Below, in pieces: positions 1 to 59,677 of a DNA stretch of 59,677 bases. Made by a program: the position numbers and the translations under genes. The notes beneath the pieces are model-generated. The model did not search any database. It saw nothing but the letters and a program-made list of their open reading frames with translations, and was not told the origin of the DNA. The stretch lies in IMG/VR virus record IMGVR_UViG_3300029581_000014. One strand, 5' to 3'. This stretch comes from a virus. Position 1 is the stretch's first letter, and the number at the start of each line of letters is the position of its first letter.

Positions 1-99
1 GCAGATAAAACGGCATATAGTAGTCGCACGGAATTTTCATACCGATATAAGCCTTGGATTTTATATCTTCCGGCAAATTGTCTATGCACATGGGTTCCA
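1..99. repeat. 99-bp exact terminal direct repeat, copy 1 (identical to 59579..59677); circular-closure overlap
   Basis: Bases 1-99 (gcagataaaacggcatatag...atgggttcca) recur exactly as the last 99 bases of the window. Confidence 0.95.
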
Positions 100-550
100 C
101 AGAGTTTGTGGTTGCGATAATTCCATTCATAAGTTGTGGATTAAGGACAGAAATATACTTGTGCGATTTTTCAATACTGGAATAGATTTTATCTTGGTGA
201 CGTATGAAGTAACGGATAAGGTACAGAGAGTGTTCCGGCAGACTGCGGCATATCTTGACAGATTCTAACATCTTATCTTCCATAGTACCACAGCCTACCA
301 GTTCATCTACGCTGATTCCAAAGGCTCTAGCAAGCGCAACAGCGGTCGATAGCTTTGTGTCGTTAGAATTACCGTACAGTAGTGAATTAAGCGTAGAATA
401 AGGCAAATTAGCTTCATCTGCAAGCTTGTACACTGTCATGTCCGGCTCATTGAGAAATTCGTGGAGATTCCCACGAAAACTTAACATATAATTTGCACGG
501 TTGACTGATAGATGTGTCGAAATTTCTTTGATTCGGTCTTTTTTCATCAT
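1..550 (-). CDS. CI/LexA-like repressor, N-terminal XRE-HTH part; the gene wraps the contig junction and continues at 59337..59578
   Basis: A minus-strand ORF starts at ATG 550 (SD ggggga 8 nt upstream) and runs off base 1. Through the 99-bp overlap it joins in frame with the 59337.. ORF (242+550=792 nt, 263 aa). HTH segment 'MTVYKLADEANLPYSTLNSLL'. Confidence 0.8.
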   Translation of the reverse strand, partial: MMKKDRIKEISTHLSVNRANYMLSFRGNLHEFLNEPDMTVYKLADEANLPYSTLNSLLYGNSNDTKLSTAVALARAFGISVDELVGCGTMEDKMLESVKICRSLPEHSLYLIRYFIRHQDKIYSSIEKSHKYISVLNPQLMNGIIATTNSVEPMCIDNLPEDIKSKAYIGMKIPCDYYMPFYL

Positions 551-618
551 GTTTTTTATCCCCCTTTCACATGATACACTTGTAGCATCCCTTGAAACGA
601 GGGACATCAAGTTCTGGC

Positions 619-657
619 GAGGGCGGTGTTTATTGGCGTTTTCACCGTCCTCTTTTT
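619..657 (+). terminator. Terminator-like hairpin (gagggcggtg/caccgtcctc + TTTTT) inside the repressor 5' leader region
   Basis: A 10-bp stem with one G-T pair is followed by T5 on the plus strand. No plus-strand gene lies upstream. Confidence 0.4.
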
Positions 658-663
658 GTTGAT

Positions 664-692
664 ATTTTACAACAATAAAAAACGTGAGTCAA
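664..692 (-). promoter_or_regulatory. Candidate repressor promoter TTGACT-17-TAAAAT
   Basis: Read on the minus strand, about 115 nt upstream of the repressor ATG. Confidence 0.55.
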
Positions 693-699
693 ATATATA

Positions 700-728
700 T
701 TGATTGTTTAGAACGTATGTTCTATAAT
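700..728 (+). promoter_or_regulatory. Candidate rightward (lytic) promoter TTGATT-17-TATAAT
   Basis: Near-consensus hexamers with a 17-bp spacer, back to back with the repressor promoter. Confidence 0.6.
709..724. promoter_or_regulatory. Palindrome TAGAAC-GTAT-GTTCTA (GAAC-N4-GTTC, Cheo/LexA-box type operator) in the spacer of the rightward promoter
   Basis: Perfect 6-bp arms. Matches the Gram-positive LexA box pattern GAAC-N4-GTTC. Confidence 0.55.
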
Positions 729-771
729 GTAATGTATCGCTACCAAGTGCGGAAAGATTAGGGGGTGTACT

Positions 772-879
772 ATGGGGAAAGAAGATTACAAAGAGGAAAT
801 CACAAAGCTAATTAATGCTTGCGATAATTTACACTGGTTAGAGTGTATTTATGCCTATGTTAAAAAACTACTTAAATAA
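772..879 (+). CDS. Small hypothetical protein (35 aa), first gene of the rightward transcript
   Basis: ATG 772 is preceded by SD taggggg. Not in the track (under 60 aa). Translation MGKEDYKEEITKLINACDNLHWLECIYAYVKKLLK. Confidence 0.5.
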   Translation: MGKEDYKEEITKLINACDNLHWLECIYAYVKKLLK

Positions 880-883
880 AGGG

Positions 884-920
884 AAAAAGCCAAGGACTTG
901 CGCATTGCCCTTGGCTTTTT
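884..920. terminator. Hairpin aaaaagccaagg/ccttggcttttt, bidirectional terminator between convergent genes
   Basis: A 12-bp stem flanked by an A-run and a T-run. Confidence 0.65.
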
Positions 921-921
921 C

Positions 922-1290
922 TTATTCGTTTTTTTTTGCGATTGAATCAATCAACTTTTCCAAAGCGTTCCATCCATCTTCGTCCAAGTTGGCCAGTGCG
1001 GATACAAGACGGTGCTTAAATGTATCTTCACCGGACTTTTGAATTTCTCCGAGCATTTCCGAGATTTGTTCGTCTTTTGATTTCTGAACAAACATTTCAC
1101 CAGTTCCATTTCGGAGCCATTCTTCGTTTACATCAAACTCTCTGCAAATAGAAAGAATAACTGCATCAGTAGGAGTTCTCAGACCATTTTCATAATTAGT
1201 AATGGTATTTCCTTTTACACCGATTCTTTCTCCGAAATCAACTTGGGTTAAGCCGCTTTCTTTTCTTATTTTTTTAATACGGTCTTTCAA
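922..1290 (-). CDS. XRE-family HTH transcriptional regulator (second repressor-type protein)
   Basis: Track ORF with a TTG start and SD aaggaggtg 7 nt upstream. HTH segment 'SGLTQVDFGERIGVKGNTITNYENG'. Confidence 0.8.
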   Translation of the reverse strand: MKDRIKKIRKESGLTQVDFGERIGVKGNTITNYENGLRTPTDAVILSICREFDVNEEWLRNGTGEMFVQKSKDEQISEMLGEIQKSGEDTFKHRLVSALANLDEDGWNALEKLIDSIAKKNE

Positions 1291-1314
1291 AATATATCAC
1301 CTCCTTATGTGATA

Positions 1315-1343
1315 AATATATCAAAAAAAACTCTCAAAGTCAA
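1315..1343 (-). promoter_or_regulatory. Candidate promoter TTGACT-17-TATATT for the XRE gene
   Basis: Read on the minus strand directly upstream of the SD. Confidence 0.5.
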
Positions 1344-1352
1344 TATTTAGTA

Positions 1353-1381
1353 TTGCATTACAACTCTCGATGTGATATATT
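1353..1381 (+). promoter_or_regulatory. Candidate early promoter TTGCAT-17-TATATT
   Basis: Divergent from the XRE promoter and upstream of the 1416 gene. Confidence 0.4.
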
Positions 1382-1415
1382 AAACTCACGAAGTCAAGAA
1401 AAGAGAGGTGAGAAT

Positions 1416-1598
1416 ATGAAAAAGCCATATGGATTTGAAATTGATGGTACTAGCATGACTTTGTCTGACAGCGTAGAGTGCATGGCACTTATTATTGCAG
1501 AAGAATATTGTAAAGATGAGAAGAGAATCGAAGAAATACAGCAACGGTGTAAAATCCTCGATTCTCTCTCAATGGCACTACTGGCAGTTAAAAAATAG
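1416..1598 (+). CDS. Hypothetical protein (60 aa)
   Basis: Internal ATG of track ORF 1353..1598, with SD agagaggtg. Confidence 0.55.
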   Translation: MKKPYGFEIDGTSMTLSDSVECMALIIAEEYCKDEKRIEEIQQRCKILDSLSMALLAVKK

Positions 1599-1782
1599 TT
1601 CTTATATTTCGCATTGGATTGATAGCTGCTTCACATTTTGCCTGATCCGGTTTTTCTTCCGGCAAAGAATTGACGATTTCTGAATAGTATTGGTCGTACA
1701 GGTTCTTAAAATCATCAAAATTTCCGGTATATCCACAGATTTTAGCAATAGCGTAAGCGGATGCGTATTCTTTAGAATCCAA
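1588..1782 (-). CDS. Hypothetical protein (64 aa)
   Basis: Track ORF with a TTG start and SD aaggaggtg 6 nt upstream. Confidence 0.55.
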   Translation of the reverse strand: MDSKEYASAYAIAKICGYTGNFDDFKNLYDQYYSEIVNSLPEEKPDQAKCEAAINPMRNIRTIF

Positions 1783-1843
1783 ATTATTTCACCTCCTTAT
1801 TAAAAAGATAAGGAGAGTATATCACAAAAAGGAAGTGAATTGA

Positions 1844-1996
1844 ATGAGTGAAAAAGAGAAAAAAATCGTTGAGAAGTTAAAGAGAGCCATTCCGAATATG
1901 TCCGATTTCGACAAGGGATATATTCTCGGCAAGACAGAGAAGATGGCAGAGGAATCTGTTAAGAAGCAGGAGGAAGAAAATGCAAAGCCAGTTTGA
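1844..1996 (+). CDS. Hypothetical protein (50 aa)
   Basis: ATG with SD aaaggaag. Charged, helical-looking sequence. Under the track cutoff. Confidence 0.45.
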   Translation: MSEKEKKIVEKLKRAIPNMSDFDKGYILGKTEKMAEESVKKQEEENAKPV

Positions 1997-2132
1997 GAGA
2001 GAACTTCTCAAAACCTTAAAGAGCATTGACGGTACTCTGAAAAGAATTGAGAAGTCCATGAATGATGATGAGAAACAGCATATGACCATTTGTAATGCAG
2101 TTTCTCATGCAATGAAAGGAGAACATGAATGA
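1980..2132 (+). CDS. Hypothetical protein (50 aa)
   Basis: ATG is preceded by aggaggaagaaa inside the previous ORF, which suggests an overlapping, coupled gene. Confidence 0.45.
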   Translation: MQSQFERELLKTLKSIDGTLKRIEKSMNDDEKQHMTICNAVSHAMKGEHE

Positions 2133-2173
2133 AAAAATGGACTTACCGCCAGAAGAGAGATCTTCTTGACAAA

Positions 2174-2554
2174 TTAGAACCTTGGATCACTGCATTGGTT
2201 CAACTCATAAGTGCATTGGCTGGGGCGGCTGTCGGAATAGCTATCTGCTACTTTTTCTAAGTGGTATGTGGCAGTTGCAGTTATTAAAGCTACAACAAAC
2301 GGTATGAGTATATTTCTCAAAAATGAGAGAAATAAATGTTCTTTATAGAATCTTCCTTTTGAAGACAAAGTAAATGTGAACTTTTCACGATTTATGGATG
2401 AACTAACTATGGTGAAATATCCCTTTTCCTTTAAGGACAAAAATGCTTGGTAAACATCTTCACCATTGTAATTCCCTATTTCAGACAATGAAATGGAACA
2501 TTCAGAAGATTTTACAGTTTTCCTAAGTACTTTTCTTTCGATTTTGAGAAGCAT
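2174..2554 (-). CDS. Hypothetical protein with a C-terminal transmembrane segment (126 aa)
   Basis: Internal ATG (M33 of the track ORF) with SD ctggaggt. Hydrophobic stretch 'ILIPFVVALITATATY'. Confidence 0.5.
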   Translation of the reverse strand: MLLKIERKVLRKTVKSSECSISLSEIGNYNGEDVYQAFLSLKEKGYFTIVSSSINREKFTFTLSSKGRFYKEHLFLSFLRNILIPFVVALITATATYHLEKVADSYSDSRPSQCTYELNQCSDPRF

Positions 2555-2601
2555 ATGAAACCTCCAGTTTTTTAGAACATTATACCACAGAAAGGAGAAC
2601 A

Positions 2602-3384
2602 ATGAACGAATTACAAACATCAAACATGAAAACACCCATTGAGATTGCACTTGGTGTTGATGAAAACGGAATGACTACTGCAAGAGCGTTATACGAGTTT
2701 TTGAGCGGAGAAAAAAGTCATTTTGCAAGATGGGCGAAAACAAACATTGAGGAAAACGAGTTTTACGAGGAAAACAAGGACTGGTGGGGGTTCGCCACGA
2801 TGGCGAACGGTAACGAATGCAAGGATTACCGACTGACTACCGACTTTGCGAAACATCTGTCAATGGAAAGCCATTCTGCAAGGGGCAAAGAAGCAAGACA
2901 GTATTTTATCACCATAGAGGACAGGGCGAAGCAGGAAGTAATAAATCGGTCACAACTTTCTCCACAGATGCAAATGGTTATGTCACTGGCTGAGAGCATG
3001 GCACGACAGGAACTGGAACAGAAGAAACAAGCCGAACAGGTTCAGAAGCTGGAAAGTACAGTCACCAACATGAAAGAAATTTTCACAGAGCCTATCGGAG
3101 ACTGGAAAGCAGACATTAATGCAAAGGTACGCAATATTTCTGCAAAGAGCGGTATCGACTATCAGACACTTTACAATCAGATGTACGGTGAACTGGAAAA
3201 TGAAGCACATTGCGTTTTGGCAAGGCTTCAGAGCAATAAAATCAAGCGTATGGAAGATGCTGGTAACACTAAAACAGCTATCAAAGAGGGAACTACAAAG
3301 ATTGCGGTTATTTTTGACAATGCAAGACTGAGAGTAATCTTTGAGAATATCGTAAGGAGATACGCTATGAGGTATTGCGCATGA
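2602..3384 (+). CDS. Phage antirepressor-like protein (AntA/KilAC type)
   Basis: SD aaaggaga. N-terminal 'TARALYEFLSGEKSHFARWAKTNI...DYRLTTDFAKHLSM' resembles the AntA/AntB domain. Confidence 0.6.
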   Translation: MNELQTSNMKTPIEIALGVDENGMTTARALYEFLSGEKSHFARWAKTNIEENEFYEENKDWWGFATMANGNECKDYRLTTDFAKHLSMESHSARGKEARQYFITIEDRAKQEVINRSQLSPQMQMVMSLAESMARQELEQKKQAEQVQKLESTVTNMKEIFTEPIGDWKADINAKVRNISAKSGIDYQTLYNQMYGELENEAHCVLARLQSNKIKRMEDAGNTKTAIKEGTTKIAVIFDNARLRVIFENIVRRYAMRYCA

Positions 3385-3467
3385 GAAAAATAGTTGATGT
3401 TGTCCTTATGGTTTTCTTCTGGCTATTAGGAATATTCACGGGGGTGATCCTACTCTATGTTATATAG
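3381..3467 (+). CDS. Small hydrophobic peptide (28 aa)
   Basis: ATGA overlap with the stop of the previous gene. Translation MRKIVDVVLMVFFWLLGIFTGVILLYVI. Confidence 0.35.
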   Translation: MRKIVDVVLMVFFWLLGIFTGVILLYVI

Positions 3468-3652
3468 AGACAAAAGAATATTAAAGAAGAGAAATAAGAA
3501 CCGTTGTAAATCATATCCTTTAAAAATCAAAATAAAGTTTTGGTTTATTAGAAACGAGGAAATTCTATGGACGATATTTGTTTCTACTATAACCAGTTTA
3601 ATAGTCCAGTTAGCAATAAAATATTTGATATGAAAAGGAGATTGTGGATTTT

Positions 3653-4126
3653 ATGAGAACAACAATAAAGCTGTTTCTTCCTATTATAATAGCACTCTCC
3701 ATCACATTTACTTCCACGGCACAGACTAAAGGCTCATTTATTTCGGAAGAAGCACAGGAGATATGTGTCAAGTACGGTGAGGAATATGGCATCTGCCCGG
3801 AAATGCTTATGGCAATGATTGAGAAAGAATCGTCCGGCAGACCGGATGTGGAAAGCGGTGGTTGCAAAGGCCTGATGCAGATTTCTGACAGATGGCATAA
3901 AGACCGTATGGAGCGGTTGGGAGTAACGGACATCTACTCCGTAGACGGTAATGTCCATGTGGGAGCCGACTATTTGGCAGAATTGTTTGAAAAGTACTGT
4001 GATGTAGGAATTGTACTCATGGTTTATCACGGAGAGAAAAATGCAACGATTAAAACAGAATTAAGTGACTACGCAGACTGGATATTAACCAGGAGCGCAG
4101 AACTGGAAAGGATGAACGGAAAATGA
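3653..4126 (+). CDS. Secreted lytic transglycosylase (SLT domain)
   Basis: Signal-like N-terminus. Motifs 'IEKESSG' and 'GLMQI' are typical of the SLT catalytic core. Confidence 0.7.
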   Translation: MRTTIKLFLPIIIALSITFTSTAQTKGSFISEEAQEICVKYGEEYGICPEMLMAMIEKESSGRPDVESGGCKGLMQISDRWHKDRMERLGVTDIYSVDGNVHVGADYLAELFEKYCDVGIVLMVYHGEKNATIKTELSDYADWILTRSAELERMNGK

Positions 4127-4515
4127 AAAACAGAGAGAAGTATGCAGAACAGATTATTAATATGGCTGCAAATGACATTAAAATAACTGTTGATAAGGAA
4201 GGAAGATTGAGCGATTGCTTTTCTATTAATTGTCATGATTGCGCATGGAGAAGTTGCAACAACTGCAGAAAAAAATTTAGGGAATGGTTAGAACAGGAAT
4301 ATGTAGAACATGTTGTTGATTGGTCTAAAGTGCCTGTGGATACGAAGATTCTGGTGAGAGATTCAGAAGATGGACGGTGGGAAAAAAGACATTTCGCAAG
4401 ATACGAAAATAATATTGTTTTTGCATGGGACAGCGGTTGTACATCTTATTCTGCTAACGGATACTATAATGTTTCAACTTGGAAGTATGCCAAAATTGCG
4501 GAGGAAGATGTATGA
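4123..4515 (+). CDS. Hypothetical Cys-containing protein (130 aa)
   Basis: Track ORF with an ATGA overlap to the previous gene. Confidence 0.6.
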   Translation: MKNREKYAEQIINMAANDIKITVDKEGRLSDCFSINCHDCAWRSCNNCRKKFREWLEQEYVEHVVDWSKVPVDTKILVRDSEDGRWEKRHFARYENNIVFAWDSGCTSYSANGYYNVSTWKYAKIAEEDV

Positions 4516-4706
4516 GTGCCAAAAGGCGGTTTACAGTCAAAGGAGTAATCGGAAGATTCTTATTTAATCCTAAAGAGTGGAGAATTGACCGTGAAACATC
4601 CTTTTACTACCGACTGGTGAACCGTGAAACAGGAATGAAAAAATGGGTAAGAAAGGAGTATTTCCATGTTGAAGAAAGAAATTATCCCTATCGTCCGTGC
4701 AAATGA
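4512..4706 (+). CDS. Hypothetical protein (64 aa)
   Basis: ATG overlaps the stop of the previous gene. Same frame as track ORF 4479..4706. Confidence 0.5.
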   Translation: MSAKRRFTVKGVIGRFLFNPKEWRIDRETSFYYRLVNRETGMKKWVRKEYFHVEERNYPYRPCK

Positions 4707-4785
4707 GATTTTGATTGCAGGATTGTTAGATGCAGGAATCTTGTATATCGGAGATGATAATATGATTCACGCAACAGAAGATTGA
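4666..4785 (+). CDS. Small hypothetical protein (39 aa)
   Basis: SD aaaggag 8 nt upstream. Under the track cutoff. Confidence 0.35.
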   Translation: MLKKEIIPIVRANEILIAGLLDAGILYIGDDNMIHATED

Positions 4786-4804
4786 AATCCGGAGGAATGA
4801 GGAA

Positions 4805-5125
4805 ATGGAAAGGAAAATCAGAAAAATCTTGGTAGAACTGGGGCTGAAACAGTACTTGCCGGGATTCCAGTACATCATCGAGGTTGAAACGCTGATGTTT
4901 GAGAACCGAAACAGAAGACTTTCTGAAATCTACCGAATTATCGGCGAGGAACACAGTACAAAAGAAAAAAGTGTGTATCAGGCTATTAAGTGGGTAGTTG
5001 GCAATATTAACACAACAACAGAGTTGTACAAGAAAATCAACGAGACAGACAAGCCGGTATCAATCTATATGTTTGTAAATTCATTGTATTTGTATCTTTG
5101 GGAGGATAGGAAAAATGAGGATTAA
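4805..5125 (+). CDS. Stand-alone Spo0A C-terminal (DNA-binding) domain-like protein
   Basis: 'ILVELGLKQYLPGFQYIIEVETLMF...SVYQAIKWVV...DKPVSIYMFVNSL' parallels the Spo0A effector domain ([20 protein letters not shown]...RVERAIRHAI...KPTNSEFIA). There is no receiver domain. Confidence 0.6.
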   Translation: MERKIRKILVELGLKQYLPGFQYIIEVETLMFENRNRRLSEIYRIIGEEHSTKEKSVYQAIKWVVGNINTTTELYKKINETDKPVSIYMFVNSLYLYLWEDRKNED

Positions 5126-7058
5126 GCACATCTTTTTGCAGAATTTCTGTAAATTCTATGGCTATAACACACTGGACACAGATATTTACGACCGGACAGA
5201 GATTTCCGGAGCGAATGAAACTGGAAAGTCCACAATCAAGAGAGCAATCCAGCATATTTTTGGCTGCCGTGACGAGAACGGCAAAGAGATTAGCGGAATC
5301 AGACCGCATGACAAAGACGGTAACGACATTGACGGTGACATTACCGAAATGGTTACGGTGGAAGTAGACGGAGAAGAAAAGGTCCTGAAAAAGGTTTGTC
5401 GGAAGAATTACAACAAAAAAGGTGAGTTCACAGGAAATGTGACAGACTACTATATCAACGACATTCCTAAGAAACAGGCTGATTTTGACAGTTTTTTGGA
5501 AGAGTGTGCTTGTGATAAGAACAGATTTTCTCTTTGCATCAATGCCATGACACTGTTGCTTAAAGGCGGTACAGAGCAGAGAGCAATTCTTGCTGATATG
5601 TTTGGTCAGCACAGTAATGATGACATTTGCAATCAATTTCCGGAGTTTGAAGAATTAAGGGCTATTCTGCAGGACGGCACGGTTGATGAACTGAAAAAGC
5701 GTTGCAATACACAGTTATACGGTACAAGGGGAAGAAATGGAACCAAGGGCTTGCAGGACCTGTTAGATGAAATTCCGAGCCGTATCGATGAGGTGAGCCG
5801 TCAGAGAGTGGATATTGACCTTGCTGATCTGGAACTGAAAAAGAAAGCTTTACTGGATAAGCTGTCAGAGAACATTAAGCAGCAGACAGATACGCAGAAC
5901 AGCATGATTTCCTACGATAAGCTTTCTGATGGAATCATTGAGTTAAAAGGTCAGTTGAGCGCATTGCAGCAGAAAGCAAATGAAAAACTGGATGCGGACA
6001 GAAGAGAGAAGCGCACAACACTGAATCAGATTCAGAATGAGCATCAGAAGGAGTTGCTTAAGGCAGATACCATTCGTGAAGAGGTCACTGCACTGGAAAA
6101 GCGTATTGAACAGTATGAGCAGAAGAGACAGGATTTGAAGAAGAGTTGGGATTTGAATAAAAGCCTTAAATTTGATGAAAACTCTCTGATTTGCTCCTAC
6201 TGTGGACAGGAATATCCGGAAGAGAAGAAAGAGCAGTTAAGAACGGAGTTTGATACGCATAAGGCACATGAATTGGAACTGATTACTAAAGAGGGTTCTT
6301 CCTGCGCTGAACATATCAAAGCGGACCAGGCAGAACTGGAGCATAAGCGTGAGGAACTGAAAAAGACCGAGGATGAAGTTGAGCGGTTGGAAAAAGAGAT
6401 TGCCATTGCTGATAATGCCTTAAATTCCATTCCGGCAAGCGTGGATATTTCCAACACAGAAGAATACAAAGCTGTACAGTCACAGATTGCAGAGAAAGAA
6501 GCTTCCATGAACAAATTCACTGACATGAATCTTCTTAGATTCCAGTTAAAATGTGATGAAGAGCAGATACGCAAGGATATTTCCGTGGTTGATAAGTCTT
6601 TGGCGAGTGTAACCATTAACGAGAGTGTGGATAAGCGTATCACGGAACTGGAACAGGAGCGCAAGAACATTGCACAGAAGATTACGGATGTTCAGGCACA
6701 ACTTGACCTGTTAAAGAAATTCAGCCGGAAAAAGAATGAACTGTTGGAAGCTGATGTGAACAAGTATTTGGAGTTCTGCCACGTTAAGATGTTCAGACCG
6801 CTTGTGAACGGTGATACCGAGGAATGTTGCGACTTTATCTACAAGGGAGAACCGTACAGCCGGAACATGAACCACGGTGCAAAGATTCTGACGGAAATCG
6901 ACATTTGTAGAGCGTTTCAGAAGCGGTGCGGTGTGGAATTGCCTATCATGGTTGACGATACCGAGAGCCTTGACACTTGGAGAATACCGCAGATTGACAG
7001 CCAGTTGATTATGTTCCGCAGAAGTGATGACAAAGAGTTGAAAGTGAGGGAAATGTAG
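5115..7058 (+). CDS. SMC/Rad50/SbcC-like AAA ATPase with coiled coil
   Basis: Walker A 'GANETGKST', a long coiled coil with central 'CSYCGQEY' (hook-like CxxC), and C-terminal 'LPIMVDDTESLD' (Walker B). Confidence 0.7.
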   Translation: MRIKHIFLQNFCKFYGYNTLDTDIYDRTEISGANETGKSTIKRAIQHIFGCRDENGKEISGIRPHDKDGNDIDGDITEMVTVEVDGEEKVLKKVCRKNYNKKGEFTGNVTDYYINDIPKKQADFDSFLEECACDKNRFSLCINAMTLLLKGGTEQRAILADMFGQHSNDDICNQFPEFEELRAILQDGTVDELKKRCNTQLYGTRGRNGTKGLQDLLDEIPSRIDEVSRQRVDIDLADLELKKKALLDKLSENIKQQTDTQNSMISYDKLSDGIIELKGQLSALQQKANEKLDADRREKRTTLNQIQNEHQKELLKADTIREEVTALEKRIEQYEQKRQDLKKSWDLNKSLKFDENSLICSYCGQEYPEEKKEQLRTEFDTHKAHELELITKEGSSCAEHIKADQAELEHKREELKKTEDEVERLEKEIAIADNALNSIPASVDISNTEEYKAVQSQIAEKEASMNKFTDMNLLRFQLKCDEEQIRKDISVVDKSLASVTINESVDKRITELEQERKNIAQKITDVQAQLDLLKKFSRKKNELLEADVNKYLEFCHVKMFRPLVNGDTEECCDFIYKGEPYSRNMNHGAKILTEIDICRAFQKRCGVELPIMVDDTESLDTWRIPQIDSQLIMFRRSDDKELKVREM

Positions 7059-7059
7059 T

Positions 7060-7254
7060 ATGCCTGATTATGATTTGAACAAGAAAGTGCCGATATCCGC
7101 AGATGATCTTTCACGGGCTATTGTACGTGCCATGAAAACTGAACCGTTTGCAAGCACTATAAATGAAACATATGGAATAGAAAAAGTTTTCTTTGTATTT
7201 GGTGCAAGAGTAGGAAGTATCTTATTTGAGGAAAGGATAAGGGTGGAAAAGTAA
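7060..7254 (+). CDS. Hypothetical protein (64 aa)
   Basis: Track ORF with SD gagggaaa. Starts 2 nt after the previous stop. Confidence 0.55.
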   Translation: MPDYDLNKKVPISADDLSRAIVRAMKTEPFASTINETYGIEKVFFVFGARVGSILFEERIRVEK

Positions 7255-7536
7255 ATGCAGATTAAGAAAGAGACAGTAATTTCCGTTCTGACAACCAACG
7301 GTGAAACGATCAATGTCGGTGACACCGTGGTTTTTAACGCAGAGGGCAAATGCTACACGGGGGTTTACATGGGTCTGACAGACCGTGGAACCTTGAAATT
7401 TAAAGGCAAGATTTCCGGCACTGATGTCACATGGAACGTGATGCCTAAGAGCATTAAGGAAATTTGCAAGGCTGATGTAAAAATGAAAAATGATGAATTT
7501 GGCAAGTTTATGAACGAGCCGGAAAGTGAGGAATAA
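7255..7536 (+). CDS. Hypothetical protein (93 aa)
   Basis: Track ORF with SD ggtgga. Abuts the previous stop. Confidence 0.6.
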   Translation: MQIKKETVISVLTTNGETINVGDTVVFNAEGKCYTGVYMGLTDRGTLKFKGKISGTDVTWNVMPKSIKEICKADVKMKNDEFGKFMNEPESEE

Positions 7537-7540
7537 AGAT

Positions 7541-7687
7541 ATGAAAAAATATTTTATTGTTGCAAAAAGAGGGGTAGAGGTAACTTTGGAGAAGAACGGT
7601 GGTTTTTACTCTGTGTATGTTGACGGAAGATTGTACAAGAGAACTGCTAACGAGTTGTTTGCAGTGCAGGCATTTAACGAAATTTAG
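7541..7687 (+). CDS. Small hypothetical protein (48 aa)
   Basis: ATG lies 5 nt after the previous stop, with gtgaggaa upstream. Confidence 0.4.
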   Translation: MKKYFIVAKRGVEVTLEKNGGFYSVYVDGRLYKRTANELFAVQAFNEI

Positions 7688-7705
7688 GAAAGGCGGGAAT
7701 GAATC

Positions 7706-8563
7706 ATGAGAAAATTTAAGGTTGGAGATGTGGTTAAACCAAACAAAAAAGCAGATGAAAATTATACCATAACTACCACATCTGTTGTAAGAGAAGCCAT
7801 TGTTACAGAATTAAGAGACTATACGATGGATATAAAAATCATAAAAGGGTCATGCAGTGTTGGGGAAGTATTTACGGTTGAAGAAAAATATTTTGATTTG
7901 GTAAGAAAAGCAAAACAGGAAACCATTGTCATCTACCGCAACGACAACAAAGTAGTTGCACTGGACAAGACCACTGGCAAGAAAGCAGAAGCAAAATGCA
8001 ACCCGGCTGATGAATTTGATTTCCGGACTGGTGCTAAGTTGGCTTTCAACCGACTGATGGGTGAAGATGTAAAGACTGATATCGGTGTCCGTGAGGTGAA
8101 AAGAAAAGCTATAATTGGTGAGTACGTCAAAGTTGTTAATGCGAAACCTGCTATTCCTTCATATAAAAACGGAGATATTTTCAAAGTAACTTATGTTACG
8201 GCATCAGGATGTATTTGCAAAAACTCTGACGGAGATACTGGATTATGGCACGAAGAGTACGTTGTCCTTGAAAACTACAAACCGGAGAAAGAGCCGGAGA
8301 AGAAAGACGAAATCTGCGTGGGAGATGCCGTAAAGGTCACAGATGGCGGTAAACAGTACTACTTATACGATACATGGAGCGGTCTTGACGGATACAAACA
8401 GAATTTTGTAATGGGTTCTGATTTAAACAACGAATATGAATACAAGGTTTTAAGAATTAAAGAACATGATAAGCTTGCAAGGACTCTTGCACTGATTCAG
8501 AATCCCAAGACAACACAGGTATTTATCATTAACATTAAAGGGATTAAGAAAGTAGAAAGGTAG
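7706..8563 (+). CDS. Hypothetical protein (285 aa) with repeated 'VGD.VKV' SH3-like segments
   Basis: Track ORF in the recombination module. Confidence 0.6.
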   Translation: MRKFKVGDVVKPNKKADENYTITTTSVVREAIVTELRDYTMDIKIIKGSCSVGEVFTVEEKYFDLVRKAKQETIVIYRNDNKVVALDKTTGKKAEAKCNPADEFDFRTGAKLAFNRLMGEDVKTDIGVREVKRKAIIGEYVKVVNAKPAIPSYKNGDIFKVTYVTASGCICKNSDGDTGLWHEEYVVLENYKPEKEPEKKDEICVGDAVKVTDGGKQYYLYDTWSGLDGYKQNFVMGSDLNNEYEYKVLRIKEHDKLARTLALIQNPKTTQVFIINIKGIKKVER

Positions 8564-8571
8564 GTAGAAAC

Positions 8572-9321
8572 ATGGCAGACGAAAAGAAACAGGAAGTAAT
8601 GACACAGGAAAAGGCAGAGGTTAAAGAGAGCAGAAACAAGGTTACAGATTTCAGCCTTGGTATCTTCGGCACTTCCGACAACTTCATCATGGCTAATCAA
8701 ATGGCAAAGGCACTTGCAAGTTCTACGATTGTTCCATCAACTTATCAGAATAATCCGGCAAACTGTCTGATTGCCATTGAACAGGCACAGAGACTTGATG
8801 TTAGTCCGATGATGGTTATGCAGAATTTGTATGTTATCCAGGGAAGACCTTCATGGAGTTCAAAATTCCTTATTGCTGCAATCAACAACAGTGGCAAGTA
8901 CGACATGGAATTACAGTTCGAGGAAACGAAAGATAAGGACGGCAAACCTTTTTCTTGCCTTGCGTGGACTGTGAAGAACGGCAGAAGAATTGAGGGAATG
9001 GTTGTTGACATGGAAATGGCGAAAAATGAGGGTTGGCTTGGTAAAAATGGTAGCAAGTGGAAAACCATGCCACAGCTTATGCTTCGCTACCGTGCCGCTT
9101 CATTCTTTTCGAGCCTTAACTGTCCGGAACTTACACTTGGACTTTATACGAAAGAGGAAATAGTTGACGGTGATTTCAAGGAATATCCTATGGAGAACGT
9201 GCAGGAGCAGGTTCAGAAAGAGATTTCACAGAATGCCAACACTGTACCGTTTGAGGAAGTCACCACGGACAGCACGGAACAGACCATTGCTAACGCAGAG
9301 ACACCGGATTGCTTTAAGTAG
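8572..9321 (+). CDS. RecT-like single-strand annealing protein
   Basis: 'LYVIQGRPSWSSKFLIAAINNSGKY' and 'KWKTMPQLMLRYRAASFFSSLNCPE' parallel RecT blocks. Neighbours are an ATPase and an MBL-fold nuclease. Confidence 0.55.
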   Translation: MADEKKQEVMTQEKAEVKESRNKVTDFSLGIFGTSDNFIMANQMAKALASSTIVPSTYQNNPANCLIAIEQAQRLDVSPMMVMQNLYVIQGRPSWSSKFLIAAINNSGKYDMELQFEETKDKDGKPFSCLAWTVKNGRRIEGMVVDMEMAKNEGWLGKNGSKWKTMPQLMLRYRAASFFSSLNCPELTLGLYTKEEIVDGDFKEYPMENVQEQVQKEISQNANTVPFEEVTTDSTEQTIANAETPDCFK

Positions 9322-9334
9322 GAGGAAAAAATCT

Positions 9335-9685
9335 ATGAAGATTTTGGAAGGGAAAGAGAAAGAATACAAAGACTGGTACGACAAAAACGATGATCCGTAC
9401 GGCAGAGCATGTTTTACTTATGCAGAGCGTTGGGCTGAAATGATGGAGCCGGGAATTGAAAATTCGGACAATCCCATGCAGTACCTTATTGATAATGCTG
9501 GAAAGTTATCACATGAAGCAGACGAAGAAGGAATTACAGGATTCATGTATGGATGTGCCGTAAGCATCTTATCCCAGTGTTGGGAGTATGGAGAAGTACT
9601 TCAGAAATGGCATAACATGGAATGGGGTTATGACGGTGACGGAGTTGTTAATCCGGCAATTATGAAGATCGGTGGTGCAAAGTGA
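9335..9685 (+). CDS. Hypothetical protein (116 aa)
   Basis: Internal ATG of the track ORF, with SD taggaggaaaaa. Confidence 0.55.
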   Translation: MKILEGKEKEYKDWYDKNDDPYGRACFTYAERWAEMMEPGIENSDNPMQYLIDNAGKLSHEADEEGITGFMYGCAVSILSQCWEYGEVLQKWHNMEWGYDGDGVVNPAIMKIGGAK

Positions 9686-10413
9686 AACTGAAATGTTTAG
9701 GTTCCGGTTCTTCCGGTAACTGTTATGCACTGGTGGCAGATGATGGTGAAACACTTCTGCTTGATGCCGGAATACCTATTATCGACATAAAACGTGGTCT
9801 TGGTTGGAATGTAAAAAGTGTGGTGGGTGCAGTAGTAACCCACCACCATAAAGACCATTCTCAATCGGTTATTGATTTGGAAGTCATGGGAATACCAGTG
9901 TTCAAACCATATGAAAGCCTTGAACCTATTGAAATCGGAAAAAGTGAGTGGAGAATACAGGGATTTGACCTGACAACACTGGACGGCAAATGGACTCACA
10001 CGAACGCAGACGGTACGGAATGCCCTTGTTATGGATTTCTGATAACCCACCCGGAAATGGGGAAACTTCTGTACATCACAGACACGGAATTTGTTAAGTG
10101 GCGGTTCAATGAAGTAAACCACATCCTTATTTCATGCAACTATCAGAAGAAGTACATTACAGAGGATTCCAACGATGCTAAGAAATCCCATGTGTACCGT
10201 GGTCATATGGAACTGGAAACAGTAAAAGATTTTGTGTTGGCTAACAAAACAGATAGTTTACAGAATGTCATATTGTGCCATTTAAGCCGTGATAATTCTG
10301 ATGCTGATGAATGTGTCGCAGAGGTAAAAAAGATTGCTCCATTGGCAAATGTGGACTATGCGGCAGCAGGCAAGGAATGGATTTTAAGGAATGGAAAGGA
10401 GTGTCCGTTTTGA
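9682..10413 (+). CDS. Metallo-beta-lactamase-fold hydrolase (probable recombination exonuclease)
   Basis: GTG start overlapping the previous stop. Motifs 'LLLDAG' and 'THHHKDHS' (HxHxDH). Confidence 0.7.
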   Translation: MKLKCLGSGSSGNCYALVADDGETLLLDAGIPIIDIKRGLGWNVKSVVGAVVTHHHKDHSQSVIDLEVMGIPVFKPYESLEPIEIGKSEWRIQGFDLTTLDGKWTHTNADGTECPCYGFLITHPEMGKLLYITDTEFVKWRFNEVNHILISCNYQKKYITEDSNDAKKSHVYRGHMELETVKDFVLANKTDSLQNVILCHLSRDNSDADECVAEVKKIAPLANVDYAAAGKEWILRNGKECPF

Positions 10414-10712
10414 GTGGTGGAAGTTTTGGTTATTTGTGCTACAAAGATGTGCCGGAACTGATGAACAGTTCAAGCATTGCGAACCTTGAAAAAATGGTGC
10501 AGCACTTACAGGAATACGGTTACGAGGACATAGCACGAGATACACAGCGGTTGATTGAGTATATCCGGTCGGCAAGTATCAGAATCGAGGTTTTGAGCGA
10601 GAATCTTAACGGTGTTTTCCATGCGGTAGAGTGGCATGAGAGCGGAGATATTCGCAGAGAAACCATGATTGCAGAACTGGAAAAGTACAGAAATGGTGGT
10701 GCGAATGGCTGA
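10410..10712 (+). CDS. Hypothetical protein (100 aa)
   Basis: TTG start overlapping the previous TGA, with SD aaaggag. Confidence 0.45.
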   Translation: MSGGSFGYLCYKDVPELMNSSSIANLEKMVQHLQEYGYEDIARDTQRLIEYIRSASIRIEVLSENLNGVFHAVEWHESGDIRRETMIAELEKYRNGGANG

Positions 10713-10902
10713 CACATTTTATAGACCACTTACACCACAATTAAGAAGTGAAATAATGCAGAGCATTGATTCTAACATATCCGAACTGAATACCTGTCAA
10801 AACAATTCTTTAGTCAATATGCAAAAGACAGGATATGGGGCATTGAGAAATATTATAAATGCCTTGCCGGACGGATATTTGATTCCATTTGAAAGGCGGT
10901 GA
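10705..10902 (+). CDS. Hypothetical protein (65 aa)
   Basis: ATG overlaps the previous gene's end. Confidence 0.45.
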   Translation: MADTFYRPLTPQLRSEIMQSIDSNISELNTCQNNSLVNMQKTGYGALRNIINALPDGYLIPFERR

Positions 10903-11510
10903 AGTGGTTGACTGATTGGAAGAATGTAGCAAAGGCAAAAGCCATCGAGAAAAAGAACCGTGAGCGAATACTGGCTATCAATCCTTATGTGGATGAAAAA
11001 AGCGGAATCTATTTTTTGACAAGGACAGACGAGGACGGTTTTCGATATGCCTATATCGGGCAAGCGGTCAATCTGCTTTCAAGGCTTGCCGGACACCTTA
11101 AAGGCTATCAGCACATAGATCTGTCAATCAAAAGTCATGGTTTGCATTCCACGGATAACATCTACGGTTGGAAAATCGGATTTATGCACTATCCGGCTGA
11201 AGAGTTAGATAAGTGGGAGCAATACTGGATAAAGAAGTATGCTGACGGTGGTTATCAGCTTCGGAACAAAACGAGCGGTAGTCAGGGTGAGGGAAAGAAG
11301 CAGATCGCAGAATATAAACCGCCTAAAGGCTACCGTGACGGCATTCAGCAAGGCAGAATCAACCTTGCAAGGGAACTGGCCAACATTGCCGACAAGCATC
11401 TAGTCATCAGTTTGAAGACTGAGAAACAGAACAATTCCGTGTCACAGAAACAGTATCAGAAGTTTATGGAACTTTTGCATGGAGAAAAGGATGGTGAAAG
11501 TGATGAATAA
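10899..11510 (+). CDS. GIY-YIG domain nuclease
   Basis: 'SGIYFLTRTDEDGFRYAYIGQA...LLSRLAGHL...EQYWIKKY' matches the GIY-YIG pattern. Confidence 0.65.
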   Translation: MKWLTDWKNVAKAKAIEKKNRERILAINPYVDEKSGIYFLTRTDEDGFRYAYIGQAVNLLSRLAGHLKGYQHIDLSIKSHGLHSTDNIYGWKIGFMHYPAEELDKWEQYWIKKYADGGYQLRNKTSGSQGEGKKQIAEYKPPKGYRDGIQQGRINLARELANIADKHLVISLKTEKQNNSVSQKQYQKFMELLHGEKDGESDE

Positions 11511-11700
11511 AACAGACTATGAAGTACTTTTACAATACGTTGAAGAAACTGACAAGGAGTTTTATGAATCTCTTTCTACTCAAAAACAAATTATGTATCT
11601 TTGCTATCAATATGGAACTGAATCTTTTAAAAAGTACTTGTTTAAGTATAAATTTCAGCAATTCTGTAATAAATTAAAGGAGTTTTTCAGAAAATGGTGA
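11503..11700 (+). CDS. Hypothetical protein (65 aa)
   Basis: ATG with aaaaggatggtga upstream. Overlaps the previous stop. Confidence 0.45.
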   Translation: MNKTDYEVLLQYVEETDKEFYESLSTQKQIMYLCYQYGTESFKKYLFKYKFQQFCNKLKEFFRKW

Positions 11701-11888
11701 AATACAAAGGTGAATGCTGCGGATGTGCAACGAAAGCTTATCCATGTCTCGGCAATAGGTGCCCGAATATAAATGTGAAACATTTGTATTGCGATGATTG
11801 TAATGAAGAGGTAGAGGAACTTTACGAGTTTGACGGTGCACAGTTTTGTAAGGAATGCCTGTTAAAGCAATTTGAGAAGATTACATGA
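11694..11888 (+). CDS. Cys-rich zinc-finger-like small protein
   Basis: Track ORF with several CxxC pairs. Confidence 0.5.
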   Translation: MVKYKGECCGCATKAYPCLGNRCPNINVKHLYCDDCNEEVEELYEFDGAQFCKECLLKQFEKIT

Positions 11889-12076
11889 GTGAAAAAAATT
11901 ACGATTGTAGCTGTTGGAATGAGTACCCAAACACAATGCACTCAATCAACGGACGCACTCACAAACCATATCAGAGTGGTAAATGGAAATGTGTTGATTG
12001 CTACGAATATGTAGGAAAATCAGAATACGGTGCTACTCATTGCAAAAGGAAAGAGCCAGAACTTGAAAAGAGGTGA
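11885..12076 (+). CDS. Cys-rich small protein
   Basis: Track ORF with an ATGA overlap. Confidence 0.5.
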   Translation: MSEKNYDCSCWNEYPNTMHSINGRTHKPYQSGKWKCVDCYEYVGKSEYGATHCKRKEPELEKR

Positions 12077-12084
12077 TACATAAA

Positions 12085-12648
12085 ATGCCAAAACGATATG
12101 ACAATCCGCAGGAAATTTTGAAAATCATGCGGCAGACAGAACTTTTGAAGCAGTCTGCCGAAAGAAGTCCATTCACCGGAATACTGACACTGTTCTGCTA
12201 TACCTTGTGGAAAGACTACAAGTACTCACAGGCGAGACTTTTCGACTTCTGCGGTAAATTCACCGAGTACAACGAAAAGTACGAGAATGAGCCTTATACG
12301 GAGTTACAGAGCAGGCTTAACGATTTTGCAGACTGGACGATTGAGTATAAGGAATTTACAGAAGCAGATTTTCCAAGATATAAATCAAAGATAGCACAGG
12401 AATGTATCCGAGAACAGGTCAGATGTAACAACATTATCAATGATTTATCCACAAGGTACATCCTATATGGAATGGTAATTCTTATGGAAGATGGTTTTGG
12501 TAAAAAGAAACTTACGAATTTCAAGGATAAGTTTTCAGACCATATGGACAAAGCAGGAGACAAATGCAATGGAAAAGATTTCATGGACTTGTGGAGAGAA
12601 CTGGTGGAAAACACTGGAATCTATATAGAGAAGCCTATTTTTGAGTAA
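12085..12648 (+). CDS. Hypothetical protein (187 aa)
   Basis: ATG 9 nt after agaggtg. Same frame as track ORF 12073..12648. Confidence 0.55.
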   Translation: MPKRYDNPQEILKIMRQTELLKQSAERSPFTGILTLFCYTLWKDYKYSQARLFDFCGKFTEYNEKYENEPYTELQSRLNDFADWTIEYKEFTEADFPRYKSKIAQECIREQVRCNNIINDLSTRYILYGMVILMEDGFGKKKLTNFKDKFSDHMDKAGDKCNGKDFMDLWRELVENTGIYIEKPIFE

Positions 12649-12658
12649 GGAGTTCTAA

Positions 12659-13081
12659 ATGGCAGAAAAACGAATGTTCAGTTCAAAAATAATTGAGAGT
12701 GATGCTTTTTTGGATATTCCTGCTACGGCTCAAATGCTTTATTTCCATATCTGTATGAACGCTGACGATGACGGATTCGTGAATAACCCACGGAAAATCA
12801 TAAGGATGTGCGGTGCTTCAGAAGATGATTTGAAAGCGTTGATAGACAACAGATTCCTATTATCTTTTGATAGTGGTGTTGTATTAGTAAAGCACTGGCG
12901 CATTCACAACTACATTCCACCGGATCGTTACAAGCCGTCATGCTATGTGGATGAAAAAAGCAAAATAGGTTTGAAACTAAACGGAGCATACACCACAGAC
13001 CCTAAAAAGATGATTTCTCCCGTAGAGGGAAATCCAAAGAAGCGTTGTTACGACAATGAAATCAAACTTGATAAGAGGTGA
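12659..13081 (+). CDS. Replication initiator / replisome-organizer-like protein (N-terminal winged-helix type)
   Basis: SD aaggag. 'FLDIPATAQMLYFHICMNADDDGFVNNPRKI...VLVKHWRIHNYI' resembles phage replication organizer N-terminal domains. Confidence 0.5.
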   Translation: MAEKRMFSSKIIESDAFLDIPATAQMLYFHICMNADDDGFVNNPRKIIRMCGASEDDLKALIDNRFLLSFDSGVVLVKHWRIHNYIPPDRYKPSCYVDEKSKIGLKLNGAYTTDPKKMISPVEGNPKKRCYDNEIKLDKR

Positions 13082-13086
13082 TATAA

Positions 13087-13404
13087 ATGCAGATGACAGG
13101 CTATGAATTGTTGGCGAATTACGAAAAAGCAGAAGACAAGGACAAACAGATTCAGATTCTTTCGGATTTGAACCACATTCCGGTTGATATGGTGAGTTTT
13201 GTGATTGATAACAGTGAGAAATTCGATACTTCAGAGATACCGTTATCCACAGAAGAATTTGCCAAGTGGTGTGAGACGGAACTTGACCGTGTGGATAATC
13301 ATATTCATGCACAGGAAATATATTATAGAGAACTTTGCAATGTATACAGAATCGCAAGTACATACGGAAAAAGAGTGCAAAATCGTGAGCAGAGGATTTC
13401 ATAG
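13087..13404 (+). CDS. Hypothetical protein (105 aa)
   Basis: Track ORF with SD agaggtga. Confidence 0.55.
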   Translation: MQMTGYELLANYEKAEDKDKQIQILSDLNHIPVDMVSFVIDNSEKFDTSEIPLSTEEFAKWCETELDRVDNHIHAQEIYYRELCNVYRIASTYGKRVQNREQRIS

Positions 13405-13532
13405 CGAGAATGAATTGCGGAAGATGGAGCAGCATCCCAGTGTGCGGGCAATCCGCATCGGACGCACGAAGCCGTATGACTGCAGCTATCCAGTGATGAA
13501 GAGCAAGCCGAGGATTCCGGAAAGGAGTAAGG

Positions 13533-13907
13533 ATGGGAAAAGCAGCAGGGATTAGAGGATACACAGCAGACGAAGTTGCAGAAAGTAGACGTATAGAACT
13601 GGAAAAAGACTATGAAAAATGCCGTAATAAGTTTGATGAAGTAAAAATCAGAACGCAATCGGTTAAAACTGCAAAATTAGAACTTGAAGAGTGCAAACAT
13701 GAACATGAAAAAATGCTATCAGAATATCGCAGAGATAGCGTAGACAGAGTTTTATCGTACATTCGCACAAAGAAAATTACGGACTCAAATGAATTGGATT
13801 TACTGCTGTGCCACTGTCAGAATAAGCTGAACGGTAACATTGATGGTATTGAGTTAAATTTGCACTATGAGGAAAGGAGCAAGGATGGAGAGATTAACCG
13901 AAAATAA
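13533..13907 (+). CDS. Hypothetical coiled-coil protein (124 aa)
   Basis: Track ORF with SD aaaggagtaagg. Confidence 0.55.
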   Translation: MGKAAGIRGYTADEVAESRRIELEKDYEKCRNKFDEVKIRTQSVKTAKLELEECKHEHEKMLSEYRRDSVDRVLSYIRTKKITDSNELDLLLCHCQNKLNGNIDGIELNLHYEERSKDGEINRK

Positions 13908-14325
13908 ACGGAATAGTGATGGTACTGGAGTGAGCAAACAAAGCTTAATTGATAGATCCGGAAAAGGATATCCAAGCAACTATGCAAGATACATCGTTAC
14001 TAGACTGGCAGAGCTCGAAGATCTGGAAGAGCAGGGATTGCTCCTGCGGTTACCGTGCAAGGTGGGAGATACCGTTTATGTAGTCACTTCTCCATTTAAT
14101 GTGTTTGATGATATTGAATATGATGAGAACATGAAAGACGAAGTCTATGAAGCTTATGTTTCTAGTGTATCATTTTATGAAAGCGGAGAACAATATAGAA
14201 TTTACTCTAAGGTAACAAATCATTTTATAGGAGCATATTTTAGAGAATGCGATTTTGGTAAAACGGTATTCTTCACACAAGCGGAAGCCGAAGCCAAACT
14301 GGCAGAAATGGAAGGTGCGGAATGA
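13885..14325 (+). CDS. Hypothetical protein (146 aa)
   Basis: Internal ATG with SD aaaggagcaagg. Confidence 0.55.
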   Translation: MERLTENKRNSDGTGVSKQSLIDRSGKGYPSNYARYIVTRLAELEDLEEQGLLLRLPCKVGDTVYVVTSPFNVFDDIEYDENMKDEVYEAYVSSVSFYESGEQYRIYSKVTNHFIGAYFRECDFGKTVFFTQAEAEAKLAEMEGAE

Positions 14326-14684
14326 AGAGAGAAGAAGCTATCAAGGATTTGGACATTATTAGGTTTAATCCTCATTGGGATGAATTTGTAAATGAAGAAT
14401 ATTGGAAAGAACTTATGGAAATGGCAATCACTGCCTTACAGAATCAGCCGGTGTGGATTCCGGTAAGCGAGAGACTGCCGGGAAAAGATAGCGGAGACTA
14501 TCCGATAAATATGGTTACTCTTGATACTGGGGAAGTGTGCATTGGAGTTTACCGACGTGACAGCAAAGAATGGTGGACGAGAATGAACGAAGGCGAAACT
14601 TTATACAATACAGATCATGTGGTTGTAGCCTGGATGCCACTGCCGGAGCCGTACCGGGAAAGTGAGGTAGAGAATGGCAAATAG
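14322..14684 (+). CDS. DUF551-like phage protein
   Basis: 'WIPVSERLPGKDSGDYP...VCIGVYRRDSKEWW' has the DUF551 pattern. Confidence 0.5.
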   Translation: MKREEAIKDLDIIRFNPHWDEFVNEEYWKELMEMAITALQNQPVWIPVSERLPGKDSGDYPINMVTLDTGEVCIGVYRRDSKEWWTRMNEGETLYNTDHVVVAWMPLPEPYRESEVENGK

Positions 14685-14901
14685 GCACACATTACATAGC
14701 AACAAATTAGATGCTTTTCGCAAATGGCTTATCAAAGATGGATGGACGATTGAAGAACCCAAAGGTATATGGGAAGTATTAAGAGCGAAAAAGGCAGGAA
14801 GACAGAATCCCTTGATTGTCTATCAAAAAATGAACAAAGAGCATTTAAGCGTGCTGGACAGAGATATTGATGTCATCAAGAGATTTTTACAAGAAAAGTA
14901 G
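14674..14901 (+). CDS. Hypothetical protein (75 aa)
   Basis: Track ORF with SD gaggtagag. Confidence 0.55.
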   Translation: MANRHTLHSNKLDAFRKWLIKDGWTIEEPKGIWEVLRAKKAGRQNPLIVYQKMNKEHLSVLDRDIDVIKRFLQEK

Positions 14902-14908
14902 GTGGAAG

Positions 14909-15184
14909 ATGGTGAAATGTAATAATTGCAAGAATTTAGAAACAAAGGATAACGGGTTTGATGCGTACTCATGGTGCGAGAAAATCAACGACTGTCCGCA
15001 TGAGGACATAGAAAGAGATTGCGAGCACTACTCCCCTATGACCAACGCAGACCGGATCAGGAGCATGACTGACGATGAGCTGGCAGATTTTTTAGTGACA
15101 GTAGAAACATACGGTTATCACGACCAGAGCATATCGGGAACCTACGAGATGAATGAATGGCTCAGGGCAGAAAGCGAGGAATGA
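14909..15184 (+). CDS. Hypothetical Cys-containing protein (91 aa)
   Basis: Internal ATG with SD taggtggaag. Confidence 0.5.
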   Translation: MVKCNNCKNLETKDNGFDAYSWCEKINDCPHEDIERDCEHYSPMTNADRIRSMTDDELADFLVTVETYGYHDQSISGTYEMNEWLRAESEE

Positions 15185-15186
15185 GG

Positions 15187-15627
15187 ATGCAAGATAGATA
15201 TTTATTCCGTGGAAAGCGGATTGATAATGGAGAATGGGTACATGGTTACTTGTTTGATGATGGATTTGAAAATGGAAGAGTATTTATTGGCGGAATTGTT
15301 ATTGAAAAATACAATGGAACTGCTTGCGATGATTGGAATGTTACTGGTATAAATTTCTACGAGATAGACCCGAACACTATCTGCCAGTGTACCGGACTTA
15401 AGGACAAGAACGGCAAGCTGATTTGGGAGAATGATATTGTTAAACATTACAATGATGGAGCACATCCAGAAAATTATTGCACTGGCACTGTACTTTGGGA
15501 TGAAAATTATGCTGAATTTTATCGGACAAGTAATGAGTATGGATTATCAAAGCCACGTATAAACAGGGATTGTATTTATGAGGTTATCGGAAACAAATTT
15601 GACAATCCGGAACTGTTGGAGGTGTAA
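15187..15627 (+). CDS. YopX-family phage protein
   Basis: 'YLFRGKRIDNGEWVHGYL...CQCTGLKDKNGKLIWENDIV' is the typical YopX pattern. Confidence 0.65.
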   Translation: MQDRYLFRGKRIDNGEWVHGYLFDDGFENGRVFIGGIVIEKYNGTACDDWNVTGINFYEIDPNTICQCTGLKDKNGKLIWENDIVKHYNDGAHPENYCTGTVLWDENYAEFYRTSNEYGLSKPRINRDCIYEVIGNKFDNPELLEV

Positions 15628-15631
15628 TATA

Positions 15632-15832
15632 GTGACATGCAAACGCAAAAATCGTAATTGTCGGTATGAGTATAATCAAAATTCTTACCAGTGCAAGAAA
15701 TGTATTGAGGAAAATTTAAATCAATATCCGATTACCTGCGAAGATTGTCATTACGGTGGTTGGGGAATATGCAATAAAAGGGGTAAGAATCAGCGGAGAA
15801 TGAGACCTTGTGAGGATTTTAAATGGAGTTAA
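15632..15832 (+). CDS. Cys-rich small protein (66 aa)
   Basis: GTG start 7 nt after ggaggtg. Confidence 0.45.
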   Translation: MTCKRKNRNCRYEYNQNSYQCKKCIEENLNQYPITCEDCHYGGWGICNKRGKNQRRMRPCEDFKWS

Positions 15833-15843
15833 GGAGGGTAGCC

Positions 15844-16356
15844 ATGACGGAGAATGAAGCAATAGAAAAATTACATGCATATCTTGAATGTGAAAGCCGT
15901 AGAGCAAAAATTGTAAGTTGTAATGAAAGTTGCGATGATTGCGAATTATGTTATATGCAGGGTACTGGTGCTGAACACATTACAAGTGTGAAAACAGCAA
16001 TTAAGGCACTGGAAGAGGTGCAACAGTACCGCCAGATCGGAAAGATTGGCACCTGTAGAAATGCCGTTGAGATCTGCAAAGCTATGATCGAGCGTGGGAT
16101 TGACCAGGACAATATCGCAGAATACATAAAATTTGAGGATAACCTAGTGCAGAGAGGGTACGACCTCAAAAAGCTGATTGAGATGATGGAGGAGCATAAG
16201 CAGTACCGTCAGATCTGCACGGTGGAGGAATGTTTGCGGAATAAGGATTTCTTGGATTTCCTTGCGGACAAGATGAACCCGAACGATTTTGAAACATATT
16301 TGAGTATGTACAATTCATCTGGCGAGAAACAGGAGGATGAACGATGGGAAAATTGA
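15844..16356 (+). CDS. Hypothetical protein (170 aa)
   Basis: Internal ATG with SD aaggagggtag. Confidence 0.55.
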   Translation: MTENEAIEKLHAYLECESRRAKIVSCNESCDDCELCYMQGTGAEHITSVKTAIKALEEVQQYRQIGKIGTCRNAVEICKAMIERGIDQDNIAEYIKFEDNLVQRGYDLKKLIEMMEEHKQYRQICTVEECLRNKDFLDFLADKMNPNDFETYLSMYNSSGEKQEDERWEN

Positions 16357-16658
16357 TTTATGCGAATAAATTAAAAGCGGATTTAGAAAAAGCAATTTCA
16401 AAGAATGAAGATATGGATTGCTTAGACTTTTTACGCGTTGCTTCTGTTACAGATGCCCAGCCTACCGCCTACGACCCGGACAAGGTTGTGGAGCAGTTGG
16501 AAGAACGCACAGCATTCCTTAAAGACTGTACGAAGTATGGAAATAAGACAGCAGAGCAGCAGTCAAAATCCTACGACACTATGATGATGTATGAGGTCAA
16601 GGATTTGGTAGATGATTTGTTGGAGATTGTAAAGGCAGGTGGTTCAGATGGCAATTAA
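16344..16658 (+). CDS. Hypothetical protein (104 aa)
   Basis: Track ORF with SD aggagga. Confidence 0.55.
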   Translation: MGKLIYANKLKADLEKAISKNEDMDCLDFLRVASVTDAQPTAYDPDKVVEQLEERTAFLKDCTKYGNKTAEQQSKSYDTMMMYEVKDLVDDLLEIVKAGGSDGN

Positions 16659-17388
16659 GCCGATTTTATTCAATACAGAGATGGTTCGGGCAATTCTGGA
16701 TGGGAGAAAGAGTTGTACGAGAAGAATAATTAAACCACAACCGCAAGGATATTTTGAAGTAAGCGAAGAACCGCTGTATATATATGATACAGACGGAAAA
16801 CAAGGCAAAATTACACCAACATATCAGCCGGGCGATATCCTGTATGTCCGAGAGACATGGCGTGTTGGAGCATGGGATATATTCAATCAAATGATAGCCT
16901 TTGACTATAAAGACGGCACTTGCGGAGAATTAACTTACATACATGACCGGGAGCTGTTTGATAGGTTAGTAAATCAATCCAGAAATGATGCCAGACAAGC
17001 AAAATGCGAATACAACGGTGCGGATTTTGTCTGGGAGAAAGGAAAATCGCCTTGCCGTTGGCACCCATCCATCCACATGCCGAAAGAAGCCGCACGTATC
17101 TGGCTTAAGGTTACGGATGTGAGAGTGGAGCGGTTGCAGGATATTACAGAGGAACAAGCATGCATGGAGGGAACAGACCCGTGGGATGAAGTATGTTACG
17201 AAAACAACGGATGGCATCCAACGTTTTCAGACCCAGACAGTGGTGGAGACCCTAATATGGTCGATGGATTTCATAAACTTTGGAACTCCACCATCAAGAA
17301 ATCCGATCTTGACCGTTATGGTTGGGATGCTAATCCGTGGGTGTGGGTAATTGAATTTGAACGGTGTGAGAAGCCAAAAGGAGTGTGA
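16648..17388 (+). CDS. ASCH-like domain protein
   Basis: 'ILFNTEMVRAILDGRKSCTRRIIKPQP...GDILYVRETW' is recalled from ASCH-type phage proteins. Confidence 0.4.
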   Translation: MAIKPILFNTEMVRAILDGRKSCTRRIIKPQPQGYFEVSEEPLYIYDTDGKQGKITPTYQPGDILYVRETWRVGAWDIFNQMIAFDYKDGTCGELTYIHDRELFDRLVNQSRNDARQAKCEYNGADFVWEKGKSPCRWHPSIHMPKEAARIWLKVTDVRVERLQDITEEQACMEGTDPWDEVCYENNGWHPTFSDPDSGGDPNMVDGFHKLWNSTIKKSDLDRYGWDANPWVWVIEFERCEKPKGV

Positions 17389-17567
17389 TGCAGATGGAAC
17401 CCATTGATTACACCGCCCTGTACGAGCAGAATGAGGACTTTAAGCGGTACGTTGACAGATATTGCATCAAGCACAGAATCAGCGTTGAAGAAGCCTTACA
17501 GCACTATCTAGTGCAGATGGCAGGGAGACAGTACAAGGAGCAGGCAGAAAATATTAAAAAAATATAA
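17385..17567 (+). CDS. Hypothetical protein (60 aa)
   Basis: Track ORF with SD aaaggagtg. Confidence 0.5.
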   Translation: MMQMEPIDYTALYEQNEDFKRYVDRYCIKHRISVEEALQHYLVQMAGRQYKEQAENIKKI

Positions 17568-17675
17568 AATATATGATTTTCTGCTCTAAATTTTCTTTTT
17601 TTGTTTTTTTTCTAACATATTAATTATGAAGATAGTAGCTACCTGTCTTGATTTATATGAAAGGAGAAAAGGCCA

Positions 17676-17762
17676 TGAAAAAGAAAATATTAGACATTAT
17701 TGGTTTTGTTGGAAGTGTTTCAAGTATCTTATCCCTGATTATTTATTTCGTCAACAGATAAT
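17676..17762 (+). CDS. Small hydrophobic peptide (28 aa)
   Basis: SD aaaggagaaaagg. Translation MKKKILDIIGFVGSVSSILSLIIYFVNR. Isolated in a 256-nt gap. Confidence 0.4.
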
Positions 17763-17823
17763 ATGAAGAAAGGAGTGAGAGGTTTGCTGGCCAGCGTGAA
17801 AGAGCTCTTTACTCCGATTAAAA

Positions 17824-18789
17824 ATGAGTGATTTAGATAAGTTTAATTACGAATGTCAGAATCAGATGAGCATTTTTGACATAATACGTGAACCGATACG
17901 GATTACAAAGCCTATAAGGCTGATAGAACTGTTTGCCGGATATGGTTCGCAGGCAATGGCACTGAAACGTATCGGTGCGAAATTTGAGCATTACAGAGTT
18001 GTTGAGTTTGATAGGTATGCCATAGCAAGCTATAACGCAGTGCATGGCACCGATTTTCCAACAATGGATATAACACAGGTTCATGCTGCGGATTTAGCCA
18101 TTACGGACACTGAAGCCTTTACTTACTTACTTACTTACTCGTTTCCTTGCACCGATTTGTCGGTTGCTGGAAAGCGAATGGGAATGAGCAAAGGTAGTGG
18201 AACAAGAAGCGGTTTACTGTGGGAAGTGGAACGGATTCTGACAGAAATACATGAAAGTGGTGGTGAATTACCGCAGATTCTGTTCATGGAAAATGTTCCG
18301 CAAGTCCACGCAGAATCGAATATGTCTGATTTTCAGAAATGGATTGATTTTCTTGTGAGCCTTGGATATGTGAACTACTGGCAGGATTTGAATGCTAAAA
18401 ATTATGAAGTAGCGCAAAATCGTGAAAGATGTTTCATGTTTTCATTTTTTGGAGAGTACAATTACCATTTCCCAGAACCGGTTCCATTAAAAAAGAAACT
18501 GAAAGATTACTTAGAGGAAAATGTGGAAGAAAAGTATTACATCAACAATGAAAAGGCACAAAAACTTATTCAGACACTTATTGACAACGGAACATTGCAA
18601 AAACACAATTCTGAGAGCAGAGCAGAGCAGAGCAGAGCAGAGCAGAGCAGAGCAGAGCAGACTTGCATTGACGGAACAATCTGCAATCCACAGCAAAGAG
18701 ACATTGCAAACTGCATCACAACAAGATATGACTGTGGAATCTCAAACCAACAGCAATTCGGAAATATGGTTGCAGAAAATTTGTATTGA
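17824..18789 (+). CDS. DNA (cytosine-5) methyltransferase, N-terminal part (motifs I-VIII plus the start of the variable region)
   Basis: 'ELFAGYGSQ' (I), 'FPCTDLSVAGK' (IV), 'MENVPQV' (VI), 'QNRERCFMF' (VIII). The ORF ends inside the variable region after the repeat tract. Confidence 0.85.
   Translation: MSDLDKFNYECQNQMSIFDIIREPIRITKPIRLIELFAGYGSQAMALKRIGAKFEHYRVVEFDRYAIASYNAVHGTDFPTMDITQVHAADLAITDTEAFTYLLTYSFPCTDLSVAGKRMGMSKGSGTRSGLLWEVERILTEIHESGGELPQILFMENVPQVHAESNMSDFQKWIDFLVSLGYVNYWQDLNAKNYEVAQNRERCFMFSFFGEYNYHFPEPVPLKKKLKDYLEENVEEKYYINNEKAQKLIQTLIDNGTLQKHNSESRAEQSRAEQSRAEQTCIDGTICNPQQRDIANCITTRYDCGISNQQQFGNMVAENLY
18614..18661. repeat. Pentanucleotide tandem repeat (AGAGC)x9 plus aga, inside the methyltransferase variable region
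   Basis: Counted directly. It encodes SRAEQ x3 in the current frame. Confidence 0.95.
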
Positions 18790-18899
18790 TACAAGCATGA
18801 GTGGATTAGAGGATGGTGCAATAAGAACATACAGAGACACAGCACCGTCTATAACCGCAAGGGAATATAAAGAGCCAAGAATGATATTGGAGTGATTGA

Positions 18900-19475
18900 A
18901 TGGAAGTAATAGGCAGCATATACACCGGAGTAACAGCAAATTTTCAGCGAGGTGTGTATCCGATCGCAAGGTGTGTAAAAGCAGAACAGCATGATTTAGG
19001 AGTAGTTATGGCAGATGTAAATGTTTTAGGCTCTCTTGAAGCAAAATTTGAGAGTACCAACAGAATTTACGATGTGGGGGGGGGCAGTCCAACATTGAGT
19101 ACTATGCAAGGTGGAAACAGGGAGCCTAAGGTTATTGTTGCCATGCGTGGCAGAAACCCGGATAATCCGTCTGATAGGACAACAGGAAGCCCAACAGAAC
19201 AGAGGTTAGAACCGAACATGAGTGGAACGAGTAATTGTCTTACAAGCGTGCAAAAGGATAATCTCGTACTTGAACCAAAATACAGGATTAGGAAGTTGAC
19301 TCCGAGAGAATGTGGTAGGCTCATGGGAGTATCAGACGATGATATATCCAAAATGGCAGTAGTGAACAGCAACACACAGCTTTACAAACAATTCGGAAAT
19401 AGCATTGTGGTAGATGTCATGTGCGCAATGTTCAAAAACTTAAATATTGAGCAAGGAACTGAAATCAAGAACTAA
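18900..19475 (+). CDS. DNA (cytosine-5) methyltransferase, C-terminal part (variable region plus motifs IX-X)
   Basis: Own SD ggag 7 nt upstream. 'RKLTPRECGRLMGVSDDD' (IX) and 'YKQFGNSIVVDV' (X). In a different frame from the N-terminal ORF. Confidence 0.8.
   Translation: MEVIGSIYTGVTANFQRGVYPIARCVKAEQHDLGVVMADVNVLGSLEAKFESTNRIYDVGGGSPTLSTMQGGNREPKVIVAMRGRNPDNPSDRTTGSPTEQRLEPNMSGTSNCLTSVQKDNLVLEPKYRIRKLTPRECGRLMGVSDDDISKMAVVNSNTQLYKQFGNSIVVDVMCAMFKNLNIEQGTEIKN
19076..19084. repeat. G9 homopolymer inside the methyltransferase C-terminal ORF
   Basis: gatgt-ggggggggg-cag, encoding VGGGS. Confidence 0.9.
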
Positions 19476-19485
19476 AAAGTGAAAT

Positions 19486-19557
19486 AGTAACTCAAAAGTT
19501 GAGTTAAGAAGTGAAAAATTTAATTAAAACTTTGAGTTACTATTTGAGTTCCACTCA
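19486..19557 (+). promoter_or_regulatory. Cluster of mutually exclusive AACTCAA/TTGAGTT pairings downstream of the methyltransferase
   Basis: AGTAACTCAAA (19486) is complementary to TTTGAGTTACT (19531). Extra TTGAGTT copies lie at 19499 and 19544, and ACTCAA at 19552. Confidence 0.4.
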
Positions 19558-19606
19558 ATAAATCAAAAGCAAGTTAAAATCCACCGGTAATACGAGGGAA
19601 AAATCG

Positions 19607-19668
19607 AACTAGTAAATTTTCTTTACTAGTTGGGCAAATGAACTACCGAGGAAAATTCGGTAGTTGGG
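19607..19668 (+). promoter_or_regulatory. Two tandem hairpins with conserved flanks AACTA...TAGTTGGG and covarying stems, just upstream of the 19685 gene SD
   Basis: AACTAGTAAA-ttttc-TTTACTAGTTGGG and AACTACCGA-ggaaaat-TCGGTAGTTGGG. Confidence 0.5.
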
Positions 19669-19684
19669 AAAATTAGGAGAATAC

Positions 19685-19918
19685 ATGAAAGTAAAAAATG
19701 AAGAAGTCAGATATTATCAGCCAAGATTTAAAAGGTGGATTGACTCTACTAAATGGGATTCAATTGTAGAAAGATTACCAGATGAACATATATCCATAAT
19801 AACACAAGTAATGAATGCTGAAAAAGATGGAGATTGCAGTTGGCTTATCTGGAAATGCTGCGATTATGTACTCGATAATATAAGGGCAATAGCAAAGAAA
19901 ATAGATAGGCTAACTTAG
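19685..19918 (+). CDS. Hypothetical protein (77 aa)
   Basis: Internal ATG with SD taggagaa. Confidence 0.55.
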   Translation: MKVKNEEVRYYQPRFKRWIDSTKWDSIVERLPDEHISIITQVMNAEKDGDCSWLIWKCCDYVLDNIRAIAKKIDRLT

Positions 19919-19944
19919 GATTTAGCGAAGGAGTTAAGTGAGAA

Positions 19945-20124
19945 ATGTGGTCACACGATGAACAGAAAGAAATAAATGACAGCTACGCTGTTATGGCAAG
20001 AATAACGTGTAAATATTGTGGAGCAGTAGTACACAAATATGTGGAAAGCCATTATACAGGCGGTTCCAAGTGTGTGATATTGGCAAAGTACTGTAGATTT
20101 TGCGGTAATGCTCTTAAGATTTAG
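19945..20124 (+). CDS. Zinc-ribbon small protein (59 aa)
   Basis: CxxC...CxxC ('CKYCG...CRFCG'). Preceded by the gatttagcgaaggag junction motif. Confidence 0.5.
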   Translation: MWSHDEQKEINDSYAVMARITCKYCGAVVHKYVESHYTGGSKCVILAKYCRFCGNALKI

Positions 20125-20138
20125 CGGAGGAACGGAAT

Positions 20139-20351
20139 ATGGAAAAAATAAAAGTAAGTGACATCGAGATAATTGTCACTGGAAAAAAAGAAAAACCTTA
20201 TTTTGAAATAAAATACAGAGAGGTCGGAAAACGGTATTACAATATTGGCTTCAGCTCATACAACCTGGATTATGTCTTCGACTGGAAAGAAAAGAGTTTC
20301 GAGGTGATTAAGCCAAAAAAGAATATCTTTAGAAAAATATTTAGGATTTAG
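20139..20351 (+). CDS. Hypothetical protein (70 aa)
   Basis: Track ORF with SD gcggagga. Confidence 0.55.
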   Translation: MEKIKVSDIEIIVTGKKEKPYFEIKYREVGKRYYNIGFSSYNLDYVFDWKEKSFEVIKPKKNIFRKIFRI

Positions 20352-20365
20352 TGGAGGTATCGGAA

Positions 20366-20644
20366 ATGTGTGATCTTAAGTGGGTAGAAGTTGATCCAGA
20401 ACAGAATGACTGGGAAATACAATATGATTTAGTTGCCTATGATGGTAATGTCACCATAGGCAGTATCGTGTACTGTGGATCAGAAATAGGCTGGCAATCG
20501 GTTATAGAGGGACATATGGATTATTTGGCAGCAGAAACACTGGCAGAAGCCAAGGATGAAATGATTTGTGCATTGGAAAGTCATTGCGATGATCAAATAA
20601 ACTATTATAAGGATCTGCAAGAAAGCATTGATGATCTAAAATGA
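20366..20644 (+). CDS. Hypothetical acidic protein (92 aa)
   Basis: Internal ATG 8 nt after gtggaggt. Confidence 0.55.
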   Translation: MCDLKWVEVDPEQNDWEIQYDLVAYDGNVTIGSIVYCGSEIGWQSVIEGHMDYLAAETLAEAKDEMICALESHCDDQINYYKDLQESIDDLK

Positions 20645-20718
20645 AATAGAGGGTCAGCCGTTTGACCGTTCAAGATGACCTTATAAACTTCTGAGACGGT
20701 ACCACGATATTTAGCCTT

Positions 20719-21060
20719 ATGTCGATAAACGAAGGACGGTTTTGCTGTTTTTGCGATAAGAAAGCAGCATTTAAAACTGAAAGAGAGTATAAAATGTCAC
20801 GACTTATAACATATCAGTCCGGTGGATTTACGAATTACGGAATCAGCTATCGAAAATATAGTCCGGAAGAATTGGAGGAAAGAAAAAGTATGTTTGTAAA
20901 AGGAAAACCCGAAAAAAGTGGAAATTATAGGGTTAGATATCACGGAAATGAAGGAAGGGATGATTATACCACATCAGGTGGTGGGCACTGGTGGAACACC
21001 GCTTCATCGAATGATCAGGAACAAGTAGAATATGATCCTGAAAGTTTTAGAGAATTATAA
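20719..21060 (+). CDS. Hypothetical protein (113 aa; start uncertain)
   Basis: Track ORF with no clear SD at 20719. An alternative ATG is at 20794. Confidence 0.4.
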   Translation: MSINEGRFCCFCDKKAAFKTEREYKMSRLITYQSGGFTNYGISYRKYSPEELEERKSMFVKGKPEKSGNYRVRYHGNEGRDDYTTSGGGHWWNTASSNDQEQVEYDPESFREL

Positions 21061-21099
21061 TGCGGTAAACTGAAATTTAGTGAAGAAAGGAAGAAGAAT

Positions 21100-21369
21100 A
21101 TGGCTAAAGCAGTATTAGTGATGGATATGCCATCAGTGTGCGGATGTTGCAAGATGTACAAGGGTAACTATCAAACAGGTGGGGATTGCATCTGCTTGAT
21201 TACTGGATACAAGGTGGAACTGAATACTAAGCCGGATTCATGCCCTCTCCGGGAATTACCGGAACGTGAGACAGAGATGACCGATGAGGACGATCTCGGT
21301 AGAGATTATGTAAGAGGAACGATGGACGGTTGGAATGCCTGTCTGGATGAAATAAAATCTATAATTTAG
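21100..21369 (+). CDS. Cys-rich hypothetical protein (89 aa)
   Basis: Track ORF with SD aaaggaag. Confidence 0.55.
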   Translation: MAKAVLVMDMPSVCGCCKMYKGNYQTGGDCICLITGYKVELNTKPDSCPLRELPERETEMTDEDDLGRDYVRGTMDGWNACLDEIKSII

Positions 21370-21385
21370 CGAAGGAGAATGGCTT

Positions 21386-21607
21386 ATGAAGTTATCAAAA
21401 CTGACTAAGCCAGAACTTGAAGAAATCTTCCGGAACGCCAATTTCACGGAAGAGGAAGAGAAAGTGTTTTGGGATTTGTCTAAAGGAATTTCTCAAAAAG
21501 AAATATCCTTTAGACATTCCATTTCTGTAACTACTGTAGAAAGAAGAGTAAGGTCTATAAAAAATAAACTTAAGCGGTTAGAAGGTGATAGATTTGGAAC
21601 TTTCTGA
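21386..21607 (+). CDS. Sigma-70 region-4 / LuxR-type HTH small regulator
   Basis: 'EEEKVFWDLSKGISQKEISFRHSISVTTVERRVRSIKNKL' has a region-4-like HTH. Confidence 0.5.
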   Translation: MKLSKLTKPELEEIFRNANFTEEEEKVFWDLSKGISQKEISFRHSISVTTVERRVRSIKNKLKRLEGDRFGTF

Positions 21608-21608
21608 T

Positions 21609-22805
21609 ATGGAAATATTGCAATATGCCGTTAGCAATGGTATGATTGACACGGAATCTTTGCAAAAAAGCATTGAAATGAAAAAGAAAGAGGAGTATCT
21701 GAAGAAACACCAATACGCAATCAACAAAGGCAAAGACGGATACTGGAGAACTTATTTGCCAGATGAAGAAAAAGGAAGGAGACTTGTAAAAAAGAAAAGC
21801 GAGGAAGATATCAAAGAAGAAGTTATTGAGTTTTACTACCAAAAAGAGCAAAATCCAACAGTTACAGAAGTGTTTTACGAATGTGAAGACCGGAGATTGT
21901 CTCTTAAAAAGATATGTAAAGCAACATACGACAGAGACGAGAGATATTTTCTCAGACACTATGGAGAGTTGGGAAAGCGAAGAATAAAATCAATATCAGA
22001 AGATGAATGGGGGGATTTTTTAGAGGAAGAAATTGCCGATAAAGAGTTGACACCTAAATCATTTTCCGGTCTAAAAGGAATTACAAGAACATTTCTTAAA
22101 AGAGCGAAAAAACGCAAACTTATTGATTTTAATATCGTAGAACTGTTTGATAATCTTGACGTATCTGATAGTGATTTTAAAAAAGTAATAAAAGAAGACT
22201 ATGAAGAAGTATTCGACGAATATGAAACTGATGTAATGATTAAGTATCTTGTCAGCCACCTTGATACTTCTAATGTTGCGATATTGCTTATGTTTTTAAC
22301 TGGCGTACGTATCGGAGAAGTTGTAACATTAAGGCATTCCGATTTTTCTGATAATACTTTTAACGTTCGCAGAACGGAGACGAAGTATAAAGATGAAAAC
22401 GGAAACAATGTTGTTGAAGTAAAAGAGTATCCTAAAACCAAGGCAGGAATCAGAACAGCAATTATACCAAGTGATTATGTATGGATTTGCGATAAAATAA
22501 AACACATGAATCCGTTTGGAGATTACATTTTTACAAAAAATGATATTAGGATCACCGCACAGGCGGTTAGACAAAGGCAGAAAAGGCTTTGCAGGAAATT
22601 GAAAATTTATCCAAAGCCACCGCACAAAGTAAGAAAGACATATGGAACTATTCTTATGGATAACAATGTGGATAAGAGACTTGTTATGGATCAGATGGGG
22701 CATACAGATATTATGACATCAGAAATACACTATCATAGGAACAGGAAAACCATTGAAAAGAAATCGTCTATTTTGAGTAGTATACCAGATTTACAGGCAA
22801 GGTGA
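21609..22805 (+). CDS. int: Tyrosine-type site-specific integrase
   Basis: 'LTGVRIGEV' (Arg), 'PHKVRKTYGT' (HxxR), 'GHTDIMTSEIHYHRN' (His..Tyr). ATG lies 2 nt after the previous stop. Confidence 0.85.
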   Translation: MEILQYAVSNGMIDTESLQKSIEMKKKEEYLKKHQYAINKGKDGYWRTYLPDEEKGRRLVKKKSEEDIKEEVIEFYYQKEQNPTVTEVFYECEDRRLSLKKICKATYDRDERYFLRHYGELGKRRIKSISEDEWGDFLEEEIADKELTPKSFSGLKGITRTFLKRAKKRKLIDFNIVELFDNLDVSDSDFKKVIKEDYEEVFDEYETDVMIKYLVSHLDTSNVAILLMFLTGVRIGEVVTLRHSDFSDNTFNVRRTETKYKDENGNNVVEVKEYPKTKAGIRTAIIPSDYVWICDKIKHMNPFGDYIFTKNDIRITAQAVRQRQKRLCRKLKIYPKPPHKVRKTYGTILMDNNVDKRLVMDQMGHTDIMTSEIHYHRNRKTIEKKSSILSSIPDLQAR

Positions 22806-22806
22806 T

Positions 22807-22992
22807 TTGACTACTATTTTTGCGAAAGTAGTCAAAAGTAATCAACAAAAAACACCTAGAAAGCCAGTAAATATGCGGAAAGTAAGAGGAATAGAGTGGG
22901 GTTCGAGCCCCCTTGCTTCCACTCGAAAAAGCTGATAAAATGGGCATTCCCGGGCAACGGGTAGTCGGATAGTAGTCAAAATAGTAGTCAAG
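22807..22992. other. Candidate attP: tRNA 3'-end-like core (about 22896..22921) flanked by four copies of the arm-type repeat (A)TAGTAGTCAA
   Basis: Repeat copies at 22807-22818 (inverted), 22827-22837, 22969-22980 and 22981-22992. The core 'ggggttcgagccccc-ttgcttcc-a' looks like a T-arm plus acceptor 3' strand. Confidence 0.55.
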
Positions 22993-23061
22993 CCTAAAAC
23001 GAAAGGAGTTTTTTGCAAAGATTCCAATAATTTTATATTGAATGAAATGTGACGGATACAT

Positions 23062-23083
23062 GACGGGTATACCGTCTTTTTTT
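23062..23083 (+). terminator. Rho-independent terminator (gacgg/ccgtc + T7)
   Basis: A 5-bp GC stem followed by seven T. Confidence 0.5.
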
Positions 23084-23117
23084 ATGCCAAAATTTAAGCA
23101 TAAGGAGGGATGACCTT

Positions 23118-23306
23118 ATGGGAAAATTCAAATTTTCAGATGAAACACTGGAACATATATTCAGCAAAGAACGTACAAGGGAAGTGCCGATTAAGTATCA
23201 ATCAATCATGGTTCATGTGATCGAGGAAGTTTTAGGAGAAACGGGTAATGCTTATGAATTTCAGTCCGTTGGGACTTATGAACAAGCCGACATATCAGAC
23301 ACTTGA
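23118..23306 (+). CDS. Hypothetical protein (62 aa)
   Basis: Track ORF with SD aaggaggga. Confidence 0.6.
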   Translation: MGKFKFSDETLEHIFSKERTREVPIKYQSIMVHVIEEVLGETGNAYEFQSVGTYEQADISDT

Positions 23307-23359
23307 TGAAGTTGAAATTGCGAAACAGATAGAATCAATGGAAGAAAGGGAGAATAGCC

Positions 23360-23839
23360 ATGCCGCAGCCGATTATGAATCCGAACTATTTCAATCCGCA
23401 GTATAGAACACCTATGTACGGACAGTTTATGCCACAACAGGAGCAATTCCAACCACAGCAATTTATGCAACAGCCACAGCAAAACACAGTACAGATGTAC
23501 GGTCGTATTGTACCGGCGCAAGAGTGCATAGCACCGAATGAGGTTCCTATGGATGGAAACACAGCATTTTTCCCAAAACAGGACCTGTCGGAGATCTATG
23601 CTAAATCCTGGGGAGCAGATGGGAAAATCTATACAAGGCTTTACAAGCCTGTTTTAGATGCAGACCCTAACAATTTACCGTCTGAAACAGAAAAGGCGAA
23701 ATTTGACCTATCAGACGAAGCCACAGCGGTATTTATGAAGCGTTTCGATGAATTAGAGCAAAAGATTGAGCAGTTGAAATCTTCGCAATCGCAAAGAAAA
23801 ACTCCACAATCGCAAAGAAAGGATGATGCAGATGCTTAA
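23360..23839 (+). CDS. Hypothetical protein with Q/P/M-rich N-terminus (159 aa)
   Basis: Track ORF with SD aagggaga. 'PQYRTPMYGQFMPQQEQFQPQQFMQQPQQ'. Confidence 0.6.
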   Translation: MPQPIMNPNYFNPQYRTPMYGQFMPQQEQFQPQQFMQQPQQNTVQMYGRIVPAQECIAPNEVPMDGNTAFFPKQDLSEIYAKSWGADGKIYTRLYKPVLDADPNNLPSETEKAKFDLSDEATAVFMKRFDELEQKIEQLKSSQSQRKTPQSQRKDDADA

Positions 23840-24044
23840 GTCAATGGGGAATCCGCAACAGTTTATACAAAATATGATGGGGAACAGCCAGATCATGTCT
23901 AACGACATGGTAAAAAACGCTTATGGGATGGCTCAAAAAGGTGATTTCCAAGGAGTAGAAAATCTTGCGAGAAACATCTGCAAAACGAAAGGTATAAATC
24001 CTGATGATGTAATAAGACAGATAAAAAGTCAGTTTCCTTTTTAA
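23823..24044 (+). CDS. Hypothetical protein (about 70 aa; start 23823-23832)
   Basis: Track ORF that overlaps the previous gene's end. Confidence 0.55.
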   Translation: MMQMLKSMGNPQQFIQNMMGNSQIMSNDMVKNAYGMAQKGDFQGVENLARNICKTKGINPDDVIRQIKSQFPF

Positions 24045-24115
24045 CAGCATATTAGAGGTTTGTGCACAAAACCCGGGAGACCTCTTTATGAATAAAATTA
24101 TGGAGGTAATCTAAT

Positions 24116-24892
24116 ATGTTTGAAACAAACAACAGTCCTTTTACCATGCCTGTTATTCCGGCTGCCGGAAATGGCTACGGAAATAATGGTGCATTTGGTG
24201 ACGGTGGATGGCTCTGGTTCATAGTCGTAATTTTTGCGATTTTTGGAGGTTGGGGCGGTAATGGATGGGGCGGTAATGGCTCTAATTCCAGTTACTATAC
24301 CGATTCTGCACTGCAAAGAGGGTTCGACACCCAGTCTATCATCGGTAAACTGGACGGAATCAACAACGGTCTGTGTGACGGATTCTACGCTGTAAACAAC
24401 GGTATGCTTACCGGATTTAATGGCGTAAATACCAACATTTTACAGACTGGCTATGGAATCCAACAGGCTATCAATGCAGACACCGTAGCAGGAATGCAGA
24501 ATGCTAACGCTTTACAGGCACAGTTAGCACAGTGTTGCTGCGATACCCGTGAAGCTATTCAAGGTGTGAACTACAATATGGCAACGAATACTTGCGCATT
24601 GCAGAACACCATGAACAACAACACTCGTGACATTATCGACAGTCAAAATGCCGGTACGAGAGCAATCCTTGACTACTTATGCCAAGACAAGATTGCAACT
24701 CTGACAGCAGAGAATAACGATCTGCGCAGAGCAGCTTCACAGGATCGGCAGAATGCACTTCTCACTACTCAGATGGCGGCTCAGACACAGCAGATCATCA
24801 ACACTGTGAAACCTGCACCTATTCCTGCATATCAGGTTCCCAACCCTAACGTATATTACGGATGTGGTTGCAACACTGGTTGCGGATGCTAA
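24116..24892 (+). CDS. Membrane-anchored G/N/W-rich protein with Cys-rich C-terminus (258 aa)
   Basis: SD ggaggtaa. TM segment 'WLWFIVVIFAIFGGWGG', motif 'QCCCD', and a C-terminal 'YYGCGCNTGCGC'. Confidence 0.65.
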   Translation: MFETNNSPFTMPVIPAAGNGYGNNGAFGDGGWLWFIVVIFAIFGGWGGNGWGGNGSNSSYYTDSALQRGFDTQSIIGKLDGINNGLCDGFYAVNNGMLTGFNGVNTNILQTGYGIQQAINADTVAGMQNANALQAQLAQCCCDTREAIQGVNYNMATNTCALQNTMNNNTRDIIDSQNAGTRAILDYLCQDKIATLTAENNDLRRAASQDRQNALLTTQMAAQTQQIINTVKPAPIPAYQVPNPNVYYGCGCNTGCGC

Positions 24893-25060
24893 AACTGCAT
24901 ATCGAGTAACTTAACCTTATGGTTATGTCTGCTATGCAGTATTACTTATAATCAAAGGGCAGACTATAATGTTTGCCCTTTTGCACATTGAAAACAGAAT
25001 ATTAAGTTGATGGATTTTTAAAGTCGTGGTACAATTTTCAAAAAAGAAAGGAGCGCCAAA

Positions 25061-25378
25061 ATGGTTATTTTCAGACAACATAGAGGTGGATTAGCTGAAT
25101 CCCTAGAAACGGCAAGGGAATTTGAAAACTTTGATGATATGAAAAAATACATATATCAAATTCACAAAGACTTTTTCCAAAAGATAGGAGCAACAAATGC
25201 ACCATTTGAAATATCAGACATTGTAATTGACAATACTTCAAAAACAGAAGATGTGAGAACGAATTGGCACGATACAATGTATGTTTGTGTTAAACGATAC
25301 GGAGACGAAGATTATATTGAAAAATACGGAACTCCGCAATGCATAGGAATGTGTGCTACAGACTACAAAAATAAATAA
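25061..25378 (+). CDS. Hypothetical protein (105 aa)
   Basis: Track ORF with SD aaaggagc. Confidence 0.6.
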   Translation: MVIFRQHRGGLAESLETAREFENFDDMKKYIYQIHKDFFQKIGATNAPFEISDIVIDNTSKTEDVRTNWHDTMYVCVKRYGDEDYIEKYGTPQCIGMCATDYKNK

Positions 25379-25388
25379 TGGATTTTCA

Positions 25389-25423
25389 AACCATCAACTA
25401 ATATTCAGTTGGTGGTTTTTTAT
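25389..25423 (+). terminator. Rho-independent terminator (aaccatcaact/agttggtggtt + T-run)
   Basis: An 11-bp stem with one G-T pair, followed by tttttatttt. Confidence 0.7.
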
Positions 25424-25446
25424 TTTATGAAAGAGAGGTACTTATT

Positions 25447-25869
25447 ATGGCTGAATATACAGCAGTAGCATTACAGACTGTGGCAGCAGGAGCGGACGTT
25501 GCTCTTACCGAAACTGCCGTGAATGGAAGTGGTTGTATCACTCACAGAGAGGGATCCGGAATTGTGAAGTTAAGAGGTATCACTAATCAGTGCCGGGCAA
25601 GATTCCTTGTAAGCTATTCCGGAAACATTCAGATTCCCACTGGTGGAGCTGTTGGTGAAATTTCCCTTGCGCTGGCAGTAGACGGAGAACCTTTACAGTC
25701 CACAAGAATGATTGTAACTCCGGCAGCAGCAGAGAATTTACAGAATGTTAGTTCACAAGCATATATTGACGTTCCAAGATGCTGTTGTTCAACAGTTTCG
25801 GTAATGAATACATCAAGTCAGGCAGTAGAGGTTCAGAACTCTAATTTAATCGTTATTAGGCAGGCTTGA
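25447..25869 (+). CDS. BclA C-terminal-domain-like (TNF/C1q-like jelly-roll) protein without collagen repeats
   Basis: 'QTVAAGADVALTETAVNGSG.ITHREGSG.I.L..G...RF.VSYSGN...PTGGAVGEISLALAVDGEPL...NSNLIVIRQA' follows the pattern of exosporium BclA C-terminal domains. This rests on memory only. Confidence 0.45.
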   Translation: MAEYTAVALQTVAAGADVALTETAVNGSGCITHREGSGIVKLRGITNQCRARFLVSYSGNIQIPTGGAVGEISLALAVDGEPLQSTRMIVTPAAAENLQNVSSQAYIDVPRCCCSTVSVMNTSSQAVEVQNSNLIVIRQA

Positions 25870-25992
25870 CAAGTATTCTTTAATAAGTCTTTCCAGTATT
25901 GCTGATACAGGAAGGTGTTCTTTGATTGCTTGAATTTTAATCTTTTTCAGTAATTCGCTTTCCATTGTTGTTGTGAATTTGATTTTTGACAT
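25846..25992 (-). CDS. Ribbon-helix-helix (CopG/Arc-like) small regulator (48 aa)
   Basis: SD aaaaaggaggt 7 nt upstream. 'KFTTTMESELLKKIKIQAIKEHLPVSAILERLIKEYL'. Under the track cutoff. Confidence 0.55.
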   Translation of the reverse strand: MSKIKFTTTMESELLKKIKIQAIKEHLPVSAILERLIKEYLSSLPNND

Positions 25993-26026
25993 TTTAAAAC
26001 CTCCTTTTTAAGTGTATTTTACCATA

Positions 26027-26088
26027 AATACGTATTGACGTAAAGTTATAAAATTGATATAATACACGTAAAATGGTATATACGTATA
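26027..26088. promoter_or_regulatory. Divergent control region: promoter TTGACG-17-TATAAT (26035..26063, +) embedded among ACGT-centred palindromes
   Basis: AATACGTATT (26027-26036) and TATACGTATA (26079-26088), plus gacgta and acacgta half sites. Confidence 0.5.
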
Positions 26089-26102
26089 AAGGAGATTGAG
26101 AA

Positions 26103-26909
26103 ATGGCTTTTAAGAAAGGAAATACACCATATAATTTTGATGATTTGACAGGAAAAATATTTAACCGCCTGACAGTTGTTGAAAGAGTATATAAGGAGAA
26201 CACCAAAAAGACATATTGGAAATGTAAGTGTTCTTGTGGAAAAGAAACAATTGTTGAAAGCTCGAAAATCAAAGGTGGATACACCAAGAGTTGCGGATGC
26301 CTTAATGAAGAAAACAGAAAGAACCATATAGAAGAATTAACTACACATAAAATGAGCGGTACTAAATTATTTAAAATTTGGTGCTCTATGAGAAAAAGAT
26401 GCGAAAACGAAAAAGAAACGGCATATATGTGGTATGGCGGCAGAGGCATTAAGGTATGTTCTGAATGGAAAGGTGAAAATGGATTTCAAAATTTTTATAA
26501 CTGGTCTGTAAAGAATGGCTATAAAAATGGATTATCCATAGATAGAATAGATTTTAACGGAAACTATGAACCATCAAATTGCCGTTGGATTACGCAAAAA
26601 GAGCAATGCAACAATACAAGAAGAAACATTTACATTGATTACAATGGAGAGCGAAAAACATTAAGTGAGTTATGTGAAATCCACAATTTGAAATATGAAA
26701 TTATGTACCATAGGGTTTGCAAATTAGAACTTCCTTTTGAAATTGCTATGAATTTAAGTGGATTTTGCAAAACGTATTACAACGGGAAAGAAGTAGATTT
26801 GAGACTAATATCAAGAGATAAAAAGATCGATTATAAAATTTTATTAAAAGAAATATTGGTAAACAAAAAAGATATAGAACAAGTTATATCAGAATATGGA
26901 GGTAAATAA
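26103..26909 (+). CDS. HNH-type homing-endonuclease-like protein
   Basis: 'TKSCGC', 'YGGRGIKVCSEW' and 'LSIDRIDFNGNYEPSNCRWITQKEQ.NN.R' are typical of phage HNH/AP2-like endonucleases. Confidence 0.6.
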   Translation: MAFKKGNTPYNFDDLTGKIFNRLTVVERVYKENTKKTYWKCKCSCGKETIVESSKIKGGYTKSCGCLNEENRKNHIEELTTHKMSGTKLFKIWCSMRKRCENEKETAYMWYGGRGIKVCSEWKGENGFQNFYNWSVKNGYKNGLSIDRIDFNGNYEPSNCRWITQKEQCNNTRRNIYIDYNGERKTLSELCEIHNLKYEIMYHRVCKLELPFEIAMNLSGFCKTYYNGKEVDLRLISRDKKIDYKILLKEILVNKKDIEQVISEYGGK

Positions 26910-27549
26910 ATTGGATGTTAAAAGAATGCATGAAATGATTGAGAAACTTTCTGAATGCGCTAAAACGCAGTTTGACAAAGGAATTGACAAAGTAGATACT
27001 TGCGAAATGGGAAATGTCATCGACATGATGAAAGACTTGTCGGAAGCTATGTACTACCGGGAACTGACCAAAACCATGCAGGAATATGACCCGGACGAAA
27101 ACATGGAAATGTTTGAACGTTATGGTGACGGTGGTAAACGTTTTTACGACCATTACCGCTATGCTGATGGGAGATTTGCACCTAAAGGGCATGGAACGTA
27201 CCGTAGAGGATATGAGGAACCGCCTTATTATCACATGACACCGGAAATGTATCACCGTGACATGGACAGAGACATGGGAAGAATGTACTACACTGAATCT
27301 TCTGCATCTACTAGTCCCATGCGTGATGCAAGAGAGGGCAGAAGCGGAATGAGCCGTAGAGCCTACATGGAAAATAAGGAACTGCACAAAGCTAACACTC
27401 CTGCGGACAAGGAAGCAAAAGTGCGTGACCTGAACACCTACATGACGGAACTGGCAACGGATATGTCCGAAATAATCAATGATGCCACACCGGAAGAGAA
27501 GTCTGTCCTTAAAAGCAAGCTGTCTGCACTGGTAACAAAAATCGGATAA
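26896..27549 (+). CDS. Hypothetical Y/R/M/D-rich protein (217 aa, or start at TTG 26911)
   Basis: Track ORF. ggagg lies 8 nt before TTG 26911. 'RFYDHYRYADGRFAPKGHGTYRRGYEEPPYYHMTPEMYHRDMDRDMGRMYY'. Confidence 0.6.
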   Translation: MEVNKLDVKRMHEMIEKLSECAKTQFDKGIDKVDTCEMGNVIDMMKDLSEAMYYRELTKTMQEYDPDENMEMFERYGDGGKRFYDHYRYADGRFAPKGHGTYRRGYEEPPYYHMTPEMYHRDMDRDMGRMYYTESSASTSPMRDAREGRSGMSRRAYMENKELHKANTPADKEAKVRDLNTYMTELATDMSEIINDATPEEKSVLKSKLSALVTKIG

Positions 27550-27556
27550 CACACAT

Positions 27557-27580
27557 AAGGGGCTTATTTAGCCCCTTTTA
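27557..27580 (+). terminator. Terminator hairpin aaggggc/gcccctt
   Basis: A 7-bp stem followed by tta; the T-run is short. Confidence 0.5.
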
Positions 27581-27596
27581 TGTTGGAGGTGGTAAG

Positions 27597-27917
27597 ATGT
27601 TCACAATAAATGGAATCGTTTGGAATTTAAGGCTTGTAGAGCCACACAGCACTATGCTAATGCGCTCTGATAACACATACACGTTTGGAATGACAGACCG
27701 AAATACGCAGTGCATTTATATTTCCAACAGAATCAATGGCTCATTCTTTGACCGTGTTCTCTGCCATGAGTTGTGCCATGCGTTTGCATTTTCATACAAC
27801 CTTACCATGCCGATTGAGGTAGAAGAGATTGTCGCAGACTTTCTAGCCACTTATGGAAGAAATGTGTTTGCGCTTGCTGATAAAATTATCAAAAATTACA
27901 TGAGAATGCTTGCGTAG
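27597..27917 (+). CDS. Small HExxH metallopeptidase-like protein
   Basis: SD ggaggtgg. Motif 'LCHELCHAF'. Confidence 0.5.
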   Translation: MFTINGIVWNLRLVEPHSTMLMRSDNTYTFGMTDRNTQCIYISNRINGSFFDRVLCHELCHAFAFSYNLTMPIEVEEIVADFLATYGRNVFALADKIIKNYMRMLA

Positions 27918-28003
27918 TGTTTTTACAAATGCTATAATTATAGGTGACCAAACTATAATTTATACCAGCTGAGCAGTAGCAATACTTTTCAGTAAAATGT
28001 GTT

Positions 28004-28026
28004 TTAGGGGAAAAATGATCCCCTAA
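28004..28026. terminator. Hairpin ttagggga/tcccctaa at the convergent junction. Two further hairpins follow at 28036-28054 and 28071-28092.
   Basis: An 8-bp perfect stem, between the plus-strand and minus-strand blocks. Confidence 0.55.
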
Positions 28027-28079
28027 ATATTTCTTTCGACGAATTTCGTCGAATTAAATAACGGCATAGAAAAGACCCC

Positions 28080-28757
28080 TTAATCGGGGTCATTTTCTTT
28101 TTTCCACATTTCCTTGTAGTGTTCAATATCGTCATTCAATATTTTTGTGGCGGTATCTGCTAATTCTTGGAAATATGTAATCACTTCGGAATTGCTTTTC
28201 GGCAATCTTCCAGTGCAACGCATAAATTCCTGCTTGGCATTGTCGAAATTATAAGTCTTACCTATCTGTAATAAAAGGCTGTGCATATATTCCCTTGTTG
28301 AAAGTTTGTATACACCGCATATAAAGTTGATTTTCCAACGATTGATACAAAACCAGTCTGTCTCAATCGGCAATACTGGCTTTTCCTCGATTGCTGTTGT
28401 GGGTTGCTGATTCTTTACCGCAAAATAAGCATCCACAAGAGCATCCTGCACTTTCCATGATAATTCGTCATTAAATGACTTTACAACTTTCAAATATCCT
28501 CGCTCTGTAATAAGCGTAGTACCTTTTTTATTAGGTGTAATTCCAGATAGACGAATTTCGTAGGTCTTAAAATCTGGCTTAACAACAATGTAGTCCTTTC
28601 CCTCTGAAAAATACTTTTTATTCTGCCTAAAGTTTCTGTATGCAGTCCCTGCCGGTCTTTGATGAGCGTTGTCAATATCTCTAAAAGTGACAACCCTCTG
28701 ACCATTGTATTCTCTGACAGCTAGTTCTGTTCCCTCAACGTTTACCAGTTCCGTCAT
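28080..28757 (-). CDS. ORF6N/KilA-N-type domain protein (antirepressor-like)
   Basis: 'YNGQRVVTFRDIDNAHQRPAGTAYRNFRQNKKYFSEGKDYIVV...TLITERGYLKVV' has the ORF6N pattern. Confidence 0.55.
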   Translation of the reverse strand: MTELVNVEGTELAVREYNGQRVVTFRDIDNAHQRPAGTAYRNFRQNKKYFSEGKDYIVVKPDFKTYEIRLSGITPNKKGTTLITERGYLKVVKSFNDELSWKVQDALVDAYFAVKNQQPTTAIEEKPVLPIETDWFCINRWKINFICGVYKLSTREYMHSLLLQIGKTYNFDNAKQEFMRCTGRLPKSNSEVITYFQELADTATKILNDDIEHYKEMWKKENDPD

Positions 28758-28890
28758 ATTCTTTCACCAGCCTTTCAATTCGCTTCAATTTATCTTTCAG
28801 TCTTTCATTTTCAGCTACCACGGCACTGTATGATTCTACCATGTGTTCGTATCGTTCCTTTGGAATGGAAATCAATGTAAAAGTTTTCAT
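28735..28890 (-). CDS. Small coiled-coil protein (51 aa)
   Basis: ATGA overlap with the upstream gene. Its end overlaps the start of the 28757 gene. Under the track cutoff. Confidence 0.4.
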   Translation of the reverse strand: MKTFTLISIPKERYEHMVESYSAVVAENERLKDKLKRIERLVKEYDGTGKR

Positions 28891-29144
28891 TTATTTTTAC
28901 CTCCATCCACGCAAATATTTACCTTGCCATTAGACAGGCACTTGCAAGCATAAGAAAATCCTGCAATAAAAGCATTCTCTTGGACTTTCCATACTCTCTT
29001 GTTTATTGTTCTCTCTATGTTATCAGCTAACTTGCTATTGAGAATTTCATACAATTTTCCGATTACTTCGTTGTAATCATCCCAACTTATGGTGTTATCC
29101 TCATTCTGCCACTGGCTATAAATCATTTTTGCAAATTCTTCCAT
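28887..29144 (-). CDS. Hypothetical protein (85 aa)
   Basis: Track ORF with SD aaaggagaaatga. Confidence 0.55.
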   Translation of the reverse strand: MEEFAKMIYSQWQNEDNTISWDDYNEVIGKLYEILNSKLADNIERTINKRVWKVQENAFIAGFSYACKCLSNGKVNICVDGGKNK

Positions 29145-29337
29145 GTGTCATTTCTCCTTTTCTTTGAAAATAGGACACAACCTATCTGTTATGGGGTGGG
29201 GAGATAAGCTGTGCCCTATGATTGCAGAGATTTCAAATTTCTTGTCACTGTGCCGTTTTCAGTGACATTATTCGCTACTTGTTCGCTACCGTGAATACGG
29301 GTTATTTGGACACGGCATACAGTTACCGAAATCTCTG

Positions 29338-29437
29338 TTGATTCTCTCTCGGAAAAATGGTATTATAGATTTACCATCTCTTTGAGAGTGGTGCAGAAGA
29401 GTGATTGCTAAAGTTTTTGCGGACTGGCAATCACTTT
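29338..29437 (+). ncRNA. Candidate small RNA A: promoter TTGATT-17-TATTAT (TG-extended), about 70-nt transcript with stem-loop ACCATCTC-tttg-AGAGTGGT and terminator agtgattgc/gcaatcact + T5
   Basis: Read directly. Convergent with the RHH gene 29438..29623 and antisense to the minus-strand operon. Confidence 0.4.
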
Positions 29438-29623
29438 TTAATTGTTACCGATTTCTTCATCAACTTTAGTATTAAACCATTCCTTTTTAGTGATTCCTTT
29501 TTCAGAGAGTTTTTCTTCTAACTTGTCAAACTTCTCTTTTTCAATTTCGACACTAAAGTTTTTGGTATTCTCCCTCCGCTTTTTCATGTAATCGGCTCTG
29601 CTTTTAAATGCTATGGTTATCAC
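29438..29623 (-). CDS. Small RHH-like protein (start codon uncertain)
   Basis: In the track ORF the annotated GTG sits inside SD aaggaggtg. The real start may be ATA/ATG downstream. 'KNFSVEIEKEKFDKLEEKLSEKGITKKEWF'. Confidence 0.45.
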   Translation of the reverse strand: MITIAFKSRADYMKKRRENTKNFSVEIEKEKFDKLEEKLSEKGITKKEWFNTKVDEEIGNN

Positions 29624-29629
29624 CTCCTT

Positions 29630-29670
29630 GTTACGAGTTACATTATATAACGTTACGAGTTACAAGTCAA
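29630..29670 (-). promoter_or_regulatory. Promoter TTGACT-17-TATAAT with two direct GTAACTCGTAAC repeats (one in the spacer, one after the -10)
   Basis: On the minus strand: -35 at 29665-29670, -10 at 29642-29647, repeats at 29652-29663 and 29630-29641. Confidence 0.6.
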
Positions 29671-29751
29671 GCATTTTTTCAAAATTAAAATTTCTAAAAA
29701 TCTGTCCATAATTTTTTTCTCCTTTTGATTGATTTTCCCAAAAGAAGATGT

Positions 29752-29830
29752 TAAAATAAGTTATCACTTCTTTGGGAGTGGGAGAGTAACCGTAATGCTT
29801 TGGTTGGTGGAACGGTTACTCTATTTTTTT
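29752..29830 (+). ncRNA. Candidate small RNA B (paralog of A): TG-extended TAAAAT, stem-loop CACTTC-tttg-GGAGTG and terminator gagtaaccg/cggttactc + T-run
   Basis: Same architecture as RNA A. The terminator overlaps the stop of the convergent gene 29821..30000. Confidence 0.4.
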
Positions 29831-30000
29831 ATCCTATTGTGGTAATCATTTACCATTTCTTCAAACAATTCAGTTTGAGTAACCTCTGCATTTTCTGCAC
29901 ATTCTTGAAATTTATGTACCGTAGTTTCTGTTGCTCTTAATGAAATACGTTTGTTTTTAGGTTCATCACCTACAATAGGCCGGCCTGTTCTTGGCGACAT
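29821..30000 (-). CDS. Ribbon-helix-helix (CopG-like) small protein (59 aa)
   Basis: SD gaggtga 6 nt upstream. 'GRPIVGDEPKNKRISLRATETTVHKFQECAENAEVTQTELFEEMV'. Under the track cutoff. Confidence 0.55.
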   Translation of the reverse strand: MSPRTGRPIVGDEPKNKRISLRATETTVHKFQECAENAEVTQTELFEEMVNDYHNRIKK

Positions 30001-30023
30001 TTATTTTCACCTCACTTTCGTAC

Positions 30024-30058
30024 ACCCATATATTATAATATGGGTAGCCATAAGTCAA
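30024..30058 (-). promoter_or_regulatory. Promoter TTGACT-17-TAATAT overlapped by inverted repeat ACCCATAT-N6-ATATGGGT
   Basis: -35 at 30053-30058 and the IR at 30024-30045. The flanking aagtcaagca(c)ttttttcaaaa is shared with the 29665 promoter. Confidence 0.55.
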
Positions 30059-30067
30059 GCACTTTTT

Positions 30068-30104
30068 TCAAAAAAATAAAAATGCCCTAGATTGAATCTA
30101 GGGC
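30068..30104 (-). terminator. Rho-independent terminator after the Rha gene (gccctagat/atctagggc + T-run on the minus strand)
   Basis: A 9-bp stem followed by atttttattttttt in minus sense. Confidence 0.7.
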
Positions 30105-30109
30105 GTCTA

Positions 30110-30757
30110 TCATCCGGCCAGTTTATTCACCGACTTATTTTCCAAAAATTCCTTAATTTCTCCGTATCCCCAACCGTATCCAACCAGTGAACTTACAAGC
30201 ATTTCTGCATTCTGAACTAACAGTAGTTCTTCCTCAGTCAGATAATCCCGGATGTTTTCTTTGTTGCCAATATTAAGGTCAAGCCGTAATTGCTTTGCGG
30301 TTTTTCCGAATACTGATTTATAAATCAAATCGGTGTAGGTAGAGTATGCATGACCGTGCATCCGTTCATTTTCGGAAGTCCTCTGCAAACTATCCGTAAG
30401 TACCCTGCGGACACCAATTCCTTTTTCACGTTCCCGTATTTTGCCGATAAGAGCCTTTTCCATAGCGTTAAACTGCCGTATATAGGCTTCCTTGAACTGC
30501 ATAGCTTTTTCACCAGTGTATCCCATAGCAAGAAGAGTAAAGCCGTCTCTTGTCATAATAAACATTGGCTGCTTATGCCCTTGCTCATTCACATAATTCG
30601 ACTGCACAAAATTGCGCAGTCGAAATTCTTCACTGCATTTCAAATCACGTATGTCTTGTAACACTCTACGGTGTTCTTTTCCGAACGTTTCCGCAATATC
30701 AAGGCTTGTTACAACGGTTACTTCTTCTTTGTTTACTGTTTTGATTTCAACTAACAT
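30110..30757 (-). CDS. Rha-family phage regulatory protein
   Basis: 'VTSLDIAETFGKEHRRVLQDIRDL...MFIMTRDGFTLLAMGYTGEKAMQFKEAYIRQF' has the Phage_pRha pattern. Confidence 0.75.
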   Translation of the reverse strand: MLVEIKTVNKEEVTVVTSLDIAETFGKEHRRVLQDIRDLKCSEEFRLRNFVQSNYVNEQGHKQPMFIMTRDGFTLLAMGYTGEKAMQFKEAYIRQFNAMEKALIGKIREREKGIGVRRVLTDSLQRTSENERMHGHAYSTYTDLIYKSVFGKTAKQLRLDLNIGNKENIRDYLTEEELLLVQNAEMLVSSLVGYGWGYGEIKEFLENKSVNKLAG

Positions 30758-30979
30758 TTTCTACCTCCAACAAATACATTGTCATGGGGCAGAAGAGCAT
30801 AAAAATAAGCCCACTACCCCTGTTACTGTTGGAGTAGCGAACTTCCAATCTTTTTTTGGTCTGTCTTTATTCCGGGTCTTGGTTACAATCTAGGCTGTCT
30901 AATCAGCTTTCACTCTCCGGACGTGGTGCAAGACTTCCTAACTGACATATATTATACCATGCAGAACGTAGATTCGCAA
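30758..30979 (-). promoter_or_regulatory. Rha-operon promoter (TTGCGA-17-TATAAT, TG-extended) plus 190-nt structured leader ending in an intrinsic terminator (30799..30837). Paralog of the late-operon leader at 35094..35253.
   Basis: Shares CAGTTAGGRAG, GAGTGA, ACAGCC, a 17-nt identity AGATTGTAACCAAGACC (30875-30891) and GACAGACC with the 35.1-kb copy. Confidence 0.55.
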
Positions 30980-31014
30980 CAAAAATAAGAGCACCCTTTC
31001 GGATGCCCTTAAAA

Positions 31015-31638
31015 TCAGTTATCTTGATGCTCGGATAAGTCGTAAATAACTTCATCTGTGTCTTGGTCTACAATTAACACATTGAAGTCTCTGTCTTCAG
31101 GTGGAACTAAATTATATGCTTGAATAGAGTCACTTAATACTCCGCATATAATTGACACGCCAAAAGGAATAAAAGGATTGCCAGCTTCATATTCTTCCTT
31201 GTCTGCATAAAAAGTAAACTCTGAAAAATCATCGTTGTAGTCTACTGATTTTAGAGAAGCATACTGCTCATCAGAAAAAATTTGCTGAAACGTAGAGTTA
31301 AGATTATCTTTGCTTAATATCTCGTCTAATGTAGCTTGTCTCTTTGATTCCTTAATTGTAAGCGTGTAGTGGTCATCATCATATACCTCAACTACGGCAT
31401 CAGGATTTTCTTTTTTATAATCTGCCACATATTGTTCAATCCCTACGTTGTTGAAATCGTAAGCAGACAAGATAATATCAACATCCTTGTCAAAAAGCTG
31501 TGGTGTTTCTGATTCCTCTACTGGTGATACGTTTGGTGTTTCTTGTGGTTTTTGTGTAAGGTCTACGGTGTTCGTCTGTGACCCACAACCGCAGACAAGA
31601 AGTGATAAAGACAGTAGTAATGGAATAATTCGTTTCAT
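31015..31638 (-). CDS. Lipoprotein (207 aa)
   Basis: 'MKRIIPLLLSLSLLVCGCGS' is a signal peptide with a lipobox. Second ATG chosen, 8 nt after ggggga. Confidence 0.7.
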   Translation of the reverse strand: MKRIIPLLLSLSLLVCGCGSQTNTVDLTQKPQETPNVSPVEESETPQLFDKDVDIILSAYDFNNVGIEQYVADYKKENPDAVVEVYDDDHYTLTIKESKRQATLDEILSKDNLNSTFQQIFSDEQYASLKSVDYNDDFSEFTFYADKEEYEAGNPFIPFGVSIICGVLSDSIQAYNLVPPEDRDFNVLIVDQDTDEVIYDLSEHQDN

Positions 31639-31713
31639 AAACATTTCCCCCTATAGGTTTATTAAAAATCTCATTTTTTGAGATCTTTTTCGTAAAAAAT
31701 TTTGTGTCAACCG

Positions 31714-31771
31714 TTTTCATACCCCCGTAGGTCTGCATTTTCAACCGAAAATCTCGTTTTCAGAGGTTTTT
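31714..31771. repeat. Imperfect direct repeat, copy A (about 58 bp)
   Basis: TTTTCATACCCCCGTAGGTCTGCATTTTCAACCGAAAATCTCGTTTTCAGAGGTTTTT. About 75% identical to copy B. Confidence 0.8.
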
Positions 31772-31807
31772 GAAAGAAAAATTTTTCTACAAATTTCGTG
31801 CTAAAAA

Positions 31808-31866
31808 TTTTCAATCCCCCCGGGGTAGCACTTTTCAAGCTGAAAAATCCGTTTTCAGAGATTTTT
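31808..31866. repeat. Imperfect direct repeat, copy B (about 59 bp)
   Basis: TTTTCAATCCCCCCGGGGTAGCACTTTTCAAGCTGAAAAATCCGTTTTCAGAGATTTTT. Confidence 0.8.
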
Positions 31867-31928
31867 CACTGATTTTTTTATGCCGATTGAAGGCATGAAA
31901 CGCTTGTAAGCTCTTGTGGTGCATCCGG

Positions 31929-32123
31929 TCACCGTGTCGCAGCTTTCGCAAGGTCTCCGACAGCCGAAAGAATAGCATCGTGCGCAGACCGCAACAGCTC
32001 CGCAGATTCAGGAGACAGAACACCGGCGGCATTCTCTACCCTTATGACGGTTTCCAACCGTTCCCCGGCATCCGCTACGATCTCCATGATATCGTATACA
32101 TGACCGATTCCTACTTTTCGCAT
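31929..32123 (-). CDS. Hypothetical protein (64 aa) in a GC-richer patch
   Basis: Track ORF with SD aggggga. Upstream promoter TTGACG-18-TAAAAT (TG-extended). Confidence 0.5.
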   Translation of the reverse strand: MRKVGIGHVYDIMEIVADAGERLETVIRVENAAGVLSPESAELLRSAHDAILSAVGDLAKAATR

Positions 32124-32292
32124 TTTGATAAAATCCCCCTTGTAATATTTGATTTTACACCAAGACAGCGCAAGCCGTCAATATATCTGGGTGCAGGATC
32201 TGACCGGATCCGGTGGAAGAGTAACACAAATAGACCGCCAGGCGGCATCAGATCCCACTGAACACGACAAAAAGACGGTTGTAAGCCGTCTT

Positions 32293-32409
32293 TTATCTGT
32301 TTTCAAGTTCAAAAATTGCCCACCGCATAGCGGCGACTGTCTCCGTGTCTTTCTCTCGCTCCGCACGCTCTAACAGCTTGTAAAGTCTTTCAAGGTTCTT
32401 TTCTTCCAT
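32293..32409 (-). CDS. Small hypothetical protein (38 aa)
   Basis: SD taggaggt 8 nt upstream. Followed by terminator gacgg/ccgtc + T5 (32268-32292, minus). Confidence 0.45.
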   Translation of the reverse strand: MEEKNLERLYKLLERAEREKDTETVAAMRWAIFELENR

Positions 32410-32500
32410 CTTGGCAACCTCCTATTTTTAATTTTAGGGCAGATTCCACCCATAAAACCGCCGCCGGTAGTGATCCGGCGGGCATCCTCTGCGGCGGCTG

Positions 32501-32839
32501 TCAAGGTTCAAAATCTATAATTCCTAAATAAAATTGATCTTTAAAGTTATTAAAAAAATGATCTTTTAAATCTGATAATGTTTTTTCTCCATTTTTTAAC
32601 GATTCAAAATCACTCAACACCATTTCATCAGTATAATTTGCATATTTATATTAACTAATTGATATCCTAAATTTTTCCCCGGATTTTACCCATCCACAAC
32701 AACCGGAATTTTTAGCAACTGGATATGCACCTATCTCATATCCATATAAATCCATATAATCTTTTGTGTTTTTATCGTGCCAATCCTCTAGCTGTATTAA
32801 TGTACCGTCAGGCATTTTCGATTTTTCTATAATTTTCAT
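32501..32839 (-). pseudogene. Conserved-looking ORF interrupted by one in-frame TAA (32651..32653)
   Basis: Track ORF 32651..32857 (start at M7, SD ggaggag) and a 40-codon ORF 32501..32623 are in the same frame, separated only by TAA. The reading is ...GEKFRISIS*YKYANYTDEMVLSDFESLKNGEKTL... Confidence 0.5.
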
Positions 32840-32921
32840 TTTCTCGCTCCTCCGCATTTTTCAAATTTTCCCGTTTCCGGGTAAAAGCAAGCCGGGGCAC
32901 GATCCCCGGTGTAAGCCTGTC

Positions 32922-33290
32922 TTACTTGCTAAATTTAACAATATGATAAATTATATCAAAAGAATGGCTTAATGCTCTTGCCTGTGTGTCTAACCATTCC
33001 TCGGATCTGTTTGGTTTGTTCTCGCCGCCACAAACCTTTTTTAACTCAGACGGGCAACAGAGACGTTCGGCAATGTCACAATCATAAATCAGAGAGCAGC
33101 CGCCCCAACTGTACTGTTTCCAGTCAGCGGCGCCATTCAGTAAAAGGCTTTTTAACTCTGTTTTGTCCTGCGGAATCTCTTCAACTTCTAGAGCTTCTAC
33201 AAGCTCATAAGCATAGATCTTTACACCTTTATTCCATGCGCTTCTTGCCTTGCTGTTGTTGATTGCTTCTAATAATTCATTCTTTCTCAT
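32922..33290 (-). CDS. Hypothetical protein (122 aa)
   Basis: Track ORF followed by hairpin ccgggg/ccccgg (32886-32903). Confidence 0.6.
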   Translation of the reverse strand: MRKNELLEAINNSKARSAWNKGVKIYAYELVEALEVEEIPQDKTELKSLLLNGAADWKQYSWGGCSLIYDCDIAERLCCPSELKKVCGGENKPNRSEEWLDTQARALSHSFDIIYHIVKFSK

Positions 33291-33291
33291 A

Positions 33292-33382
33292 TTGCTTTTA
33301 CCTTTTCACCCGTGTTATAATATGGGTGCCTTTCTTTTTGGGTGCCGCTCGGAAGTCTTGCAGGATGCCGGGCGGCTTTTTT
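33292..33382 (+). ncRNA. Candidate short plus-strand transcript: TTGCTT-18-TATAAT (TG-extended) and terminator gccgctcgg/ccgggcggc + T6
   Basis: Read directly. It would be antisense to the leader/promoter of the 33290 gene. The ttataatatgggt box is shared with 30027-30040. Confidence 0.3.
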
Positions 33383-33528
33383 ATTTGTTGAGATAACTAT
33401 AACAGATATAAGGCACAAAAGAAAGATGTAATAATATACAAATATAAGGCACAAAATAAGTTCTTTTGTTGTGCAAAATATATAAGGCACAAAAAACATG
33501 ATTATATTATAGTAGATAAAAAATAATA

Positions 33529-33557
33529 TTGACATATAAGGCACAAACAAATATAAT
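33529..33557 (+). promoter_or_regulatory. Promoter TTGACA-17-TATAAT with an iteron in the spacer
   Basis: -35 at 33529-33534 and -10 at 33552-33557. Confidence 0.65.
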
Positions 33558-33588
33558 AAAGATACATTTATATAAGGAGGTGCAAACA

Positions 33589-33780
33589 ATGGAGCGAAAA
33601 ACTACAGATGCAACAAGAAAAGCGATTTACAAATACGACAACAAATTTGAACGGGTGAATTGCCGTTTTGCAACTGGCACAAAAGACCGCATCAATAAAT
33701 TAGGTTATAAGAGTGTAAATGATTTTATAAAATTAGCTGTTGCGGAAAAACTGGAGCATGACGAAAAAATATTAAAATAA
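33589..33780 (+). CDS. Small RHH-like DNA-binding protein (63 aa)
   Basis: Internal ATG with SD aaggaggtg. 'RVNCRFATGTKDRINKLGYKSVNDFIKLAVAEKL'. Confidence 0.55.
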   Translation: MERKTTDATRKAIYKYDNKFERVNCRFATGTKDRINKLGYKSVNDFIKLAVAEKLEHDEKILK

Positions 33781-33794
33781 GGCACAAAAACATA

Positions 33795-33823
33795 TTGACA
33801 TATAAGGCACAAAATGCTATAGT
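33795..33823 (+). promoter_or_regulatory. Promoter TTGACA-17-TATAGT with an iteron in the spacer
   Basis: -35 at 33795-33800 and -10 at 33818-33823. Confidence 0.6.
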
Positions 33824-33923
33824 GATATCACGATATCAAACAAGTGATATCACACTAATGATGTCATGATATCACACAAATGATATCACAAAAAAACTAA
33901 TGATATCACATAAATGATATCAC
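33823..33923. repeat. Array of six perfect TGATATCAC sites plus two degenerate ones in the leader of the 33943 gene
   Basis: Starts at 33823, 33845, 33867, 33881, 33901 and 33915 (spacings 22, 22, 14, 20, 14). Degenerate copies at 33831 and 33859. Confidence 0.9.
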
Positions 33924-33942
33924 AAGAAAAGGAGGTGCTAAA

Positions 33943-34395
33943 ATGGCGGAAACATTTAACCAAATGATTAGATTCCCGAAAGACCTAGAACCGCAGATCA
34001 AAGCGCAAGCAGAAAAGAACGGTGAAAGCGTCAACCAGTTTGTTATAGGTGCCGTGATTGCAGCATTGCAACCAGTACAGCCGCAGGCAGTGACAGGACA
34101 ACCGAAAGAAGCACCCGTGACAGGCTCTAAAAGCCCCATAGACGAGAAAATCGCACTCATGCAGGCAAATGAACGGTTACACGCTTTACAAGCCAAAACA
34201 GCGGCAGAAAGAGCCGCTAGAGAGCACGGAGAAGTTGCACCAGTCGTTAAACATCCTCCAAAATGGGCGGGCTTACCCGGACAGCGGCCAGACGAAAGTA
34301 ATGTTGAATGGGTAGAACGCAAGAGGAAAGAAGCGGAAGAAATTTATAAGCAAGGTATGGAACGAATACAAAGAGAAAAGGAGCAGAAAGCATGA
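33943..34395 (+). CDS. RHH (Arc/ParG/omega-like) N-terminal domain protein with a charged tail (150 aa)
   Basis: SD aaaaggaggtg. 'MIRFPKDLEPQIKAQAEKNGESVNQFVIGAV'. GC-richer than the surroundings. Confidence 0.55.
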   Translation: MAETFNQMIRFPKDLEPQIKAQAEKNGESVNQFVIGAVIAALQPVQPQAVTGQPKEAPVTGSKSPIDEKIALMQANERLHALQAKTAAERAAREHGEVAPVVKHPPKWAGLPGQRPDESNVEWVERKRKEAEEIYKQGMERIQREKEQKA

Positions 34396-34694
34396 AAGGA
34401 ACACCAGAGCAGATCACAGCAAAGAAAGCCGCCCGGATCCGGTCAAATGTCCGGCAGTTCTTCCGGTACTACCGGGAGCAACTGGAAAACGTGGAATCCG
34501 AACGGCTGAAAGAATTTAACCGGGCAGAACTCCAAGCACTGGAAGATGTGCAAGCGGAAACACTCCAAGCACTGGAGAGTATGACAGATTTGGAGTTATT
34601 GTCCAGTAAGACCGCATACGGTGACAGGGTATTAATCGACCGGATCACAGCAAGAGCGGAACGGATCAGAAGAACAGAAAGAGCAACAGCATAA
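34392..34694 (+). CDS. Hypothetical protein (100 aa)
   Basis: Track ORF with an ATGA overlap. Confidence 0.55.
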   Translation: MKGTPEQITAKKAARIRSNVRQFFRYYREQLENVESERLKEFNRAELQALEDVQAETLQALESMTDLELLSSKTAYGDRVLIDRITARAERIRRTERATA

Positions 34695-34703
34695 ACAGGA
34701 ATT

Positions 34704-34730
34704 AAGCAGGTGTAAAAGCCTGCTTTTCTT
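34704..34730 (+). terminator. Terminator aagcagg/cctgctt + T-run
   Basis: A 7-bp stem followed by ttttctt. Confidence 0.6.
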
Positions 34731-34765
34731 GATCTATTTTCACTGCGTTGTTTTAACGTGCTAAA

Positions 34766-34798
34766 TTTTGTAGACAAATTGTAGACAAATTGTAGACG
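34766..34798. repeat. Three tandem 11-bp units (A/T)(A/T)TTGTAGAC(A/G)
   Basis: ttttgtagaca-aattgtagaca-aattgtagacg, in the 660-bp non-coding region before terS. Confidence 0.85.
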
Positions 34799-35093
34799 CA
34801 GATAAGATTAAATAAGATTAGATTAAATAAAAGGAGATAAGATAAAAGTAAATAAAAGCAGAAAGACATTGTATAACCAAGTATATATAAATACTAGAGC
34901 CGACCGGCTGCCACCATGTACCCATCTGCAAAAATCACCTGTCTGTCTGTCAAATAACCCCATTTATCAAATTTAACTGTATGATATTTTTTAATCGCAT
35001 GATTTTTATTTGCTCAGGATCACCGGCAGACCTACCACCATAACAAATCGTCAAATGCGTAAAAGGTTGTTGTAGATTTATAAATAGCACTTA

Positions 35094-35253
35094 TGGTATG
35101 ATAAAAGCAGTTAGGGAGCCGACGTTAATACGGTGCGAGTGACAGCGGTACAAATCCACCCCCCTCTGGATATACAGCCGCCCAGATTGTAACCAAGACC
35201 ACCGGAGCCGACAGACCGGAAACGATCAGAAGTCACTAGCTGATCACTTTTTT
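35094..35253 (+). promoter_or_regulatory. Late-operon promoter (TG-extended TATGAT, 35094..35102) plus structured leader RNA ending in intrinsic terminator GATCAG/CTGATC + T6 (35224..35253)
   Basis: Paralog of the Rha leader. The closing helix CGGUG (35131-35135) / CACCG (35200-35204) corresponds to UCCGG/CCGGA in the other copy, so the changes are compensatory. Confidence 0.55.
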
Positions 35254-35355
35254 AGATTTATGTTTTACTGATACACGTTGAGGAGATCAAAAAAACATGG
35301 GTTTATTAAGTGACGCCTAGTGATTTTTTATGCAGATTTTTAGGAGGTGCAGAGC

Positions 35356-36027
35356 ATGGAAAAAGTCGAAAACACAGAAACATCCCAGGTATATGAAAAT
35401 GACATGGAATTATACCTATCCCAGTTCTGCAAGGATCAGAAAATCGAGGATATTAGACAAGAGTCTCAAAGCGTCTGGAATGCTGCTCTTATGTATATTA
35501 AACGTCATGCATTTAATGAGCCTGATTGTCTCAAGTCTAAATCCCTTGTAAATACTACTGGATCATTTACAGGTGGAGTTAGTAACTATAACGCTTATAA
35601 CTATGATTTAGTTAACCGTATATGTGATTATTATATATATATGTGTATGATGTATGATAAAGAGGTATCAGCTATAGGATTTAGCTTATTAACAGGTATA
35701 GACAGATATACAATAGCTACATGGAGAGATGAGGGGACTAAATTAAGTCCATCGTGTTCTGACATCGGCAAAAAGATATCGGATTTCCGTGAAGAGTCTT
35801 TAAGCGCAAAACTTGCCACAGCAAAGCGCAACCCTGTAGGGATCCTGGCAATATTAAACCGTCACTACGGTTGGAACCTTCCAGGAGTATCGAGAGAGCA
35901 GCAGAACCACAAGCAAGCGTTGACTGCTTCGGATTTGCCACAGTTAGGCGGCACAAATGGACAAAATACATCAATGTTGACCAATTCCGGAGCGTATGAC
36001 GATAATACATCAGATGCAAATAAGTAG
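35356..36027 (+). CDS. terS: Terminase small subunit
   Basis: ATG 6 nt after aggaggtg. Its position and HTH-like 'IGFSLLTGIDRYTIATWRDEG' support the call. Confidence 0.6.
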   Translation: MEKVENTETSQVYENDMELYLSQFCKDQKIEDIRQESQSVWNAALMYIKRHAFNEPDCLKSKSLVNTTGSFTGGVSNYNAYNYDLVNRICDYYIYMCMMYDKEVSAIGFSLLTGIDRYTIATWRDEGTKLSPSCSDIGKKISDFREESLSAKLATAKRNPVGILAILNRHYGWNLPGVSREQQNHKQALTASDLPQLGGTNGQNTSMLTNSGAYDDNTSDANK

Positions 36028-36229
36028 CAACAAGTGCGGAAACGTGCGTAAATGCAGGATAGTTAAGGATGTGTCAATAAAGACTGCGTGAAAGATTAGT
36101 TTAACGCATAGTTGAAAAGAAACATAGCACACCGGGGGAGGGGGTCTGACAGGACGAGCGAACAGCCCCTACTTAGTCCCTCAAATTTCCTCAAAAATAA
36201 AAAGACCTTTATCCAGAAAGGAGACCTAG

Positions 36230-36691
36230 ATGCCAGATAATGTAAATCACCCCAGTCATTATGAGACAGGGAAATATGAGTGCATAGATGTAATGATTGA
36301 GACGCAGGGGATTGAAGCTGTGAAGAACTTCTGCATCTGCAATGCTTTTAAATATCTTTACCGGCATGAGAATAAAAACGGTGTAGAGGATGTGAGGAAA
36401 GCTAAGTGGTACCTGGACAAGTATTTGGAACTGGTTGAATCAGACAAAGAAAAGCTAAAGAAATCTTTTGAAAACTTAGAAAGAAGCATTGAGAATATTC
36501 AAAAAAATTGGAAAATACCGCCAAATATTGAAATTGCTATACCGCTTTGCAAACATGAATCTGAAACATACAATGATGAAAAAGTTTCTGTGGAAGAGGA
36601 TTTAAGTAAAGTTGCAACAATTCCTACGTTAGATGCAGGATCAAGGGCGCATAATCCACAAACTGCTAAGAATTTTGCAACTTCTGTATGA
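36230..36691 (+). CDS. DUF3310-family protein
   Basis: 'VNHPSHYETGKYECIDVMIE...CICNAFKYLYRHENKNGVEDVRKAKWYLDKYLEL'. Confidence 0.7.
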   Translation: MPDNVNHPSHYETGKYECIDVMIETQGIEAVKNFCICNAFKYLYRHENKNGVEDVRKAKWYLDKYLELVESDKEKLKKSFENLERSIENIQKNWKIPPNIEIAIPLCKHESETYNDEKVSVEEDLSKVATIPTLDAGSRAHNPQTAKNFATSV

Positions 36692-36714
36692 ATTTACAAT
36701 GATCGAGGTCACTT

Positions 36715-37116
36715 ATGCAGATCTACGGAAAAGAGATTAAAGATGAATGTTCAAAATGTGGTGAAGTGCTGCAATGCGAATTGTTTCTGCAAGGTCACGG
36801 AATTAAGAGAGACCGTGAGAATGTTACGGAAATGGTTAGCTGTCAGATGGAGCACCAAAAGAGCAGGCTTGATAAAGAGCCTAAAAAAGATTTGCCAGTT
36901 AAGGAGAAATGCGAATTGCCACCGGAGATTAAAGAGATTTACACAGAGGTTTGGAAAATTCATAAAGAGTACGCTAATCCGAAAACGGATGATGACTGGT
37001 CGTATCTTATTCGGCAAGGCAATCTGCTGATTAAAATGCACAACAATAGCCAGTTTGCTAAAGCACTGGTAATGGCAATGATAGATGAAATTGAAGGAAG
37101 GACGAAGAAAAAATGA
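36715..37116 (+). CDS. Hypothetical protein (133 aa)
   Basis: Track ORF. Confidence 0.55.
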   Translation: MQIYGKEIKDECSKCGEVLQCELFLQGHGIKRDRENVTEMVSCQMEHQKSRLDKEPKKDLPVKEKCELPPEIKEIYTEVWKIHKEYANPKTDDDWSYLIRQGNLLIKMHNNSQFAKALVMAMIDEIEGRTKKK

Positions 37117-37340
37117 AAATTTTTATTCCGTTTATTGATGGATTATTCAGAATGTTGTGTTCCATTTTTGCTTTTTCTATTGCAATGACGATGGCGGATA
37201 TGTTTTGGCAGTGTAATGATATAAAAACCAGGTTCATTTATTTTATCTGTTTTATTATCAATGCGATTACGGTTTGGTTTATTTGGGAAAAGAAAATACT
37301 GAAATTACAGAATCTTATTGATAAAGGAGAAAAGAAATGA
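37113..37340 (+). CDS. Small membrane protein (75 aa)
   Basis: Track ORF with an ATGA overlap and two hydrophobic segments. Confidence 0.55.
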   Translation: MKIFIPFIDGLFRMLCSIFAFSIAMTMADMFWQCNDIKTRFIYFICFIINAITVWFIWEKKILKLQNLIDKGEKK

Positions 37341-37501
37341 TTGGATTAATGATTTTAAAAATAATGACAACGTTGGTATTGACAGTTTTAGCAATATCTG
37401 CTTTATGGTATGCTCCAAAACAGAAAACGGCATCAGACGGAGTTATTTTATTTGCGTTCGCAATGTTCCTTGCATTTGGAATAACTTTCGCGTGGGTATA
37501 G
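37337..37501 (+). CDS. Small membrane protein (54 aa)
   Basis: ATGA overlap. Translation MIGLMILKIMTTLVLTVLAISALWY...ILFAFAMFLAFGITFAWV. Confidence 0.45.
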   Translation: MIGLMILKIMTTLVLTVLAISALWYAPKQKTASDGVILFAFAMFLAFGITFAWV

Positions 37502-37805
37502 CCTATGTGGTTACCGGAGATTATGCGAATTATCCCATATCACAATTTTGAATGGGTTAAATTCATAAAGCCATTGTTATTGCCGAATATCCGGTGTTGT
37601 GTTGGCATTGGATATGTGGCAGAGAAATCAAGGCATCAAGAGTGTATGTAGCCTGTGTGTGGGAAACGAAAAATGAAATAATGCGTTCGACAACACTAAG
37701 TTTTACAGAGTACCGTACACAGGCGTGACAATTTTTTAGATAAAGCAATATAGGGTGTTTCACGAAAAAATAATCCGGGAGCAGATGGTCTCTCTCCCGG
37801 AGTTT

Positions 37806-37876
37806 AGGGCTATCGCCAAGCGGTAAGGCACAGCACTTTGACTGCTGCATCCCAGGTCCGAATCCTGGTAGTCCTG
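37806..37876 (+). tRNA. tRNA-Gln(TTG): tRNA-Gln (anticodon TTG)
   Basis: Hand-folded cloverleaf. Acceptor AGGGCTA/TAGTCCT, anticodon arm CAGCA-CTTTGAC-TGCTG, T-arm CCAGG-TCCGAAT-CCTGG. No encoded CCA. Confidence 0.8.
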
Positions 37877-38289
37877 TTTCGCAGATGTTTTCTTCTTTCG
37901 GTCTTTGCCATCTGCGAATTGTCTTCCATACTTTTCCATTGGAGACACTCCTTTCACCTCATAGCGGAATGCTGTTAAGAGCCGTCGCAAGGCTCGTGAG
38001 GGTTTAACCGGTTTATGATAGCCCGGTTTTTGCGGAATACCGTTGTAGGTTTTAATCCGTGGGTTGTCAGTAAAGACATTAAAATCCTGCACTACCCTTG
38101 CAGACATAAAATGGGTGTAGTCGGACAGAATCGGATTATGTAGGGTGCAACTCCCTACACGACTATGTGTCCGGTTTGCTACCGGATAGAGTGTTGGTGG
38201 CAGAATCCCACTTGAATCAAAAAAATGCCGTAAGTGTTGTTTGGTGTCCGAACCTTAAATGTCGGCAGACAGCTTGCGGAATTGCACAT

Positions 38290-38363
38290 TGTGACGTAGC
38301 GCAAATGGAGAGAGCAACAGTCTTCTAAGCTGTGTGGTATGGGTTCGAGTCCCTTCGTCACAA
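38290..38363 (+). tRNA. tRNA-Arg(TCT): tRNA-Arg (anticodon TCT)
   Basis: Acceptor TGTGACG/CGTCACA, anticodon arm ACAGT-CTTCTAA-GCTGT, T-loop TTCGAGT (one T-stem mismatch). Confidence 0.7.
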
Positions 38364-38521
38364 TGGGTGTTGTTGCAAGTACACTCCGAGTATGCTTATT
38401 ACAGAAGCATAGGGGATAAATACACCGGTTAATGTTTATCTCATGGGAACTTGATGGAGCCGCTTGCGGCTGACTAAAAAATCCTTGGGTGGGAGATAAC
38501 CAAGTAAAAAACCTCCCGACT

Positions 38522-38604
38522 GCAGATATGGTGTAATGGTATCACAGTAGCTTGCTAAGCTATCCAGCAGAAATGCTGTCAAGGTTCAAATCCTTGTATC
38601 TGCG
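38522..38604 (+). tRNA. tRNA-Ser(GCT): tRNA-Ser (anticodon GCT), class II with a long variable arm
   Basis: Acceptor GCAGATA/TATCTGC, anticodon arm GTAGC-TTGCTAA-GCTAT, variable arm CCAGCAGAAATGCTGTC, T-arm CAAGG-TTCAAAT-CCTTG. Confidence 0.75.
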
Positions 38605-38673
38605 TTTATCTTTATCTCCACTTAGTCTGGCACTACTGCAATAGTTCAGGTCGATGGGAGATGTATGGATAGT

Positions 38674-38781
38674 AGTTGCTCATTATCGGTTAACGAAAAA
38701 CACTTCTGTGAGTAGAATTTGCAGATTCAAAAGCAGTCGAGCCTTGTTTGGGTCGGGTGGGTTCGACTCCCACGGCAACTA
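38674..38781 (+). ncRNA. 108-nt tRNA-like element with a canonical T-arm and acceptor stem but no recognisable anticodon arm
   Basis: Acceptor AGTTGCT/GGCAACT (extendable to about 10 bp) and T-arm GTGGG-TTCGACT-CCCAC. The interior does not fold as a standard cloverleaf by hand. Confidence 0.4.
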
Positions 38782-38940
38782 TTCCCTGTCTAAAACGTAA
38801 GCCACATACGATTAGCGAAAACCAAGCCTATGAAGTAGAGAACAGACAAGACTGTGAGATTGTGGATAGTCAGTGACAAGTAGGCGGTGCACATTTGGTT
38901 ATGGCAAGCGCAAGCCATAAAAAGTTTTACGGTGCGATTC

Positions 38941-39013
38941 CCATGTATAGCTTCAGTGGTAGAACAGCATCCGCATAGGATGTGTGCCGGCGGTTCGATT
39001 CCGTCTGCATGGG
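38941..39013 (+). tRNA. tRNA-Met(CAT): tRNA-Met-like (anticodon CAT) with an unusual G33
   Basis: Acceptor CCATGTA/TGCATGG, anticodon arm GCATC-CGCATAG-GATGT, T-arm GGCGG-TTCGATT-CCGTC. Confidence 0.6.
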
Positions 39014-39029
39014 TTACGGAGGATATGAT

Positions 39030-39320
39030 ATGAAACATGAAAAGGAATGGTACACCTGTGATCGGTGTGGATCTGAAATAAAAATGATGCCGGAAAGAAG
39101 AACTTTTTTAACAAGGAAAGTGATTACATCAGCAGAATTTAATATGAGATTTGCAAATGTAACAGGATATGTTGCTGATACTGAACTTATATCTCCGTTA
39201 CTTATGGCAGTTCAAATTAAAGAAATATGCGACGTTGGATACAAAGACTTTCATTTGTGCCCTAAATGTCGGAAAAAGTTTGAGGAGTGGATGAAAAATG
39301 AGTATGACAGCAGTAATTGA
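39030..39320 (+). CDS. Zinc-ribbon protein (96 aa)
   Basis: Internal ATG after acggagga. 'CDRCGSE...CPKCRKK'. Confidence 0.55.
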   Translation: MKHEKEWYTCDRCGSEIKMMPERRTFLTRKVITSAEFNMRFANVTGYVADTELISPLLMAVQIKEICDVGYKDFHLCPKCRKKFEEWMKNEYDSSN

Positions 39321-39594
39321 GAGAATAGAACGTGATGCGTTTCGACAGGTCACACCTAAAAACATCGGTAATATTGAAGATATAAAAATTGAATGTACAA
39401 CACTGGGAGAAGAGCCGATTGTCGTGGCAGATACAAAGGAAGACGAGGAAACTTTGAAAAAATGTTTTTATGTAAAACTGTCCGAACATCGTTGTAGCAA
39501 ATGCAACCGCCTGTTAGGCAAATTCAACGGACAGGCTGAAATCAAATGTCCGAAGTGTGGGAAAATCAATAGAATTGGGGTGAATCGGGAATGA
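39298..39594 (+). CDS. Protein with a C-terminal Com-like zinc ribbon (98 aa)
   Basis: 'RCSKCNRLLGKFNGQAEIKCPKCGKINRI' resembles the Mu Com fold. Confidence 0.5.
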   Translation: MSMTAVIERIERDAFRQVTPKNIGNIEDIKIECTTLGEEPIVVADTKEDEETLKKCFYVKLSEHRCSKCNRLLGKFNGQAEIKCPKCGKINRIGVNRE

Positions 39595-39785
39595 AAATTA
39601 TAAAACGACACAAATTAGTAGCACCGACCAAAATATTAACCTGCGATAAATGCGGTTCGATATTTGAGTTCGAGAAAAGAGAATGCGATGCAACTGACAT
39701 AATGGGTGTAATGCATGATGGTCTTGGCAGTTACAATATCAAGTGCCCTGTATGTGGGAAACGGTCGTATTTTGATTGGAAGTAA
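39591..39785 (+). CDS. Zinc-ribbon small protein (64 aa)
   Basis: 'CDKCGS...CPVCGK', with an ATGA overlap. Confidence 0.55.
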   Translation: MKIIKRHKLVAPTKILTCDKCGSIFEFEKRECDATDIMGVMHDGLGSYNIKCPVCGKRSYFDWK

Positions 39786-39868
39786 ACTGAATATTTAGAG
39801 CACCAGTCGTAGAGTGCCTACGCAGAGAGCCAAATTTCCAAAATTTTAGGGAAGGAGGCTCTTTTATA

Positions 39869-41611
39869 TTGGCAAGTCAGAGCCTTATCACGGCAGTAAA
39901 CAGCTATGACAATTACATACAGCGCAAGGGAATTGATGAACAGGTCATTGATGCGTACATAGAAGCCTGTAAGGTGGCAATTAACAGTGAAAAGGATATT
40001 CAGTACGGATTACAACTTACAGAGCGTTCCAAGGGCATTGTAGAACGTTTTTGCATGGATAGGACAGGCGCCTCCATATGGGATTTGGAAAAGTATTCCT
40101 TTGCAAACAAGACGCACTATTCTCTGACAGATAAATTATACGATGTTCTTTTACTAGAAGCACAAAATAAGGTTGTGGACAGTGCATACCGATACTTGGA
40201 AAAGAAAAGAGAACCTAGAGAGCGGTTCTACATGCCACGTAGAAAGCAATTTCTTAAAATCGGTCTAATGGATGCCATTCAAGGCATGATTGATGATAAA
40301 TACGACATTCTCTGCGTGTCACTTATCCCTGGTGCCGGAAAAACTACGGTCGAAAAAATGCTGAATGCATTGGTAGCAGGATGGTTTCCGAGAGATTTCA
40401 ACCTTTTTTACTCCCACAGTGGAGATATTACACGTATGTACTATGACGGTGTGTACGATATTTGCACAAATTCTGACGAGTACACTTGGAATGAAATTTT
40501 CCCAAATCTTTCAGTTACCAGTACTAATGCAAAAATGGAACAGTTTAACATCGGCAAATATAAACCATTTCCATCCGTTCAGTGCACATCCGTAGGAAGT
40601 AAAAATGCTGGTAAAGTACGTGCATCAAAGTTTTTGTTCGTAGATGACATGATCGGTGGCATCGAAGAAGCTATGAATCCTATAATTTTGGATAAACTGT
40701 GGGACAAATATGCTGTAGACGCAAGACAGAGAAAAACACAGGACACGGATGGAAAGAACTGTAAAGAGATTCATATTGCTACTAGGTGGAGCGTAAATGA
40801 TGTAATAGGTCGGATCCAAAATATGTATGAAGGTAATCCGAGAGTAAAGGTTATTTCAGTACCTGATATAGACCCCAAGACAGGATTAAGCAATTTTGAC
40901 TACGAATTTTCCGGATTTACGGTTGCTTTTTTTGAAGATCAACAATTACTCATGGATGAAATCTCTTATAGGTGTCTTTACAAACAGGAGCCTATTGAAC
41001 GTGAGGGATTGTTATTCCCGGAAGAAAAAATCAGACGTTATCTTAATCTGCCACATGGGGAACCGGAAATTATTACAGGGCAATGCGATACCAAGGGAAA
41101 AGGAACAGACTTTTTTGTTCTTCCGGTATTACAAAAGTACGGAGAAGATTATTACTGCGTTGATTGTGTGTGTAACAATACAGCAGATTATGAAATGCAG
41201 TATGAAAATGCGGCAAATGTACTCGTTAATAATAAAGTGCAAGAGTGCGAATTTGAACGTAATGCTGGTGGTGACCGTGTTGCAATGGAAGTAAATAAAC
41301 GTGTAGAAAGTAAAGGCTGGATATGCAATATTACTGATACTCCAACAGAGACAAACAAGGAAGCTAGAATTTTTCAGTGCTCTAACTGGATATTGCAACA
41401 CGTTATTTTCAAGGATCCGTCATTGTATAAGCCTAACGAATCATACGGTGTAATGATGTCGTTACTGAAAAGGTATTCTGTTTCAGGAAAAAAACAGTTA
41501 GATGATGTCCCGGATGTATTTTCTAACTTTGCTTTAAGAATCACAAACGGTAACAGAGTGGCAAGAGCAGAAGCAATCAGCAATCCTTTTTCAATGGGTA
41601 GGAGGTATTAG
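39869..41611 (+). CDS. terL: Terminase large subunit
   Basis: 580 aa. TTG start after ggaaggagg, Walker A-like 'IPGAGKTT', located upstream of the portal gene. Confidence 0.8.
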   Translation: MASQSLITAVNSYDNYIQRKGIDEQVIDAYIEACKVAINSEKDIQYGLQLTERSKGIVERFCMDRTGASIWDLEKYSFANKTHYSLTDKLYDVLLLEAQNKVVDSAYRYLEKKREPRERFYMPRRKQFLKIGLMDAIQGMIDDKYDILCVSLIPGAGKTTVEKMLNALVAGWFPRDFNLFYSHSGDITRMYYDGVYDICTNSDEYTWNEIFPNLSVTSTNAKMEQFNIGKYKPFPSVQCTSVGSKNAGKVRASKFLFVDDMIGGIEEAMNPIILDKLWDKYAVDARQRKTQDTDGKNCKEIHIATRWSVNDVIGRIQNMYEGNPRVKVISVPDIDPKTGLSNFDYEFSGFTVAFFEDQQLLMDEISYRCLYKQEPIEREGLLFPEEKIRRYLNLPHGEPEIITGQCDTKGKGTDFFVLPVLQKYGEDYYCVDCVCNNTADYEMQYENAANVLVNNKVQECEFERNAGGDRVAMEVNKRVESKGWICNITDTPTETNKEARIFQCSNWILQHVIFKDPSLYKPNESYGVMMSLLKRYSVSGKKQLDDVPDVFSNFALRITNGNRVARAEAISNPFSMGRRY

Positions 41612-42049
41612 ATGACAACAAAAGAATATTTAGGGCAGATAAGCCGCCTTAATCGAATGATAAATAATAAACTCACGGAAATTGCACAACTCAAAGATAT
41701 GGCGGTAAGCATATCTGCTCCGCAAAGCGGTGAAAGGGTACAGACTACACCGAATTTTGACAAAATAGGAACAAAATATGCCAAAATTGACGAAATGGAA
41801 CGGAAAATAGATGGCATGGTGGACGAACTTGTCGATAAAAAAGAGAAAATTATACAGCAGATAGACAGCATGGAAGATGAAAACACATACAATATTCTGT
41901 TCGCAAGGTACATCGAAAAGAAAACTTTTGAAGTGATTGCAACAGAAATGAAATATTCATGGAGACAGGTTGTCAGACTTCACGGAACTGCATTGAAACA
42001 GTTTGAAAAGAAATACGGAGAAGGGTATTTGAATGAACAATGTCATTGA
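41612..42049 (+). CDS. DUF1492/sigma-70 region-4-like regulator
   Basis: SD taggaggt. C-terminal 'YNILFARYIEKKTFEVIATEMKYSWRQVVRLHGTALKQF'. Confidence 0.5.
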   Translation: MTTKEYLGQISRLNRMINNKLTEIAQLKDMAVSISAPQSGERVQTTPNFDKIGTKYAKIDEMERKIDGMVDELVDKKEKIIQQIDSMEDENTYNILFARYIEKKTFEVIATEMKYSWRQVVRLHGTALKQFEKKYGEGYLNEQCH

Positions 42050-42134
42050 ATGTCATATATAAAAAATGGTAATGTTAAACTGACGAAAATATTTAAGATG
42101 CTTTCTAATCCTCCTAAAAGGCAAACAGCCGGGA

Positions 42135-42165
42135 ATACCGTCTACGTTATGTGGGCGGTATTTTT
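42135..42165 (+). terminator. Intrinsic terminator (ataccgtctac/gtgggcggtat + T5)
   Basis: An 11-bp stem with two G-T pairs. Confidence 0.65.
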
Positions 42166-42186
42166 GTGCGCAGAAAAGAGGTATTT

Positions 42187-42387
42187 ATGATTTTTAATCA
42201 AAAAATTAGAGTGTACTGTCCGGGATGCGGACGGTTGGTCGGTGAATGCAGTTCAAAATCACACATCGACAAGACATATAAGTGCCGGAATTGCGATAAG
42301 ATGGTTGTTTACCATACAGAGACCGGAGAACGTGAGATCAAGAAACTTCCAAAAAGAGATCAGAGCAGCGGAATGACATTTATGTAG
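42187..42387 (+). CDS. Com-like zinc-ribbon small protein (66 aa)
   Basis: Internal ATG after aaagaggt. 'YCPGCGRLVGE...YKCRNCDKMVV'. Confidence 0.5.
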   Translation: MIFNQKIRVYCPGCGRLVGECSSKSHIDKTYKCRNCDKMVVYHTETGEREIKKLPKRDQSSGMTFM

Positions 42388-42395
42388 GTAAAAAT

Positions 42396-43829
42396 ATGAA
42401 CACTATGAAATTTCAAGACCTTGTAAAGGGTTGTCACGGTAGAAAAATTGCATATACGGACGTGGAGCAGATAACCAAAGACAACATTGTAAAGGTTATT
42501 TGTGATTGCATCGGTGTTTTTAATTACAATAAGTCAGTTATCAAGTACTTGTGGGAGTACTACAAAGGAGATCAACCGGTACTATACAGAACAAAGCTGT
42601 CAAATGAGGATATAACGAACAAAATCGTTGAGAATCATGCTTATGAGTGGGTACAGTTCAAGGTTGGTCAGACTTACGGCGAGCCTATTCAGTTTGTCAG
42701 CAGAAAAGATGATGAAGCTGTAAATAAGGCAGTAGATGAACTTAACGATTACTTAGCTGATGCAAATAAGCATGAGAAAGACATAAAAGCTGGTGAATGG
42801 CAGTCGGCAACCGGAACATCATTTAAAGCAATTCAGATTGTGAATGGAGATGTTCCTATCCGTGTGGTTGCACCTAATCCACTAAATACATTCGTCATTT
42901 ACAACCGTAGTTCTGAAGAACCGATTTTAGCAGTCCAAGAATTAAAGGATGAAAACGGAGAATGGTATAAACTTTGCTACACAGAAACGAATGAATGCAA
43001 AATAAAAAACAGTTCTGTTATTGCTGATTCATGGAAGTTACATGGTTTTGGAGGCATTCCTATTGTGGAATTTCCGAACAACCATGAGCGATTGTCTGAT
43101 ATTGAACTTGTTATAGATCTGTTGGATGCAATCAATAATACACAGTCAAACAGAATGGACGGCATAGAGCAGTTTATACAGGCATGGATCAAATTTGTAA
43201 ACTGCGATATTGACGAAGAGCAGTTTGAAAAAATGAAAATGAGCCATGCATTGGTTGTAAAGTCCAATAACAAGGATAACAAGGCTGATGTTGATGTAAT
43301 GTCGCAGGAACTTGACCAAACGCAGACACAGGTATCTAAAGACGATTTAACAGACAGCGCACTTTCAATTTTGGGAATACCAAACAAACAAGGAAACACT
43401 GGCGGTGATACGCAGGGTGCGGTTGAGCTGAGAAACGGATGGGATTTTTCAAAATCAAGAGCAAGGCTTAAGGATCCGGTTGTTAAGACAGCAGAGAAGA
43501 GACTGGCCAAGGTTGCGTTGAATGTTATCCGCATTAAAAAAGAGGATCTAAAAATCACTCTTAGAGATTTTGATGTGCAGATCAACCACAGTCCACAAGA
43601 TAATATGTATACCAAGTCGCAGACATTACTGCAACTTCTGCAGTGTGGTATTCATCCGCTTATTGCAATTAAAACGGTTGGACTTTGGGGAGATTGCGAA
43701 AAGACTTTCAACCTTTCCAAGCCCTACCTTGATGCTCTGTGGAAAACCGCTGACATTATCAACATGGAAGAGCAGATGGCAAAAGCACAAGAAATTGTAA
43801 AACAAATGCAAAATAAGACAGTTGCCTAG
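42396..43829 (+). CDS. Portal protein (SPP1 gp6-like)
   Basis: 477 aa, located after terL. 'YYKGDQPVLYR...ENHAYEWVQFKVGQTYGEPIQF'. Confidence 0.75.
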   Translation: MNTMKFQDLVKGCHGRKIAYTDVEQITKDNIVKVICDCIGVFNYNKSVIKYLWEYYKGDQPVLYRTKLSNEDITNKIVENHAYEWVQFKVGQTYGEPIQFVSRKDDEAVNKAVDELNDYLADANKHEKDIKAGEWQSATGTSFKAIQIVNGDVPIRVVAPNPLNTFVIYNRSSEEPILAVQELKDENGEWYKLCYTETNECKIKNSSVIADSWKLHGFGGIPIVEFPNNHERLSDIELVIDLLDAINNTQSNRMDGIEQFIQAWIKFVNCDIDEEQFEKMKMSHALVVKSNNKDNKADVDVMSQELDQTQTQVSKDDLTDSALSILGIPNKQGNTGGDTQGAVELRNGWDFSKSRARLKDPVVKTAEKRLAKVALNVIRIKKEDLKITLRDFDVQINHSPQDNMYTKSQTLLQLLQCGIHPLIAIKTVGLWGDCEKTFNLSKPYLDALWKTADIINMEEQMAKAQEIVKQMQNKTVA

Positions 43830-43848
43830 AAATAGGTAGCTGTTTTTA
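43818..43848 (+). terminator. Intrinsic terminator overlapping the portal stop (acagttgccta/taggtagctgt + T5)
   Basis: An 11-bp stem with two G-T pairs. Confidence 0.6.
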
Positions 43849-43945
43849 TTTTATAAAAATTCGCAAAGCCGTGAGCGTACAAATCGGCAATGTCACTCGG
43901 TGTCGTTGCACCGTAAAAAAACGTAGGACATAACGGAGGTAATTT

Positions 43946-44470
43946 ATGAAGAGAGAAGATTTAACTGCAATGGGATTAACTGAGGAACAGATTGAAAAGG
44001 TTATTGCCGAAAACGGCAAGGATGTTCAGGCAGCAAACGCAAAAGCAAACAAAAACAGTGAAGAGTTGACAAGACTTCGTGAGTTGGAAAAGGAATACAC
44101 AGCCATGAAAGATAAGGATTTATCCGATTCGGAAAGACTGCAAAAAGACCTTGATTCTGCAAATGCAAAAATCGCAGAACTTGAAAAGACACAAGCTATT
44201 GCGAATCAGAGAAGCAATGCGGCATCCAAGTTTAACATTTCTGCTGAACAGGCATCACAGGTTATCAAGGATGACGGCAGTTTTGACTACGAAGTACTCG
44301 GAAAAATTATCTCTGATAAAGAGACTGCTGCGGCACAGGCTAAAGAGCAGGAAATCGCAAACGGAACCACAAATCCGGGCGGTGGTAGTGCTGGCGGCAA
44401 TGGTGGAACTGAAAGTAAAGGTGCTGAAATGGCAAAGAAATATAATCAGCGCTATGTAATCGAACAGTAA
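43946..44470 (+). CDS. Capsid scaffolding protein (DUF4355-like)
   Basis: 'LTAMGLTEEQIEKVIAENGKDV', a coiled coil, and a position before the capsid gene. Confidence 0.65.
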   Translation: MKREDLTAMGLTEEQIEKVIAENGKDVQAANAKANKNSEELTRLRELEKEYTAMKDKDLSDSERLQKDLDSANAKIAELEKTQAIANQRSNAASKFNISAEQASQVIKDDGSFDYEVLGKIISDKETAAAQAKEQEIANGTTNPGGGSAGGNGGTESKGAEMAKKYNQRYVIEQ

Positions 44471-44489
44471 GCAAGGAGGTATAAACGTT

Positions 44490-44813
44490 ATGGCTTACAT
44501 GAAAACCACTACTTACACTTCTGGTGTAAACATTTTAGCAAGTGAAGTCGGGCTTGTGTTAAAAACCTTTGAGGGAACACAGACAATGGCAACACAGGTA
44601 GATGATAAGAAGATTATCAAGGCAGGAACTGTGGTTCCCACAAATGACGCTTCTGCAAAGGGAATTGTCTTTGAAGATGTTGATATTACAGATGACGAAA
44701 AGAAGCCTATTTCTGTAATTATTGCAGGCCGTGTTATTAAGGCAAATTTGCCTGTTGCAGTAGATACCAATGCCGAAACCGCACTTAAAGCAAGCGGCAT
44801 TTACTTTGATTAA
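44490..44813 (+). CDS. Capsid-associated protein (possible decoration protein)
   Basis: 107 aa, strong SD, between the scaffold and major capsid genes. Confidence 0.4.
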   Translation: MAYMKTTTYTSGVNILASEVGLVLKTFEGTQTMATQVDDKKIIKAGTVVPTNDASAKGIVFEDVDITDDEKKPISVIIAGRVIKANLPVAVDTNAETALKASGIYFD

Positions 44814-44833
44814 ATTACGGAGGTAAGAACAGT

Positions 44834-46150
44834 ATGCCTAGTGTATTAACAATGATTACAGACAAGGATAGATTGGATTTTTCCCAAAACTATTCTATCG
44901 CAAGAAATTATGTAGGTGACCGTCTTTTCCCTGATATCAAGACCGAGAACCTTGAAGCAGAGTACGAAAGACTTTCCGAAGGAATGGACCTTCCCACCGC
45001 AGCAATGGTACACGCATTTGATACCGAAGCTGCTATTGGTGTAAGACCTGGATTTGAAAAAGTAAGCGTAGAAAAGCTGCTGATCAAGGAAAAAATCAAC
45101 CAGTCTGAAAGATTACGCCAGTTACTGAATCATGGCGTAAGAGAAAGCAATCTGATTGACTATGTATATGACGATATGGGGCGGCTGTCTGATTCCGTTA
45201 AGACAAGAACTGAAATCGCAAAAATGGAGGTTATGTCTACTGGTAAGATGACCATTAACGAAAATGGTCTCAATTTTGCTATTGACTTCAAAGTAAATAA
45301 GTTCAAGGCACTGAAAGGCTGGGAAGATCCTACCCATGATATCCTTGGAGATATTGCAGACATGGTTCAGATGGCTCTTGACAAAGGATATGTTGTCAAT
45401 ACTGCACTGACTTCTACCAAAATGCGCTCTTATATGCTTAAGAATGAAGGAATCATGAAAGCTATTAAGGGAGTTAATTTCGTTGGAATGGCAATTACTC
45501 CGGCAGAAGTGTCAAATCTGTTACTTAGCCTGTATGGTCTGAACATGGTAATTGATGATGATATGTACGGAATTGCCAACAAGGAAAATACCACAAGAAC
45601 TCCTAAGAGATTTTTACCGGATAATGTATTTACTCTTTATGTATCTACTGGAAACGGAAAGATTGGTACTGGACTTTGGGGCGTAACTCCGGAAGAAGAA
45701 AAAGCAAGTGCATTTACAAGCCTGTCCAAAAAGCAATTCATTACTATTTCCCAGTGGGCAACTCCTGATCCGGTTGCTGAGTGGACTAAGGCTAGTGGCG
45801 TGTTTATTCCTGTAATTCCTAACCCTTATGGAATCGTAATCGGTACACTGACAGAGGGAGAAGCTGGACTTGATACTCTGGTTGTAAACAGTGCAGCAAG
45901 TTCTTCTGACACTGGTTTCACCAAAATTACCGTAAGTCCTTCTAAGGGCTCTAATAATTCTTACAAGTACAAGGTAGCGGATGATTGCAAACTTCCTCCT
46001 TATCTTGGAAACGTCAAGACTTACGCAACCTGGGACGGAACTTCCGAGATCGAAGCACAGACAGGAAAAGAAATTATGATTATCGAATGCGATCCTAATT
46101 ACAGAGCAGTAAAGGCAGGTATTACTACGGTAACTGCGAAGGATGAATAA
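44834..46150 (+). CDS. Major capsid protein (phage capsid E-like) with a C-terminal Ig-like extension
   Basis: 438 aa. 'NYVGDRLFPDIKTENLEAEY' N-terminal pattern, plus position. Confidence 0.7.
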   Translation: MPSVLTMITDKDRLDFSQNYSIARNYVGDRLFPDIKTENLEAEYERLSEGMDLPTAAMVHAFDTEAAIGVRPGFEKVSVEKLLIKEKINQSERLRQLLNHGVRESNLIDYVYDDMGRLSDSVKTRTEIAKMEVMSTGKMTINENGLNFAIDFKVNKFKALKGWEDPTHDILGDIADMVQMALDKGYVVNTALTSTKMRSYMLKNEGIMKAIKGVNFVGMAITPAEVSNLLLSLYGLNMVIDDDMYGIANKENTTRTPKRFLPDNVFTLYVSTGNGKIGTGLWGVTPEEEKASAFTSLSKKQFITISQWATPDPVAEWTKASGVFIPVIPNPYGIVIGTLTEGEAGLDTLVVNSAASSSDTGFTKITVSPSKGSNNSYKYKVADDCKLPPYLGNVKTYATWDGTSEIEAQTGKEIMIIECDPNYRAVKAGITTVTAKDE

Positions 46151-46160
46151 GAGGTAACAC

Positions 46161-46520
46161 ATGGCAGAATATACGACTTTGGAGCAAGTAAAAATTCGTC
46201 TGAAACAATTTCATATTGATTCTGAAAGCTCCGAGGTCGTGTTTGATGACCTTGAAGATAACCCTCTGATTGAGCAACTTATCAGTCAAGCGAAAGCTGA
46301 CATTGTGGCAAAGAGAATGTACCCGGACAGCTACACGGAACAAAAGATTGCAGAGGACTTGAAGCGGTTTGAGAGCGTGATTGTGAACGTGGTTGTGTAT
46401 GACCATTCACAGGCTGGAGAAAATTTCATGTCAAATTACTCTGAAAACGGTGTGTCGAGAACATGGAGAAACCGTGACAGTCTGTTTGTAGGTGTATTTC
46501 CATTTGCAAAAGTTTTATAA
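46161..46520 (+). CDS. Head-tail connector (gp6-like)
   Basis: 'TTLEQVKIRLKQFHIDSE...EQLISQAKADI' pattern and position. Confidence 0.6.
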   Translation: MAEYTTLEQVKIRLKQFHIDSESSEVVFDDLEDNPLIEQLISQAKADIVAKRMYPDSYTEQKIAEDLKRFESVIVNVVVYDHSQAGENFMSNYSENGVSRTWRNRDSLFVGVFPFAKVL

Positions 46521-46648
46521 CCCCATCGAAATCGAGGGGGTTAGAAGATTGTGCGTGACCATATTGCTGATGCCGGCAATATGATTGCAGGCGGCACACT
46601 TTAAGGGTGGTGGGCGGTGTGCCAACAATAAGTAACAGGAGATATGAA

Positions 46649-46954
46649 ATGAAAGATTTTTTATTACAGACATACACTATTGTATTGCCTATTTTATTAG
46701 GATATATTGTCTGGCTCCTTAAACAACAAAAGAAGGACAGGGATGCAAACAGTAAGGGAACAATGCTTCTTTTGCGTGTTCAACTTATTGAGTATCACGA
46801 TAAGTACATGAAGTTGGGAGAGATTCCCAGTTATGCGTATGAAAACTTTGTTGAGATGTATAATGCTTATCATGCGCTAGGTGGCAATGGAATGGCTACT
46901 AAAATGTACGAGGAAATCAAAGAAATCAGATTGAAGAATGGAGGTAAAGAATAA
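46649..46954 (+). CDS. Membrane-anchored protein (101 aa), possible holin partner
   Basis: Internal ATG, N-terminal TM 'TYTIVLPILLGYIVWLL', immediately upstream of the holin-like gene. Confidence 0.45.
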   Translation: MKDFLLQTYTIVLPILLGYIVWLLKQQKKDRDANSKGTMLLLRVQLIEYHDKYMKLGEIPSYAYENFVEMYNAYHALGGNGMATKMYEEIKEIRLKNGGKE

Positions 46955-47223
46955 TGGATTTTGCACAAGTAGGAACTTGCGTAGCAATCGTGATTATCTG
47001 CTATCTTGCCGGTATTGGAGCGAAACTTATTCCGGTTATTAAAGATAATTACATTCCGGTTGTTGTTGGCATTGTCGGTGGCATTCTCGGAGTAGTAGGA
47101 ATGTATGTGATTCCCGACTTTCCGGCAAATGATATTCTGAATGCTATTGCGGTCGGCATTGTTTCCGGTTTGGCAAGCACCGGGGTAAATCAGATTTACA
47201 AACAGGTGAAGAAAGATGCTTGA
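46954..47223 (+). CDS. Holin-like protein (89 aa, multi-TM)
   Basis: 'VVVGIVGGILGVVGMYVIPDFPANDILNAIAVGIVSGLASTGVNQIYKQVKK' resembles Firmicute phage holins. Confidence 0.55.
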   Translation: MDFAQVGTCVAIVIICYLAGIGAKLIPVIKDNYIPVVVGIVGGILGVVGMYVIPDFPANDILNAIAVGIVSGLASTGVNQIYKQVKKDA

Positions 47224-47638
47224 AGCAAATAAGCAAAAAATGAAGTATTCCAAACAGGGTGAGAAAGTCACAATCTACGACCGTGACGAAAATGGAAACA
47301 TTAAGTACATCGAGGTTGATGGTGAAAAGATTCCAGTAGTTTTGAGAGAAGCTATCGGATTTTCTGACCCTGTTCCTTTTTCTGCCAATATCAGCAACAA
47401 ACTGTCGGAAGTACTGGTAAAGGAATTTGGTATTGATGATTCTAGTTCTTATTGTCAAATTGTGACCGATAAGGGATATTTGCCGATTAAAGCAGGAGAC
47501 ATTGTTTGGAAGAAATCTGATGTGGGGCGAGATAGTGATGGACTGGTTGACGATAAGACAGCGGACTACGTTGTAAAAGGTGTAGCCGATGAAGGACTTA
47601 CTGTTGACCTGTTTTTGCTTCAAAAGACGGTAAAGTGA
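47216..47638 (+). CDS. Hypothetical head-tail joining module protein (140 aa)
   Basis: Track ORF; assigned by position only. Confidence 0.45.
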   Translation: MLEANKQKMKYSKQGEKVTIYDRDENGNIKYIEVDGEKIPVVLREAIGFSDPVPFSANISNKLSEVLVKEFGIDDSSSYCQIVTDKGYLPIKAGDIVWKKSDVGRDSDGLVDDKTADYVVKGVADEGLTVDLFLLQKTVK

Positions 47639-47639
47639 T

Positions 47640-48176
47640 ATGGGGAAGACGATTGAACTAAATCTATTCAGTGACAAGTCCATACAGAACGCTATTAAGG
47701 CTCTTAGAGACTACGAAAACAGCTTGACCTATAAATGTAGGCTACTGGCTGAAACTTTGGCAGAAAACGGTGTAGAGATTGCTAGAGTACAGATTGCAGA
47801 CCTTGACGCTATCTTTACTAGCGAACTGATACAGAGTATCCACTCTGAATATGTTGGTTCGGTAAAAGGCGGTGGAATATGGGCGGTTGTTGCCGGAACA
47901 GACCATGCGGCATTTGTTGAGTTTGGGACTGGAATTGTCGGACAGAAATCACCGTACAAAGGAAAGTTACCCGAAGGTGTCACATGGCAATATGCAAGCG
48001 GAAAAACCATACGGCAACTTGCGGACGGTAGATACGGTTGGTTTTATCCGGCTGATGATGGTAAATGGTACTTCACCGAAGGAATGCCTTCAAGACCATT
48101 TATGTACCTGACTGCAATAGAAATTCGTGAAATTGTATTACAGACAGCAAAGGTGGTGTTTGGAAATGGCGGTTAA
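47640..48176 (+). CDS. HK97 gp10-like tail component
   Basis: 'GTDHAAFVEFGTG' pattern and position. Confidence 0.5.
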   Translation: MGKTIELNLFSDKSIQNAIKALRDYENSLTYKCRLLAETLAENGVEIARVQIADLDAIFTSELIQSIHSEYVGSVKGGGIWAVVAGTDHAAFVEFGTGIVGQKSPYKGKLPEGVTWQYASGKTIRQLADGRYGWFYPADDGKWYFTEGMPSRPFMYLTAIEIREIVLQTAKVVFGNGG

Positions 48177-48573
48177 TGAATATCAATGGGTATCAGATTT
48201 CAAAGTCAAGATTGCATCATACTTGAAAATGAAAATACCGCAGAGCCATCCTAAAGCGTATGTAACGGACAAGAGCAAAGATTTATCAGAACCCACATTC
48301 CCCACAGTTTACTTTCATGCTATGCCGTTCACAGAGACAGGACAAGACCTTGAAGGACGGTCTATCAATGGAATCACAGCATCGTACCAGGTGGATGTGA
48401 TAACCAACAAAAGTCAGGAAGAAGCTGAAGCTATCATGGCTACGGTTGCCGGACTTTTCAAACGTTTGCGATTTCAGATAACTTCCATGCCGGAGTTTAG
48501 CAATACTTCGCAGAAAACATACAGAAGCACAGCACGGTTCAGAAGAACAGTAGGTGCTGATGATACATTGTAA
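48166..48573 (+). CDS. Tail completion/terminator-like protein (135 aa)
   Basis: Internal ATG; positioned before the major tail gene. Confidence 0.4.
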   Translation: MAVNEYQWVSDFKVKIASYLKMKIPQSHPKAYVTDKSKDLSEPTFPTVYFHAMPFTETGQDLEGRSINGITASYQVDVITNKSQEEAEAIMATVAGLFKRLRFQITSMPEFSNTSQKTYRSTARFRRTVGADDTL

Positions 48574-48577
48574 CTAT

Positions 48578-48602
48578 TAGAGCCATTCGGCTCTATTTTT
48601 TT
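48578..48602 (+). terminator. Intrinsic terminator (tagagcc/ggctcta + T7)
   Basis: A 7-bp stem, 4-nt loop and T7. Confidence 0.7.
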
Positions 48603-48627
48603 ATGCAAATTTAAGGAGGTATAAATT

Positions 48628-49104
48628 ATGGCAGCAGCCGGAGTTTCTACTTTAGGCATTACTTTCGGATATGGTACAGAGACAACCGCCGGAACAAAAC
48701 CTACAAGTTTTAAGCAACTTACAAGAATCAATGCCATTGGCGGCATCAGCATTGAACCGGAACAGATTGATGCTTCTGCGTTAGAAGATGCAATCACCAG
48801 ATATGTAAAAGGTCGTGCAGATACTGGTGGATCTTTTGCAGTCACAGTCAACTTCACATCAGAGACCGTGGCTGAATGGACTGCACTTATCACAGCCTAC
48901 AAGGCTCTTACTGGTGGAAATAGAATGTGGTTTGAAACTGTTATTCCCGGAGAAGAGAAATCTTTCTTCGTTGTTGCACAGCCGCCTGAACAGATTCCAC
49001 AGCCAGAAATCGGACAGAATGAACTTCTGACGATTGAAATGAATCTTACCATTGAGGAATACAAGGGATTGGATGCTACCGTTGAACTAACAACGGGGGA
49101 ATAG
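48628..49104 (+). CDS. Major tail protein
   Basis: SD aaggaggt. 158 aa. 'LGITFGYGTETTAGTKPTSFKQLTRIN' and position. Confidence 0.65.
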   Translation: MAAAGVSTLGITFGYGTETTAGTKPTSFKQLTRINAIGGISIEPEQIDASALEDAITRYVKGRADTGGSFAVTVNFTSETVAEWTALITAYKALTGGNRMWFETVIPGEEKSFFVVAQPPEQIPQPEIGQNELLTIEMNLTIEEYKGLDATVELTTGE

Positions 49105-49182
49105 CAAGTCAGTCAGAAACAAATAACACTGCCGTGGCTGACTTTAATGAAACGGTAGATGAGCCATTGATTTAGCAAAAGA

Positions 49183-49207
49183 GAGCCGTCTTCGGGCGGC
49201 TCCTTTC
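49183..49207 (+). terminator. Terminator-like hairpin gagccgtc/ggcggctc
   Basis: GC-rich 8-bp stem with a ttcg loop and a weak T-run (ctttcc). Confidence 0.45.
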
Positions 49208-49238
49208 CAACAAAATGTTGGGGAAAGGATATGTTTTT

Positions 49239-49715
49239 ATGAAGAAGATTTTAGTTAATGATGTTGAATATACTTTAGAGTTTGGATTCGGTGCTGTGGA
49301 GTGCAAGGATTTGATTCAAAAGATGTTTCTTATGCTTTCCGGTGGCTATGTAGCTAAAAAAGCAAAAAATGTACAGAATCCCACACCAGAAGAAATTGTA
49401 GATGGTAGCGGATATATGCTTGCAGAATTTCCTCATGTATGCAAAACGGCTTTTTATGCTGGTCTTATCGAAAACCATGAAGGTATTACACCGGATGAAT
49501 CCAATGCTTTAATGAAAGAATACATGAAAGCAAACGGTCTTTCTTTTGTGAAGCTGTATGGAGAACTGACAGACTGTATGAAAGAAGACGGTTTTTTCGA
49601 ACTGTCGGGTCTGACGGAAATGATGACGCAGACCAAGGAAGAAATGGAGAAAGAGGACAGCAAGGTAACGAAGATGCCACAGGATCACAAGAAGAAATCG
49701 ACTGGCACAAAATAA
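49239..49715 (+). CDS. Tail assembly chaperone (gpG-like)
   Basis: Internal ATG; positioned between the major tail and tape measure genes; acidic C-terminus. Confidence 0.6.
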   Translation: MKKILVNDVEYTLEFGFGAVECKDLIQKMFLMLSGGYVAKKAKNVQNPTPEEIVDGSGYMLAEFPHVCKTAFYAGLIENHEGITPDESNALMKEYMKANGLSFVKLYGELTDCMKEDGFFELSGLTEMMTQTKEEMEKEDSKVTKMPQDHKKKSTGTK

Positions 49716-50074
49716 TATGGGAAGAATATTTTCCATTTGCTTTTTCCATGGGGATCTCGATAGAAGAGTTCAAACATCTGAATCCTAAAAAATTAGAGTG
49801 GTGCTACAAAGGATATAAACTAAAAAAAGAGGAAGAAGATAGGAACTCATGGCAACGTTGGGGAAATTACGGAATATCTGCATTAATCTTTGCTGTAGAT
49901 CATTGCTTAAACGGCAGAAAAGCACAATCGAAGTATATCGACAAGCCTATTATGGAGCGTCTTGAAACTGCTAGTAACGAAAAGGAATTGCAAAAACAAA
50001 GAAAGGCATTTCTTGCAGGACTTATGGCAATGCAGGCTAATTTTGAATTATCACATCCAAAAAAGGAGAAATAA
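49239..50074 (+). CDS. Tail assembly chaperone G-T fusion made by a -1 frameshift at 49592..49598
   Basis: The -1 frame is open from 49499 to 50074 and contains track ORF 49748..50074. Confidence 0.55.
49592..49598 (+). promoter_or_regulatory. -1 programmed frameshift slippery heptamer T_TTT_TTC
   Basis: In the zero frame it reads GGT TTT TTC. It has the X_XXY_YYZ form in the correct phase. Confidence 0.6.
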
Positions 50075-50076
50075 AC

Positions 50077-50955
50077 ATGAGTTTAACAGGAATTGATGTG
50101 TCCTCATATCAGGGGACGATTAACTGGTGGGCGGTAAAACAGAACGGTATTGATTTTGCTATTTTGAAAATCATCCGCAAGGATTTGAACCCGGACAAGG
50201 AGTTTGAAGAGAACTGGAAAAATTGTGAAGCATACGGAATGAAAGTGCAAGGCGTGTATAACTACAGCTATGCTACCACTGTATCAAAGGCACAATTTGC
50301 TGCTGAGAGAGTGCTTATTATTCTTGGAAACCGTAAGCCTATGGTTTGGATGGATGTTGAAGATGCCGTGATGAAGAATCTCGGTAAGAATCTGATTCCA
50401 ATTATCAATGCTTACGGCAAGGTCATCACCGATGCAGGATTGCAGTTCGGTGTATACACTGGTGAAAGTTTTTACAAGACATACATTAAGCCTTATGGCG
50501 GTGTGAGTTATCCTATGTGGATCGCACGGTATGGCAAGAATAACGGCAAGTGTGATGTGAAGTATCAACCGCAAGTACCGAACATGGTAGGCTGGCAGTA
50601 TACTTCTAAAGGTCGTGTAGGCGGCATTGTAGGAAACGTGGACATGAATGTATGGTACAAGGAGTTAGATGCCGTATATAAGGATTCTACAAGCCATAGC
50701 AACCCTTATACAGAACCGGAAAGACTTCTGTATTACAAGTGTATGGCAATGATGAAGGGAAATGATGTCAAATGGGTTCAGTATGAACTTGTAAGAAAAG
50801 GATTTATGCCGTCTGTAAATTCAAAAGGTAAGCTGAACATTGACGGATGTTTCGGAAAAGCCACTTCCAATGCAGTAAAGGCATTCCAAAAGAGTGTTGG
50901 AATCACTGTAGATGGAAAAGTCGGTGCGGTTACGAGAGAATATCTTAAGAAATGA
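50077..50955 (+). CDS. Endolysin: GH25 muramidase plus PG_binding_1 domain
   Basis: 'GIDVSSYQGTINWWAVKQNGIDFAILK' (GH25) and C-terminal 'IDGCFGKATSNAVKAFQKSVGITVDGKVG'. Confidence 0.8.
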   Translation: MSLTGIDVSSYQGTINWWAVKQNGIDFAILKIIRKDLNPDKEFEENWKNCEAYGMKVQGVYNYSYATTVSKAQFAAERVLIILGNRKPMVWMDVEDAVMKNLGKNLIPIINAYGKVITDAGLQFGVYTGESFYKTYIKPYGGVSYPMWIARYGKNNGKCDVKYQPQVPNMVGWQYTSKGRVGGIVGNVDMNVWYKELDAVYKDSTSHSNPYTEPERLLYYKCMAMMKGNDVKWVQYELVRKGFMPSVNSKGKLNIDGCFGKATSNAVKAFQKSVGITVDGKVGAVTREYLKK

Positions 50956-50961
50956 TTTTAG

Positions 50962-50995
50962 GAGCGGTAGGTGTCACAGCTTACCGCTCTTTTTC
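50962..50995 (+). terminator. Intrinsic terminator (gagcggta/taccgctc + T-run)
   Basis: An 8-bp stem followed by tttttc. Confidence 0.7.
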
Positions 50996-50997
50996 TT

Positions 50998-51023
50998 GGA
51001 AGTGACAGACACTTCCTTTTTTT
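50998..51023 (+). terminator. Second intrinsic terminator (ggaagtg/cacttcc + T7)
   Basis: A 7-bp stem followed by T7, 22 nt before the tape measure gene. Confidence 0.7.
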
Positions 51024-51045
51024 ATTGCGGTAAAGGCGGTGCGGT

Positions 51046-54000
51046 ATGGCAGATATTGATATTGATGATCTTCAAATAAAAATAAGTGCGGATGCGAACA
51101 AAGCCAGTAGTGCACTGAACAAACTTGCAAATAGCCTTGAAAGTTTCCGGAAGAGTGTTGTGTGGGATACTGGTAAACTGTACAGTATCGGTACTGGAAT
51201 CAAAAACATATCGGATGCCGCTACTGGTTTTAAAGGTGCAAAGTCTAAAGAACTATCATCTTTGGCTACGGCACTGAATAAATTTAACAAAGTTGATACT
51301 GTTTCATTACGTGGTGTTGGCTCAGCTATGGAGAATTTGGCACATTCCATGTCTGTCATTCAAAGCATTGATGTGTCTGGAATTACTAGCACAGCGGCAG
51401 CTATCGCAAAACTGGGCGGTAAAAATGCTACACAGGGTACTGCAAACCTACTGGCAATGAAAGACCAGTTAGCAGAGTTTGTAAAAGGTATGAACAGTGT
51501 AGGAACAATGACGTTTGACCCTAGTGGATTGCTAAATACTGCAAATGCGATTAGTAAACTGGGAAGCAAGTTTTCTACACAGGCAACACAGAATCTTCCG
51601 GCACTGTCAGCACAATTACAAAATTTTGTCCGGCAGATGAACAATATCGGTGCACTGAATTTTGACACTGCGAATTTAGCAAATTTAGTTACATCTATCT
51701 CTAAACTGGGTAGTGTAGCATCCGGCAGAGCGGTAGGAAATATCCCTCTGTTGGCTAAAAACCTTAAAGGCTTGTTTGAAACTTTGTCTACCGCACCGAA
51801 CGTAAGCGAGAACATTATCCGCATGACAAATGCACTGGCAGGACTGGCATCTACTGGTGCGGCATCCGGTCGGGCTGCAAACTCTTTGGGCAGAAATCTG
51901 AACAATTATACGGCAAGCGCAAAAAGAGCCACAAAAAGCACATTTAGCCTTGCAGCGGCTTTCGGAAAATTCTACGCAACATATTTCCTTGTTATTCGTG
52001 GAATTAAAAGTCTGTGGAAATCCATAGAGGGAACTACGGACTATATTGAAGCATTCAACTACTACACGGTTGCTTTCAATAAAGTCGGCAAGGAATGGGG
52101 AAAGGACTTTGAAAAATTCGGTTACGACAATGCAGAGGATTATGCGCAGAGTTTTGGAAACCGTGTAAATGAACTTCTTGGCAAAATGTCCGGTCTGAAA
52201 GTAGATGTAGATGGTGGACTGATTTCTGAAAGTGGAATGAAGAATTTGGGACTAAATTTACAGGAGATTACCCAGTACGCTTCACAGCTTGCATCTATCA
52301 CCAATTCTTTAGGGCAGACCGGAGAAGTTACCACGGCAATTTCAAAGTCCATGACAATGCTTGCCGGGGATATATCATCTCTGTTTAACGTGGATTTCAG
52401 TACAGTTGCAACTAATTTACAGTCCGGTTTAATCGGTCAGTCAAGAGCATTGTATAAGTATGGTATTGATATCACAAATGCCACTTTACAGACTTATGCT
52501 TACAAATACGGAATTGAAAAGGCTGTATCTGAAATGTCACAGGCAGAGAAACAGCAGTTGCGTCTACTGGCAATCTTAGATCAGTCCAAAGTGTCATGGG
52601 GAGACTTGGCCAACACAATCAATTCACCAAGCAACATGATTCGCCAGTTCACAAACAATGTGAAAGAAGCTGGCATGGTTCTAGGTCAGTTATTTATTCC
52701 GGTATTGCAGAAAGTACTTCCTGTCATTAACGGTGTCGTAATTGCGATTAAGAGACTGCTTGTCAGTGTGGCAAATTTACTGGGAATCAAGATTGACTTT
52801 TCGTCATTCGGTCAAGGTGTATCCGGGTACAATGAGGATTTGGAAGATACGGCAGATGCACTGGATAAAGTGGGAACAAGCGCAAAAAATGCTCAAAGCG
52901 GAATCAGAGCATTTGATAAATTGAATGTTATTTCTACACCAAAATCTAGTGGAACTGGAAGTGGTGCTGGTGGAGCAGGAATTGACCTTACCAAAGAAAT
53001 CATGGATGCTACTGCGGAATACGAAAAAGTATGGCAGGAAGCGTTTGATAAGATGCAGAATACAGCTATGGGCTGGGCTGATAAGATAGAAAAACTTCTT
53101 GAACCTGTGAAAAAGTTGTTCAAGGATTTGTTCAATGGTGATTTCTTTGAAGCAGGACAAGATTTGTCCGGCATTGTAACAGGAATATTTAACTGGATGT
53201 CCGATGCTATTGCATCTGTAGACTGGTACCAAATAGGTCAAAACATAGGACAGTTCCTTGCCGGTATTGATTGGACTGCTGTATTTACATCTGCAGGAAA
53301 CTTTATAGGACAAGCAATTACAGCGGCAATCGACCTGTGGAAAGGAAGTTTTGATGCCGCACCTATTGAAACCACGATTCTGACGGCAATAGGTCTTTTG
53401 AAATTCACTGGTTTGGGAGATATCCTGTGGAAAGCAATCAAAGATTCTATTGTCTTGTCAATGGGCGGTAAGGCAGGAGCCGGAATCGGAGAAACAATTC
53501 TCGGAAGTCTATTAGGAACTGGAGCGGCAACAGGAGCAGAGGGAGCGGCAGCGGCTGGAGCAACCGGATTGTTTGGTGGTATAAGTGCAGGGGCAGTAGC
53601 GGCAACAGCGGCTATCACAGCAGTTGTAGCAGGACTTGCTCTTGTATATGCAACAAATGAGGATGTTAGAAAGAGTTTCAAGGAATCAATTTCAGCCATT
53701 GCGGATAATCTCACTCCTGCAATGGAGTTTTTAACAACAACGGTTATACCAGATTTACAGAATGCATGGACAGGGCTTGTAGATGTGCTTACTCCGATAG
53801 GAGAATTTTTGAAGACTGCATTCACAAGCATATGGCAGGATATGCTAAATCCGGCATTAAAATATGTCGGCGAAGAAGTGCTTCCGAAATTGCAAAGTGC
53901 TTTTGAAAATCTTTGGAATGGAGTGCTTGTTCCACTCGGAACATTCCTTGGAAATATCTTAAATCCTGCAATTCAGATTGTTGCAGACATACTTACAATG

Positions 54001-54801
54001 CTTTGGCAAAATGTAGTAGTTCCTTTGGCACAAGCATTAGGAAGTGTTTTAGGAGCTGCATTTGATGCAATAGTCGATACCATGAATTTTGTGGTAGAAC
54101 AAGTAAAACCAGTAATAGAAGTATTCAACTTCTTATGGGACAATGTTTTATCTCCCATAGTCACTCATTTGTGGGAAGATTTAAAGCCTGCTTTTGAAAC
54201 TGTTTTTAACGCAATAGGTAATATTATCAAAAACCTTGGAACAGCATTAAAAGGATTAATAAATTTTGTTTCTGGTGTGTTCACTGGAAACTGGAGAAAA
54301 GCATGGGACGGAATAAAAGATATTTTCAAAGGAGTGTTTAATGGACTTGTATCCATAGCAGAAGGATGCGTAAATCTGATTATTGATGGAATAAATGCTT
54401 TTATTGATGGTTTTGGCTTGGTTAGCGGTATATCGGAAGCTATAGGAATAAGCTTCAAGCCAGTACAAATACCTAAAATAAGTATTCCTAGATTTGAAAC
54501 TGGCGGTTACGTTCCAAGCCGATACACGATGTTCATGGCAGGAGAGAACGGCGTACCGGAGATTGCCGGGACAGTAGGCGGCAAGACAGCGGTTGCCGGT
54601 GGAGTTGAAATCACTGGAATCAAAGACGCTATCAATTCCACGGCACAACAGGAAATTGCACTTCTGAAACAGAATAATCAGCTACTGCAAGGAATCCTTG
54701 AAAAAGAGTTTGGAATAACAACAGATCAAATTGGAATTGCCGCAAGGCAATACGGTCAAGAGCAATTTAACCAAAAACACAAGAATGTATATGTATTTTA
54801 A
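51046..54801 (+). CDS. Tail tape measure protein
   Basis: 1251 aa. Ala/Gly/Leu-rich helical repeats and position. Confidence 0.85.
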   Translation: MADIDIDDLQIKISADANKASSALNKLANSLESFRKSVVWDTGKLYSIGTGIKNISDAATGFKGAKSKELSSLATALNKFNKVDTVSLRGVGSAMENLAHSMSVIQSIDVSGITSTAAAIAKLGGKNATQGTANLLAMKDQLAEFVKGMNSVGTMTFDPSGLLNTANAISKLGSKFSTQATQNLPALSAQLQNFVRQMNNIGALNFDTANLANLVTSISKLGSVASGRAVGNIPLLAKNLKGLFETLSTAPNVSENIIRMTNALAGLASTGAASGRAANSLGRNLNNYTASAKRATKSTFSLAAAFGKFYATYFLVIRGIKSLWKSIEGTTDYIEAFNYYTVAFNKVGKEWGKDFEKFGYDNAEDYAQSFGNRVNELLGKMSGLKVDVDGGLISESGMKNLGLNLQEITQYASQLASITNSLGQTGEVTTAISKSMTMLAGDISSLFNVDFSTVATNLQSGLIGQSRALYKYGIDITNATLQTYAYKYGIEKAVSEMSQAEKQQLRLLAILDQSKVSWGDLANTINSPSNMIRQFTNNVKEAGMVLGQLFIPVLQKVLPVINGVVIAIKRLLVSVANLLGIKIDFSSFGQGVSGYNEDLEDTADALDKVGTSAKNAQSGIRAFDKLNVISTPKSSGTGSGAGGAGIDLTKEIMDATAEYEKVWQEAFDKMQNTAMGWADKIEKLLEPVKKLFKDLFNGDFFEAGQDLSGIVTGIFNWMSDAIASVDWYQIGQNIGQFLAGIDWTAVFTSAGNFIGQAITAAIDLWKGSFDAAPIETTILTAIGLLKFTGLGDILWKAIKDSIVLSMGGKAGAGIGETILGSLLGTGAATGAEGAAAAGATGLFGGISAGAVAATAAITAVVAGLALVYATNEDVRKSFKESISAIADNLTPAMEFLTTTVIPDLQNAWTGLVDVLTPIGEFLKTAFTSIWQDMLNPALKYVGEEVLPKLQSAFENLWNGVLVPLGTFLGNILNPAIQIVADILTMLWQNVVVPLAQALGSVLGAAFDAIVDTMNFVVEQVKPVIEVFNFLWDNVLSPIVTHLWEDLKPAFETVFNAIGNIIKNLGTALKGLINFVSGVFTGNWRKAWDGIKDIFKGVFNGLVSIAEGCVNLIIDGINAFIDGFGLVSGISEAIGISFKPVQIPKISIPRFETGGYVPSRYTMFMAGENGVPEIAGTVGGKTAVAGGVEITGIKDAINSTAQQEIALLKQNNQLLQGILEKEFGITTDQIGIAARQYGQEQFNQKHKNVYVF

Positions 54802-54805
54802 CACG

Positions 54806-54840
54806 GACAGCACTCTGAAAATGGGTGCTGTCTATTTTTA
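54806..54840 (+). terminator. Intrinsic terminator (gacagcac/gtgctgtc + tattttta)
   Basis: An 8-bp stem. Confidence 0.6.
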
Positions 54841-54861
54841 TTGAAAAAAGGCGGTGAATGT

Positions 54862-55284
54862 ATGTCAGCATACCAAGGATGGCTTTTAAAAATTGGAGAT
54901 TATGTGATTGACCAGTCAAGATTTATAGCCGCTGAAAGTTATCAGCCGGCTGTAAATATGCAAGATGTAGACCCGTGGCCTGATGCAAATGGATACGTAC
55001 ATAGAAATGCTGTGGAGCTAAAAGCATTAAGTGTTGATTTTTCCACGCCTGCGATGCTGACGGATGACGATTTGCAAGAGTTACTGTCCGGGATACGAAG
55101 AAACTTTATTGATGCAACGGAACAGGGGTGCTATATCACGGCATACATTCCATTTTTAGGTCAATATGTCACACAATATGGATATATGGCTGATATAAAG
55201 CCTACAATCTACGGAACTTATGACGGAGAGATTAAATACAATCAGATAGAATTTTCATTTGTCGGAGGTGTAGCGAATGAGTAA
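54862..55284 (+). CDS. Distal-tail-like protein (140 aa)
   Basis: Internal ATG after aaggcggtg; positioned after the tape measure gene. Confidence 0.45.
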   Translation: MSAYQGWLLKIGDYVIDQSRFIAAESYQPAVNMQDVDPWPDANGYVHRNAVELKALSVDFSTPAMLTDDDLQELLSGIRRNFIDATEQGCYITAYIPFLGQYVTQYGYMADIKPTIYGTYDGEIKYNQIEFSFVGGVANE

Positions 55285-57190
55285 CTATACCTATGCGGAT
55301 TTGTTTGATAAAAGCGCATCCAAAAAGGAAATCACGATTGAAACAGAGGACAAGTCTGTAAAAATCACCAACAGCGAAATCCATTTTGAACAGTTTGAAT
55401 TAAAAGAAATACTATGTGATGATGATTACCTTACCTTTGGACAGTGCAATGCATCACAGTTAAAATTCAAAATTTCAAACGTGTTCACAAGCATGATTGG
55501 GAAACAGATAAATGTTTCTGCTGTGATTAATGGACATACTGACACACCGTTTATTTTCGGCAAATACCGTGTCGTTTCCGATAAACCAACAGATGATAAG
55601 CGTTACAGGAATGTGACTGCTTATGATGCCATATACGACATTGGAGAAGCGGAAGTATCTTCCTGGTATAACGGATTAAAGTTTCCTTTGACGTTAAAGC
55701 AGTTCAGAGACAGCTTTTTTGCATATTTTGGTGTTGAACAGGTAGAAACCACATTGCCTAACGACAACATGGAAGTGGCAGAAACCATAAAACCAAGCGA
55801 ACTTTCTGGCCAGACGGTCATGGAAGCAATCTGCTCGATAAATGGATGTTTTGGCCATATTAACCATGATGGAAAATTTGAATATGTTTTCCTTAAAGAA
55901 ATAATATCCGGTTTATATCCACATAAAGGATTATATCCACAGAAAGGATTATACCCTAGAAAAGGTTCTGAAAAAGAAAAGGTTACTGGTGGAAAATACA
56001 AATCAGTCAGATATGAAGATTTTGTCTGCCAAAAAGTTACAAAAGTGCAGATAAGACAATCAGAAAATGATATTGGTGCAGTTTACCCGGATACAGAAAT
56101 TACCGAGAACGACAACAGTTATATTTTGCAAGATAATTTCCTTGTTTATGGAATGGGGGCAGATGCCCTAGAAACGGTTGCAAAAAATCTGTATGAGGTT
56201 ATTAAAGTTGTAAAATATAGACCTTATAACTGTGAAAAAATAGGAAATCCTTGTTTGAGCCTTGGAGAAGCAGTCAATGTATATACGGCTAAAGAAATCA
56301 TAGAAAGCTATGTGTTGAGTAGAACATACAAAGGAATCCAACAACCGACAGACACCATATCAGCAAGCGGAAAATCTCCAAAGTACAGTGAACAAGTAAA
56401 TGGAATTAACAAAAGTATAATTCAACTCCGAGGCAAGACTAATGAGTTGGAGCGTAATGTAGAAGAGACCCGGTCCGAAATCAAGGATGTAGAGAATGGA
56501 CTGGATACAAAGATTACACAGACAGCTGGAAAGATTGAACTTGAATCAACCCGTGCGCAAGGGGTAGAAACAGATCTGGCGGCGGCAATTTCTGTTCAAG
56601 CCGACCAAATCAAGTTGAAAGTTTCCAAAGGTGATGTCAGTTCGCAGTTGAGCGTTGAGAGTGGACAGGTAAGTATTTCTGGAAACCGTTTTGTATTGGA
56701 AGCAGATAACTGTAGCATATCAGCAGATGGAACTATAACAGCTAAAAATGCAGTAATGACTGGTAGTTTTAAGTCTATAGGGGAAGACGGGAGTTACACA
56801 GAAGTATCATCAGGTGAAATTAAATTTTATAACGAACTATTGCAAAGCACAGGATCTATAAAAGGATTGGGACAATATCTTACTATTGATGCTTCAATGG
56901 TAAGTGTAAGCGGAATTTTAGTGGTAGGAAATGGAGCAACATATAATTCACAATATGTAAAAAACATATCAACAACTTCTCAAATATTAGGCAGTAAGAC
57001 AGTACTGACAAGTGCCACATTAAGTGTCACAAAAAATTATATAAATGGAACCGTATCAGATGTATCTTTGGTAACACAAACAGCCAATGTTGCTGATTAT
57101 CCTGGACATAATGTTAATTTTATTACAGGAGTTTCATCACTTGGAGGTTTGCTCACTGCAACATCTGGAATTGTCACACTTATGACGTAG
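55277..57190 (+). CDS. Tail-associated / minor structural protein (Tal-like)
   Basis: 637 aa; N-terminal pattern of prophage tail proteins; coiled coil in the C-terminal half. Confidence 0.55.
   Translation: MSNYTYADLFDKSASKKEITIETEDKSVKITNSEIHFEQFELKEILCDDDYLTFGQCNASQLKFKISNVFTSMIGKQINVSAVINGHTDTPFIFGKYRVVSDKPTDDKRYRNVTAYDAIYDIGEAEVSSWYNGLKFPLTLKQFRDSFFAYFGVEQVETTLPNDNMEVAETIKPSELSGQTVMEAICSINGCFGHINHDGKFEYVFLKEIISGLYPHKGLYPQKGLYPRKGSEKEKVTGGKYKSVRYEDFVCQKVTKVQIRQSENDIGAVYPDTEITENDNSYILQDNFLVYGMGADALETVAKNLYEVIKVVKYRPYNCEKIGNPCLSLGEAVNVYTAKEIIESYVLSRTYKGIQQPTDTISASGKSPKYSEQVNGINKSIIQLRGKTNELERNVEETRSEIKDVENGLDTKITQTAGKIELESTRAQGVETDLAAAISVQADQIKLKVSKGDVSSQLSVESGQVSISGNRFVLEADNCSISADGTITAKNAVMTGSFKSIGEDGSYTEVSSGEIKFYNELLQSTGSIKGLGQYLTIDASMVSVSGILVVGNGATYNSQYVKNISTTSQILGSKTVLTSATLSVTKNYINGTVSDVSLVTQTANVADYPGHNVNFITGVSSLGGLLTATSGIVTLMT
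55910..55963. repeat. Three tandem 18-nt units encoding (GLYPxK)x3 inside the Tal-like gene
   Basis: ggtttatatccacataaa / ggattatatccacagaaa / ggattataccctagaaaa. Confidence 0.85.
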
Positions 57191-57200
57191 GAGATTTATT

Positions 57201-57503
57201 ATGGTAAAAAAAATATTTATTCTTCAAACGATTATTGGAAAAACAATGAAAGAAGTAATGGAAGAAAGGCAAGAAATTCAGCAATATATAGCTTTTACCA
57301 TTGGAATTTCCACGTTTACGGAAATCAATGCAACATTGTTTAGCACGGAAGATGGCGATGGTTTTGAAGAGTTTATGAAGCAACTTATTGACATGTCGGA
57401 TACAGTGGTTGCACAGAGCGGATATGAAGTATCTGAACTGTGCAAAAATCTGTATTCGTATGCAGAAGAGCAAGGAAAAGAAATCTATGTAAGGGAGAAT
57501 TGA
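57201..57503 (+). CDS. Hypothetical protein (100 aa)
   Basis: Track ORF with SD taggagat. Confidence 0.5.
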   Translation: MVKKIFILQTIIGKTMKEVMEERQEIQQYIAFTIGISTFTEINATLFSTEDGDGFEEFMKQLIDMSDTVVAQSGYEVSELCKNLYSYAEEQGKEIYVREN

Positions 57504-57504
57504 T

Positions 57505-57687
57505 ATGGCAGCAAATTTTGAGATTAAGAAATTAAAAAGCAACCTTGTGACAGTATTAAATCAAACACCGTTGCCTATCGAGGTGAAAAGGCTTGTACTG
57601 TATGAAGTATATTCGGAGACTAAACAGTTATCAGATATGCAGATTATGAAAGAGGAAAGCGAGGTATCTGCAGATGGCAATGAATAA
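57505..57687 (+). CDS. Hypothetical protein (60 aa)
   Basis: Track ORF with SD aagggaga. Confidence 0.5.
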   Translation: MAANFEIKKLKSNLVTVLNQTPLPIEVKRLVLYEVYSETKQLSDMQIMKEESEVSADGNE

Positions 57688-58975
57688 GGTTTATACCAGA
57701 ATTAATTGGGAAGATTATCCCATTGAGAACACGGATTTAGATGCATACAATCTTAATCAGATGGATTCTGCTATTGATGCGTTGGACAATCGTATCATAT
57801 CACAGGATGCCTTAAAAGTAGACAAGTCTGCAATAAACGGAAACATTGCTGATTGGACTATGGATGAAACAACCGGTGTTATTACTATTACAAAATACAA
57901 CGGTGAAAAGATTATTTTTGACCTTAATATTGAAAAAATACCTGTTGGATTTTCCATGTCTGATGACGGAATCATTACCATGACTACAGAAGATGGAACA
58001 CAGTTTACGGCTGATATTGGTTCTATGATTCCGGTGTTGACATTTGAAGATTCTGCAACCATAGCTGTATCCGTGAATGGTACTGGAAAGAATAAGACTT
58101 ATTCTTTTTCAATCAAAACAGGATCAGTAACAGATGCTATGCTACAGCCTAATTATTTAGCAGATATTAGAGTAGAATCCGCAAATGCATCTGCTTATGC
58201 GCAATCCGCAAATGCAAAATCTGTATTGGCTGAATCTTATGCCATAGGTGGAACCGGAACAAGAGAAGGAGAAGATACCGATAACGCAAAGTATTATATG
58301 GAGCAGGCAAAACAGCAAACAGGAGGTATACCTACAAAGGTTAGTGAATTAGAGAATGACGCTGGATATATCAAAAAAGATGTTGATAATCTTGTGAATT
58401 ACTACGACAAGACCACTACCGACCAAAAATTAGCAAATATTGATTTAACTGATTATCTAAAAAAGACGGGTGATGCTTCCAACACAACCGTAACATTCAC
58501 AGAGCCTACAGAACTGGAACAGCCGACTACAGGTGAAAAACTCAGCGGAATTATCGGCAAGGTTAGCCTTGCGATAAAGAACATCAAAACATTAATTTCT
58601 CTAATAGGAAATACTGATATTTCATCAATCGGAAACGGCACTGTCACGGGGGCAATTAGTGATGTAACTGGCAAGTTAGAAACTACAACTGAAGCGACTT
58701 CCCATGATAATATCACTGGTATATTCACATACACCAAAATCGGTAATATATGTATTGGATGTGGTACATTAACGGTAACAAGTGATATAGATGCATACTC
58801 CGCTATAGTTAGTAATCTACCACAAACGTATACAGGTAATCCTTATCCTGGTGCCTTTGTTGCAGAGGATAATACTTATAATGATTTTTATATCAATGGT
58901 TCAGCAATCGTAAACCGTAAGCCCGTATCAAAAGGGCATATATTGAGGCTATCGTGTGTCTATATGTGTCAATAA
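57674..58975 (+). CDS. Tail fibre / receptor-binding protein
   Basis: 433 aa. N-terminal 'RINWEDYPIENTDLDAYNLNQMDSAIDALDNR' is typical of Firmicute phage fibres. It is the last structural gene. Confidence 0.6.
   Translation: MAMNKVYTRINWEDYPIENTDLDAYNLNQMDSAIDALDNRIISQDALKVDKSAINGNIADWTMDETTGVITITKYNGEKIIFDLNIEKIPVGFSMSDDGIITMTTEDGTQFTADIGSMIPVLTFEDSATIAVSVNGTGKNKTYSFSIKTGSVTDAMLQPNYLADIRVESANASAYAQSANAKSVLAESYAIGGTGTREGEDTDNAKYYMEQAKQQTGGIPTKVSELENDAGYIKKDVDNLVNYYDKTTTDQKLANIDLTDYLKKTGDASNTTVTFTEPTELEQPTTGEKLSGIIGKVSLAIKNIKTLISLIGNTDISSIGNGTVTGAISDVTGKLETTTEATSHDNITGIFTYTKIGNICIGCGTLTVTSDIDAYSAIVSNLPQTYTGNPYPGAFVAEDNTYNDFYINGSAIVNRKPVSKGHILRLSCVYMCQ
58663..58678. repeat. Inverted repeat, left copy: TGTAACTGGCAAGTTA (inside the tail-fibre gene)
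   Basis: 15 of 16 positions match the reverse complement of 59234..59249. Both copies encode V(T/N)GKL in the same codon phase. Confidence 0.85.
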
Positions 58976-59266
58976 TTATTTAGCCGGTGCAAATGCGAGA
59001 TTATATGTACCACTCGATCCAAATATAACGGAGTCTCCGGATGCAAATGGAATACATACCGCTATAGGATTTTCTGATGATGTACATAATGCCAAGAAAT
59101 AATTTGCATTCTTGGATGATCGGATAGATGCCCAGCCATTCACTGCACCCTGTATTGTTCCAATTACATATCCATTAGTTATACAAGTGTAATTAGATTG
59201 TATGGCTACAGCAGATTGATAGTCAGGAGCAATTAACTTGCCATTTACAGAAGTAGTGATATCCAA
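58976..59266 (-). CDS. Promoterless, SD-less inverted ORF: candidate alternative tail-fibre C-terminal cassette
   Basis: Track ORF (nominal TTG start) with no SD. Its stop abuts the tail-fibre stop (TAA|TTA). It lies just downstream of the repressor terminator. Confidence 0.45.
   Translation of the reverse strand: MDITTSVNGKLIAPDYQSAVAIQSNYTCITNGYVIGTIQGAVNGWASIRSSKNANYFLALCTSSENPIAVCIPFASGDSVIFGSSGTYNLAFAPAK
59234..59249. repeat. Inverted repeat, right copy (reverse complement TGTAAATGGCAAGTTA)
   Basis: See the left copy at 58663..58678. Confidence 0.85.
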
Positions 59267-59294
59267 TGGGCGGAGATTAGAAGCAAAAATAAAT

Positions 59295-59330
59295 CATCAA
59301 AAAGAGCATGGTGTAAAAGCCATGCTCTTA
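59295..59330 (-). terminator. Terminator after the repressor gene (aagagcatgg/ccatgctctt + T-rich tail, minus strand)
   Basis: A 10-bp perfect stem 7 nt after the repressor stop. Confidence 0.65.
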
Positions 59331-59336
59331 ATCTCT

Positions 59337-59677
59337 TCATCTGATTCCCCAGTCACCGTCATTATTTACGAAACCAACCACATATCCTATCATGTCATCA
59401 ATTATGTGCTCCGGAAGTATACTGTTCGGAGACATGAGCGAAACATATCTCCATTTTCTAACGCCATATTCTATTATATGGGTTTTTACGGCAATTTGTA
59501 TCCCACCATTACTGGTCACAATACATCGTTCACCGTCTTGCGGTTCACGATCTGCGGAAAGGATAATAATTTCCCCAGGCAGATAAAACGGCATATAGTA
59601 GTCGCACGGAATTTTCATACCGATATAAGCCTTGGATTTTATATCTTCCGGCAAATTGTCTATGCACATGGGTTCCA
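59337..59677 (-). CDS. CI/LexA-like repressor, C-terminal S24 peptidase-like part (continues into 1..550 through the circular junction)
   Basis: Track ORF 59337..59669, in frame with the 1..550 segment. 'YYMPFYLPGEIIILSADREPQDGERCIVT' resembles the S24 autocleavage domain. Confidence 0.75.
   Translation of the reverse strand, partial: EPMCIDNLPEDIKSKAYIGMKIPCDYYMPFYLPGEIIILSADREPQDGERCIVTSNGGIQIAVKTHIIEYGVRKWRYVSLMSPNSILPEHIIDDMIGYVVGFVNNDGDWGIR
59579..59677. repeat. 99-bp exact terminal direct repeat, copy 2
   Basis: Identical to bases 1-99. Confidence 0.95.

Follow-up and report, generated by a model that had tools for sequence, protein, structure and literature searches.

Changes in the length of a pentanucleotide repeat, (AGAGC)9 (18614–18658), probably switch a split phage C5-cytosine methyltransferase (MTase) between two overprinted target recognition domains (TRDs), TRD1 and TRD2, which are read in different frames. 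The consequences of repeat length for the reading frame, the conservation of the layout and selection on this layout were observed; the specificities, the assembly of the subunits, the rate of switching and its benefit are inferred. The gene pair lies in the window, i.e., the whole stretch of DNA that was analysed (59,677 nt), and its carrier is a ~57–60-kb phage or prophage of human-gut Lachnospiraceae. The locus is inferred to encode an orphan multi-TRD C5-cytosine DNA MTase, while methyl transfer and assembly of the subunits, alpha and beta, were not shown. All features described below are located on the + strand.

The split methyltransferase and its recognition modules

The alpha ORF (17824–18789) encodes 321 aa at nine repeat units and matches PF00145 (E = 3e-44; profile positions 2–227). 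It comprises motifs I to VIII, a repeat-encoded linker and TRD1. Motif I (LFAGYGSQ, AdoMet binding; 17929–17952) was found as a motif string within the Pfam match, and motifs IV (SFPC, catalytic cysteine; 18136–18162), VI (MENVPQ; 18280–18303) and VIII (QNRERCF; 18412–18441) were assigned by their motif strings. The beta ORF (18900–19475; 191 aa) matches profile positions 269–322 (E = 8.6e-11) and contains the modules T3, T4 and T5, followed by motif IX (RKLTPRECGRLMG / YRIRKLTPRECGRLMG; 19281–19328) and motif X (QFGNSIVV, or QFGNSIVVDV in longer form; 19389–19418), both within the PF00145 match. With motifs I, IV (PC), VI (ENV) and VIII (QxRxR) present in order in alpha, and motifs IX and X after the variable region in beta, the pair fulfils the sequence criteria for C5-MTases. 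It also fulfils the sequence criteria for a two-subunit enzyme: the break falls into the variable region, the genes are adjacent, and motifs are divided into I–VIII and IX–X. The preliminary description had proposed exactly this division, with motifs I, IV, VI and VIII in the first ORF, IX and X in the second and a break placed as in M.AquI, and the PF00145 matches and motif strings bore it out. In M.AquI, the larger subunit carries motifs I–VIII and the proximal variable region, and the smaller one carries the distal variable region and motifs IX–X; natural M.AquI and M.SssI fragments illustrate that C5-MTases tolerate splits in the proximal variable region (PMC3404938). M.AquI shares its subunit division with the window, but has one specificity and no repeats. 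A protein identical to alpha was present on 4 public contigs, and one identical to beta on 18 human-gut contigs. A search with the relative P0001 returned M.MpeI and M.HhaI as the nearest solved structures.

At the junction GGAGTGATTGAATG (18889–18902), which is conserved in relatives, the SD sequence GGAG (18889–18892) is separated by a 7-nt spacer from the beta ATG at 18900. The SD that had been ascribed to the second ORF was thus found in the form GGAG-N7-ATG, and relatives conserve SD and ATG despite variable spacing, together with the beta N-terminus MEV[IL]GS. In L002, 4 extra nt are inserted between the frame-2 stop and the beta ATG, which argues that beta is initiated independently. 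Judged by these sequence features, beta is a separate gene and the break is no recent frameshift.

Five tandem TRD-like modules (T1–T5) lie between motifs VIII and IX. TRD1 (T1; TCIDGT...IANCITTRYDCGISNQQQFGNMVAENLY; 18661–18786) is in frame 1, is read at 3k repeat units, occurs in frame in the uninterrupted relatives P0001, P0005 and P0007, and has a pN/pS of 0.38. It is overprinted by the frame-2 segment L2 (LALTEQSAIH...EIWLQK; 18662–18778; pN/pS of 0.73), the linker to TRD2 at 3k+1 units. TRD2 (T2; ICIDTSMSGLEDGAIRTYRDTAPSITAREYKEPRMILE followed by TGA; 18779–18895), also in frame 2, forms the C-terminus of natural alpha proteins. Beta contributes T3 (…IARCVKAEQHDLGVVM; 18900–19010; pN/pS of 0.15), T4 (…RIYDVGGGSPTLSTMQGGNREPKVIV; 19011–19139), which is contiguous in the single-chain P0001, and T5 (AMRGRNPDNPSDR…NCLTSVQKDNLVLE; 19140–19274; pN/pS of 0.15), which is nearly invariant across the family. 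The preliminary description had correctly seen TRD-like sequence in this ORF, but it counted one motif where three modules are present. Relatives shuffle at least 13 module types. The signature common to the modules, PTLTA..V.E, aligns with the TRD segment of M.MpeI, whose structure has been solved, and every module is in frame somewhere among the uninterrupted relatives. AlphaFold2 prediction of the single-chain relative P0007 from a 22-sequence alignment gave a confident catalytic domain, and a pLDDT below 50 for the variable region (253–380).

That the frame-2 segment might be a second TRD had been suggested from its TRD-like motif, and it is supported by its occurrence in other contexts. 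L041, L067 and L068 encode T2 in frame within beta, and in P0022 and P0023 it follows TRD1 in an in-frame fusion. In genomes that do not have it in frame at present, T2 has a pN/pS of 0.12 in its own frame and of 1.4–1.7 in the other two. The segment is therefore predicted to be a real TRD module, and the substitution pattern indicates that it is under purifying selection.

Repeat tracts and their variation among relatives

The tract consists of exactly nine perfect AGAGC units and encodes the linker of alpha after motif VIII. Direct counting agreed with TRF (18614–18661; 9.6 copies, 100% matches, score of 96), so that the unit number given earlier stood, and the 59.7-kb window has no other run of at least three AGAGC units on either strand. 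In all three frames, (AGAGC)n encodes the same stop-free cyclic peptide RAEQS; thus, tract length only selects the downstream frame. Simulated alleles with 6, 9 and 12 units gave alpha proteins of 316, 321 and 326 aa ending in ...NMVAENLY. With 7 and 10 units, products of 353 and 358 aa were obtained, which are read in frame 2 to RMILE and stop at 18893–18895, 4 nt 5' of the beta ATG. With 8 and 11 units, the products were 280 and 285 aa long, ended in SRADLH and terminated at the TGA at 18669–18671. The frame assignments made previously for nine units, for one more or two fewer and for one fewer were reproduced by this simulation.

In the proposed mechanism, tract length would change by slipped-strand mispairing during replication. 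Alleles with 3k units would yield the alpha core plus TRD1, those with 3k+1 units the core plus the overprinted linker L2 and TRD2, with the end 4 nt 5' of the beta ATG, and those with 3k+2 units the alpha core alone. Since beta would be produced in every repeat state, only one of several target specificities is expected to change between states, and not all methylation. Simulation and natural alleles carrying T1, T2 or neither agreed that the TRD content of the product depends on tract length, as the specificity-switch test asks. The three-state switch (A, B or none) of the preliminary description holds insofar as all three states occur naturally; its 'none' state is probably not methylation-null, since beta carries its own TRD modules. 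That TRD1 and TRD2 confer different specificities is inferred, as no methylation data exist.

Tract length was polymorphic among near-identical phages, with alleles of 6, 7, 9, at least 10 and 12 units. The variation in unit number that had been anticipated was thus found, by comparison of assemblies and not of reads: only differences between assemblies were observed, and neither heterogeneity within a population nor reversibility was shown. The exact alpha protein of the window occurs in public assemblies with 6, 7 and 9 units. L100, with 1 mismatch in 7,072 nt relative to the window, has 7 units and encodes a frame-2 alpha of 353 aa that runs into TRD2 and is followed 4 nt later by the identical 191-aa beta. 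L005 has at least 10 units and 0 mismatches in 3.9 kb, and L004, a near-identical phage, has 12. Between L104 and L105, the sole difference over 2,964 nt is 5 versus 6 units. Assembly or sequencing artefacts can hardly account for these differences. Short-k assemblies do break within the repeat in L005, L006 and L007, but a read is longer than the 45-nt tract, several independent contigs share the 9-unit allele, the 7-unit allele was found on 4 contigs from different sources, and counts agree across IMG/VR, ENA and JGI records.

Across 80 related viral contigs, the same site is occupied by (AGAGC)3–15, (GACA)5–15 or (AGAAC)8; a metagenome scan with the repeat flank added only two further contigs. 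In P0081, L060/61 and L072–74, the repeat has been lost and the gene is locked in the +1 reading.

Two further tracts were missed by the preliminary description, which had listed the AGAGC repeat correctly. First, (TTAC)5 (18119–18138; TRF 5.2 copies, 100%) encodes FTYLLTY just 5' of motif IV. Close relatives have 4, 6 or 7 units, giving truncated products of 108–125 aa (P0122, on 11 contigs, P0126, P0130 and P0150), and the DNA of L104–L106 has 6. This tract is the probable master ON/OFF tract for alpha. Second, G9 (19076–19084), in frame in the window, lies inside T4 and corresponds to a tract of G5–G10 in relatives; it is probably the ON/OFF tract for beta. All three tracts are perfect intragenic repeats whose unit length is no multiple of 3; this and the length differences between near-identical genomes fit the sequence criteria for a contingency locus. 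The gene pair contains at least three variable tracts, (AGAGC)n among them. (TTAC)5 and G9 would add ON/OFF control, one per subunit.

A wider reading is possible, but was given somewhat less than even weight: a combinatorial switch in temperate gut phages, in which independent tracts (4-nt, 5-nt and one or two poly-G) would lie at TRD cassette boundaries and one TRD pair would be overprinted, so that one prophage would yield progeny with many 5mC repertoires. A leader palindrome (GGCC, GCGC, CGCG or CCGG) may serve as a methylation-sensing operator in this combinatorial switch. The idea that palindrome type predicts TRD content was rejected, since L067 and L068 share modules but have CCGG and GCGC, respectively. 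The fold of the leader RNA was weak (z = -1.3), an Rfam scan of 17400–19800 gave nothing credible, and a promoter and terminator scan found sites no more frequently than in shuffles.

The overlapping-frame layout and selection

In relatives, TRD1 occupies frame 0, and the +1 frame encodes an alternative TRD: T2 in 16 loci, T9 in 48 and a T6-like module in 3. The +1 frame was stop-free through TRD1 in 67 of 67 loci, and the +2 frame was closed within 0–2 codons in all 76 of 76. When codons were resampled synonymously, the probability of an open +1 frame was 0.005–0.095 per cluster, and 10 of 10 diverged clusters (<75% nt identity) were open. T9 had a pN/pS of 0.43, compared to about 1 in the other frames.

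These data bear on the view that the repeat merely toggles alpha between the full-length TRD1 form and a truncated form, with TRD2 as an inert inherited relic. SSR-driven ON/OFF switching of a C5-MTase is documented for hpyAVIBM (PMC3411764), and TRD1 is in the frame read most often across the 80 viral loci (42 of the 53 with at least 5 units). This excess (42:7:4) may be partly due to bias, because loci were ranked by a TRD1-containing query. Against this view, the +1 frame is open in 67 of 67 loci, to be compared with the per-cluster chance given above. Moreover, alpha-L2-T2 (15 clusters, 199 members, 43 contigs) is no rarer in public data than alpha-T1 (about 14 clusters, 28 contigs), and lineages locked in +1 exist. 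Plain ON/OFF control is thus considered unlikely.

TRD2 could also be made without DNA slippage, either as a separate frame-2 protein (ORF 18521–18895) or by ribosomal or transcriptional frameshifting on the repeat, in which case one allele would give both forms. This would also account for the open +1 frame and for selection on T2, and the window does contain a frame-2 ORF of 124 codons from the ATG at 18521. In relatives, however, the +1 frame 5' of the repeat stays open over a median of just 9 codons (range of 6–32), no ATG or SD is conserved there, L012 and L014 lack any, and natural alleles have T2 in frame with the core. AGAGC is not known as a slippery motif. Independent translation from 18521 was rejected because neither the upstream +1 frame nor the start is conserved, and a -1 ribosomal frameshift at A_AAT_TTG (18774–18780) was rejected because it leads to the closed frame 0 and not to frame 2. 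Expression of TRD2 without slippage therefore appears very unlikely.

Decay was considered as well, i.e., that a former single-chain multispecific MTase was broken by random frameshifts at mutation-prone tracts. P0001 and P0007 are uninterrupted, as are 80 of the best 120 clusters, and several relatives are broken at up to three places. T4a and T4b, with the poly-G tract, share one reading frame in 18 loci but not in 40 others. This fits the neutral ratio of 1:2 and makes the tract look unselected, so that many family members may be OFF or decaying at beta. Against decay, every piece is under purifying selection (pN/pS of 0.06–0.38), all three tracts are in frame in the window, and loci down to about 75% aa identity preserve both the frame offsets and the SD and ATG of beta. 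In addition, perfect repeats of three unit sequences with up to 15 copies occupy one site. An uninterrupted ORF in close relatives had been named as the sign of a pseudogene, but both the split and the frame offset persist in relatives at 74–98% aa identity, and uninterrupted genes were found only in more distant relatives at about 50–60% identity. There is only a slim chance that the locus is a decaying pseudogene, and a repeat-length switch between TRD1 and TRD2 remains the preferred reading.

A megablast search of 17600–19700 against 50,697 phage records gave no match. With tblastn against phages, only distant annotated relatives were obtained (best Dulem virus 39, 62%), together with many Bacillus phage matches below 60% identity.

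Relation to known systems and biological meaning

SPR, phi3T, rho11s and H2 are orphan phage C5-MTases with an enlarged variable region and tandem exchangeable TRD cassettes. They resemble the window enzyme as orphan phage enzymes with tandem TRDs, but they are single polypeptides with a fixed TRD set. The likeness to them drawn in the preliminary description thus extends to the tandem TRD cassettes and not to chain organization: the single-polypeptide test was not met in the window, which has two ORFs, and was met only in more distant relatives. We know of no SSRs or frame switching described for the multispecific Bacillus phage MTases. For these enzymes, PMC12707154 cites Trautner et al. 1996.

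To SSR phase variation of MTases and SSR specificity switching in Type I hsdS, both known, a phage C5 enzyme with a choice of overprinted TRDs seems to add a new variant. Literature searches did not reveal a description of the system, but a prior account in a subscription journal cannot be excluded. In Type I hsdS switching (NgoAV of N. gonorrhoeae; three-TRD HsdS of Mannheimia and Fusobacterium; PMC7383803), the tract adjoins TRD segments and its length sets the TRD set, as in the window, so that specificity is altered and the enzyme is not merely turned off. However, these are N6-adenine Type I subunits of bacteria, whereas the window encodes a phage C5-cytosine MTase, and the hsdS alternatives are full-length versus truncated or extended products of one frame, whereas the window TRDs lie in different, partly overlapping frames. 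With its PF00145 match, the window protein is not a Type I HsdS; it would work like the NgoAV type without being a member of it. M.HpyAVIB (hpyAVIBM, H. pylori; PMC3411764) is, like the window enzyme, a C5-MTase with an intragenic repeat whose length changes cause frameshifts, but its repeats are AG dinucleotides, it is chromosomal, has a single TRD and no split, and switches only ON/OFF.

In phages, contingency loci such as the A-tracts of T2 agt (bioRxiv 10.1101/2025.10.21.683753, PMC12633550) also place a hypermutable tract in a DNA-modification gene. The agt tracts yield progeny with and without modification, a hedge against defences directed at modified and unmodified DNA (PMC12633550). 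The tracts of T2/T4 are homopolymers with loss and regain of function, whereas the window has 4- and 5-nt repeats, alternative recognition modules and several tracts per enzyme. The phage contingency-locus idea, itself very recent, would thereby be extended from homopolymer ON/OFF switching to multi-nucleotide repeats with alternative-function outcomes. If the wider, combinatorial reading is true, no MTase before it would have alternative TRDs that are overprinted and selected by repeat slippage, and no phage would earlier have been shown to carry a multi-nucleotide contingency locus.

The locus would represent a natural example of dual coding, in which a TRD is overprinted by a linker and the arrangement is maintained by selection, and it offers a compact, testable model for detached and exchangeable TRDs in multispecific C5 enzymes. 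The at least 13 swappable TRD cassettes are a possible source of new specificities. Phage MTases are a main escape route from restriction, and methylation exposes phages to Type IV nucleases. Progeny carrying differing 5mC patterns would hedge between being shielded from the Type II restriction of the host and being exposed to restriction that depends on methylation. In dense gut communities with many defences, a heritable but rapidly reversible choice among methylation repertoires would explain the broad, shifting host range of temperate phages.

Two-gene organisation and frame states of the AGAGC tract

The methyltransferase is divided over two ORFs. The alpha ORF (17824-18789, frame 1, 321 aa) matched positions 2-227 of the PF00145 profile (E=3e-44), and the beta ORF (18900-19475, frame 0, 191 aa) matched positions 269-322 (E=8.6e-11); the stretch left unmatched by both is the variable region, i.e., that of the target-recognition domains (TRDs). 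Profile matches and motif strings placed motifs I, IV, VI and VIII in alpha and IX and X in beta, as the preliminary description had proposed, and the Shine-Dalgarno sequence (SD) it had assigned to the second ORF was recovered as GGAG, 7 nt upstream of the beta ATG. In the related locus L002, 4 additional nt separate the frame-2 stop from the beta ATG. Since SD and ATG are retained there despite the altered frame relation, beta starts on its own. Structure prediction added no information on the variable region.

The neighbourhood of the methyltransferase in the window is phage-like (YopX, GIY-YIG, tyrosine recombinase). In some relatives, the C5 gene is immediately preceded by one or two methyltransferase genes of N6/N4 type (PF01555-type; L002 1379-2227, minus strand; L102 1-1279), whereas the window has unrelated small ORFs at this position; thus, the methylase module is itself mosaic. 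Directly after the beta stop lies a 31-nt inverted repeat (81% complementary), followed before the next ORF by two more hairpin-forming repeats; these elements (within 19477-19550 and 19607-19665) have no T-run terminator tail.

Nine perfect AGAGC units were confirmed at 18614-18658 by unit count and TRF (AGAGC x 9.6, 18614-18661, 100% matches), and no second run of three or more units occurred on either strand of the whole window. Simulated alleles reproduced the frame table of the preliminary description. With 3k units, products of 316-326 aa read the frame-1 module TRD1 and end in …IANCITTRYDCGISNQQQFGNMVAENLY. With 3k+1 units, products of 353-358 aa follow frame 2, i.e., a linker overprinted on TRD1 (L2) and a second module (TRD2), to …APSITAREYKEPRMILE, with the stop 4 nt before the beta ATG. 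With 3k+2 units, the product of 280-285 aa ends at SRADLH.

Tract length among near-identical phages

On 18 human-gut metagenome contigs, the 191-aa beta protein was identical. Contig L003 carries 9 units (100% identity to the window over 6.6 kb), L004 12 units (99.55% identity) and L005 at least 10 units (0 mismatches in 3.86 kb). Exact alpha proteins were found with 6 units (cluster P0121, 1 contig), 7 units (P0135, 4 contigs) and 9 units (P0003, 4 contigs). The 56-kb contig L100, of the 7-unit form, differs from the window over 7,072 nt by one mismatch and the repeat gap, and encodes the 353-aa alpha product with the end RMILE; the window's beta begins 4 nt later. L104 and L105, from two samples, are identical over 2,964 nt apart from 5 versus 6 units, and L001/L010 (98.7% identical) has 11 units and a truncated alpha. 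Hence, unit number is not fixed at nine, as the idea of a switch had implied: 6, 7, 9, at least 10 and 12 units occur in near-identical assembled contigs and proteins, without read data. Assembly artefacts could also create such differences; this explanation is disfavoured because the alleles recur independently of source. Given the near-identical flanks, the repeat changes faster than point substitutions build up. One lineage in nature contains all three frame states.

Of the top 120 protein clusters, about 14 (28 contigs) have an alpha that ends after TRD1, and 15 (199 members, 43 contigs) have one that reads L2 into TRD2. Viral loci with at least five units comprised 42 in the TRD1 state, 4 in the alternative state and 7 truncated, a ratio possibly biased by the TRD1-containing query used to rank the loci. 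Repeat-less lineages fixed in the +1 reading were also found (L060/61, L072-74, P0081).

Module layout and selection on the overlapping frames

Related loci in IMG/VR numbered 364 in the scan, and the best 80 of them were analyzed. In these, the linker site after IDNGTL holds (AGAGC)n with n=3-15, (GACA)n with n=5-15, (AGAAC)8 or a degenerate remnant. Whichever of the three frames is used, each unit type is read without a stop as a single cyclic hydrophilic peptide (RAEQS, DRQT or RTEQN, respectively). Lachnospiraceae MAGs contain prophage copies, among them copies on a 141-kb Roseburia contig and a 1.67-Mb Eubacterium contig.

When the module peptides were located in all loci with tblastn, a common order emerged in almost all of them: core (frame 0), repeat, TRD1 (frame 0), alternative TRD (frame +1), junction and beta modules. 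The alternative TRD is TRD2 in 16 loci, T9 in 48 and T6-like in 3. The junction GGAGTGATTGAATGGAAG contains the SD and ATG of beta and is followed by T3, T4 with a poly-G tract, T5, a variable set of cassettes (T6-T13) and motifs IX and X. Single-chain relatives, which are uninterrupted, also contain each module in frame: TRD1 in P0001, P0005 and P0007, and T9 in P0008, P0012, P0018 and P0020. The TRD homology suspected for the frame-2 segment was borne out, with TRD2 lying in frame within the beta ORFs of L041, L067 and L068 and fused behind TRD1 in P0022 and P0023. The modules share the signature [PNST]-[TCN]-[LIV]-[TSKR]-[AT]…V-x-E, and the last module of P0001 aligns with the 'PTLTASGANSRIKIE' segment preceding motif IX in solved M.MpeI. 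On these grounds, the modules are regarded as real TRDs. T5 (AMRGRNPDNPSDR…NCLTSVQKDNLVLE; window 19140-19274) hardly varies in any relative, with the set of modules around it changing (single-chain alignment A3), and may serve as a constant scaffold or a default TRD instead of a swappable cassette.

No stop interrupts the +1 frame between the beginning of TRD1 and the end of the alternative module (67 of 67 loci), and the +2 frame closed after 0-2 codons (76 of 76 loci). In the window's own genes, a +1-frame open run reached 94 codons in only 0.3% of cases. Relatedness among loci inflates such simple statistics. Synonymous codons of TRD1 were resampled with the gene's own codon usage in ten clusters sharing less than 75% nt identity. 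The probability of an open +1 frame was 0.005-0.095 per cluster, and the frame was open in all ten. Because the clusters are not fully independent, the joint 1e-15 can be taken only as the upper limit of significance. For T9, pN/pS was 0.43 in its own frame versus about 1.0-1.2 in the other frames. The own-frame values of 0.38 for TRD1 (with reduced pS) and 0.73 for L2 fit a main constraint on TRD1, with L2 mostly constrained to remain open.

A tract that merely turned the enzyme ON or OFF is disfavoured, because TRD2 and T9 are under selection and the overlapping frame is kept open. Purifying selection on every part, conserved frame offsets and starts, and the maintenance of three different perfect repeats at one site make decay of a pseudogene a disfavoured explanation. 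Independent translation of TRD2 is disfavoured as well, since 5' of the repeat the +1 frame has a median open length of only 9 codons and no conserved start. The choice of TRD by the tract is the preferred reading.

Additional tracts, leader elements and the proposed switch

Two tracts were absent from the preliminary description. (TTAC)5 at 18119-18138 encodes FTYLLTY immediately 5' of the catalytic SFPC. Close relatives have 4, 6 or 7 units and truncated products of 108-125 aa (P0122 on 11 contigs; also P0126, P0130 and P0150), with six units confirmed in the DNA of L104-L106; in other relatives, 2-4 units are broken up by synonymous changes. The second tract, G9 at 19076-19084, lies inside T4 of beta between RIYDV and SPTL, the window's G9C being an in-frame variant of G7TGC. 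Its homologues in L009-L103 range from G5 to G10, and in 40 of 58 loci they leave the T4 halves out of frame. In the G8 state, an ORF 'MMWGGCSPTL…' starts at an ATGATG shortly before the tract and could be a restart of beta. An extra poly-G (G4-G9; attatcG(n)tatttccc), not present in the window, lies inside T3 of T9-type relatives (L019, L022-L025, L032, L039, L047, L048, L084, L086, L087); of 18 loci, 12 have their beta ORF interrupted by it. In-frame and out-of-frame poly-G tracts stand at 1:2, the neutral expectation; rapidly switching contingency tracts would show this ratio, and partial decay in some lineages is also compatible with it.

The alpha leader (17770-17823) contains a hairpin-like element with an SD-like AAGGAG and the palindrome GCTGGCCAGC (17786-17795); a palindrome of 4 bp made up of G and C alone forms its centre. 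This centre is GGCC, GCGC (20 loci), CGCG (9) or CCGG (2) in the leaders of L009-L088, while the flanks are otherwise identical. Together they make up the complete set of G/C-only 4-bp palindromes, four in number, which are classic 5mC target sites. L067 and L068 have equal methyltransferase modules with CCGG versus GCGC. The palindrome could be a methylation-sensing operator; no correlation between its centre and TRD content was found across relatives. Behind a strong AAGGAG, a mini-ORF of 15 codons (17784-17831; TTG…MLASVKELFTPIKNE, TGA) runs into the start codon of alpha, with its stop overlapping that codon (ATGA), an arrangement suggesting that alpha is translationally coupled to a leader peptide. 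Elsewhere in the window, tandem repeats with periods of 14, 22, 25 and 34 cluster around GATATCACA motifs (33764-33930) and may mark a phage origin or iteron-like region.

Phase variation of methyltransferases by simple-sequence repeats (SSRs) is well known, with hpyAVIBM as a C5 example of ON/OFF switching (PMC3411764), and SSRs between the TRDs of Type I hsdS are known to switch specificity (PMC7383803). The first claim of phage contingency loci came from a preprint of 2025 (10.1101/2025.10.21.683753, PMC12633550), for homopolymers in T2 agt, likewise a DNA-modification gene. Beyond these known forms of switching, a phage C5 enzyme with overprinted, repeat-selected TRDs was not found described in a full-text literature search.

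In the proposed mechanism, tract lengths would change by slipped-strand mispairing, and the pentanucleotide tract would choose the C-terminal extension of alpha: TRD1, L2 plus TRD2, or none. Beta would be translated in all states from its own start, (TTAC)n would act as an ON/OFF switch of alpha and G(n) as one of beta. Assembly of alpha and beta, TRD specificity and any benefit are inferred without methylation data; if the analogy to multispecific phage enzymes and to M.AquI and M.SssI fragment complementation (PMC3404938) holds, every TRD of the assembled enzyme would add one target. Progeny would then differ in their 5mC pattern.

Follow-up and report, generated by a model that had tools for sequence, protein, structure and literature searches.

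Paralogous leader RNAs, candidate transcription attenuators, ahead of an anti-repressor-type gene and the late operon of a temperate gut phage

Late gene control in phage lambda combines the promoter PR', the 6S leader, the terminator tR' and the antiterminator Q. Q recognises DNA at the promoter together with a sigma-dependent pause, and no RNA fold is needed. Other systems work through the transcript: the ZTP and fluoride riboswitches are pseudoknotted and of the transcriptional ON type, and the anti-repressors of phages P22 (sar) and P1/P7 (c4) are controlled by trans-acting or antisense RNAs. In temperate phages of gut Clostridia, lysis/lysogeny and late-gene control are, to our knowledge, almost unexplored. 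Two classes of processive elements, which act without terminator overlap, are nut, composed of a boxA and a 15-nt hairpin, and put, a pair of RNA polymerase-binding stem-loops of about 70 nt (PMC2800207; PMC9378689). In the zipper attenuator of pLS20, a zipped extension forms by default and serves as the antiterminator, and the terminator is a separate downstream hairpin (PMC13401043).

We analysed a window of 59,677 nucleotides, the whole stretch available for IMG/VR virus record IMGVR_UViG_3300029581_000014. It represents a temperate siphovirus-like genome with an integrase (21585-22805), a cytosine methylase and a large terminase (39869-41611). A 477-aa ORF at 42396-43829 corresponds to a gene annotated as SPP1-type portal in relatives, and the later plus-strand ORFs probably encode structural proteins, judging from their position and from the annotation of relatives. 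Two copies of one leader, here called A and B, are found in this genome: copy A where the leftward genes end, and copy B at the head of a rightward operon of about 24 kb, with strong divergent promoters (33506-33557 and 33795-33823) between them. Each unit is insulated by the terminator of the unit before it, located at 31011-30986 ahead of copy A, whose promoter follows directly, and at 34704-34725 ahead of copy B.

Copy A, a module of promoter and leader paralogous to copy B, covers 30979-30799 on the minus strand. The parts listed there by the initial annotation (a promoter, a leader, and a hairpin with a U run) were all recovered at their places. Its promoter, TTGCGA-17-TATAAT (30951-30979), was likewise borne out, with the -35 at 30979-30974, a 17-nt spacer and the -10 at 30956-30951; it is also detected by a consensus scan, and a TG at 30959-30958 turns the -10 into an extended one (TGgTATAAT). 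The leader starts at about 30946 with a 5' segment (30922-30946) that opens with CAGUUAGGAAG, a block also kept in copy B. Next comes the sensor domain (30871-30921), in which P1 (UCCGG/CCGGA, 30921-30917 with 30875-30871) encloses P2 (GCUG/CAGC, 30907-30904 with 30897-30894). The strand between P1 and P2 is J1/2, AGAGUGAAA; the returning strand, J2/1 (CUAGAUUGUAACCAAGAC, 30893-30876), contains the 16-mer AGAUUGUAACCAAGAC (30891-30876). The conserved linker block GACAGACC (30858-30865) leads to P3, a candidate antiterminator hairpin UUGGA[AGUUCGCUAC]UCCAA (30829-30848), and to an intrinsic terminator formed by a hairpin and a U run (30799-30841). In the terminator stem, UUCGCUACUCC (30841-30831) pairs with GGGGUAGUGGG (30820-30810) across a 10-nt loop; CUUAUUUUUAU is placed directly 3' of the stem and ends at 30799. 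The 5' arm of this stem is borrowed from P3: loop nt 3-10 and the three bases that open the P3 3' arm.

A Shine-Dalgarno sequence, GGAGG (30768-30764), then introduces a minus-strand gene at 30757-30110 (30110-30768 with the Shine-Dalgarno sequence), followed by a terminator at 30104-30084. The gene product matches Pfam Phage_pRha (E 1.4e-33) as well as the Rha-like and anti-repressor families of PHROG. The leader had been proposed to control a Rha-family regulator, and this identification, together with the leader's own promoter and intrinsic terminator, fits control in cis.

Copy B (about 35094-35329) repeats the module of promoter and leader on the plus strand. Its extended -10, TGgTATGAT (35094-35102), aligns with the copy A promoter, and its -35 region is poor (TTGTAG, 21 nt upstream of the -10). 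The 5' block CAGUUAGGGAG, the sensor domain and the linker occupy 35107-35223. P1 pairs 35131-35135 with 35200-35204; J1/2, CGAGUGACA, separates it from P2 (35145-35148 with 35178-35181), which carries an extension closed by a C-rich loop (35154-35158 with 35167-35171). The 16-mer is found at 35184-35199 as part of J2/1, and the linker block GACAGACC at 35210-35217. P3 is GAUCAG[AAGUCACUAG]CUGAUC (35224-35245). The terminator here is a long imperfect hairpin (35228-35329) that draws its 5' arm from the loop and the 3' arm of P3; at its base, AGAAGUCACUAG pairs with CUAGUGAUUUUU (35317-35328), and the U run spans 35324-35329. Three other readings of this region were rejected. GAUCAG/CUGAUC with the U run that follows it was considered as a terminator and dropped, because that run shrinks across relatives (UUUUUU, UUUU or UU) and the stretch belongs to the 5' arm of the long hairpin. 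A leader peptide, MGLLSDA, can be read between P3 and the gene, but many relatives lack its ATG. Finally, a 5' antiterminator pairing of CAGUUAG with CUAGCUG has no counterpart in copy A or in the divergent family member L204.

Downstream, the Shine-Dalgarno sequence AGGAGG (35342-35347) precedes the first gene of the rightward operon (35356-36027, or 35342-36027 with the Shine-Dalgarno sequence), which encodes a 223-aa protein. This protein matches the P22 gp3 packaging family weakly (E 0.0044), and one of its homologues carries the P22 gp3 packaging Pfam domain. It has a helix-turn-helix-like segment and a NPVGILAILNRHYGW segment, which we take to be typical of small terminases; its predicted structure (pLDDT 68) finds its best phage fold match, a weak one, in 2ao9 (E 0.56). 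The gene is a probable small terminase on these sequence features, and since the large terminase, portal and structural genes come after it, the proposal that the same element heads the late operon holds. A homologue is present in an assembly of Faecalicatena acetigenes, which suggests Lachnospiraceae as hosts; the host of the phage itself is uncultured.

The two copies align block by block from the -35 region onwards, and an exact 16-mer, AGATTGTAACCAAGAC, occurs at two places only within the window. A covariance model built on both types (R1) gave the copies 153.6 and 110.2 bits, while the best of all other sites in an exhaustive scan of the window reached 13.1 bits; a second model including P3 (R2) gave 168.1 and 110.6 bits. 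No further site was detected in the window by these models, whose scores for the two copies range over 110-168 bits, and the resemblance of copy A to the structured leader at 35.1 kb, as whose second copy it had been described, goes far beyond chance.

Covariation was counted in a model-based alignment of 122 instances, 77 of them distinct. All five P1 pairs are doubly changed in it (CG63/UA12, GC63/CG14, GC65/CG12, UA63/GC14 and GC75/AU2), nearly always between the A type and the B type: four of the five pairs differ between the two copies, and each difference is compensated. Double changes also affect four pairs of P2 and its extension and four pairs of P3. Altogether 13 of the 26 pairs counted are doubly changed, against 0-7 in controls with slid partners; 93.6% of cells are paired, against 25-44% with the 3' partners slid by 1-3 columns; and the covariation score is 0.224, against 0.02-0.06 for slid controls, although the independent lineages behind these counts are few (one paralog split and a handful of variants), so that the shuffle statistics overstate their significance. 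The copy A rows are out of register for P3 and the pseudoknot described below in this alignment, and the evidence for these two elements comes from separate register-aware counts. P3 takes the forms GACAAG/CUUGUC (104 instances), GAUCAG/CUGAUC (64 instances), GGCAGG/CCUGCC (L208), GGUAGG/CCUAUC (L204) and, in copy A, UUGGA/UCCAA; it covaries both between the paralogs and among otherwise near-identical phages. The leader is modelled as a sensor in which P1 encloses P2 around a large internal loop, a linker, and P3 with a conserved 10-nt loop.

Unpaired segments show the opposite behaviour to the stems. The internal-loop strands GAGUGAMA and CYAGAUUGUAACCAAGAC are the same in A and B, and the junctions GAGUGA and AGAUUGUAACCAAGAC are unchanged, an identity over 6 and 16 nt. 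Covarying stems with conserved junctions, as riboswitch-type sensors have, are found in the leader. The same pattern decides what to make of an explanation in which nothing is sensed: a duplicated promoter-terminator cassette, or a site acting at the DNA level (operator, activator-binding or packaging site), on which the RNA fold is incidental. The duplicated block does take in the promoter from about -40, its 5' conserved block begins at the transcription start and could belong to a DNA site, and about half of the clade does without copy A. Yet the differences between A and B cluster in stems, where a change on one side is matched by one on the other, while the junctions stay identical, a pattern that neither neutral divergence nor a double-stranded DNA site would yield, and the P3 stems covary among near-identical phages; we consider this explanation very improbable. 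The initial annotation had named a recent duplication, with related phages carrying a single copy and showing no covariation, as what would undo its proposal. Many close relatives do carry copy B only, but the covariation is strong, and an account by duplication alone fails on it; compensated stems next to identical junctions likewise exclude a recent neutral duplicate.

The element could not be traced to a described family. Rfam 15 returned tRNAs only for the whole window at gathering score, and nothing relevant up to E = 10 for the 501-base regions around A and B. The literature, searched both by sequence and by topic, yielded no account of the leader. A large human-microbiome RNA motif survey includes an unnamed candidate near Rha genes.

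In both copies the terminator overlaps the loop and 3' arm of P3, making the two structures mutually exclusive: an alternative of terminator and antiterminator, as in riboswitch expression platforms, is present in A and in B. Both terminators are of the intrinsic kind, with a stem of 11-14 bp followed by CUUAUUUUUAU in copy A, and with the base GUCACUAG/CUAGUGAU followed by six U in copy B; a consensus terminator scanner missed them because their loops exceed 8 nt. In copy B, nearly all cells of the long hairpin are paired across 26 distinct sequences; a single pair is changed on both sides (U-A to C-G in L208), and many other changes preserve a wobble pair. Calculated energies are -2.8 kcal/mol for P3 and -13.5 to -19.5 kcal/mol for the terminator in copy A, and -6.4 kcal/mol for P3 and -35.4 kcal/mol for the long hairpin in copy B. 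With exclusive structures and a far stronger terminator, the predicted default of both copies is termination, that is, off. The initial annotation had placed the alternative pairing elsewhere, between GGGGUAG and CUGCCCC. This pairing exists, but it lies 3' of the U run and cannot decide termination for that reason; the competitor of the terminator is the upstream hairpin P3. The GGGGUAG/CUGCCCC complementarity survives in most variants, by inspection rather than computation.

A candidate pseudoknot joins J1/2 (AGUGAM) to nt 3-8 of the P3 loop, with pairing at 6/6 positions in both copies: 30841-30836 with AGUGAA (30914-30909) in A, and 35232-35237 with AGUGAC (35138-35143) in B. From A to B, one position changes from A-U to C-G and another from U-G to U-A, and the support for the pseudoknot amounts to this one compensated paralog difference. 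Its terminal pairs are mismatched in the L208, L118 and L101-type copies, and L204 lacks the partner sequence. Weakly supported as it is, the pseudoknot would sequester the rest of the terminator 5' arm.

On this basis we favour, with somewhat better than even confidence, the view that copies A and B are cis-acting, effector-dependent transcription attenuators that are off by default. In each unit, an upstream terminator is followed by an extended -10 promoter belonging to that unit, then by a leader of about 150 nt (A) or 220 nt (B), and last by the gene. As it emerges, the leader would form the sensor domain with P1 around P2, then the linker with GACAGACC, then P3. Without effector, the terminator would win and RNA polymerase would stop before the anti-repressor-type gene (A) or the packaging/structural operon (B); read-through would occur when an effector holds the sensor and the P3 fold together, and the 6-bp pseudoknot between J1/2 and the P3 loop may help this antiterminated fold. 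Both promoters look like ordinary housekeeping extended -10 promoters, from which we infer that control is placed after initiation. As the sensor nucleotides are the same in A and B, a single effector would presumably act on both copies and switch both units on together.

The distribution of the leader bears on the nature of this effector. The 16-mer retrieved over 100 related viral contigs, most of them 50-60 kb long and of human-gut origin, and these supplied 10 distinct sequences of the A type and 61 of the B type. The phage group itself is common: in IMG/VR, a first scan based on the terminase hit over 590 stretches, and clusters of the terminase-like protein comprise hundreds of member sequences. 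We compared 41 loci centred on a large terminase 96-98% identical to that of the window. Copy B was present wherever the upstream region was available (36 complete and one truncated), and it heads an operon starting with the probable small terminase in every member of the clade. Copy A was found in 13 of the 23 loci having enough upstream sequence; among independent assemblies, L293 has A and B, and L294, L295, L208 and L209 have B only. Where copy A occurs, in about half of the clade, the gene behind it is always of the Rha or Bro-N type. Three different anti-repressor-type N-termini are found joined to leader A, the genes after it being two Rha-type variants and several proteins beginning MKMNELEVF or MNELEVF; we take it that the 210-aa gene of L293, labelled Bro-N in gene calls, is of the latter type. 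The proposed tie to a Rha operon thus holds in this genome and widens, in relatives, to anti-repressor-like genes in general. Judged by these neighbourhoods, copy A is an optional element that goes with anti-repressor-type genes, and copy B is a fixed one.

Outside this phage lineage no instance of the leader was found. The sensor core had no instance in 185,579 representative genomes, where only chance coding matches were seen, and scans of IMG/VR and JGI metagenomes for other P1 variants gave nothing but unrelated, apparently coding sequence. Most false matches of the P1-variant scans came from contigs with giant-virus-like names. Copy A had no counterpart in the GenBank phage collection when this was searched by a sensitive nucleotide method. 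Dulem virus 39, the nearest deposited phage, has a large terminase 82% identical and a different leader. In sister phages with a large terminase 85% identical, the terminase-like gene is only 34-58% identical and is preceded by a strong promoter and a conserved leader starting GCAUYCGGG-CAAC, which has a covarying P1 of its own and ends in its own long terminator. These sister-clade leaders are detected by neither R1 nor R2. Dulem virus 39 and a Faecalicatena prophage provide two further leader types, R1 finding nothing in the former and neither model anything in the latter. By eye, GGAAACG and GAAGUC are common to type B and some of the other leader types. In the sister phages, and likewise in L204, L206 and Dulem virus 39, a second copy of the other leader types was looked for within 10 kb and not seen. 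Two divergent members, L204 and L210, do belong to the family (significant at 29.6 bits); the 5' block, P1 and P2 are retained in them, as are the linker, the P3 loop and the long terminator, and UGAMA and the central 11 nt of the 16-mer are missing.

A small-molecule riboswitch would account for much of the architecture. The P1-P2 internal loop, with the pseudoknot to P3, would then be an aptamer for a metabolite or second messenger whose binding stabilises P3; the ligand would turn on the anti-repressor and the late genes, tying prophage induction to host physiology. The architecture is indeed typical of pseudoknotted transcriptional ON riboswitches, down to junction nucleotides kept in diverged paralogs, stems that covary, variation in the length of P2 and a terminator laid over the distal hairpin, and the anti-repressor of a lysogen has to be controlled by a signal already present when lytic genes are still silent. 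Riboswitch classes, however, recur in diverse organisms beside ligand-related genes, and this leader is confined to one phage lineage: its distribution is very narrow, with nothing in representative bacterial genomes and no other P1 variant in viral and metagenome scans, and no association with metabolic genes was seen. Unrelated domains replace the sensor in phages whose large terminase is still 82-85% identical, and in L204 the expression platform persists despite the loss of the UGAMA segment and of 11 nt of the 16-mer. We regard a small-molecule riboswitch as unlikely. That the sensor is specifically an aptamer for a host-derived small molecule or second messenger, through which a riboswitch directly gates prophage induction by way of an anti-repressor and licenses the late genes in an abundant group of human-gut Lachnospiraceae phages, seems to us quite improbable; were it true, the unrelated leaders of sister phages would be alternative sensors for other signals.

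Within the preferred reading, an effector-dependent attenuator, the same distribution makes a phage-lineage-specific protein or RNA the more likely effector, rather than a metabolite: the family is restricted to one phage lineage and its sensors are exchanged between close relatives, L204 tolerates the loss of much of the conserved loop, and the arrangement recalls lambdoid specificity modules. The U89C variant is not common to the A and B copies of one genome and gives no sign of co-adaptation to a common partner. No candidate effector gene could be tied to the leader RNA. The protein p100 (34392-34694) stands beside this leader type only, among the loci compared, but its two alleles are only 40% identical and share the same leader; it was rejected. 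The genes at 36715-37116 and 38982-39320 show the distribution of types 1 and 1b. The protein encoded at 41612-42049 matches a PHROG transcriptional regulator family (E 4e-22) and has a weak Q-like match (E 0.004); its similarity does not track leader type. None of the regulators initially put forward, 21386 (which is the integrase), 41612 and Rha, could be linked to the leader RNA.

That the leader works by processive antitermination seems doubtful to us, though several observations fit it. The leader RNA, alone as in HK022 put or with a phage protein as in lambda N-nut or conAn, would stay on the polymerase and make it resistant to the leader terminator and to terminators inside each operon. 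Both copies begin just 3' of promoters of divergent units, about 7 nt after the -10, and are thus two nascent-RNA copies placed as putL/putR and nutL/nutR are. At least five strong, plus-strand, intergenic terminator-like hairpins stand in the late operon (43815-43846, 48578-48595, 50960-50991, 50998-51016 and 54805-54833), and another terminator follows the Rha gene; the late-operon hairpins, strong by sequence, would favour a processive mechanism. The model of an attenuator also leaves conserved single-stranded blocks unaccounted for, and it offers no function for the conserved 5' block CAGUUAGGRAG or for GACAGACC. The terminator-like sites of the late operon are, however, no more numerous overall than in shuffled sequence (14 vs 13.5). 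The loop and 3' arm of P3 are reused by the terminator in both paralogs, whose terminators are otherwise unrelated, which indicates a structural switch, and an RNA that persists on the polymerase is not expected to be dismantled by the first terminator it meets. Nor was an N, Q or ConAn1 relative identified, the sole trace being the weak Q-like match of 41612-42049; for N and conAn the scope is the general annotation of the window.

If the leaders are indeed effector-dependent attenuators, they form a candidate RNA switch connecting an anti-repressor-type gene and the packaging/structural operon to one input. Different sensors in close relatives, on a platform whose similarity is seen by eye only, suggest a modular specificity system akin to N-nut or Q-qut, based on RNA structure and operating in Firmicutes. 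The identity of the effector would reveal a new antitermination factor family or an induction-triggering signal.

Among known systems, the PR'-tR'/Q arrangement of lambda shares an apparently constitutive promoter, a leader of 150-220 nt and a strong terminator ahead of the late operon, as well as a phage-specific input for read-through and a module that varies between related phages. It differs in that here the stems covary and an RNA hairpin competes with the terminator, a second copy precedes an anti-repressor-type gene, and a Q homologue is seen only as one weak match. Lambda nutL/nutR and HK022 putL/putR likewise present two diverged nascent-RNA copies in opposite operons with compensated stem differences; the present leader is larger, has another fold and a built-in terminator/antiterminator alternative, and no short boxB-like hairpin beside a boxA-like sequence was seen in it by inspection. 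RNA-level control of an anti-repressor gene in a temperate phage recalls P22 sar and P1/P7 c4, from which our case differs in that the 16-mer has no complement in the window at up to 3 mismatches.

With ZTP and fluoride riboswitches the leader shares a 5' subdomain, a linker and a distal hairpin, a pseudoknot, and a terminator 5' arm laid over the distal element; unlike them, it occurs in a single phage lineage, its pseudoknot is weakly supported, and it gave no match by sequence or model. The zipper attenuator cATTpLS20 resembles copy B in its weak upstream stem-loop and in a long imperfect hairpin able to zip by invading that stem-loop; like cATTpLS20 and conAn, the leader gates a long operon of a Firmicutes mobile element (PMC13401043; PMC8191782). 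Polarity is opposite: in copy B the zipped hairpin, whose extension ends in a U run, is the terminator, P3 is the antiterminator and the predicted default is off, and copy A lacks a long hairpin altogether. By its sequence features, the leader is apparently of the effector-dependent transcription attenuator kind, and unusual within it for having a copy ahead of an anti-repressor gene and for the apparent exchange of its sensor among sister phages.

Two positions of the leader sensor domain vary together in both copies of the paralogous promoter-plus-leader module, namely copy A, on the minus strand ahead of the Rha-family gene, and copy B, on the plus strand ahead of the terminase-like gene (a probable small terminase). 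They correspond to the base 3'-adjacent to the 5' arm of stem P1 (copy A, 30916; copy B, 35136) and to a U within the 16-mer, the conserved block in J2/1 (copy A, 30885; copy B, 35192). A U after the P1 5' arm is found only together with a C at the 16-mer U position (10/10 cases), and this co-variation is seen independently in A-type and B-type copies. Such joint variation may reflect a non-canonical contact. Elsewhere in the sensor, the C run in the P2-extension loop of copy B (35159-35164) ranges from about 5 to 10 residues across otherwise near-identical relatives, and could represent hypervariability, an assembly artefact or a functional loop; the related phage loci L208 and L204 likewise retain a C-rich loop, on a different stem.

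At least three further conserved structured leaders, terminator-ended and each with its own covarying P1, occupy the position ahead of the terminase-like gene in sister phages. They come from L165-L203 (in L189, for instance, preceding its terminase-like gene), L123 (13440-13640) and L206 (9830-9985). They were matched neither by our leader covariance models nor, by eye, in Rfam-like terms. Just downstream of copy B, the Shine-Dalgarno sequence that serves the terminase-like gene could lie inside an invariant UGCA/UGCA pairing (35331-35351), which may give read-through transcripts a further, translational layer of control. In a relative, a small gene matching Pfam AcrIC5 (anti-CRISPR) lies between leader B and the homologue of p100, the gene upstream of copy B (L208 713-916; L209 8579-8782).

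The region separating the two copies holds near-consensus promoters in a back-to-back arrangement (33506-33557 and 33795-33823), with TTGACA-17-TATAAT on either strand and a TTGACA-17-TATAGT that has TG in front of it. They adjoin an Arc/HicB-like gene (33943-34395), and this is probably the genetic switch region. Upstream of copy A, the minus strand encodes a 209-aa acidic protein (31015-31644) for which no family match was found; its N-terminus resembles a lipoprotein signal sequence (MFMKRIIPLLLSLSLLVCGCGS), and it is possibly a surface or exclusion protein encoded by the prophage.

Within the rightward operon, the stretch that separates the large terminase from the terminase-like gene carries four tRNA genes (Gln-TTG, Arg-TCT, Ser-GCT and Met-CAT; 37805-39014), and intergenic gaps among the structural genes contain strong terminator-like hairpins (43815-43846, 48578-48595, 50960-51016 and 54805-54833). 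Immediately 3' of the large terminase, a 145-aa protein (41612-42049) matches PHROG 36, annotated as a transcriptional regulator (E 4e-22), with weak matches to Pfam DUF1492 and to a Q-like family (E 0.004); it may be a late-gene regulator, unusually placed. The gene immediately 5' (39298-39594) encodes a 98-aa protein whose PHROG match is annotated as a translational regulator and whose C-terminal zinc ribbon (Pfam E 1.4e-6) resembles that of Mu Com, an RNA-binding translational activator.

Follow-up and report, generated by a model that had tools for sequence, protein, structure and literature searches.

Genomic context of the two leaders

The DNA analysed here, i.e. the window, is a stretch of 59,677 nucleotides from a virus (IMG/VR record IMGVR_UViG_3300029581_000014) and carries, on opposite strands, two promoter-proximal leaders of related sequence (Table 1). 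Copy A is located in front of a terS-like gene and copy B in front of a gene for a regulator of the Rha family. Both gene assignments had been made earlier from the letters alone (the sequence-only reading), and the second of them is borne out by the Pfam match to Phage_pRha. The terS and late-operon labels are plausible but rest on weak profile matches: the encoded 223-aa protein matches GP3_package at E = 0.004, and such a match is found for 10 of 13 family members (best 4e-6). The terS-like gene is followed by small genes, three tRNAs, TerL and structural genes, and within this late unit a scan revealed five further terminator-like hairpins and no strong promoter. The Rha gene is monocistronic, with terminators on both sides. 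No other promoter is evident between leader and downstream gene for either copy, and the leader always resides in the 5' UTR of the same gene classes.

The presence of a tyrosine integrase gene indicates that the phage is temperate. The segment between copies A and B holds what is probably the immunity switch, with strong promoters that diverge, six palindromes of TGATATCA as well as ATAAGGCACAAA repeats, and genes for RHH/Arc-like proteins; the switch region with the operator repeats spans 33480-33930. Since neither of these operator repeats is present at the promoter of copy A or copy B, the two leader promoters look repressor-independent. The promoters, the transcription start and termination are predictions throughout. 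Both copies directly follow a promoter of the sigma70 type that has the TG-extended -10 read earlier from the sequence, and in a consensus promoter scan the promoter of copy B displays 10 of the 12 consensus matches in addition to the TG. Judging from the spacing to the -10, transcription of copy A probably starts around 35107-35109, just upstream of CAGUUAGG. The 5' block CAGTTAGG(G/A)AG that was described behind the -10 is indeed found in both copies, starting at 35108 and 30944, but at a spacing of 6-7 nt and not of 5-6 nt.

Reading and alignment recovered in both copies every block on which the claim of a shared architecture had been founded, i.e. GAGTGA, CAGCC, the 17-mer AGATTGTAACCAAGACC and GACAGACC. 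No gap is needed to align the two copies between the 5' block and GAGUGA, or between the 17-mer and GACAGACC. The 17-mer (30875-30891 in copy B) has exactly two occurrences in the window; when as many as three mismatches are tolerated, there are 3 matches where 0.22 are expected, a number reached by none of 100 shuffles. The 5' tail motif is likewise found in the window only at copies A and B, and a covariance model (R1) detected no extra copy in the window. The copies are inverted relative to each other and their promoter-proximal DNA is similar too. Both leaders, ~220 nt for copy A and ~145 nt for the Rha copy, follow the same anatomical order: the 5' tail, a rod made up of the helices P0-P1-P1a-P2, an AGACC/A-rich linker and a two-state module in which a hairpin, H3, competes with a longer one, T.

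Table 1. Position of the two leaders, their structural parts and the genes discussed in the text (window coordinates).
Feature	Position	Strand	Description or basis
Tyrosine integrase gene	21585-22805
Terminator after Rha gene	30104-30084	-	terminator scan
Rha-family regulator gene	30110-30757	-	Pfam Phage_pRha 1.4e-33; PHROG transcriptional regulator / anti-repressor
Copy B	30799-30979	-	5' of Rha-family gene; sequence reading and alignment
Copy B promoter	30951-30979	-	predicted; TTGCGA 30979-30974, 17-nt spacer, TATAAT 30956-30951, TG 30959-30958; extended -10 TGgTATAAT 30959-30951
Copy B 5' tail, rod and AGACC	30858-30944	-	covariance-model score 106 bits
Copy B P0	30934-30930 / 30867-30863	-	rod helix
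Copy B P1	30921-30917 / 30875-30871	-	UCCGG/CCGGA
Copy B P1a	30914-30912 / 30889-30887	-	rod helix
Copy B P2	30907-30904 / 30897-30894	-	rod helix
Copy B terminator	30801-30844	-	predicted; 14 bp; 5' strand AAGUUCGCUACUCC 30844-30831, 3' strand 30820-30807; U-run 30805-30801
Copy A	35094-35253	+	5' of terS-like gene; sequence reading and alignment
Copy A promoter	35094-35102	+	predicted; TG-extended -10 TGgTATGAT, poor -35
5' tail	35108-35117	+	CAGUUAGGGA; single-stranded, conserved
Rod domain	35118-35212	+	RNAalifold, pair counts, covariance-model matches
Copy A P0	35118-35122 / 35208-35212	+	rod helix
Copy A P1	35131-35135 / 35200-35204	+	CGGUG/CACCG
Copy A P1a	35138-35140 / 35186-35188	+	3-bp helix; RNAalifold
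Copy A P2	35145-35148 / 35178-35181	+	4-bp helix with variable tip; RNAalifold
Copy A P2 tip insert	35154-35158 / 35167-35171	+	AUCCA/UGGAU, C-rich loop; variable
Copy A junction strand (17-mer)	35184-35200	+	conserved
AGACC and A-rich linker	35213-35223	+	AGACC conserved in alignments; flanks P0; single-stranded
Hairpin H3	35224-35245	+	stem 35224-35229 / 35240-35245, GATCAG/CTGATC
H3 loop (L)	35230-35239	+	AAGUCACUAG; 10 nt, sequence conserved
U6 after H3	35248-35253	+	terminator U-run of the sequence-only reading
Long hairpin T	35230-35329	+	mutually exclusive with H3; variable tip
T pairing L:S2	35230-35239 / 35317-35326	+	S2 = CUAGUGAUUU
T pairing X:S1	35244-35249 / 35308-35313	+	UCACUU/AAGUGA; X overlaps the last two H3 stem bases
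T pairing around the tip	35260-35266 / 35292-35298	+	AUGUUUU/AAAACAU
T U-run	35324-35329	+	conserved; ~12-25 nt before the SD
SD of terS-like gene	35342-35347	+	AGGAGG
terS-like gene	35356-36027	+	ATG at 35356, 223 aa; ORF list
TerL gene	39869-41611		profile searches

Distribution and sequence types

An exact scan of IMG/VR with the 17-mer returned at least 118 loci, which apart from two chance matches represent one phage family with genomes of ~55-60 kb. The family is abundant: at least 118 IMG/VR contigs carry the element, and for the downstream protein 1944 homologues were found, one of which comes from Faecalicatena acetigenes whereas others lie on Mb-size contigs and are therefore taken to be prophages. 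Among the IMG/VR matches listed, loci that hold both copies have them on opposite strands, 3.8-5.6 kb apart. The divergent types were found only via the homologues of the downstream protein and the contigs on which these lie, to which a covariance model built from copies A and B was then applied; this search, which had been proposed along with the original observation, yielded relatives of the A', A2, E and D types. Variation within a type is small and consistent with pairing (e.g. GAUCAG/CUGAUC alternates with GACAAG/CUUGUC). Two negative-selection scans of IMG/VR for a third type of P1 (the 17-mer followed by K, and the 5' block with W at P1) gave chance matches only, and a scan with the 5' end of D1 gave no match.

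The A' variants (L203 and L212) have a long P2 and were, like the A2 type (L210 and L215), identified with the covariance model. The E type (L208) has GGCGG/CCGCC as P1, GCUGC/GUAGC as P0 and GAAUUGCAACCAAGACC as a variant of the 17-mer. GAGUGA and the 17-mer are kept in A, B, A2 and E, albeit in E as GAGUUA and a variant that is one base shorter. The identity of the 17-mer, perfect between copies A and B as had been noted, does not extend to the whole family: GCAACC replaces GTAACC in some A-type relatives and in E, and the D types lack the 17-mer altogether. In D1 and D2 GAGUGA is missing as well and the core is reduced to P1-CG-P2-AGGAC-P1', i.e. with the junctions CG and AGGAC, while helices, 3' module and position in the genome are retained. 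The D type also comes in pairs: one phage has D1 before a Bro-N gene and D2 before a terS-like gene, and a metagenome scan provided a second D-type contig with both copies.

The distribution of these types over phages shows a distinct pattern. The rod core is common to both copies within a phage and different between phages, with A and B together in dozens of IMG/VR contigs and D1 and D2 together in two. Unlike the rod core, the flanks follow the position across phages, and the 3' module of copy B is for instance identical to that of D1 in another phage. In one contig, L209, the whole rod has been lost by a deletion between two GGAGCCGAC repeats, with the tail, H3 and T being kept. Finally, phages with 31-74% identical downstream proteins have unrelated leaders in the same promoter-leader-terminator layout before the same gene, and the leaders of loci with such other types were detected neither by covariance model R1 nor by R2. 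Inversion at the core was considered as well and rejected: among 75 unique sequences there is no chimera of the 5' half of A with the 3' half of B.

Covariation in the rod domain

The rod helices P0, P1, P1a and P2 covary over five or more sequence types, and the rod is thus an RNA structure under selection. The sequence-only reading had proposed a structured leader RNA on the basis of a single helix, P1, in which CGGUG/CACCG of copy A is replaced by UCCGG/CCGGA at ungapped aligned positions of copy B, so that 4 of the 5 pairs are compensatory. This helix is recovered by RNAalifold, and over the family five of its pairs covary, with as many as three pair types seen at a position; three further helices can now be added. 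P0, which was not part of the earlier description, alternates between C-G, U-A, A-U and G-C at one position. The hairpin AUCCA/UGGAU in the tip of P2 is indeed, between the two copies, restricted to copy A.

Pairs were counted for the four nested helices in an alignment of 19 sequences that represent the seven types A, A', A2, E, B, D1 and D2. In 90% of the cells the partners can pair, whereas shifting the 3' partners by 1-3 columns lowers this to 25-49%. Of the 17 rod pairs, 12 have changes in both partners. Shuffles scored 0.146 for covariation and the alignment itself 0.452, a value that 0 of 500 shuffles reached. These rod figures overstate the independence of the data, because related sequences were counted and had in part served to derive the structure; even so, no fewer than five separate lineages contributed to the changes. 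Of the unpaired parts, the 5' tail is kept in types A, B, D1 and E and is near-identical in A2 and D2.

In a scan over column pairs, none of the rod strands had a conserved partner in H3 or T. Two specific pairings with the 3' domain were considered and rejected. The H3 loop could pair with the junction AGUGA(C/A), as in an antiterminator, in A and B, yet not in A2, E or D, and a pairing of the 5' tail with the loop and stem of H3 (CAGUUAG/CUAGCUG) is not conserved in B, L203 and D2. The leader does not seem to be coding either: neither a GUG-initiated frame of 19 codons in the rod of copy A nor the mini-ORF MGLLSDA (35297-35320) is kept in relatives.

Two mutually exclusive hairpins in the 3' domain

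H3 was originally regarded as the intrinsic terminator of copy A. In the window it has a 6-bp stem with three G-C pairs, a 10-nt loop, a 2-nt spacer and U6, and a terminator scan with a loop limit of 3-8 nt did not list it. The hairpin as such is conserved, with 4 of its 6 stem pairs changed on both sides and up to four pair types per position; the 5' strands GAUCAG, GACAAG, GGCAGG, GGCGAG, GAAUGG and GGUAGG each come with their complement. The U-run behind it is not, as it amounts to U6 in this phage and some relatives, to U2-U5 in others and is absent in L215. The terminator that is predicted for the family as a whole is T, and the element does not end at 35253, as was thought, since the regulatory RNA runs up to the U-run of T, i.e. 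to ~35330.

In T 93.7% of the cells are paired, against 35-51% in slid controls, and 6 pairs have changed on both sides. The strands L and S2 co-change in A2 (AAGUUAUCA(G) with (C)UGAUAACUU) and in D2 (GUCGC with GCGAU), a G·U in L:S2 has become A-U in L103, and X:S1 shows a compensatory change in A' (CCACUU with AAGUGG). H3, L:S2, X:S1 and the base of H4 thus all covary. In four types T moreover comes out as the MFE fold (-35 to -58 kcal/mol, z-scores of -4.8 to -8.5). A pairing of L with S1 was rejected as a component of the fold: it is compatible with the alignment (95.8% of cells paired), but X pairs with S1 at least as well, and X:S1 and L:S2 together make up T; L:S1 is a possible intermediate.

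In copy B, AAGUUCGCUACUCC (the homologue of L) pairs directly with GGGGUAGUGGGCUU and is then followed by a U-run (z = -3.3), and the top of this terminator is overlapped by a vestigial H3-like pairing, UUGG/CCAA. From its predicted fold the copy B terminator appears to be a compressed equivalent of T. Both T with its U-run and the copy B terminator have the stable GC-rich stem and the subsequent conserved U-run by which an intrinsic terminator is defined. Because T re-uses the loop and the 3' strand of H3, the two hairpins cannot both fully form. This overlap in combination with selection on both hairpins is the signature of a two-state switch that has the predicted terminator as its stable state.

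Database identity and probable host

The leader had been described as unlike any named RNA family and this holds for Rfam 15, where searches at the gathering score identified only the three tRNAs in the whole window and searches at E <= 10 over 30500-35600 gave no match overlapping either copy. Cultured or deposited phages provided no DNA match, near or distant; the nearest such record, Dulem virus 39, has a TerL that is 82% identical and an unrelated, single-copy leader. No prophage copy was found with a 21-mer in the GTDB species genomes, and a protein-guided scan of GTDB turned up one Lachnospiraceae MAG that carries a different leader. The host of these phages is probably a Firmicute of the Lachnospiraceae.

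A survey of IMG/VR published in 2023 reports 10,006 unnamed candidate structured RNAs, among them transcribed candidates in Caudovirales infecting Lachnospiraceae (PMC10690425). It mined the same contigs as those considered here; the main text of the survey describes nothing like the leader, and its list of candidates may include it (PMC10690425). There are enough sequence types at hand to seed a model of an RNA family that is absent from Rfam 15.

Proposed control of read-through by conditional termination

We consider it likely that the leader is a cis-acting RNA that controls read-through, namely by setting how much transcription proceeds from a repressor-independent promoter into the downstream gene or genes. 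As to the mechanism we prefer, tentatively and at somewhat less than an even chance, factor-dependent conditional termination, in which the rod is read by a phage-specific trans factor. During transcription H3 would form first, after which the far more stable T would re-use its loop and 3' strand, so that termination at T in copy A and at the 14-bp terminator in copy B would be the default. The trans factor, made after induction or infection, would recognise the rod and possibly the 5' tail and the H3 loop too, and would either lock the H3 state, in the manner of RAT and BglG, or render RNA polymerase resistant to terminators, in the manner of N and nut. Since the same rod core is present before the antirepressor-like gene (Rha or Bro) and before the late operon, one factor could turn on both together. 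Processive antitermination would be useful in the late unit, because of the terminator-like hairpins and the lack of strong promoters there.

The occurrence of the same core within a phage and of different cores between phages is a pattern that points to such a trans factor (see below). Likewise, the finding that the rod does not pair with H3 or T fits recognition by a factor better than an overlap between aptamer and expression platform. Against factor-dependent termination speaks, first, that the comparison of gene content yielded no more than a positional candidate for the factor; moreover, the shared cores could originate from gene conversion between the inverted copies. Second, L209 is hard to reconcile with it, as the retention of tail, H3 and T in the absence of a rod suggests that read-through can do without it, provided that the phage is not defective and its T not leaky.

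A comparison of gene content identified no trans factor beyond a candidate that is suggested by its position. Just upstream of the promoter of copy A, at 34392-34694, a basic protein of 100 aa with Arg-rich ends is encoded, which co-occurs with all 74 of the 74 A-type loci that have enough upstream DNA, and which has no annotated relatives and no match to a named family. It is absent near the E type, although the latter shares the A core, and near the D types. From its place, the 'Q position', it is the best positional candidate for the factor that reads the rod. A protein of 209 aa (31015-31644) was rejected as specificity factor, as it is 92-96% identical whatever the RNA type.

If factor-dependent termination is indeed how the leader works, the phages would offer a testable nut/put-like antitermination system outside the lambdoid phages and a natural example of the modular exchange of RNA specificity cores, and the leader transcript could serve as a marker of the prophage state in gut metatranscriptomes. 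The control of late genes and antirepressors in gut Firmicute phages has, to our knowledge, been little studied.

Alternative explanations

The leader could act without any factor: the rod, together with H3, would on emerging bind the host RNA polymerase directly and enable it to pass both T and the late-operon terminators, with regulation being exerted at the promoters. Two similar promoter-proximal copies that each start at about +1, with two stem-loops that have bulges and internal loops and differ in a compensatory way, are what is known for putL/putR (PMC9378689), and both the internal terminator-like hairpins of the late unit and the failure to find a cognate protein suit this explanation. 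Nevertheless we consider it unlikely. It is hard to see what a terminator would be for if it came right behind a constitutive antiterminator, the A and D cores are very different although their hosts appear related, where a conserved polymerase surface predicts more conservation, and control at the level of the promoters is not evident, given that the operator repeats of the switch region are absent from them. The existence of L209, which lacks the rod, argues in the same direction.

The sequence-only reading had likened the layout to that of a riboswitch or attenuator or to that of a put/EAR-like RNA. Of these, a nut/put-like element remains the best analogy and the riboswitch has lost ground, because its presumed core is absent from the D types. 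As a metabolite or ion riboswitch the rod would be an aptamer, the ligand of which would shift the balance between H3 and T. It is true that the junction nucleotides (GAGUGA and the 17-mer) are highly conserved between covarying helices, that the peripheral hairpin is variable and that a terminator with two mutually exclusive conserved folds follows downstream, but the D types have the same architecture, positions and 3' module without these nucleotides, which argues against one common small-molecule ligand. A core conserved in all members is therefore not found, and neither is a pairing of the expression platform that overlaps the aptamer, as no conserved rod strand competes with H3 or T. With unrelated leaders at the same site in related phages, and with controlled genes that are not metabolic, we deem a riboswitch improbable. 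There is also only a small chance that the rod senses a small molecule or a physiological signal derived from the host, with the A/E and D cores being two ligand classes on one expression platform; should it be so, then the exit from lysogeny (via the antirepressor) and the late genes would be tied directly to the state of the host.

The short terminated transcripts could themselves be the product, i.e. small RNAs of ~145 nt (ending at H3 or at the copy B terminator) and ~220 nt (ending at T) that are abundant and act as a regulator in trans or as a decoy or sponge for a protein of host or phage, with downstream expression as mere leakage. A strong promoter, a conserved single-stranded 5' block, a structured body and a terminator do constitute typical sRNA anatomy, and from promoters that look constitutive such RNA would accumulate in lysogens. 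The downstream genes depend on read-through, however, as no other promoter is evident before them; the element is always found in the 5' UTR of the same classes of genes, and there is no complementary phage target for the 17-mer at up to 3 mismatches. We therefore assign this explanation a low probability.

That the copies act as DNA, either as inverted repeats for the site-specific inversion of the 4.3-kb segment or as operator sites for a DNA-binding regulator, is scarcely credible in spite of their inverted arrangement, the perfect 17-bp core and the similar promoter-proximal DNA, for compensatory changes in seven helices indicate selection on RNA and no invertase gene is adjacent.

Comparison with known systems

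Known models for the control of phage late genes and antirepressors comprise, on the one hand, the DNA-bound activators RinA, ArpU and Alt and, on the other, the N, Q and put systems that lambdoid phages use in Proteobacteria. Like nutL and nutR of lambda, the leader is present as two RNA copies that belong to differently oriented units of a single temperate phage and are both flanked by a promoter and a terminator: copy A lies 5' of T and of the late-unit hairpins and copy B 5' of the 14-bp terminator. Both systems have a phage-specific recognition core that is common to the two copies, and read-through, as proposed for the leader, is the outcome of N action. There are, nevertheless, clear differences. 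The leader has a rod of ~100 nt with four helices where lambda has a 15-nt boxB hairpin, a terminator is built into it, its host is probably a Firmicute (Lachnospiraceae) and it controls a late operon and an antirepressor-like gene where the lambda nut sites serve two early operons. No boxA, N-like gene or hairpin of boxB size was identified in the leader's surroundings, and the conserved single-stranded blocks (CAGUUAGGGA and AGACC) presumably do not resemble boxA.

The leader shares with putL and putR of HK022 that they are paralogous, promoter-proximal structured RNAs with compensatory differences and bulged stem-loops (PMC9378689), two such RNAs being present here as A/B and in other phages as D1/D2. 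A core that is shared within a phage and varies between phages is the pattern of nutL/nutR and of putL/putR (PMC9378689). The put RNA works in cis and on its own, suppressing pausing and termination through the beta' zinc-binding domain of RNA polymerase; for the leader, an action in cis on transcription is proposed by analogy. However, put RNA measures ~70 nt and consists of two stem-loops arranged in a V shape with a triplex (PMC9378689), whereas the leader has a ~100-nt rod of four coaxial helices and a separate, switchable hairpin, and shows no similarity to put as the latter is described there (PMC9378689). Furthermore, put needs no adjacent terminator. In the late unit of lambda, PR'-qut-6S-tR' with Q, a constitutive-looking late promoter is likewise followed by a leader (~150-220 nt) and a terminator ahead of the late/packaging genes, and the small gene just upstream of copy A is in the position of Q. 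Loading of Q, however, involves a DNA site and a pause that depends on sigma. Furthermore, no RNA fold is conserved in the 6S leader of lambda, whereas in the present leader it is the RNA structure that has been conserved, and a second copy precedes an antirepressor-like gene. We know of no description of a protein-free, put-like phage element outside the HK022-type lambdoid phages.

The 3' module has its nearest counterparts in the RAT elements with BglG, SacY or LicT and in ANTAR systems, where the nucleotides of a small hairpin are partly also used by a more stable terminator downstream and where a factor that holds the hairpin brings about read-through. Even so, H3 is unlike RAT or the dual-hexaloop motif of ANTAR, the leader has a large rod domain upstream, and no PRD or ANTAR protein is encoded near it. 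As it departs from the structural definitions of put and of boxA/boxB and matches no Rfam model, the leader is a member of none of these. It appears to constitute a new RNA family, absent from Rfam 15, and a further variety of a type of control already known: by analogy its function would be most like that of nut/N and put, while its layout resembles the late PR'-tR' leader of lambda.

Variation and apparent exchange of the leader modules

The position before the terS-like gene appears to be a hotspot for the exchange of leader modules. In related phages this same gene is preceded by leaders of approximately 100-190 nt that are unrelated in sequence to copy A of the structured leader (35094-35253, +) and represent at least five further types, each of them combining a strong promoter with a terminator (see table). 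Variation is also found within the structured leaders themselves. IMG/VR relatives that are nearly identical elsewhere differ in the length of the C-run in the P2 loop of copy A (35159-35164), which spans roughly C5 to C10. This variation may stem from homopolymer slippage or from sequencing error, or the two copies may differ in function; a C-rich P2 loop is kept in every late-operon copy (A, A', A2, E and D2) and is absent from the Rha/Bro copies (B and D1). A natural variant, present on a contig of low coverage (L209:398-555; ~3.5x), has lost the whole rod (i.e. the covarying helices P0-P1-P1a-P2) between two GGAGCCGAC direct repeats and retains the 5' tail, the AGACC block, the 3' hairpin H3 and the long terminator hairpin T.

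Coordinates of features in the window and of unrelated leaders on the contigs of relatives
Feature	Position	Strand	Remarks
AntA	2602-3384		antirepressor-type
Tyrosine integrase	21585-22805		Pfam Phage_integrase, 1.9e-16
ORF6N-domain protein	28080-28757	-	antirepressor-type
Rha	30110-30757	-	antirepressor-type
209-aa acidic protein	31015-31644	-	lipoprotein-like signal LLVCGCGS
Promoter TTGACA-17-TATAAT (perfect)	33529-33557		surrounded by four ATAAGGCACAAA repeats
RHH-like ORF	ATG at 33590		63 aa
Six clustered TGATATCA palindromes	33821-33924		downstream of TTGACA-17-TATAGT promoter
100-aa basic protein	34392-34694		pI 9.1; Arg-rich N- and C-termini
tRNA gene 1	37806-37876		within late transcription unit
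tRNA gene 2	38290-38363		within late transcription unit
tRNA gene 3	38522-38604		within late transcription unit
Unrelated leader, L120 (Dulem virus 39)	9400-9655
Unrelated leader, L198	2820-2990
Unrelated leader, L202	2170-2340
Unrelated leader, L206	7850-7990
Unrelated leader, L207	7850-7990
Unrelated leader, L213
Unrelated leader, L214

Genomic context of the two copies

The phage encodes a tyrosine integrase and is therefore temperate, and it carries several antirepressor-type genes. The region 33480-33930 is a probable immunity switch; the promoters of copies A and B contain neither its palindromes nor its repeats.

Directly upstream of copy B (30799-30979, -) lies the gene for the 209-aa protein, which is unusually conserved for this variable region: its sequence is 92-96% identical whether the phage has leaders of the A/B, the D or the E type. 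The tRNA trio is located between the terS-like gene and TerL, and the third tRNA has a long variable arm.

The gene for the 100-aa protein directly precedes the promoter of copy A and is followed by a terminator (34704-34725). In two relatives (L203:713-916 and L212:852-1055) two genes, one AcrIC5-like (anti-CRISPR) and the other encoding 174 aa, are inserted between its homologue and the leader. All 680 homologues of the protein are unannotated, with neither a function assigned by their source nor any recognised Pfam domain; the 100-aa protein is an analogue of lambda Q in its position.
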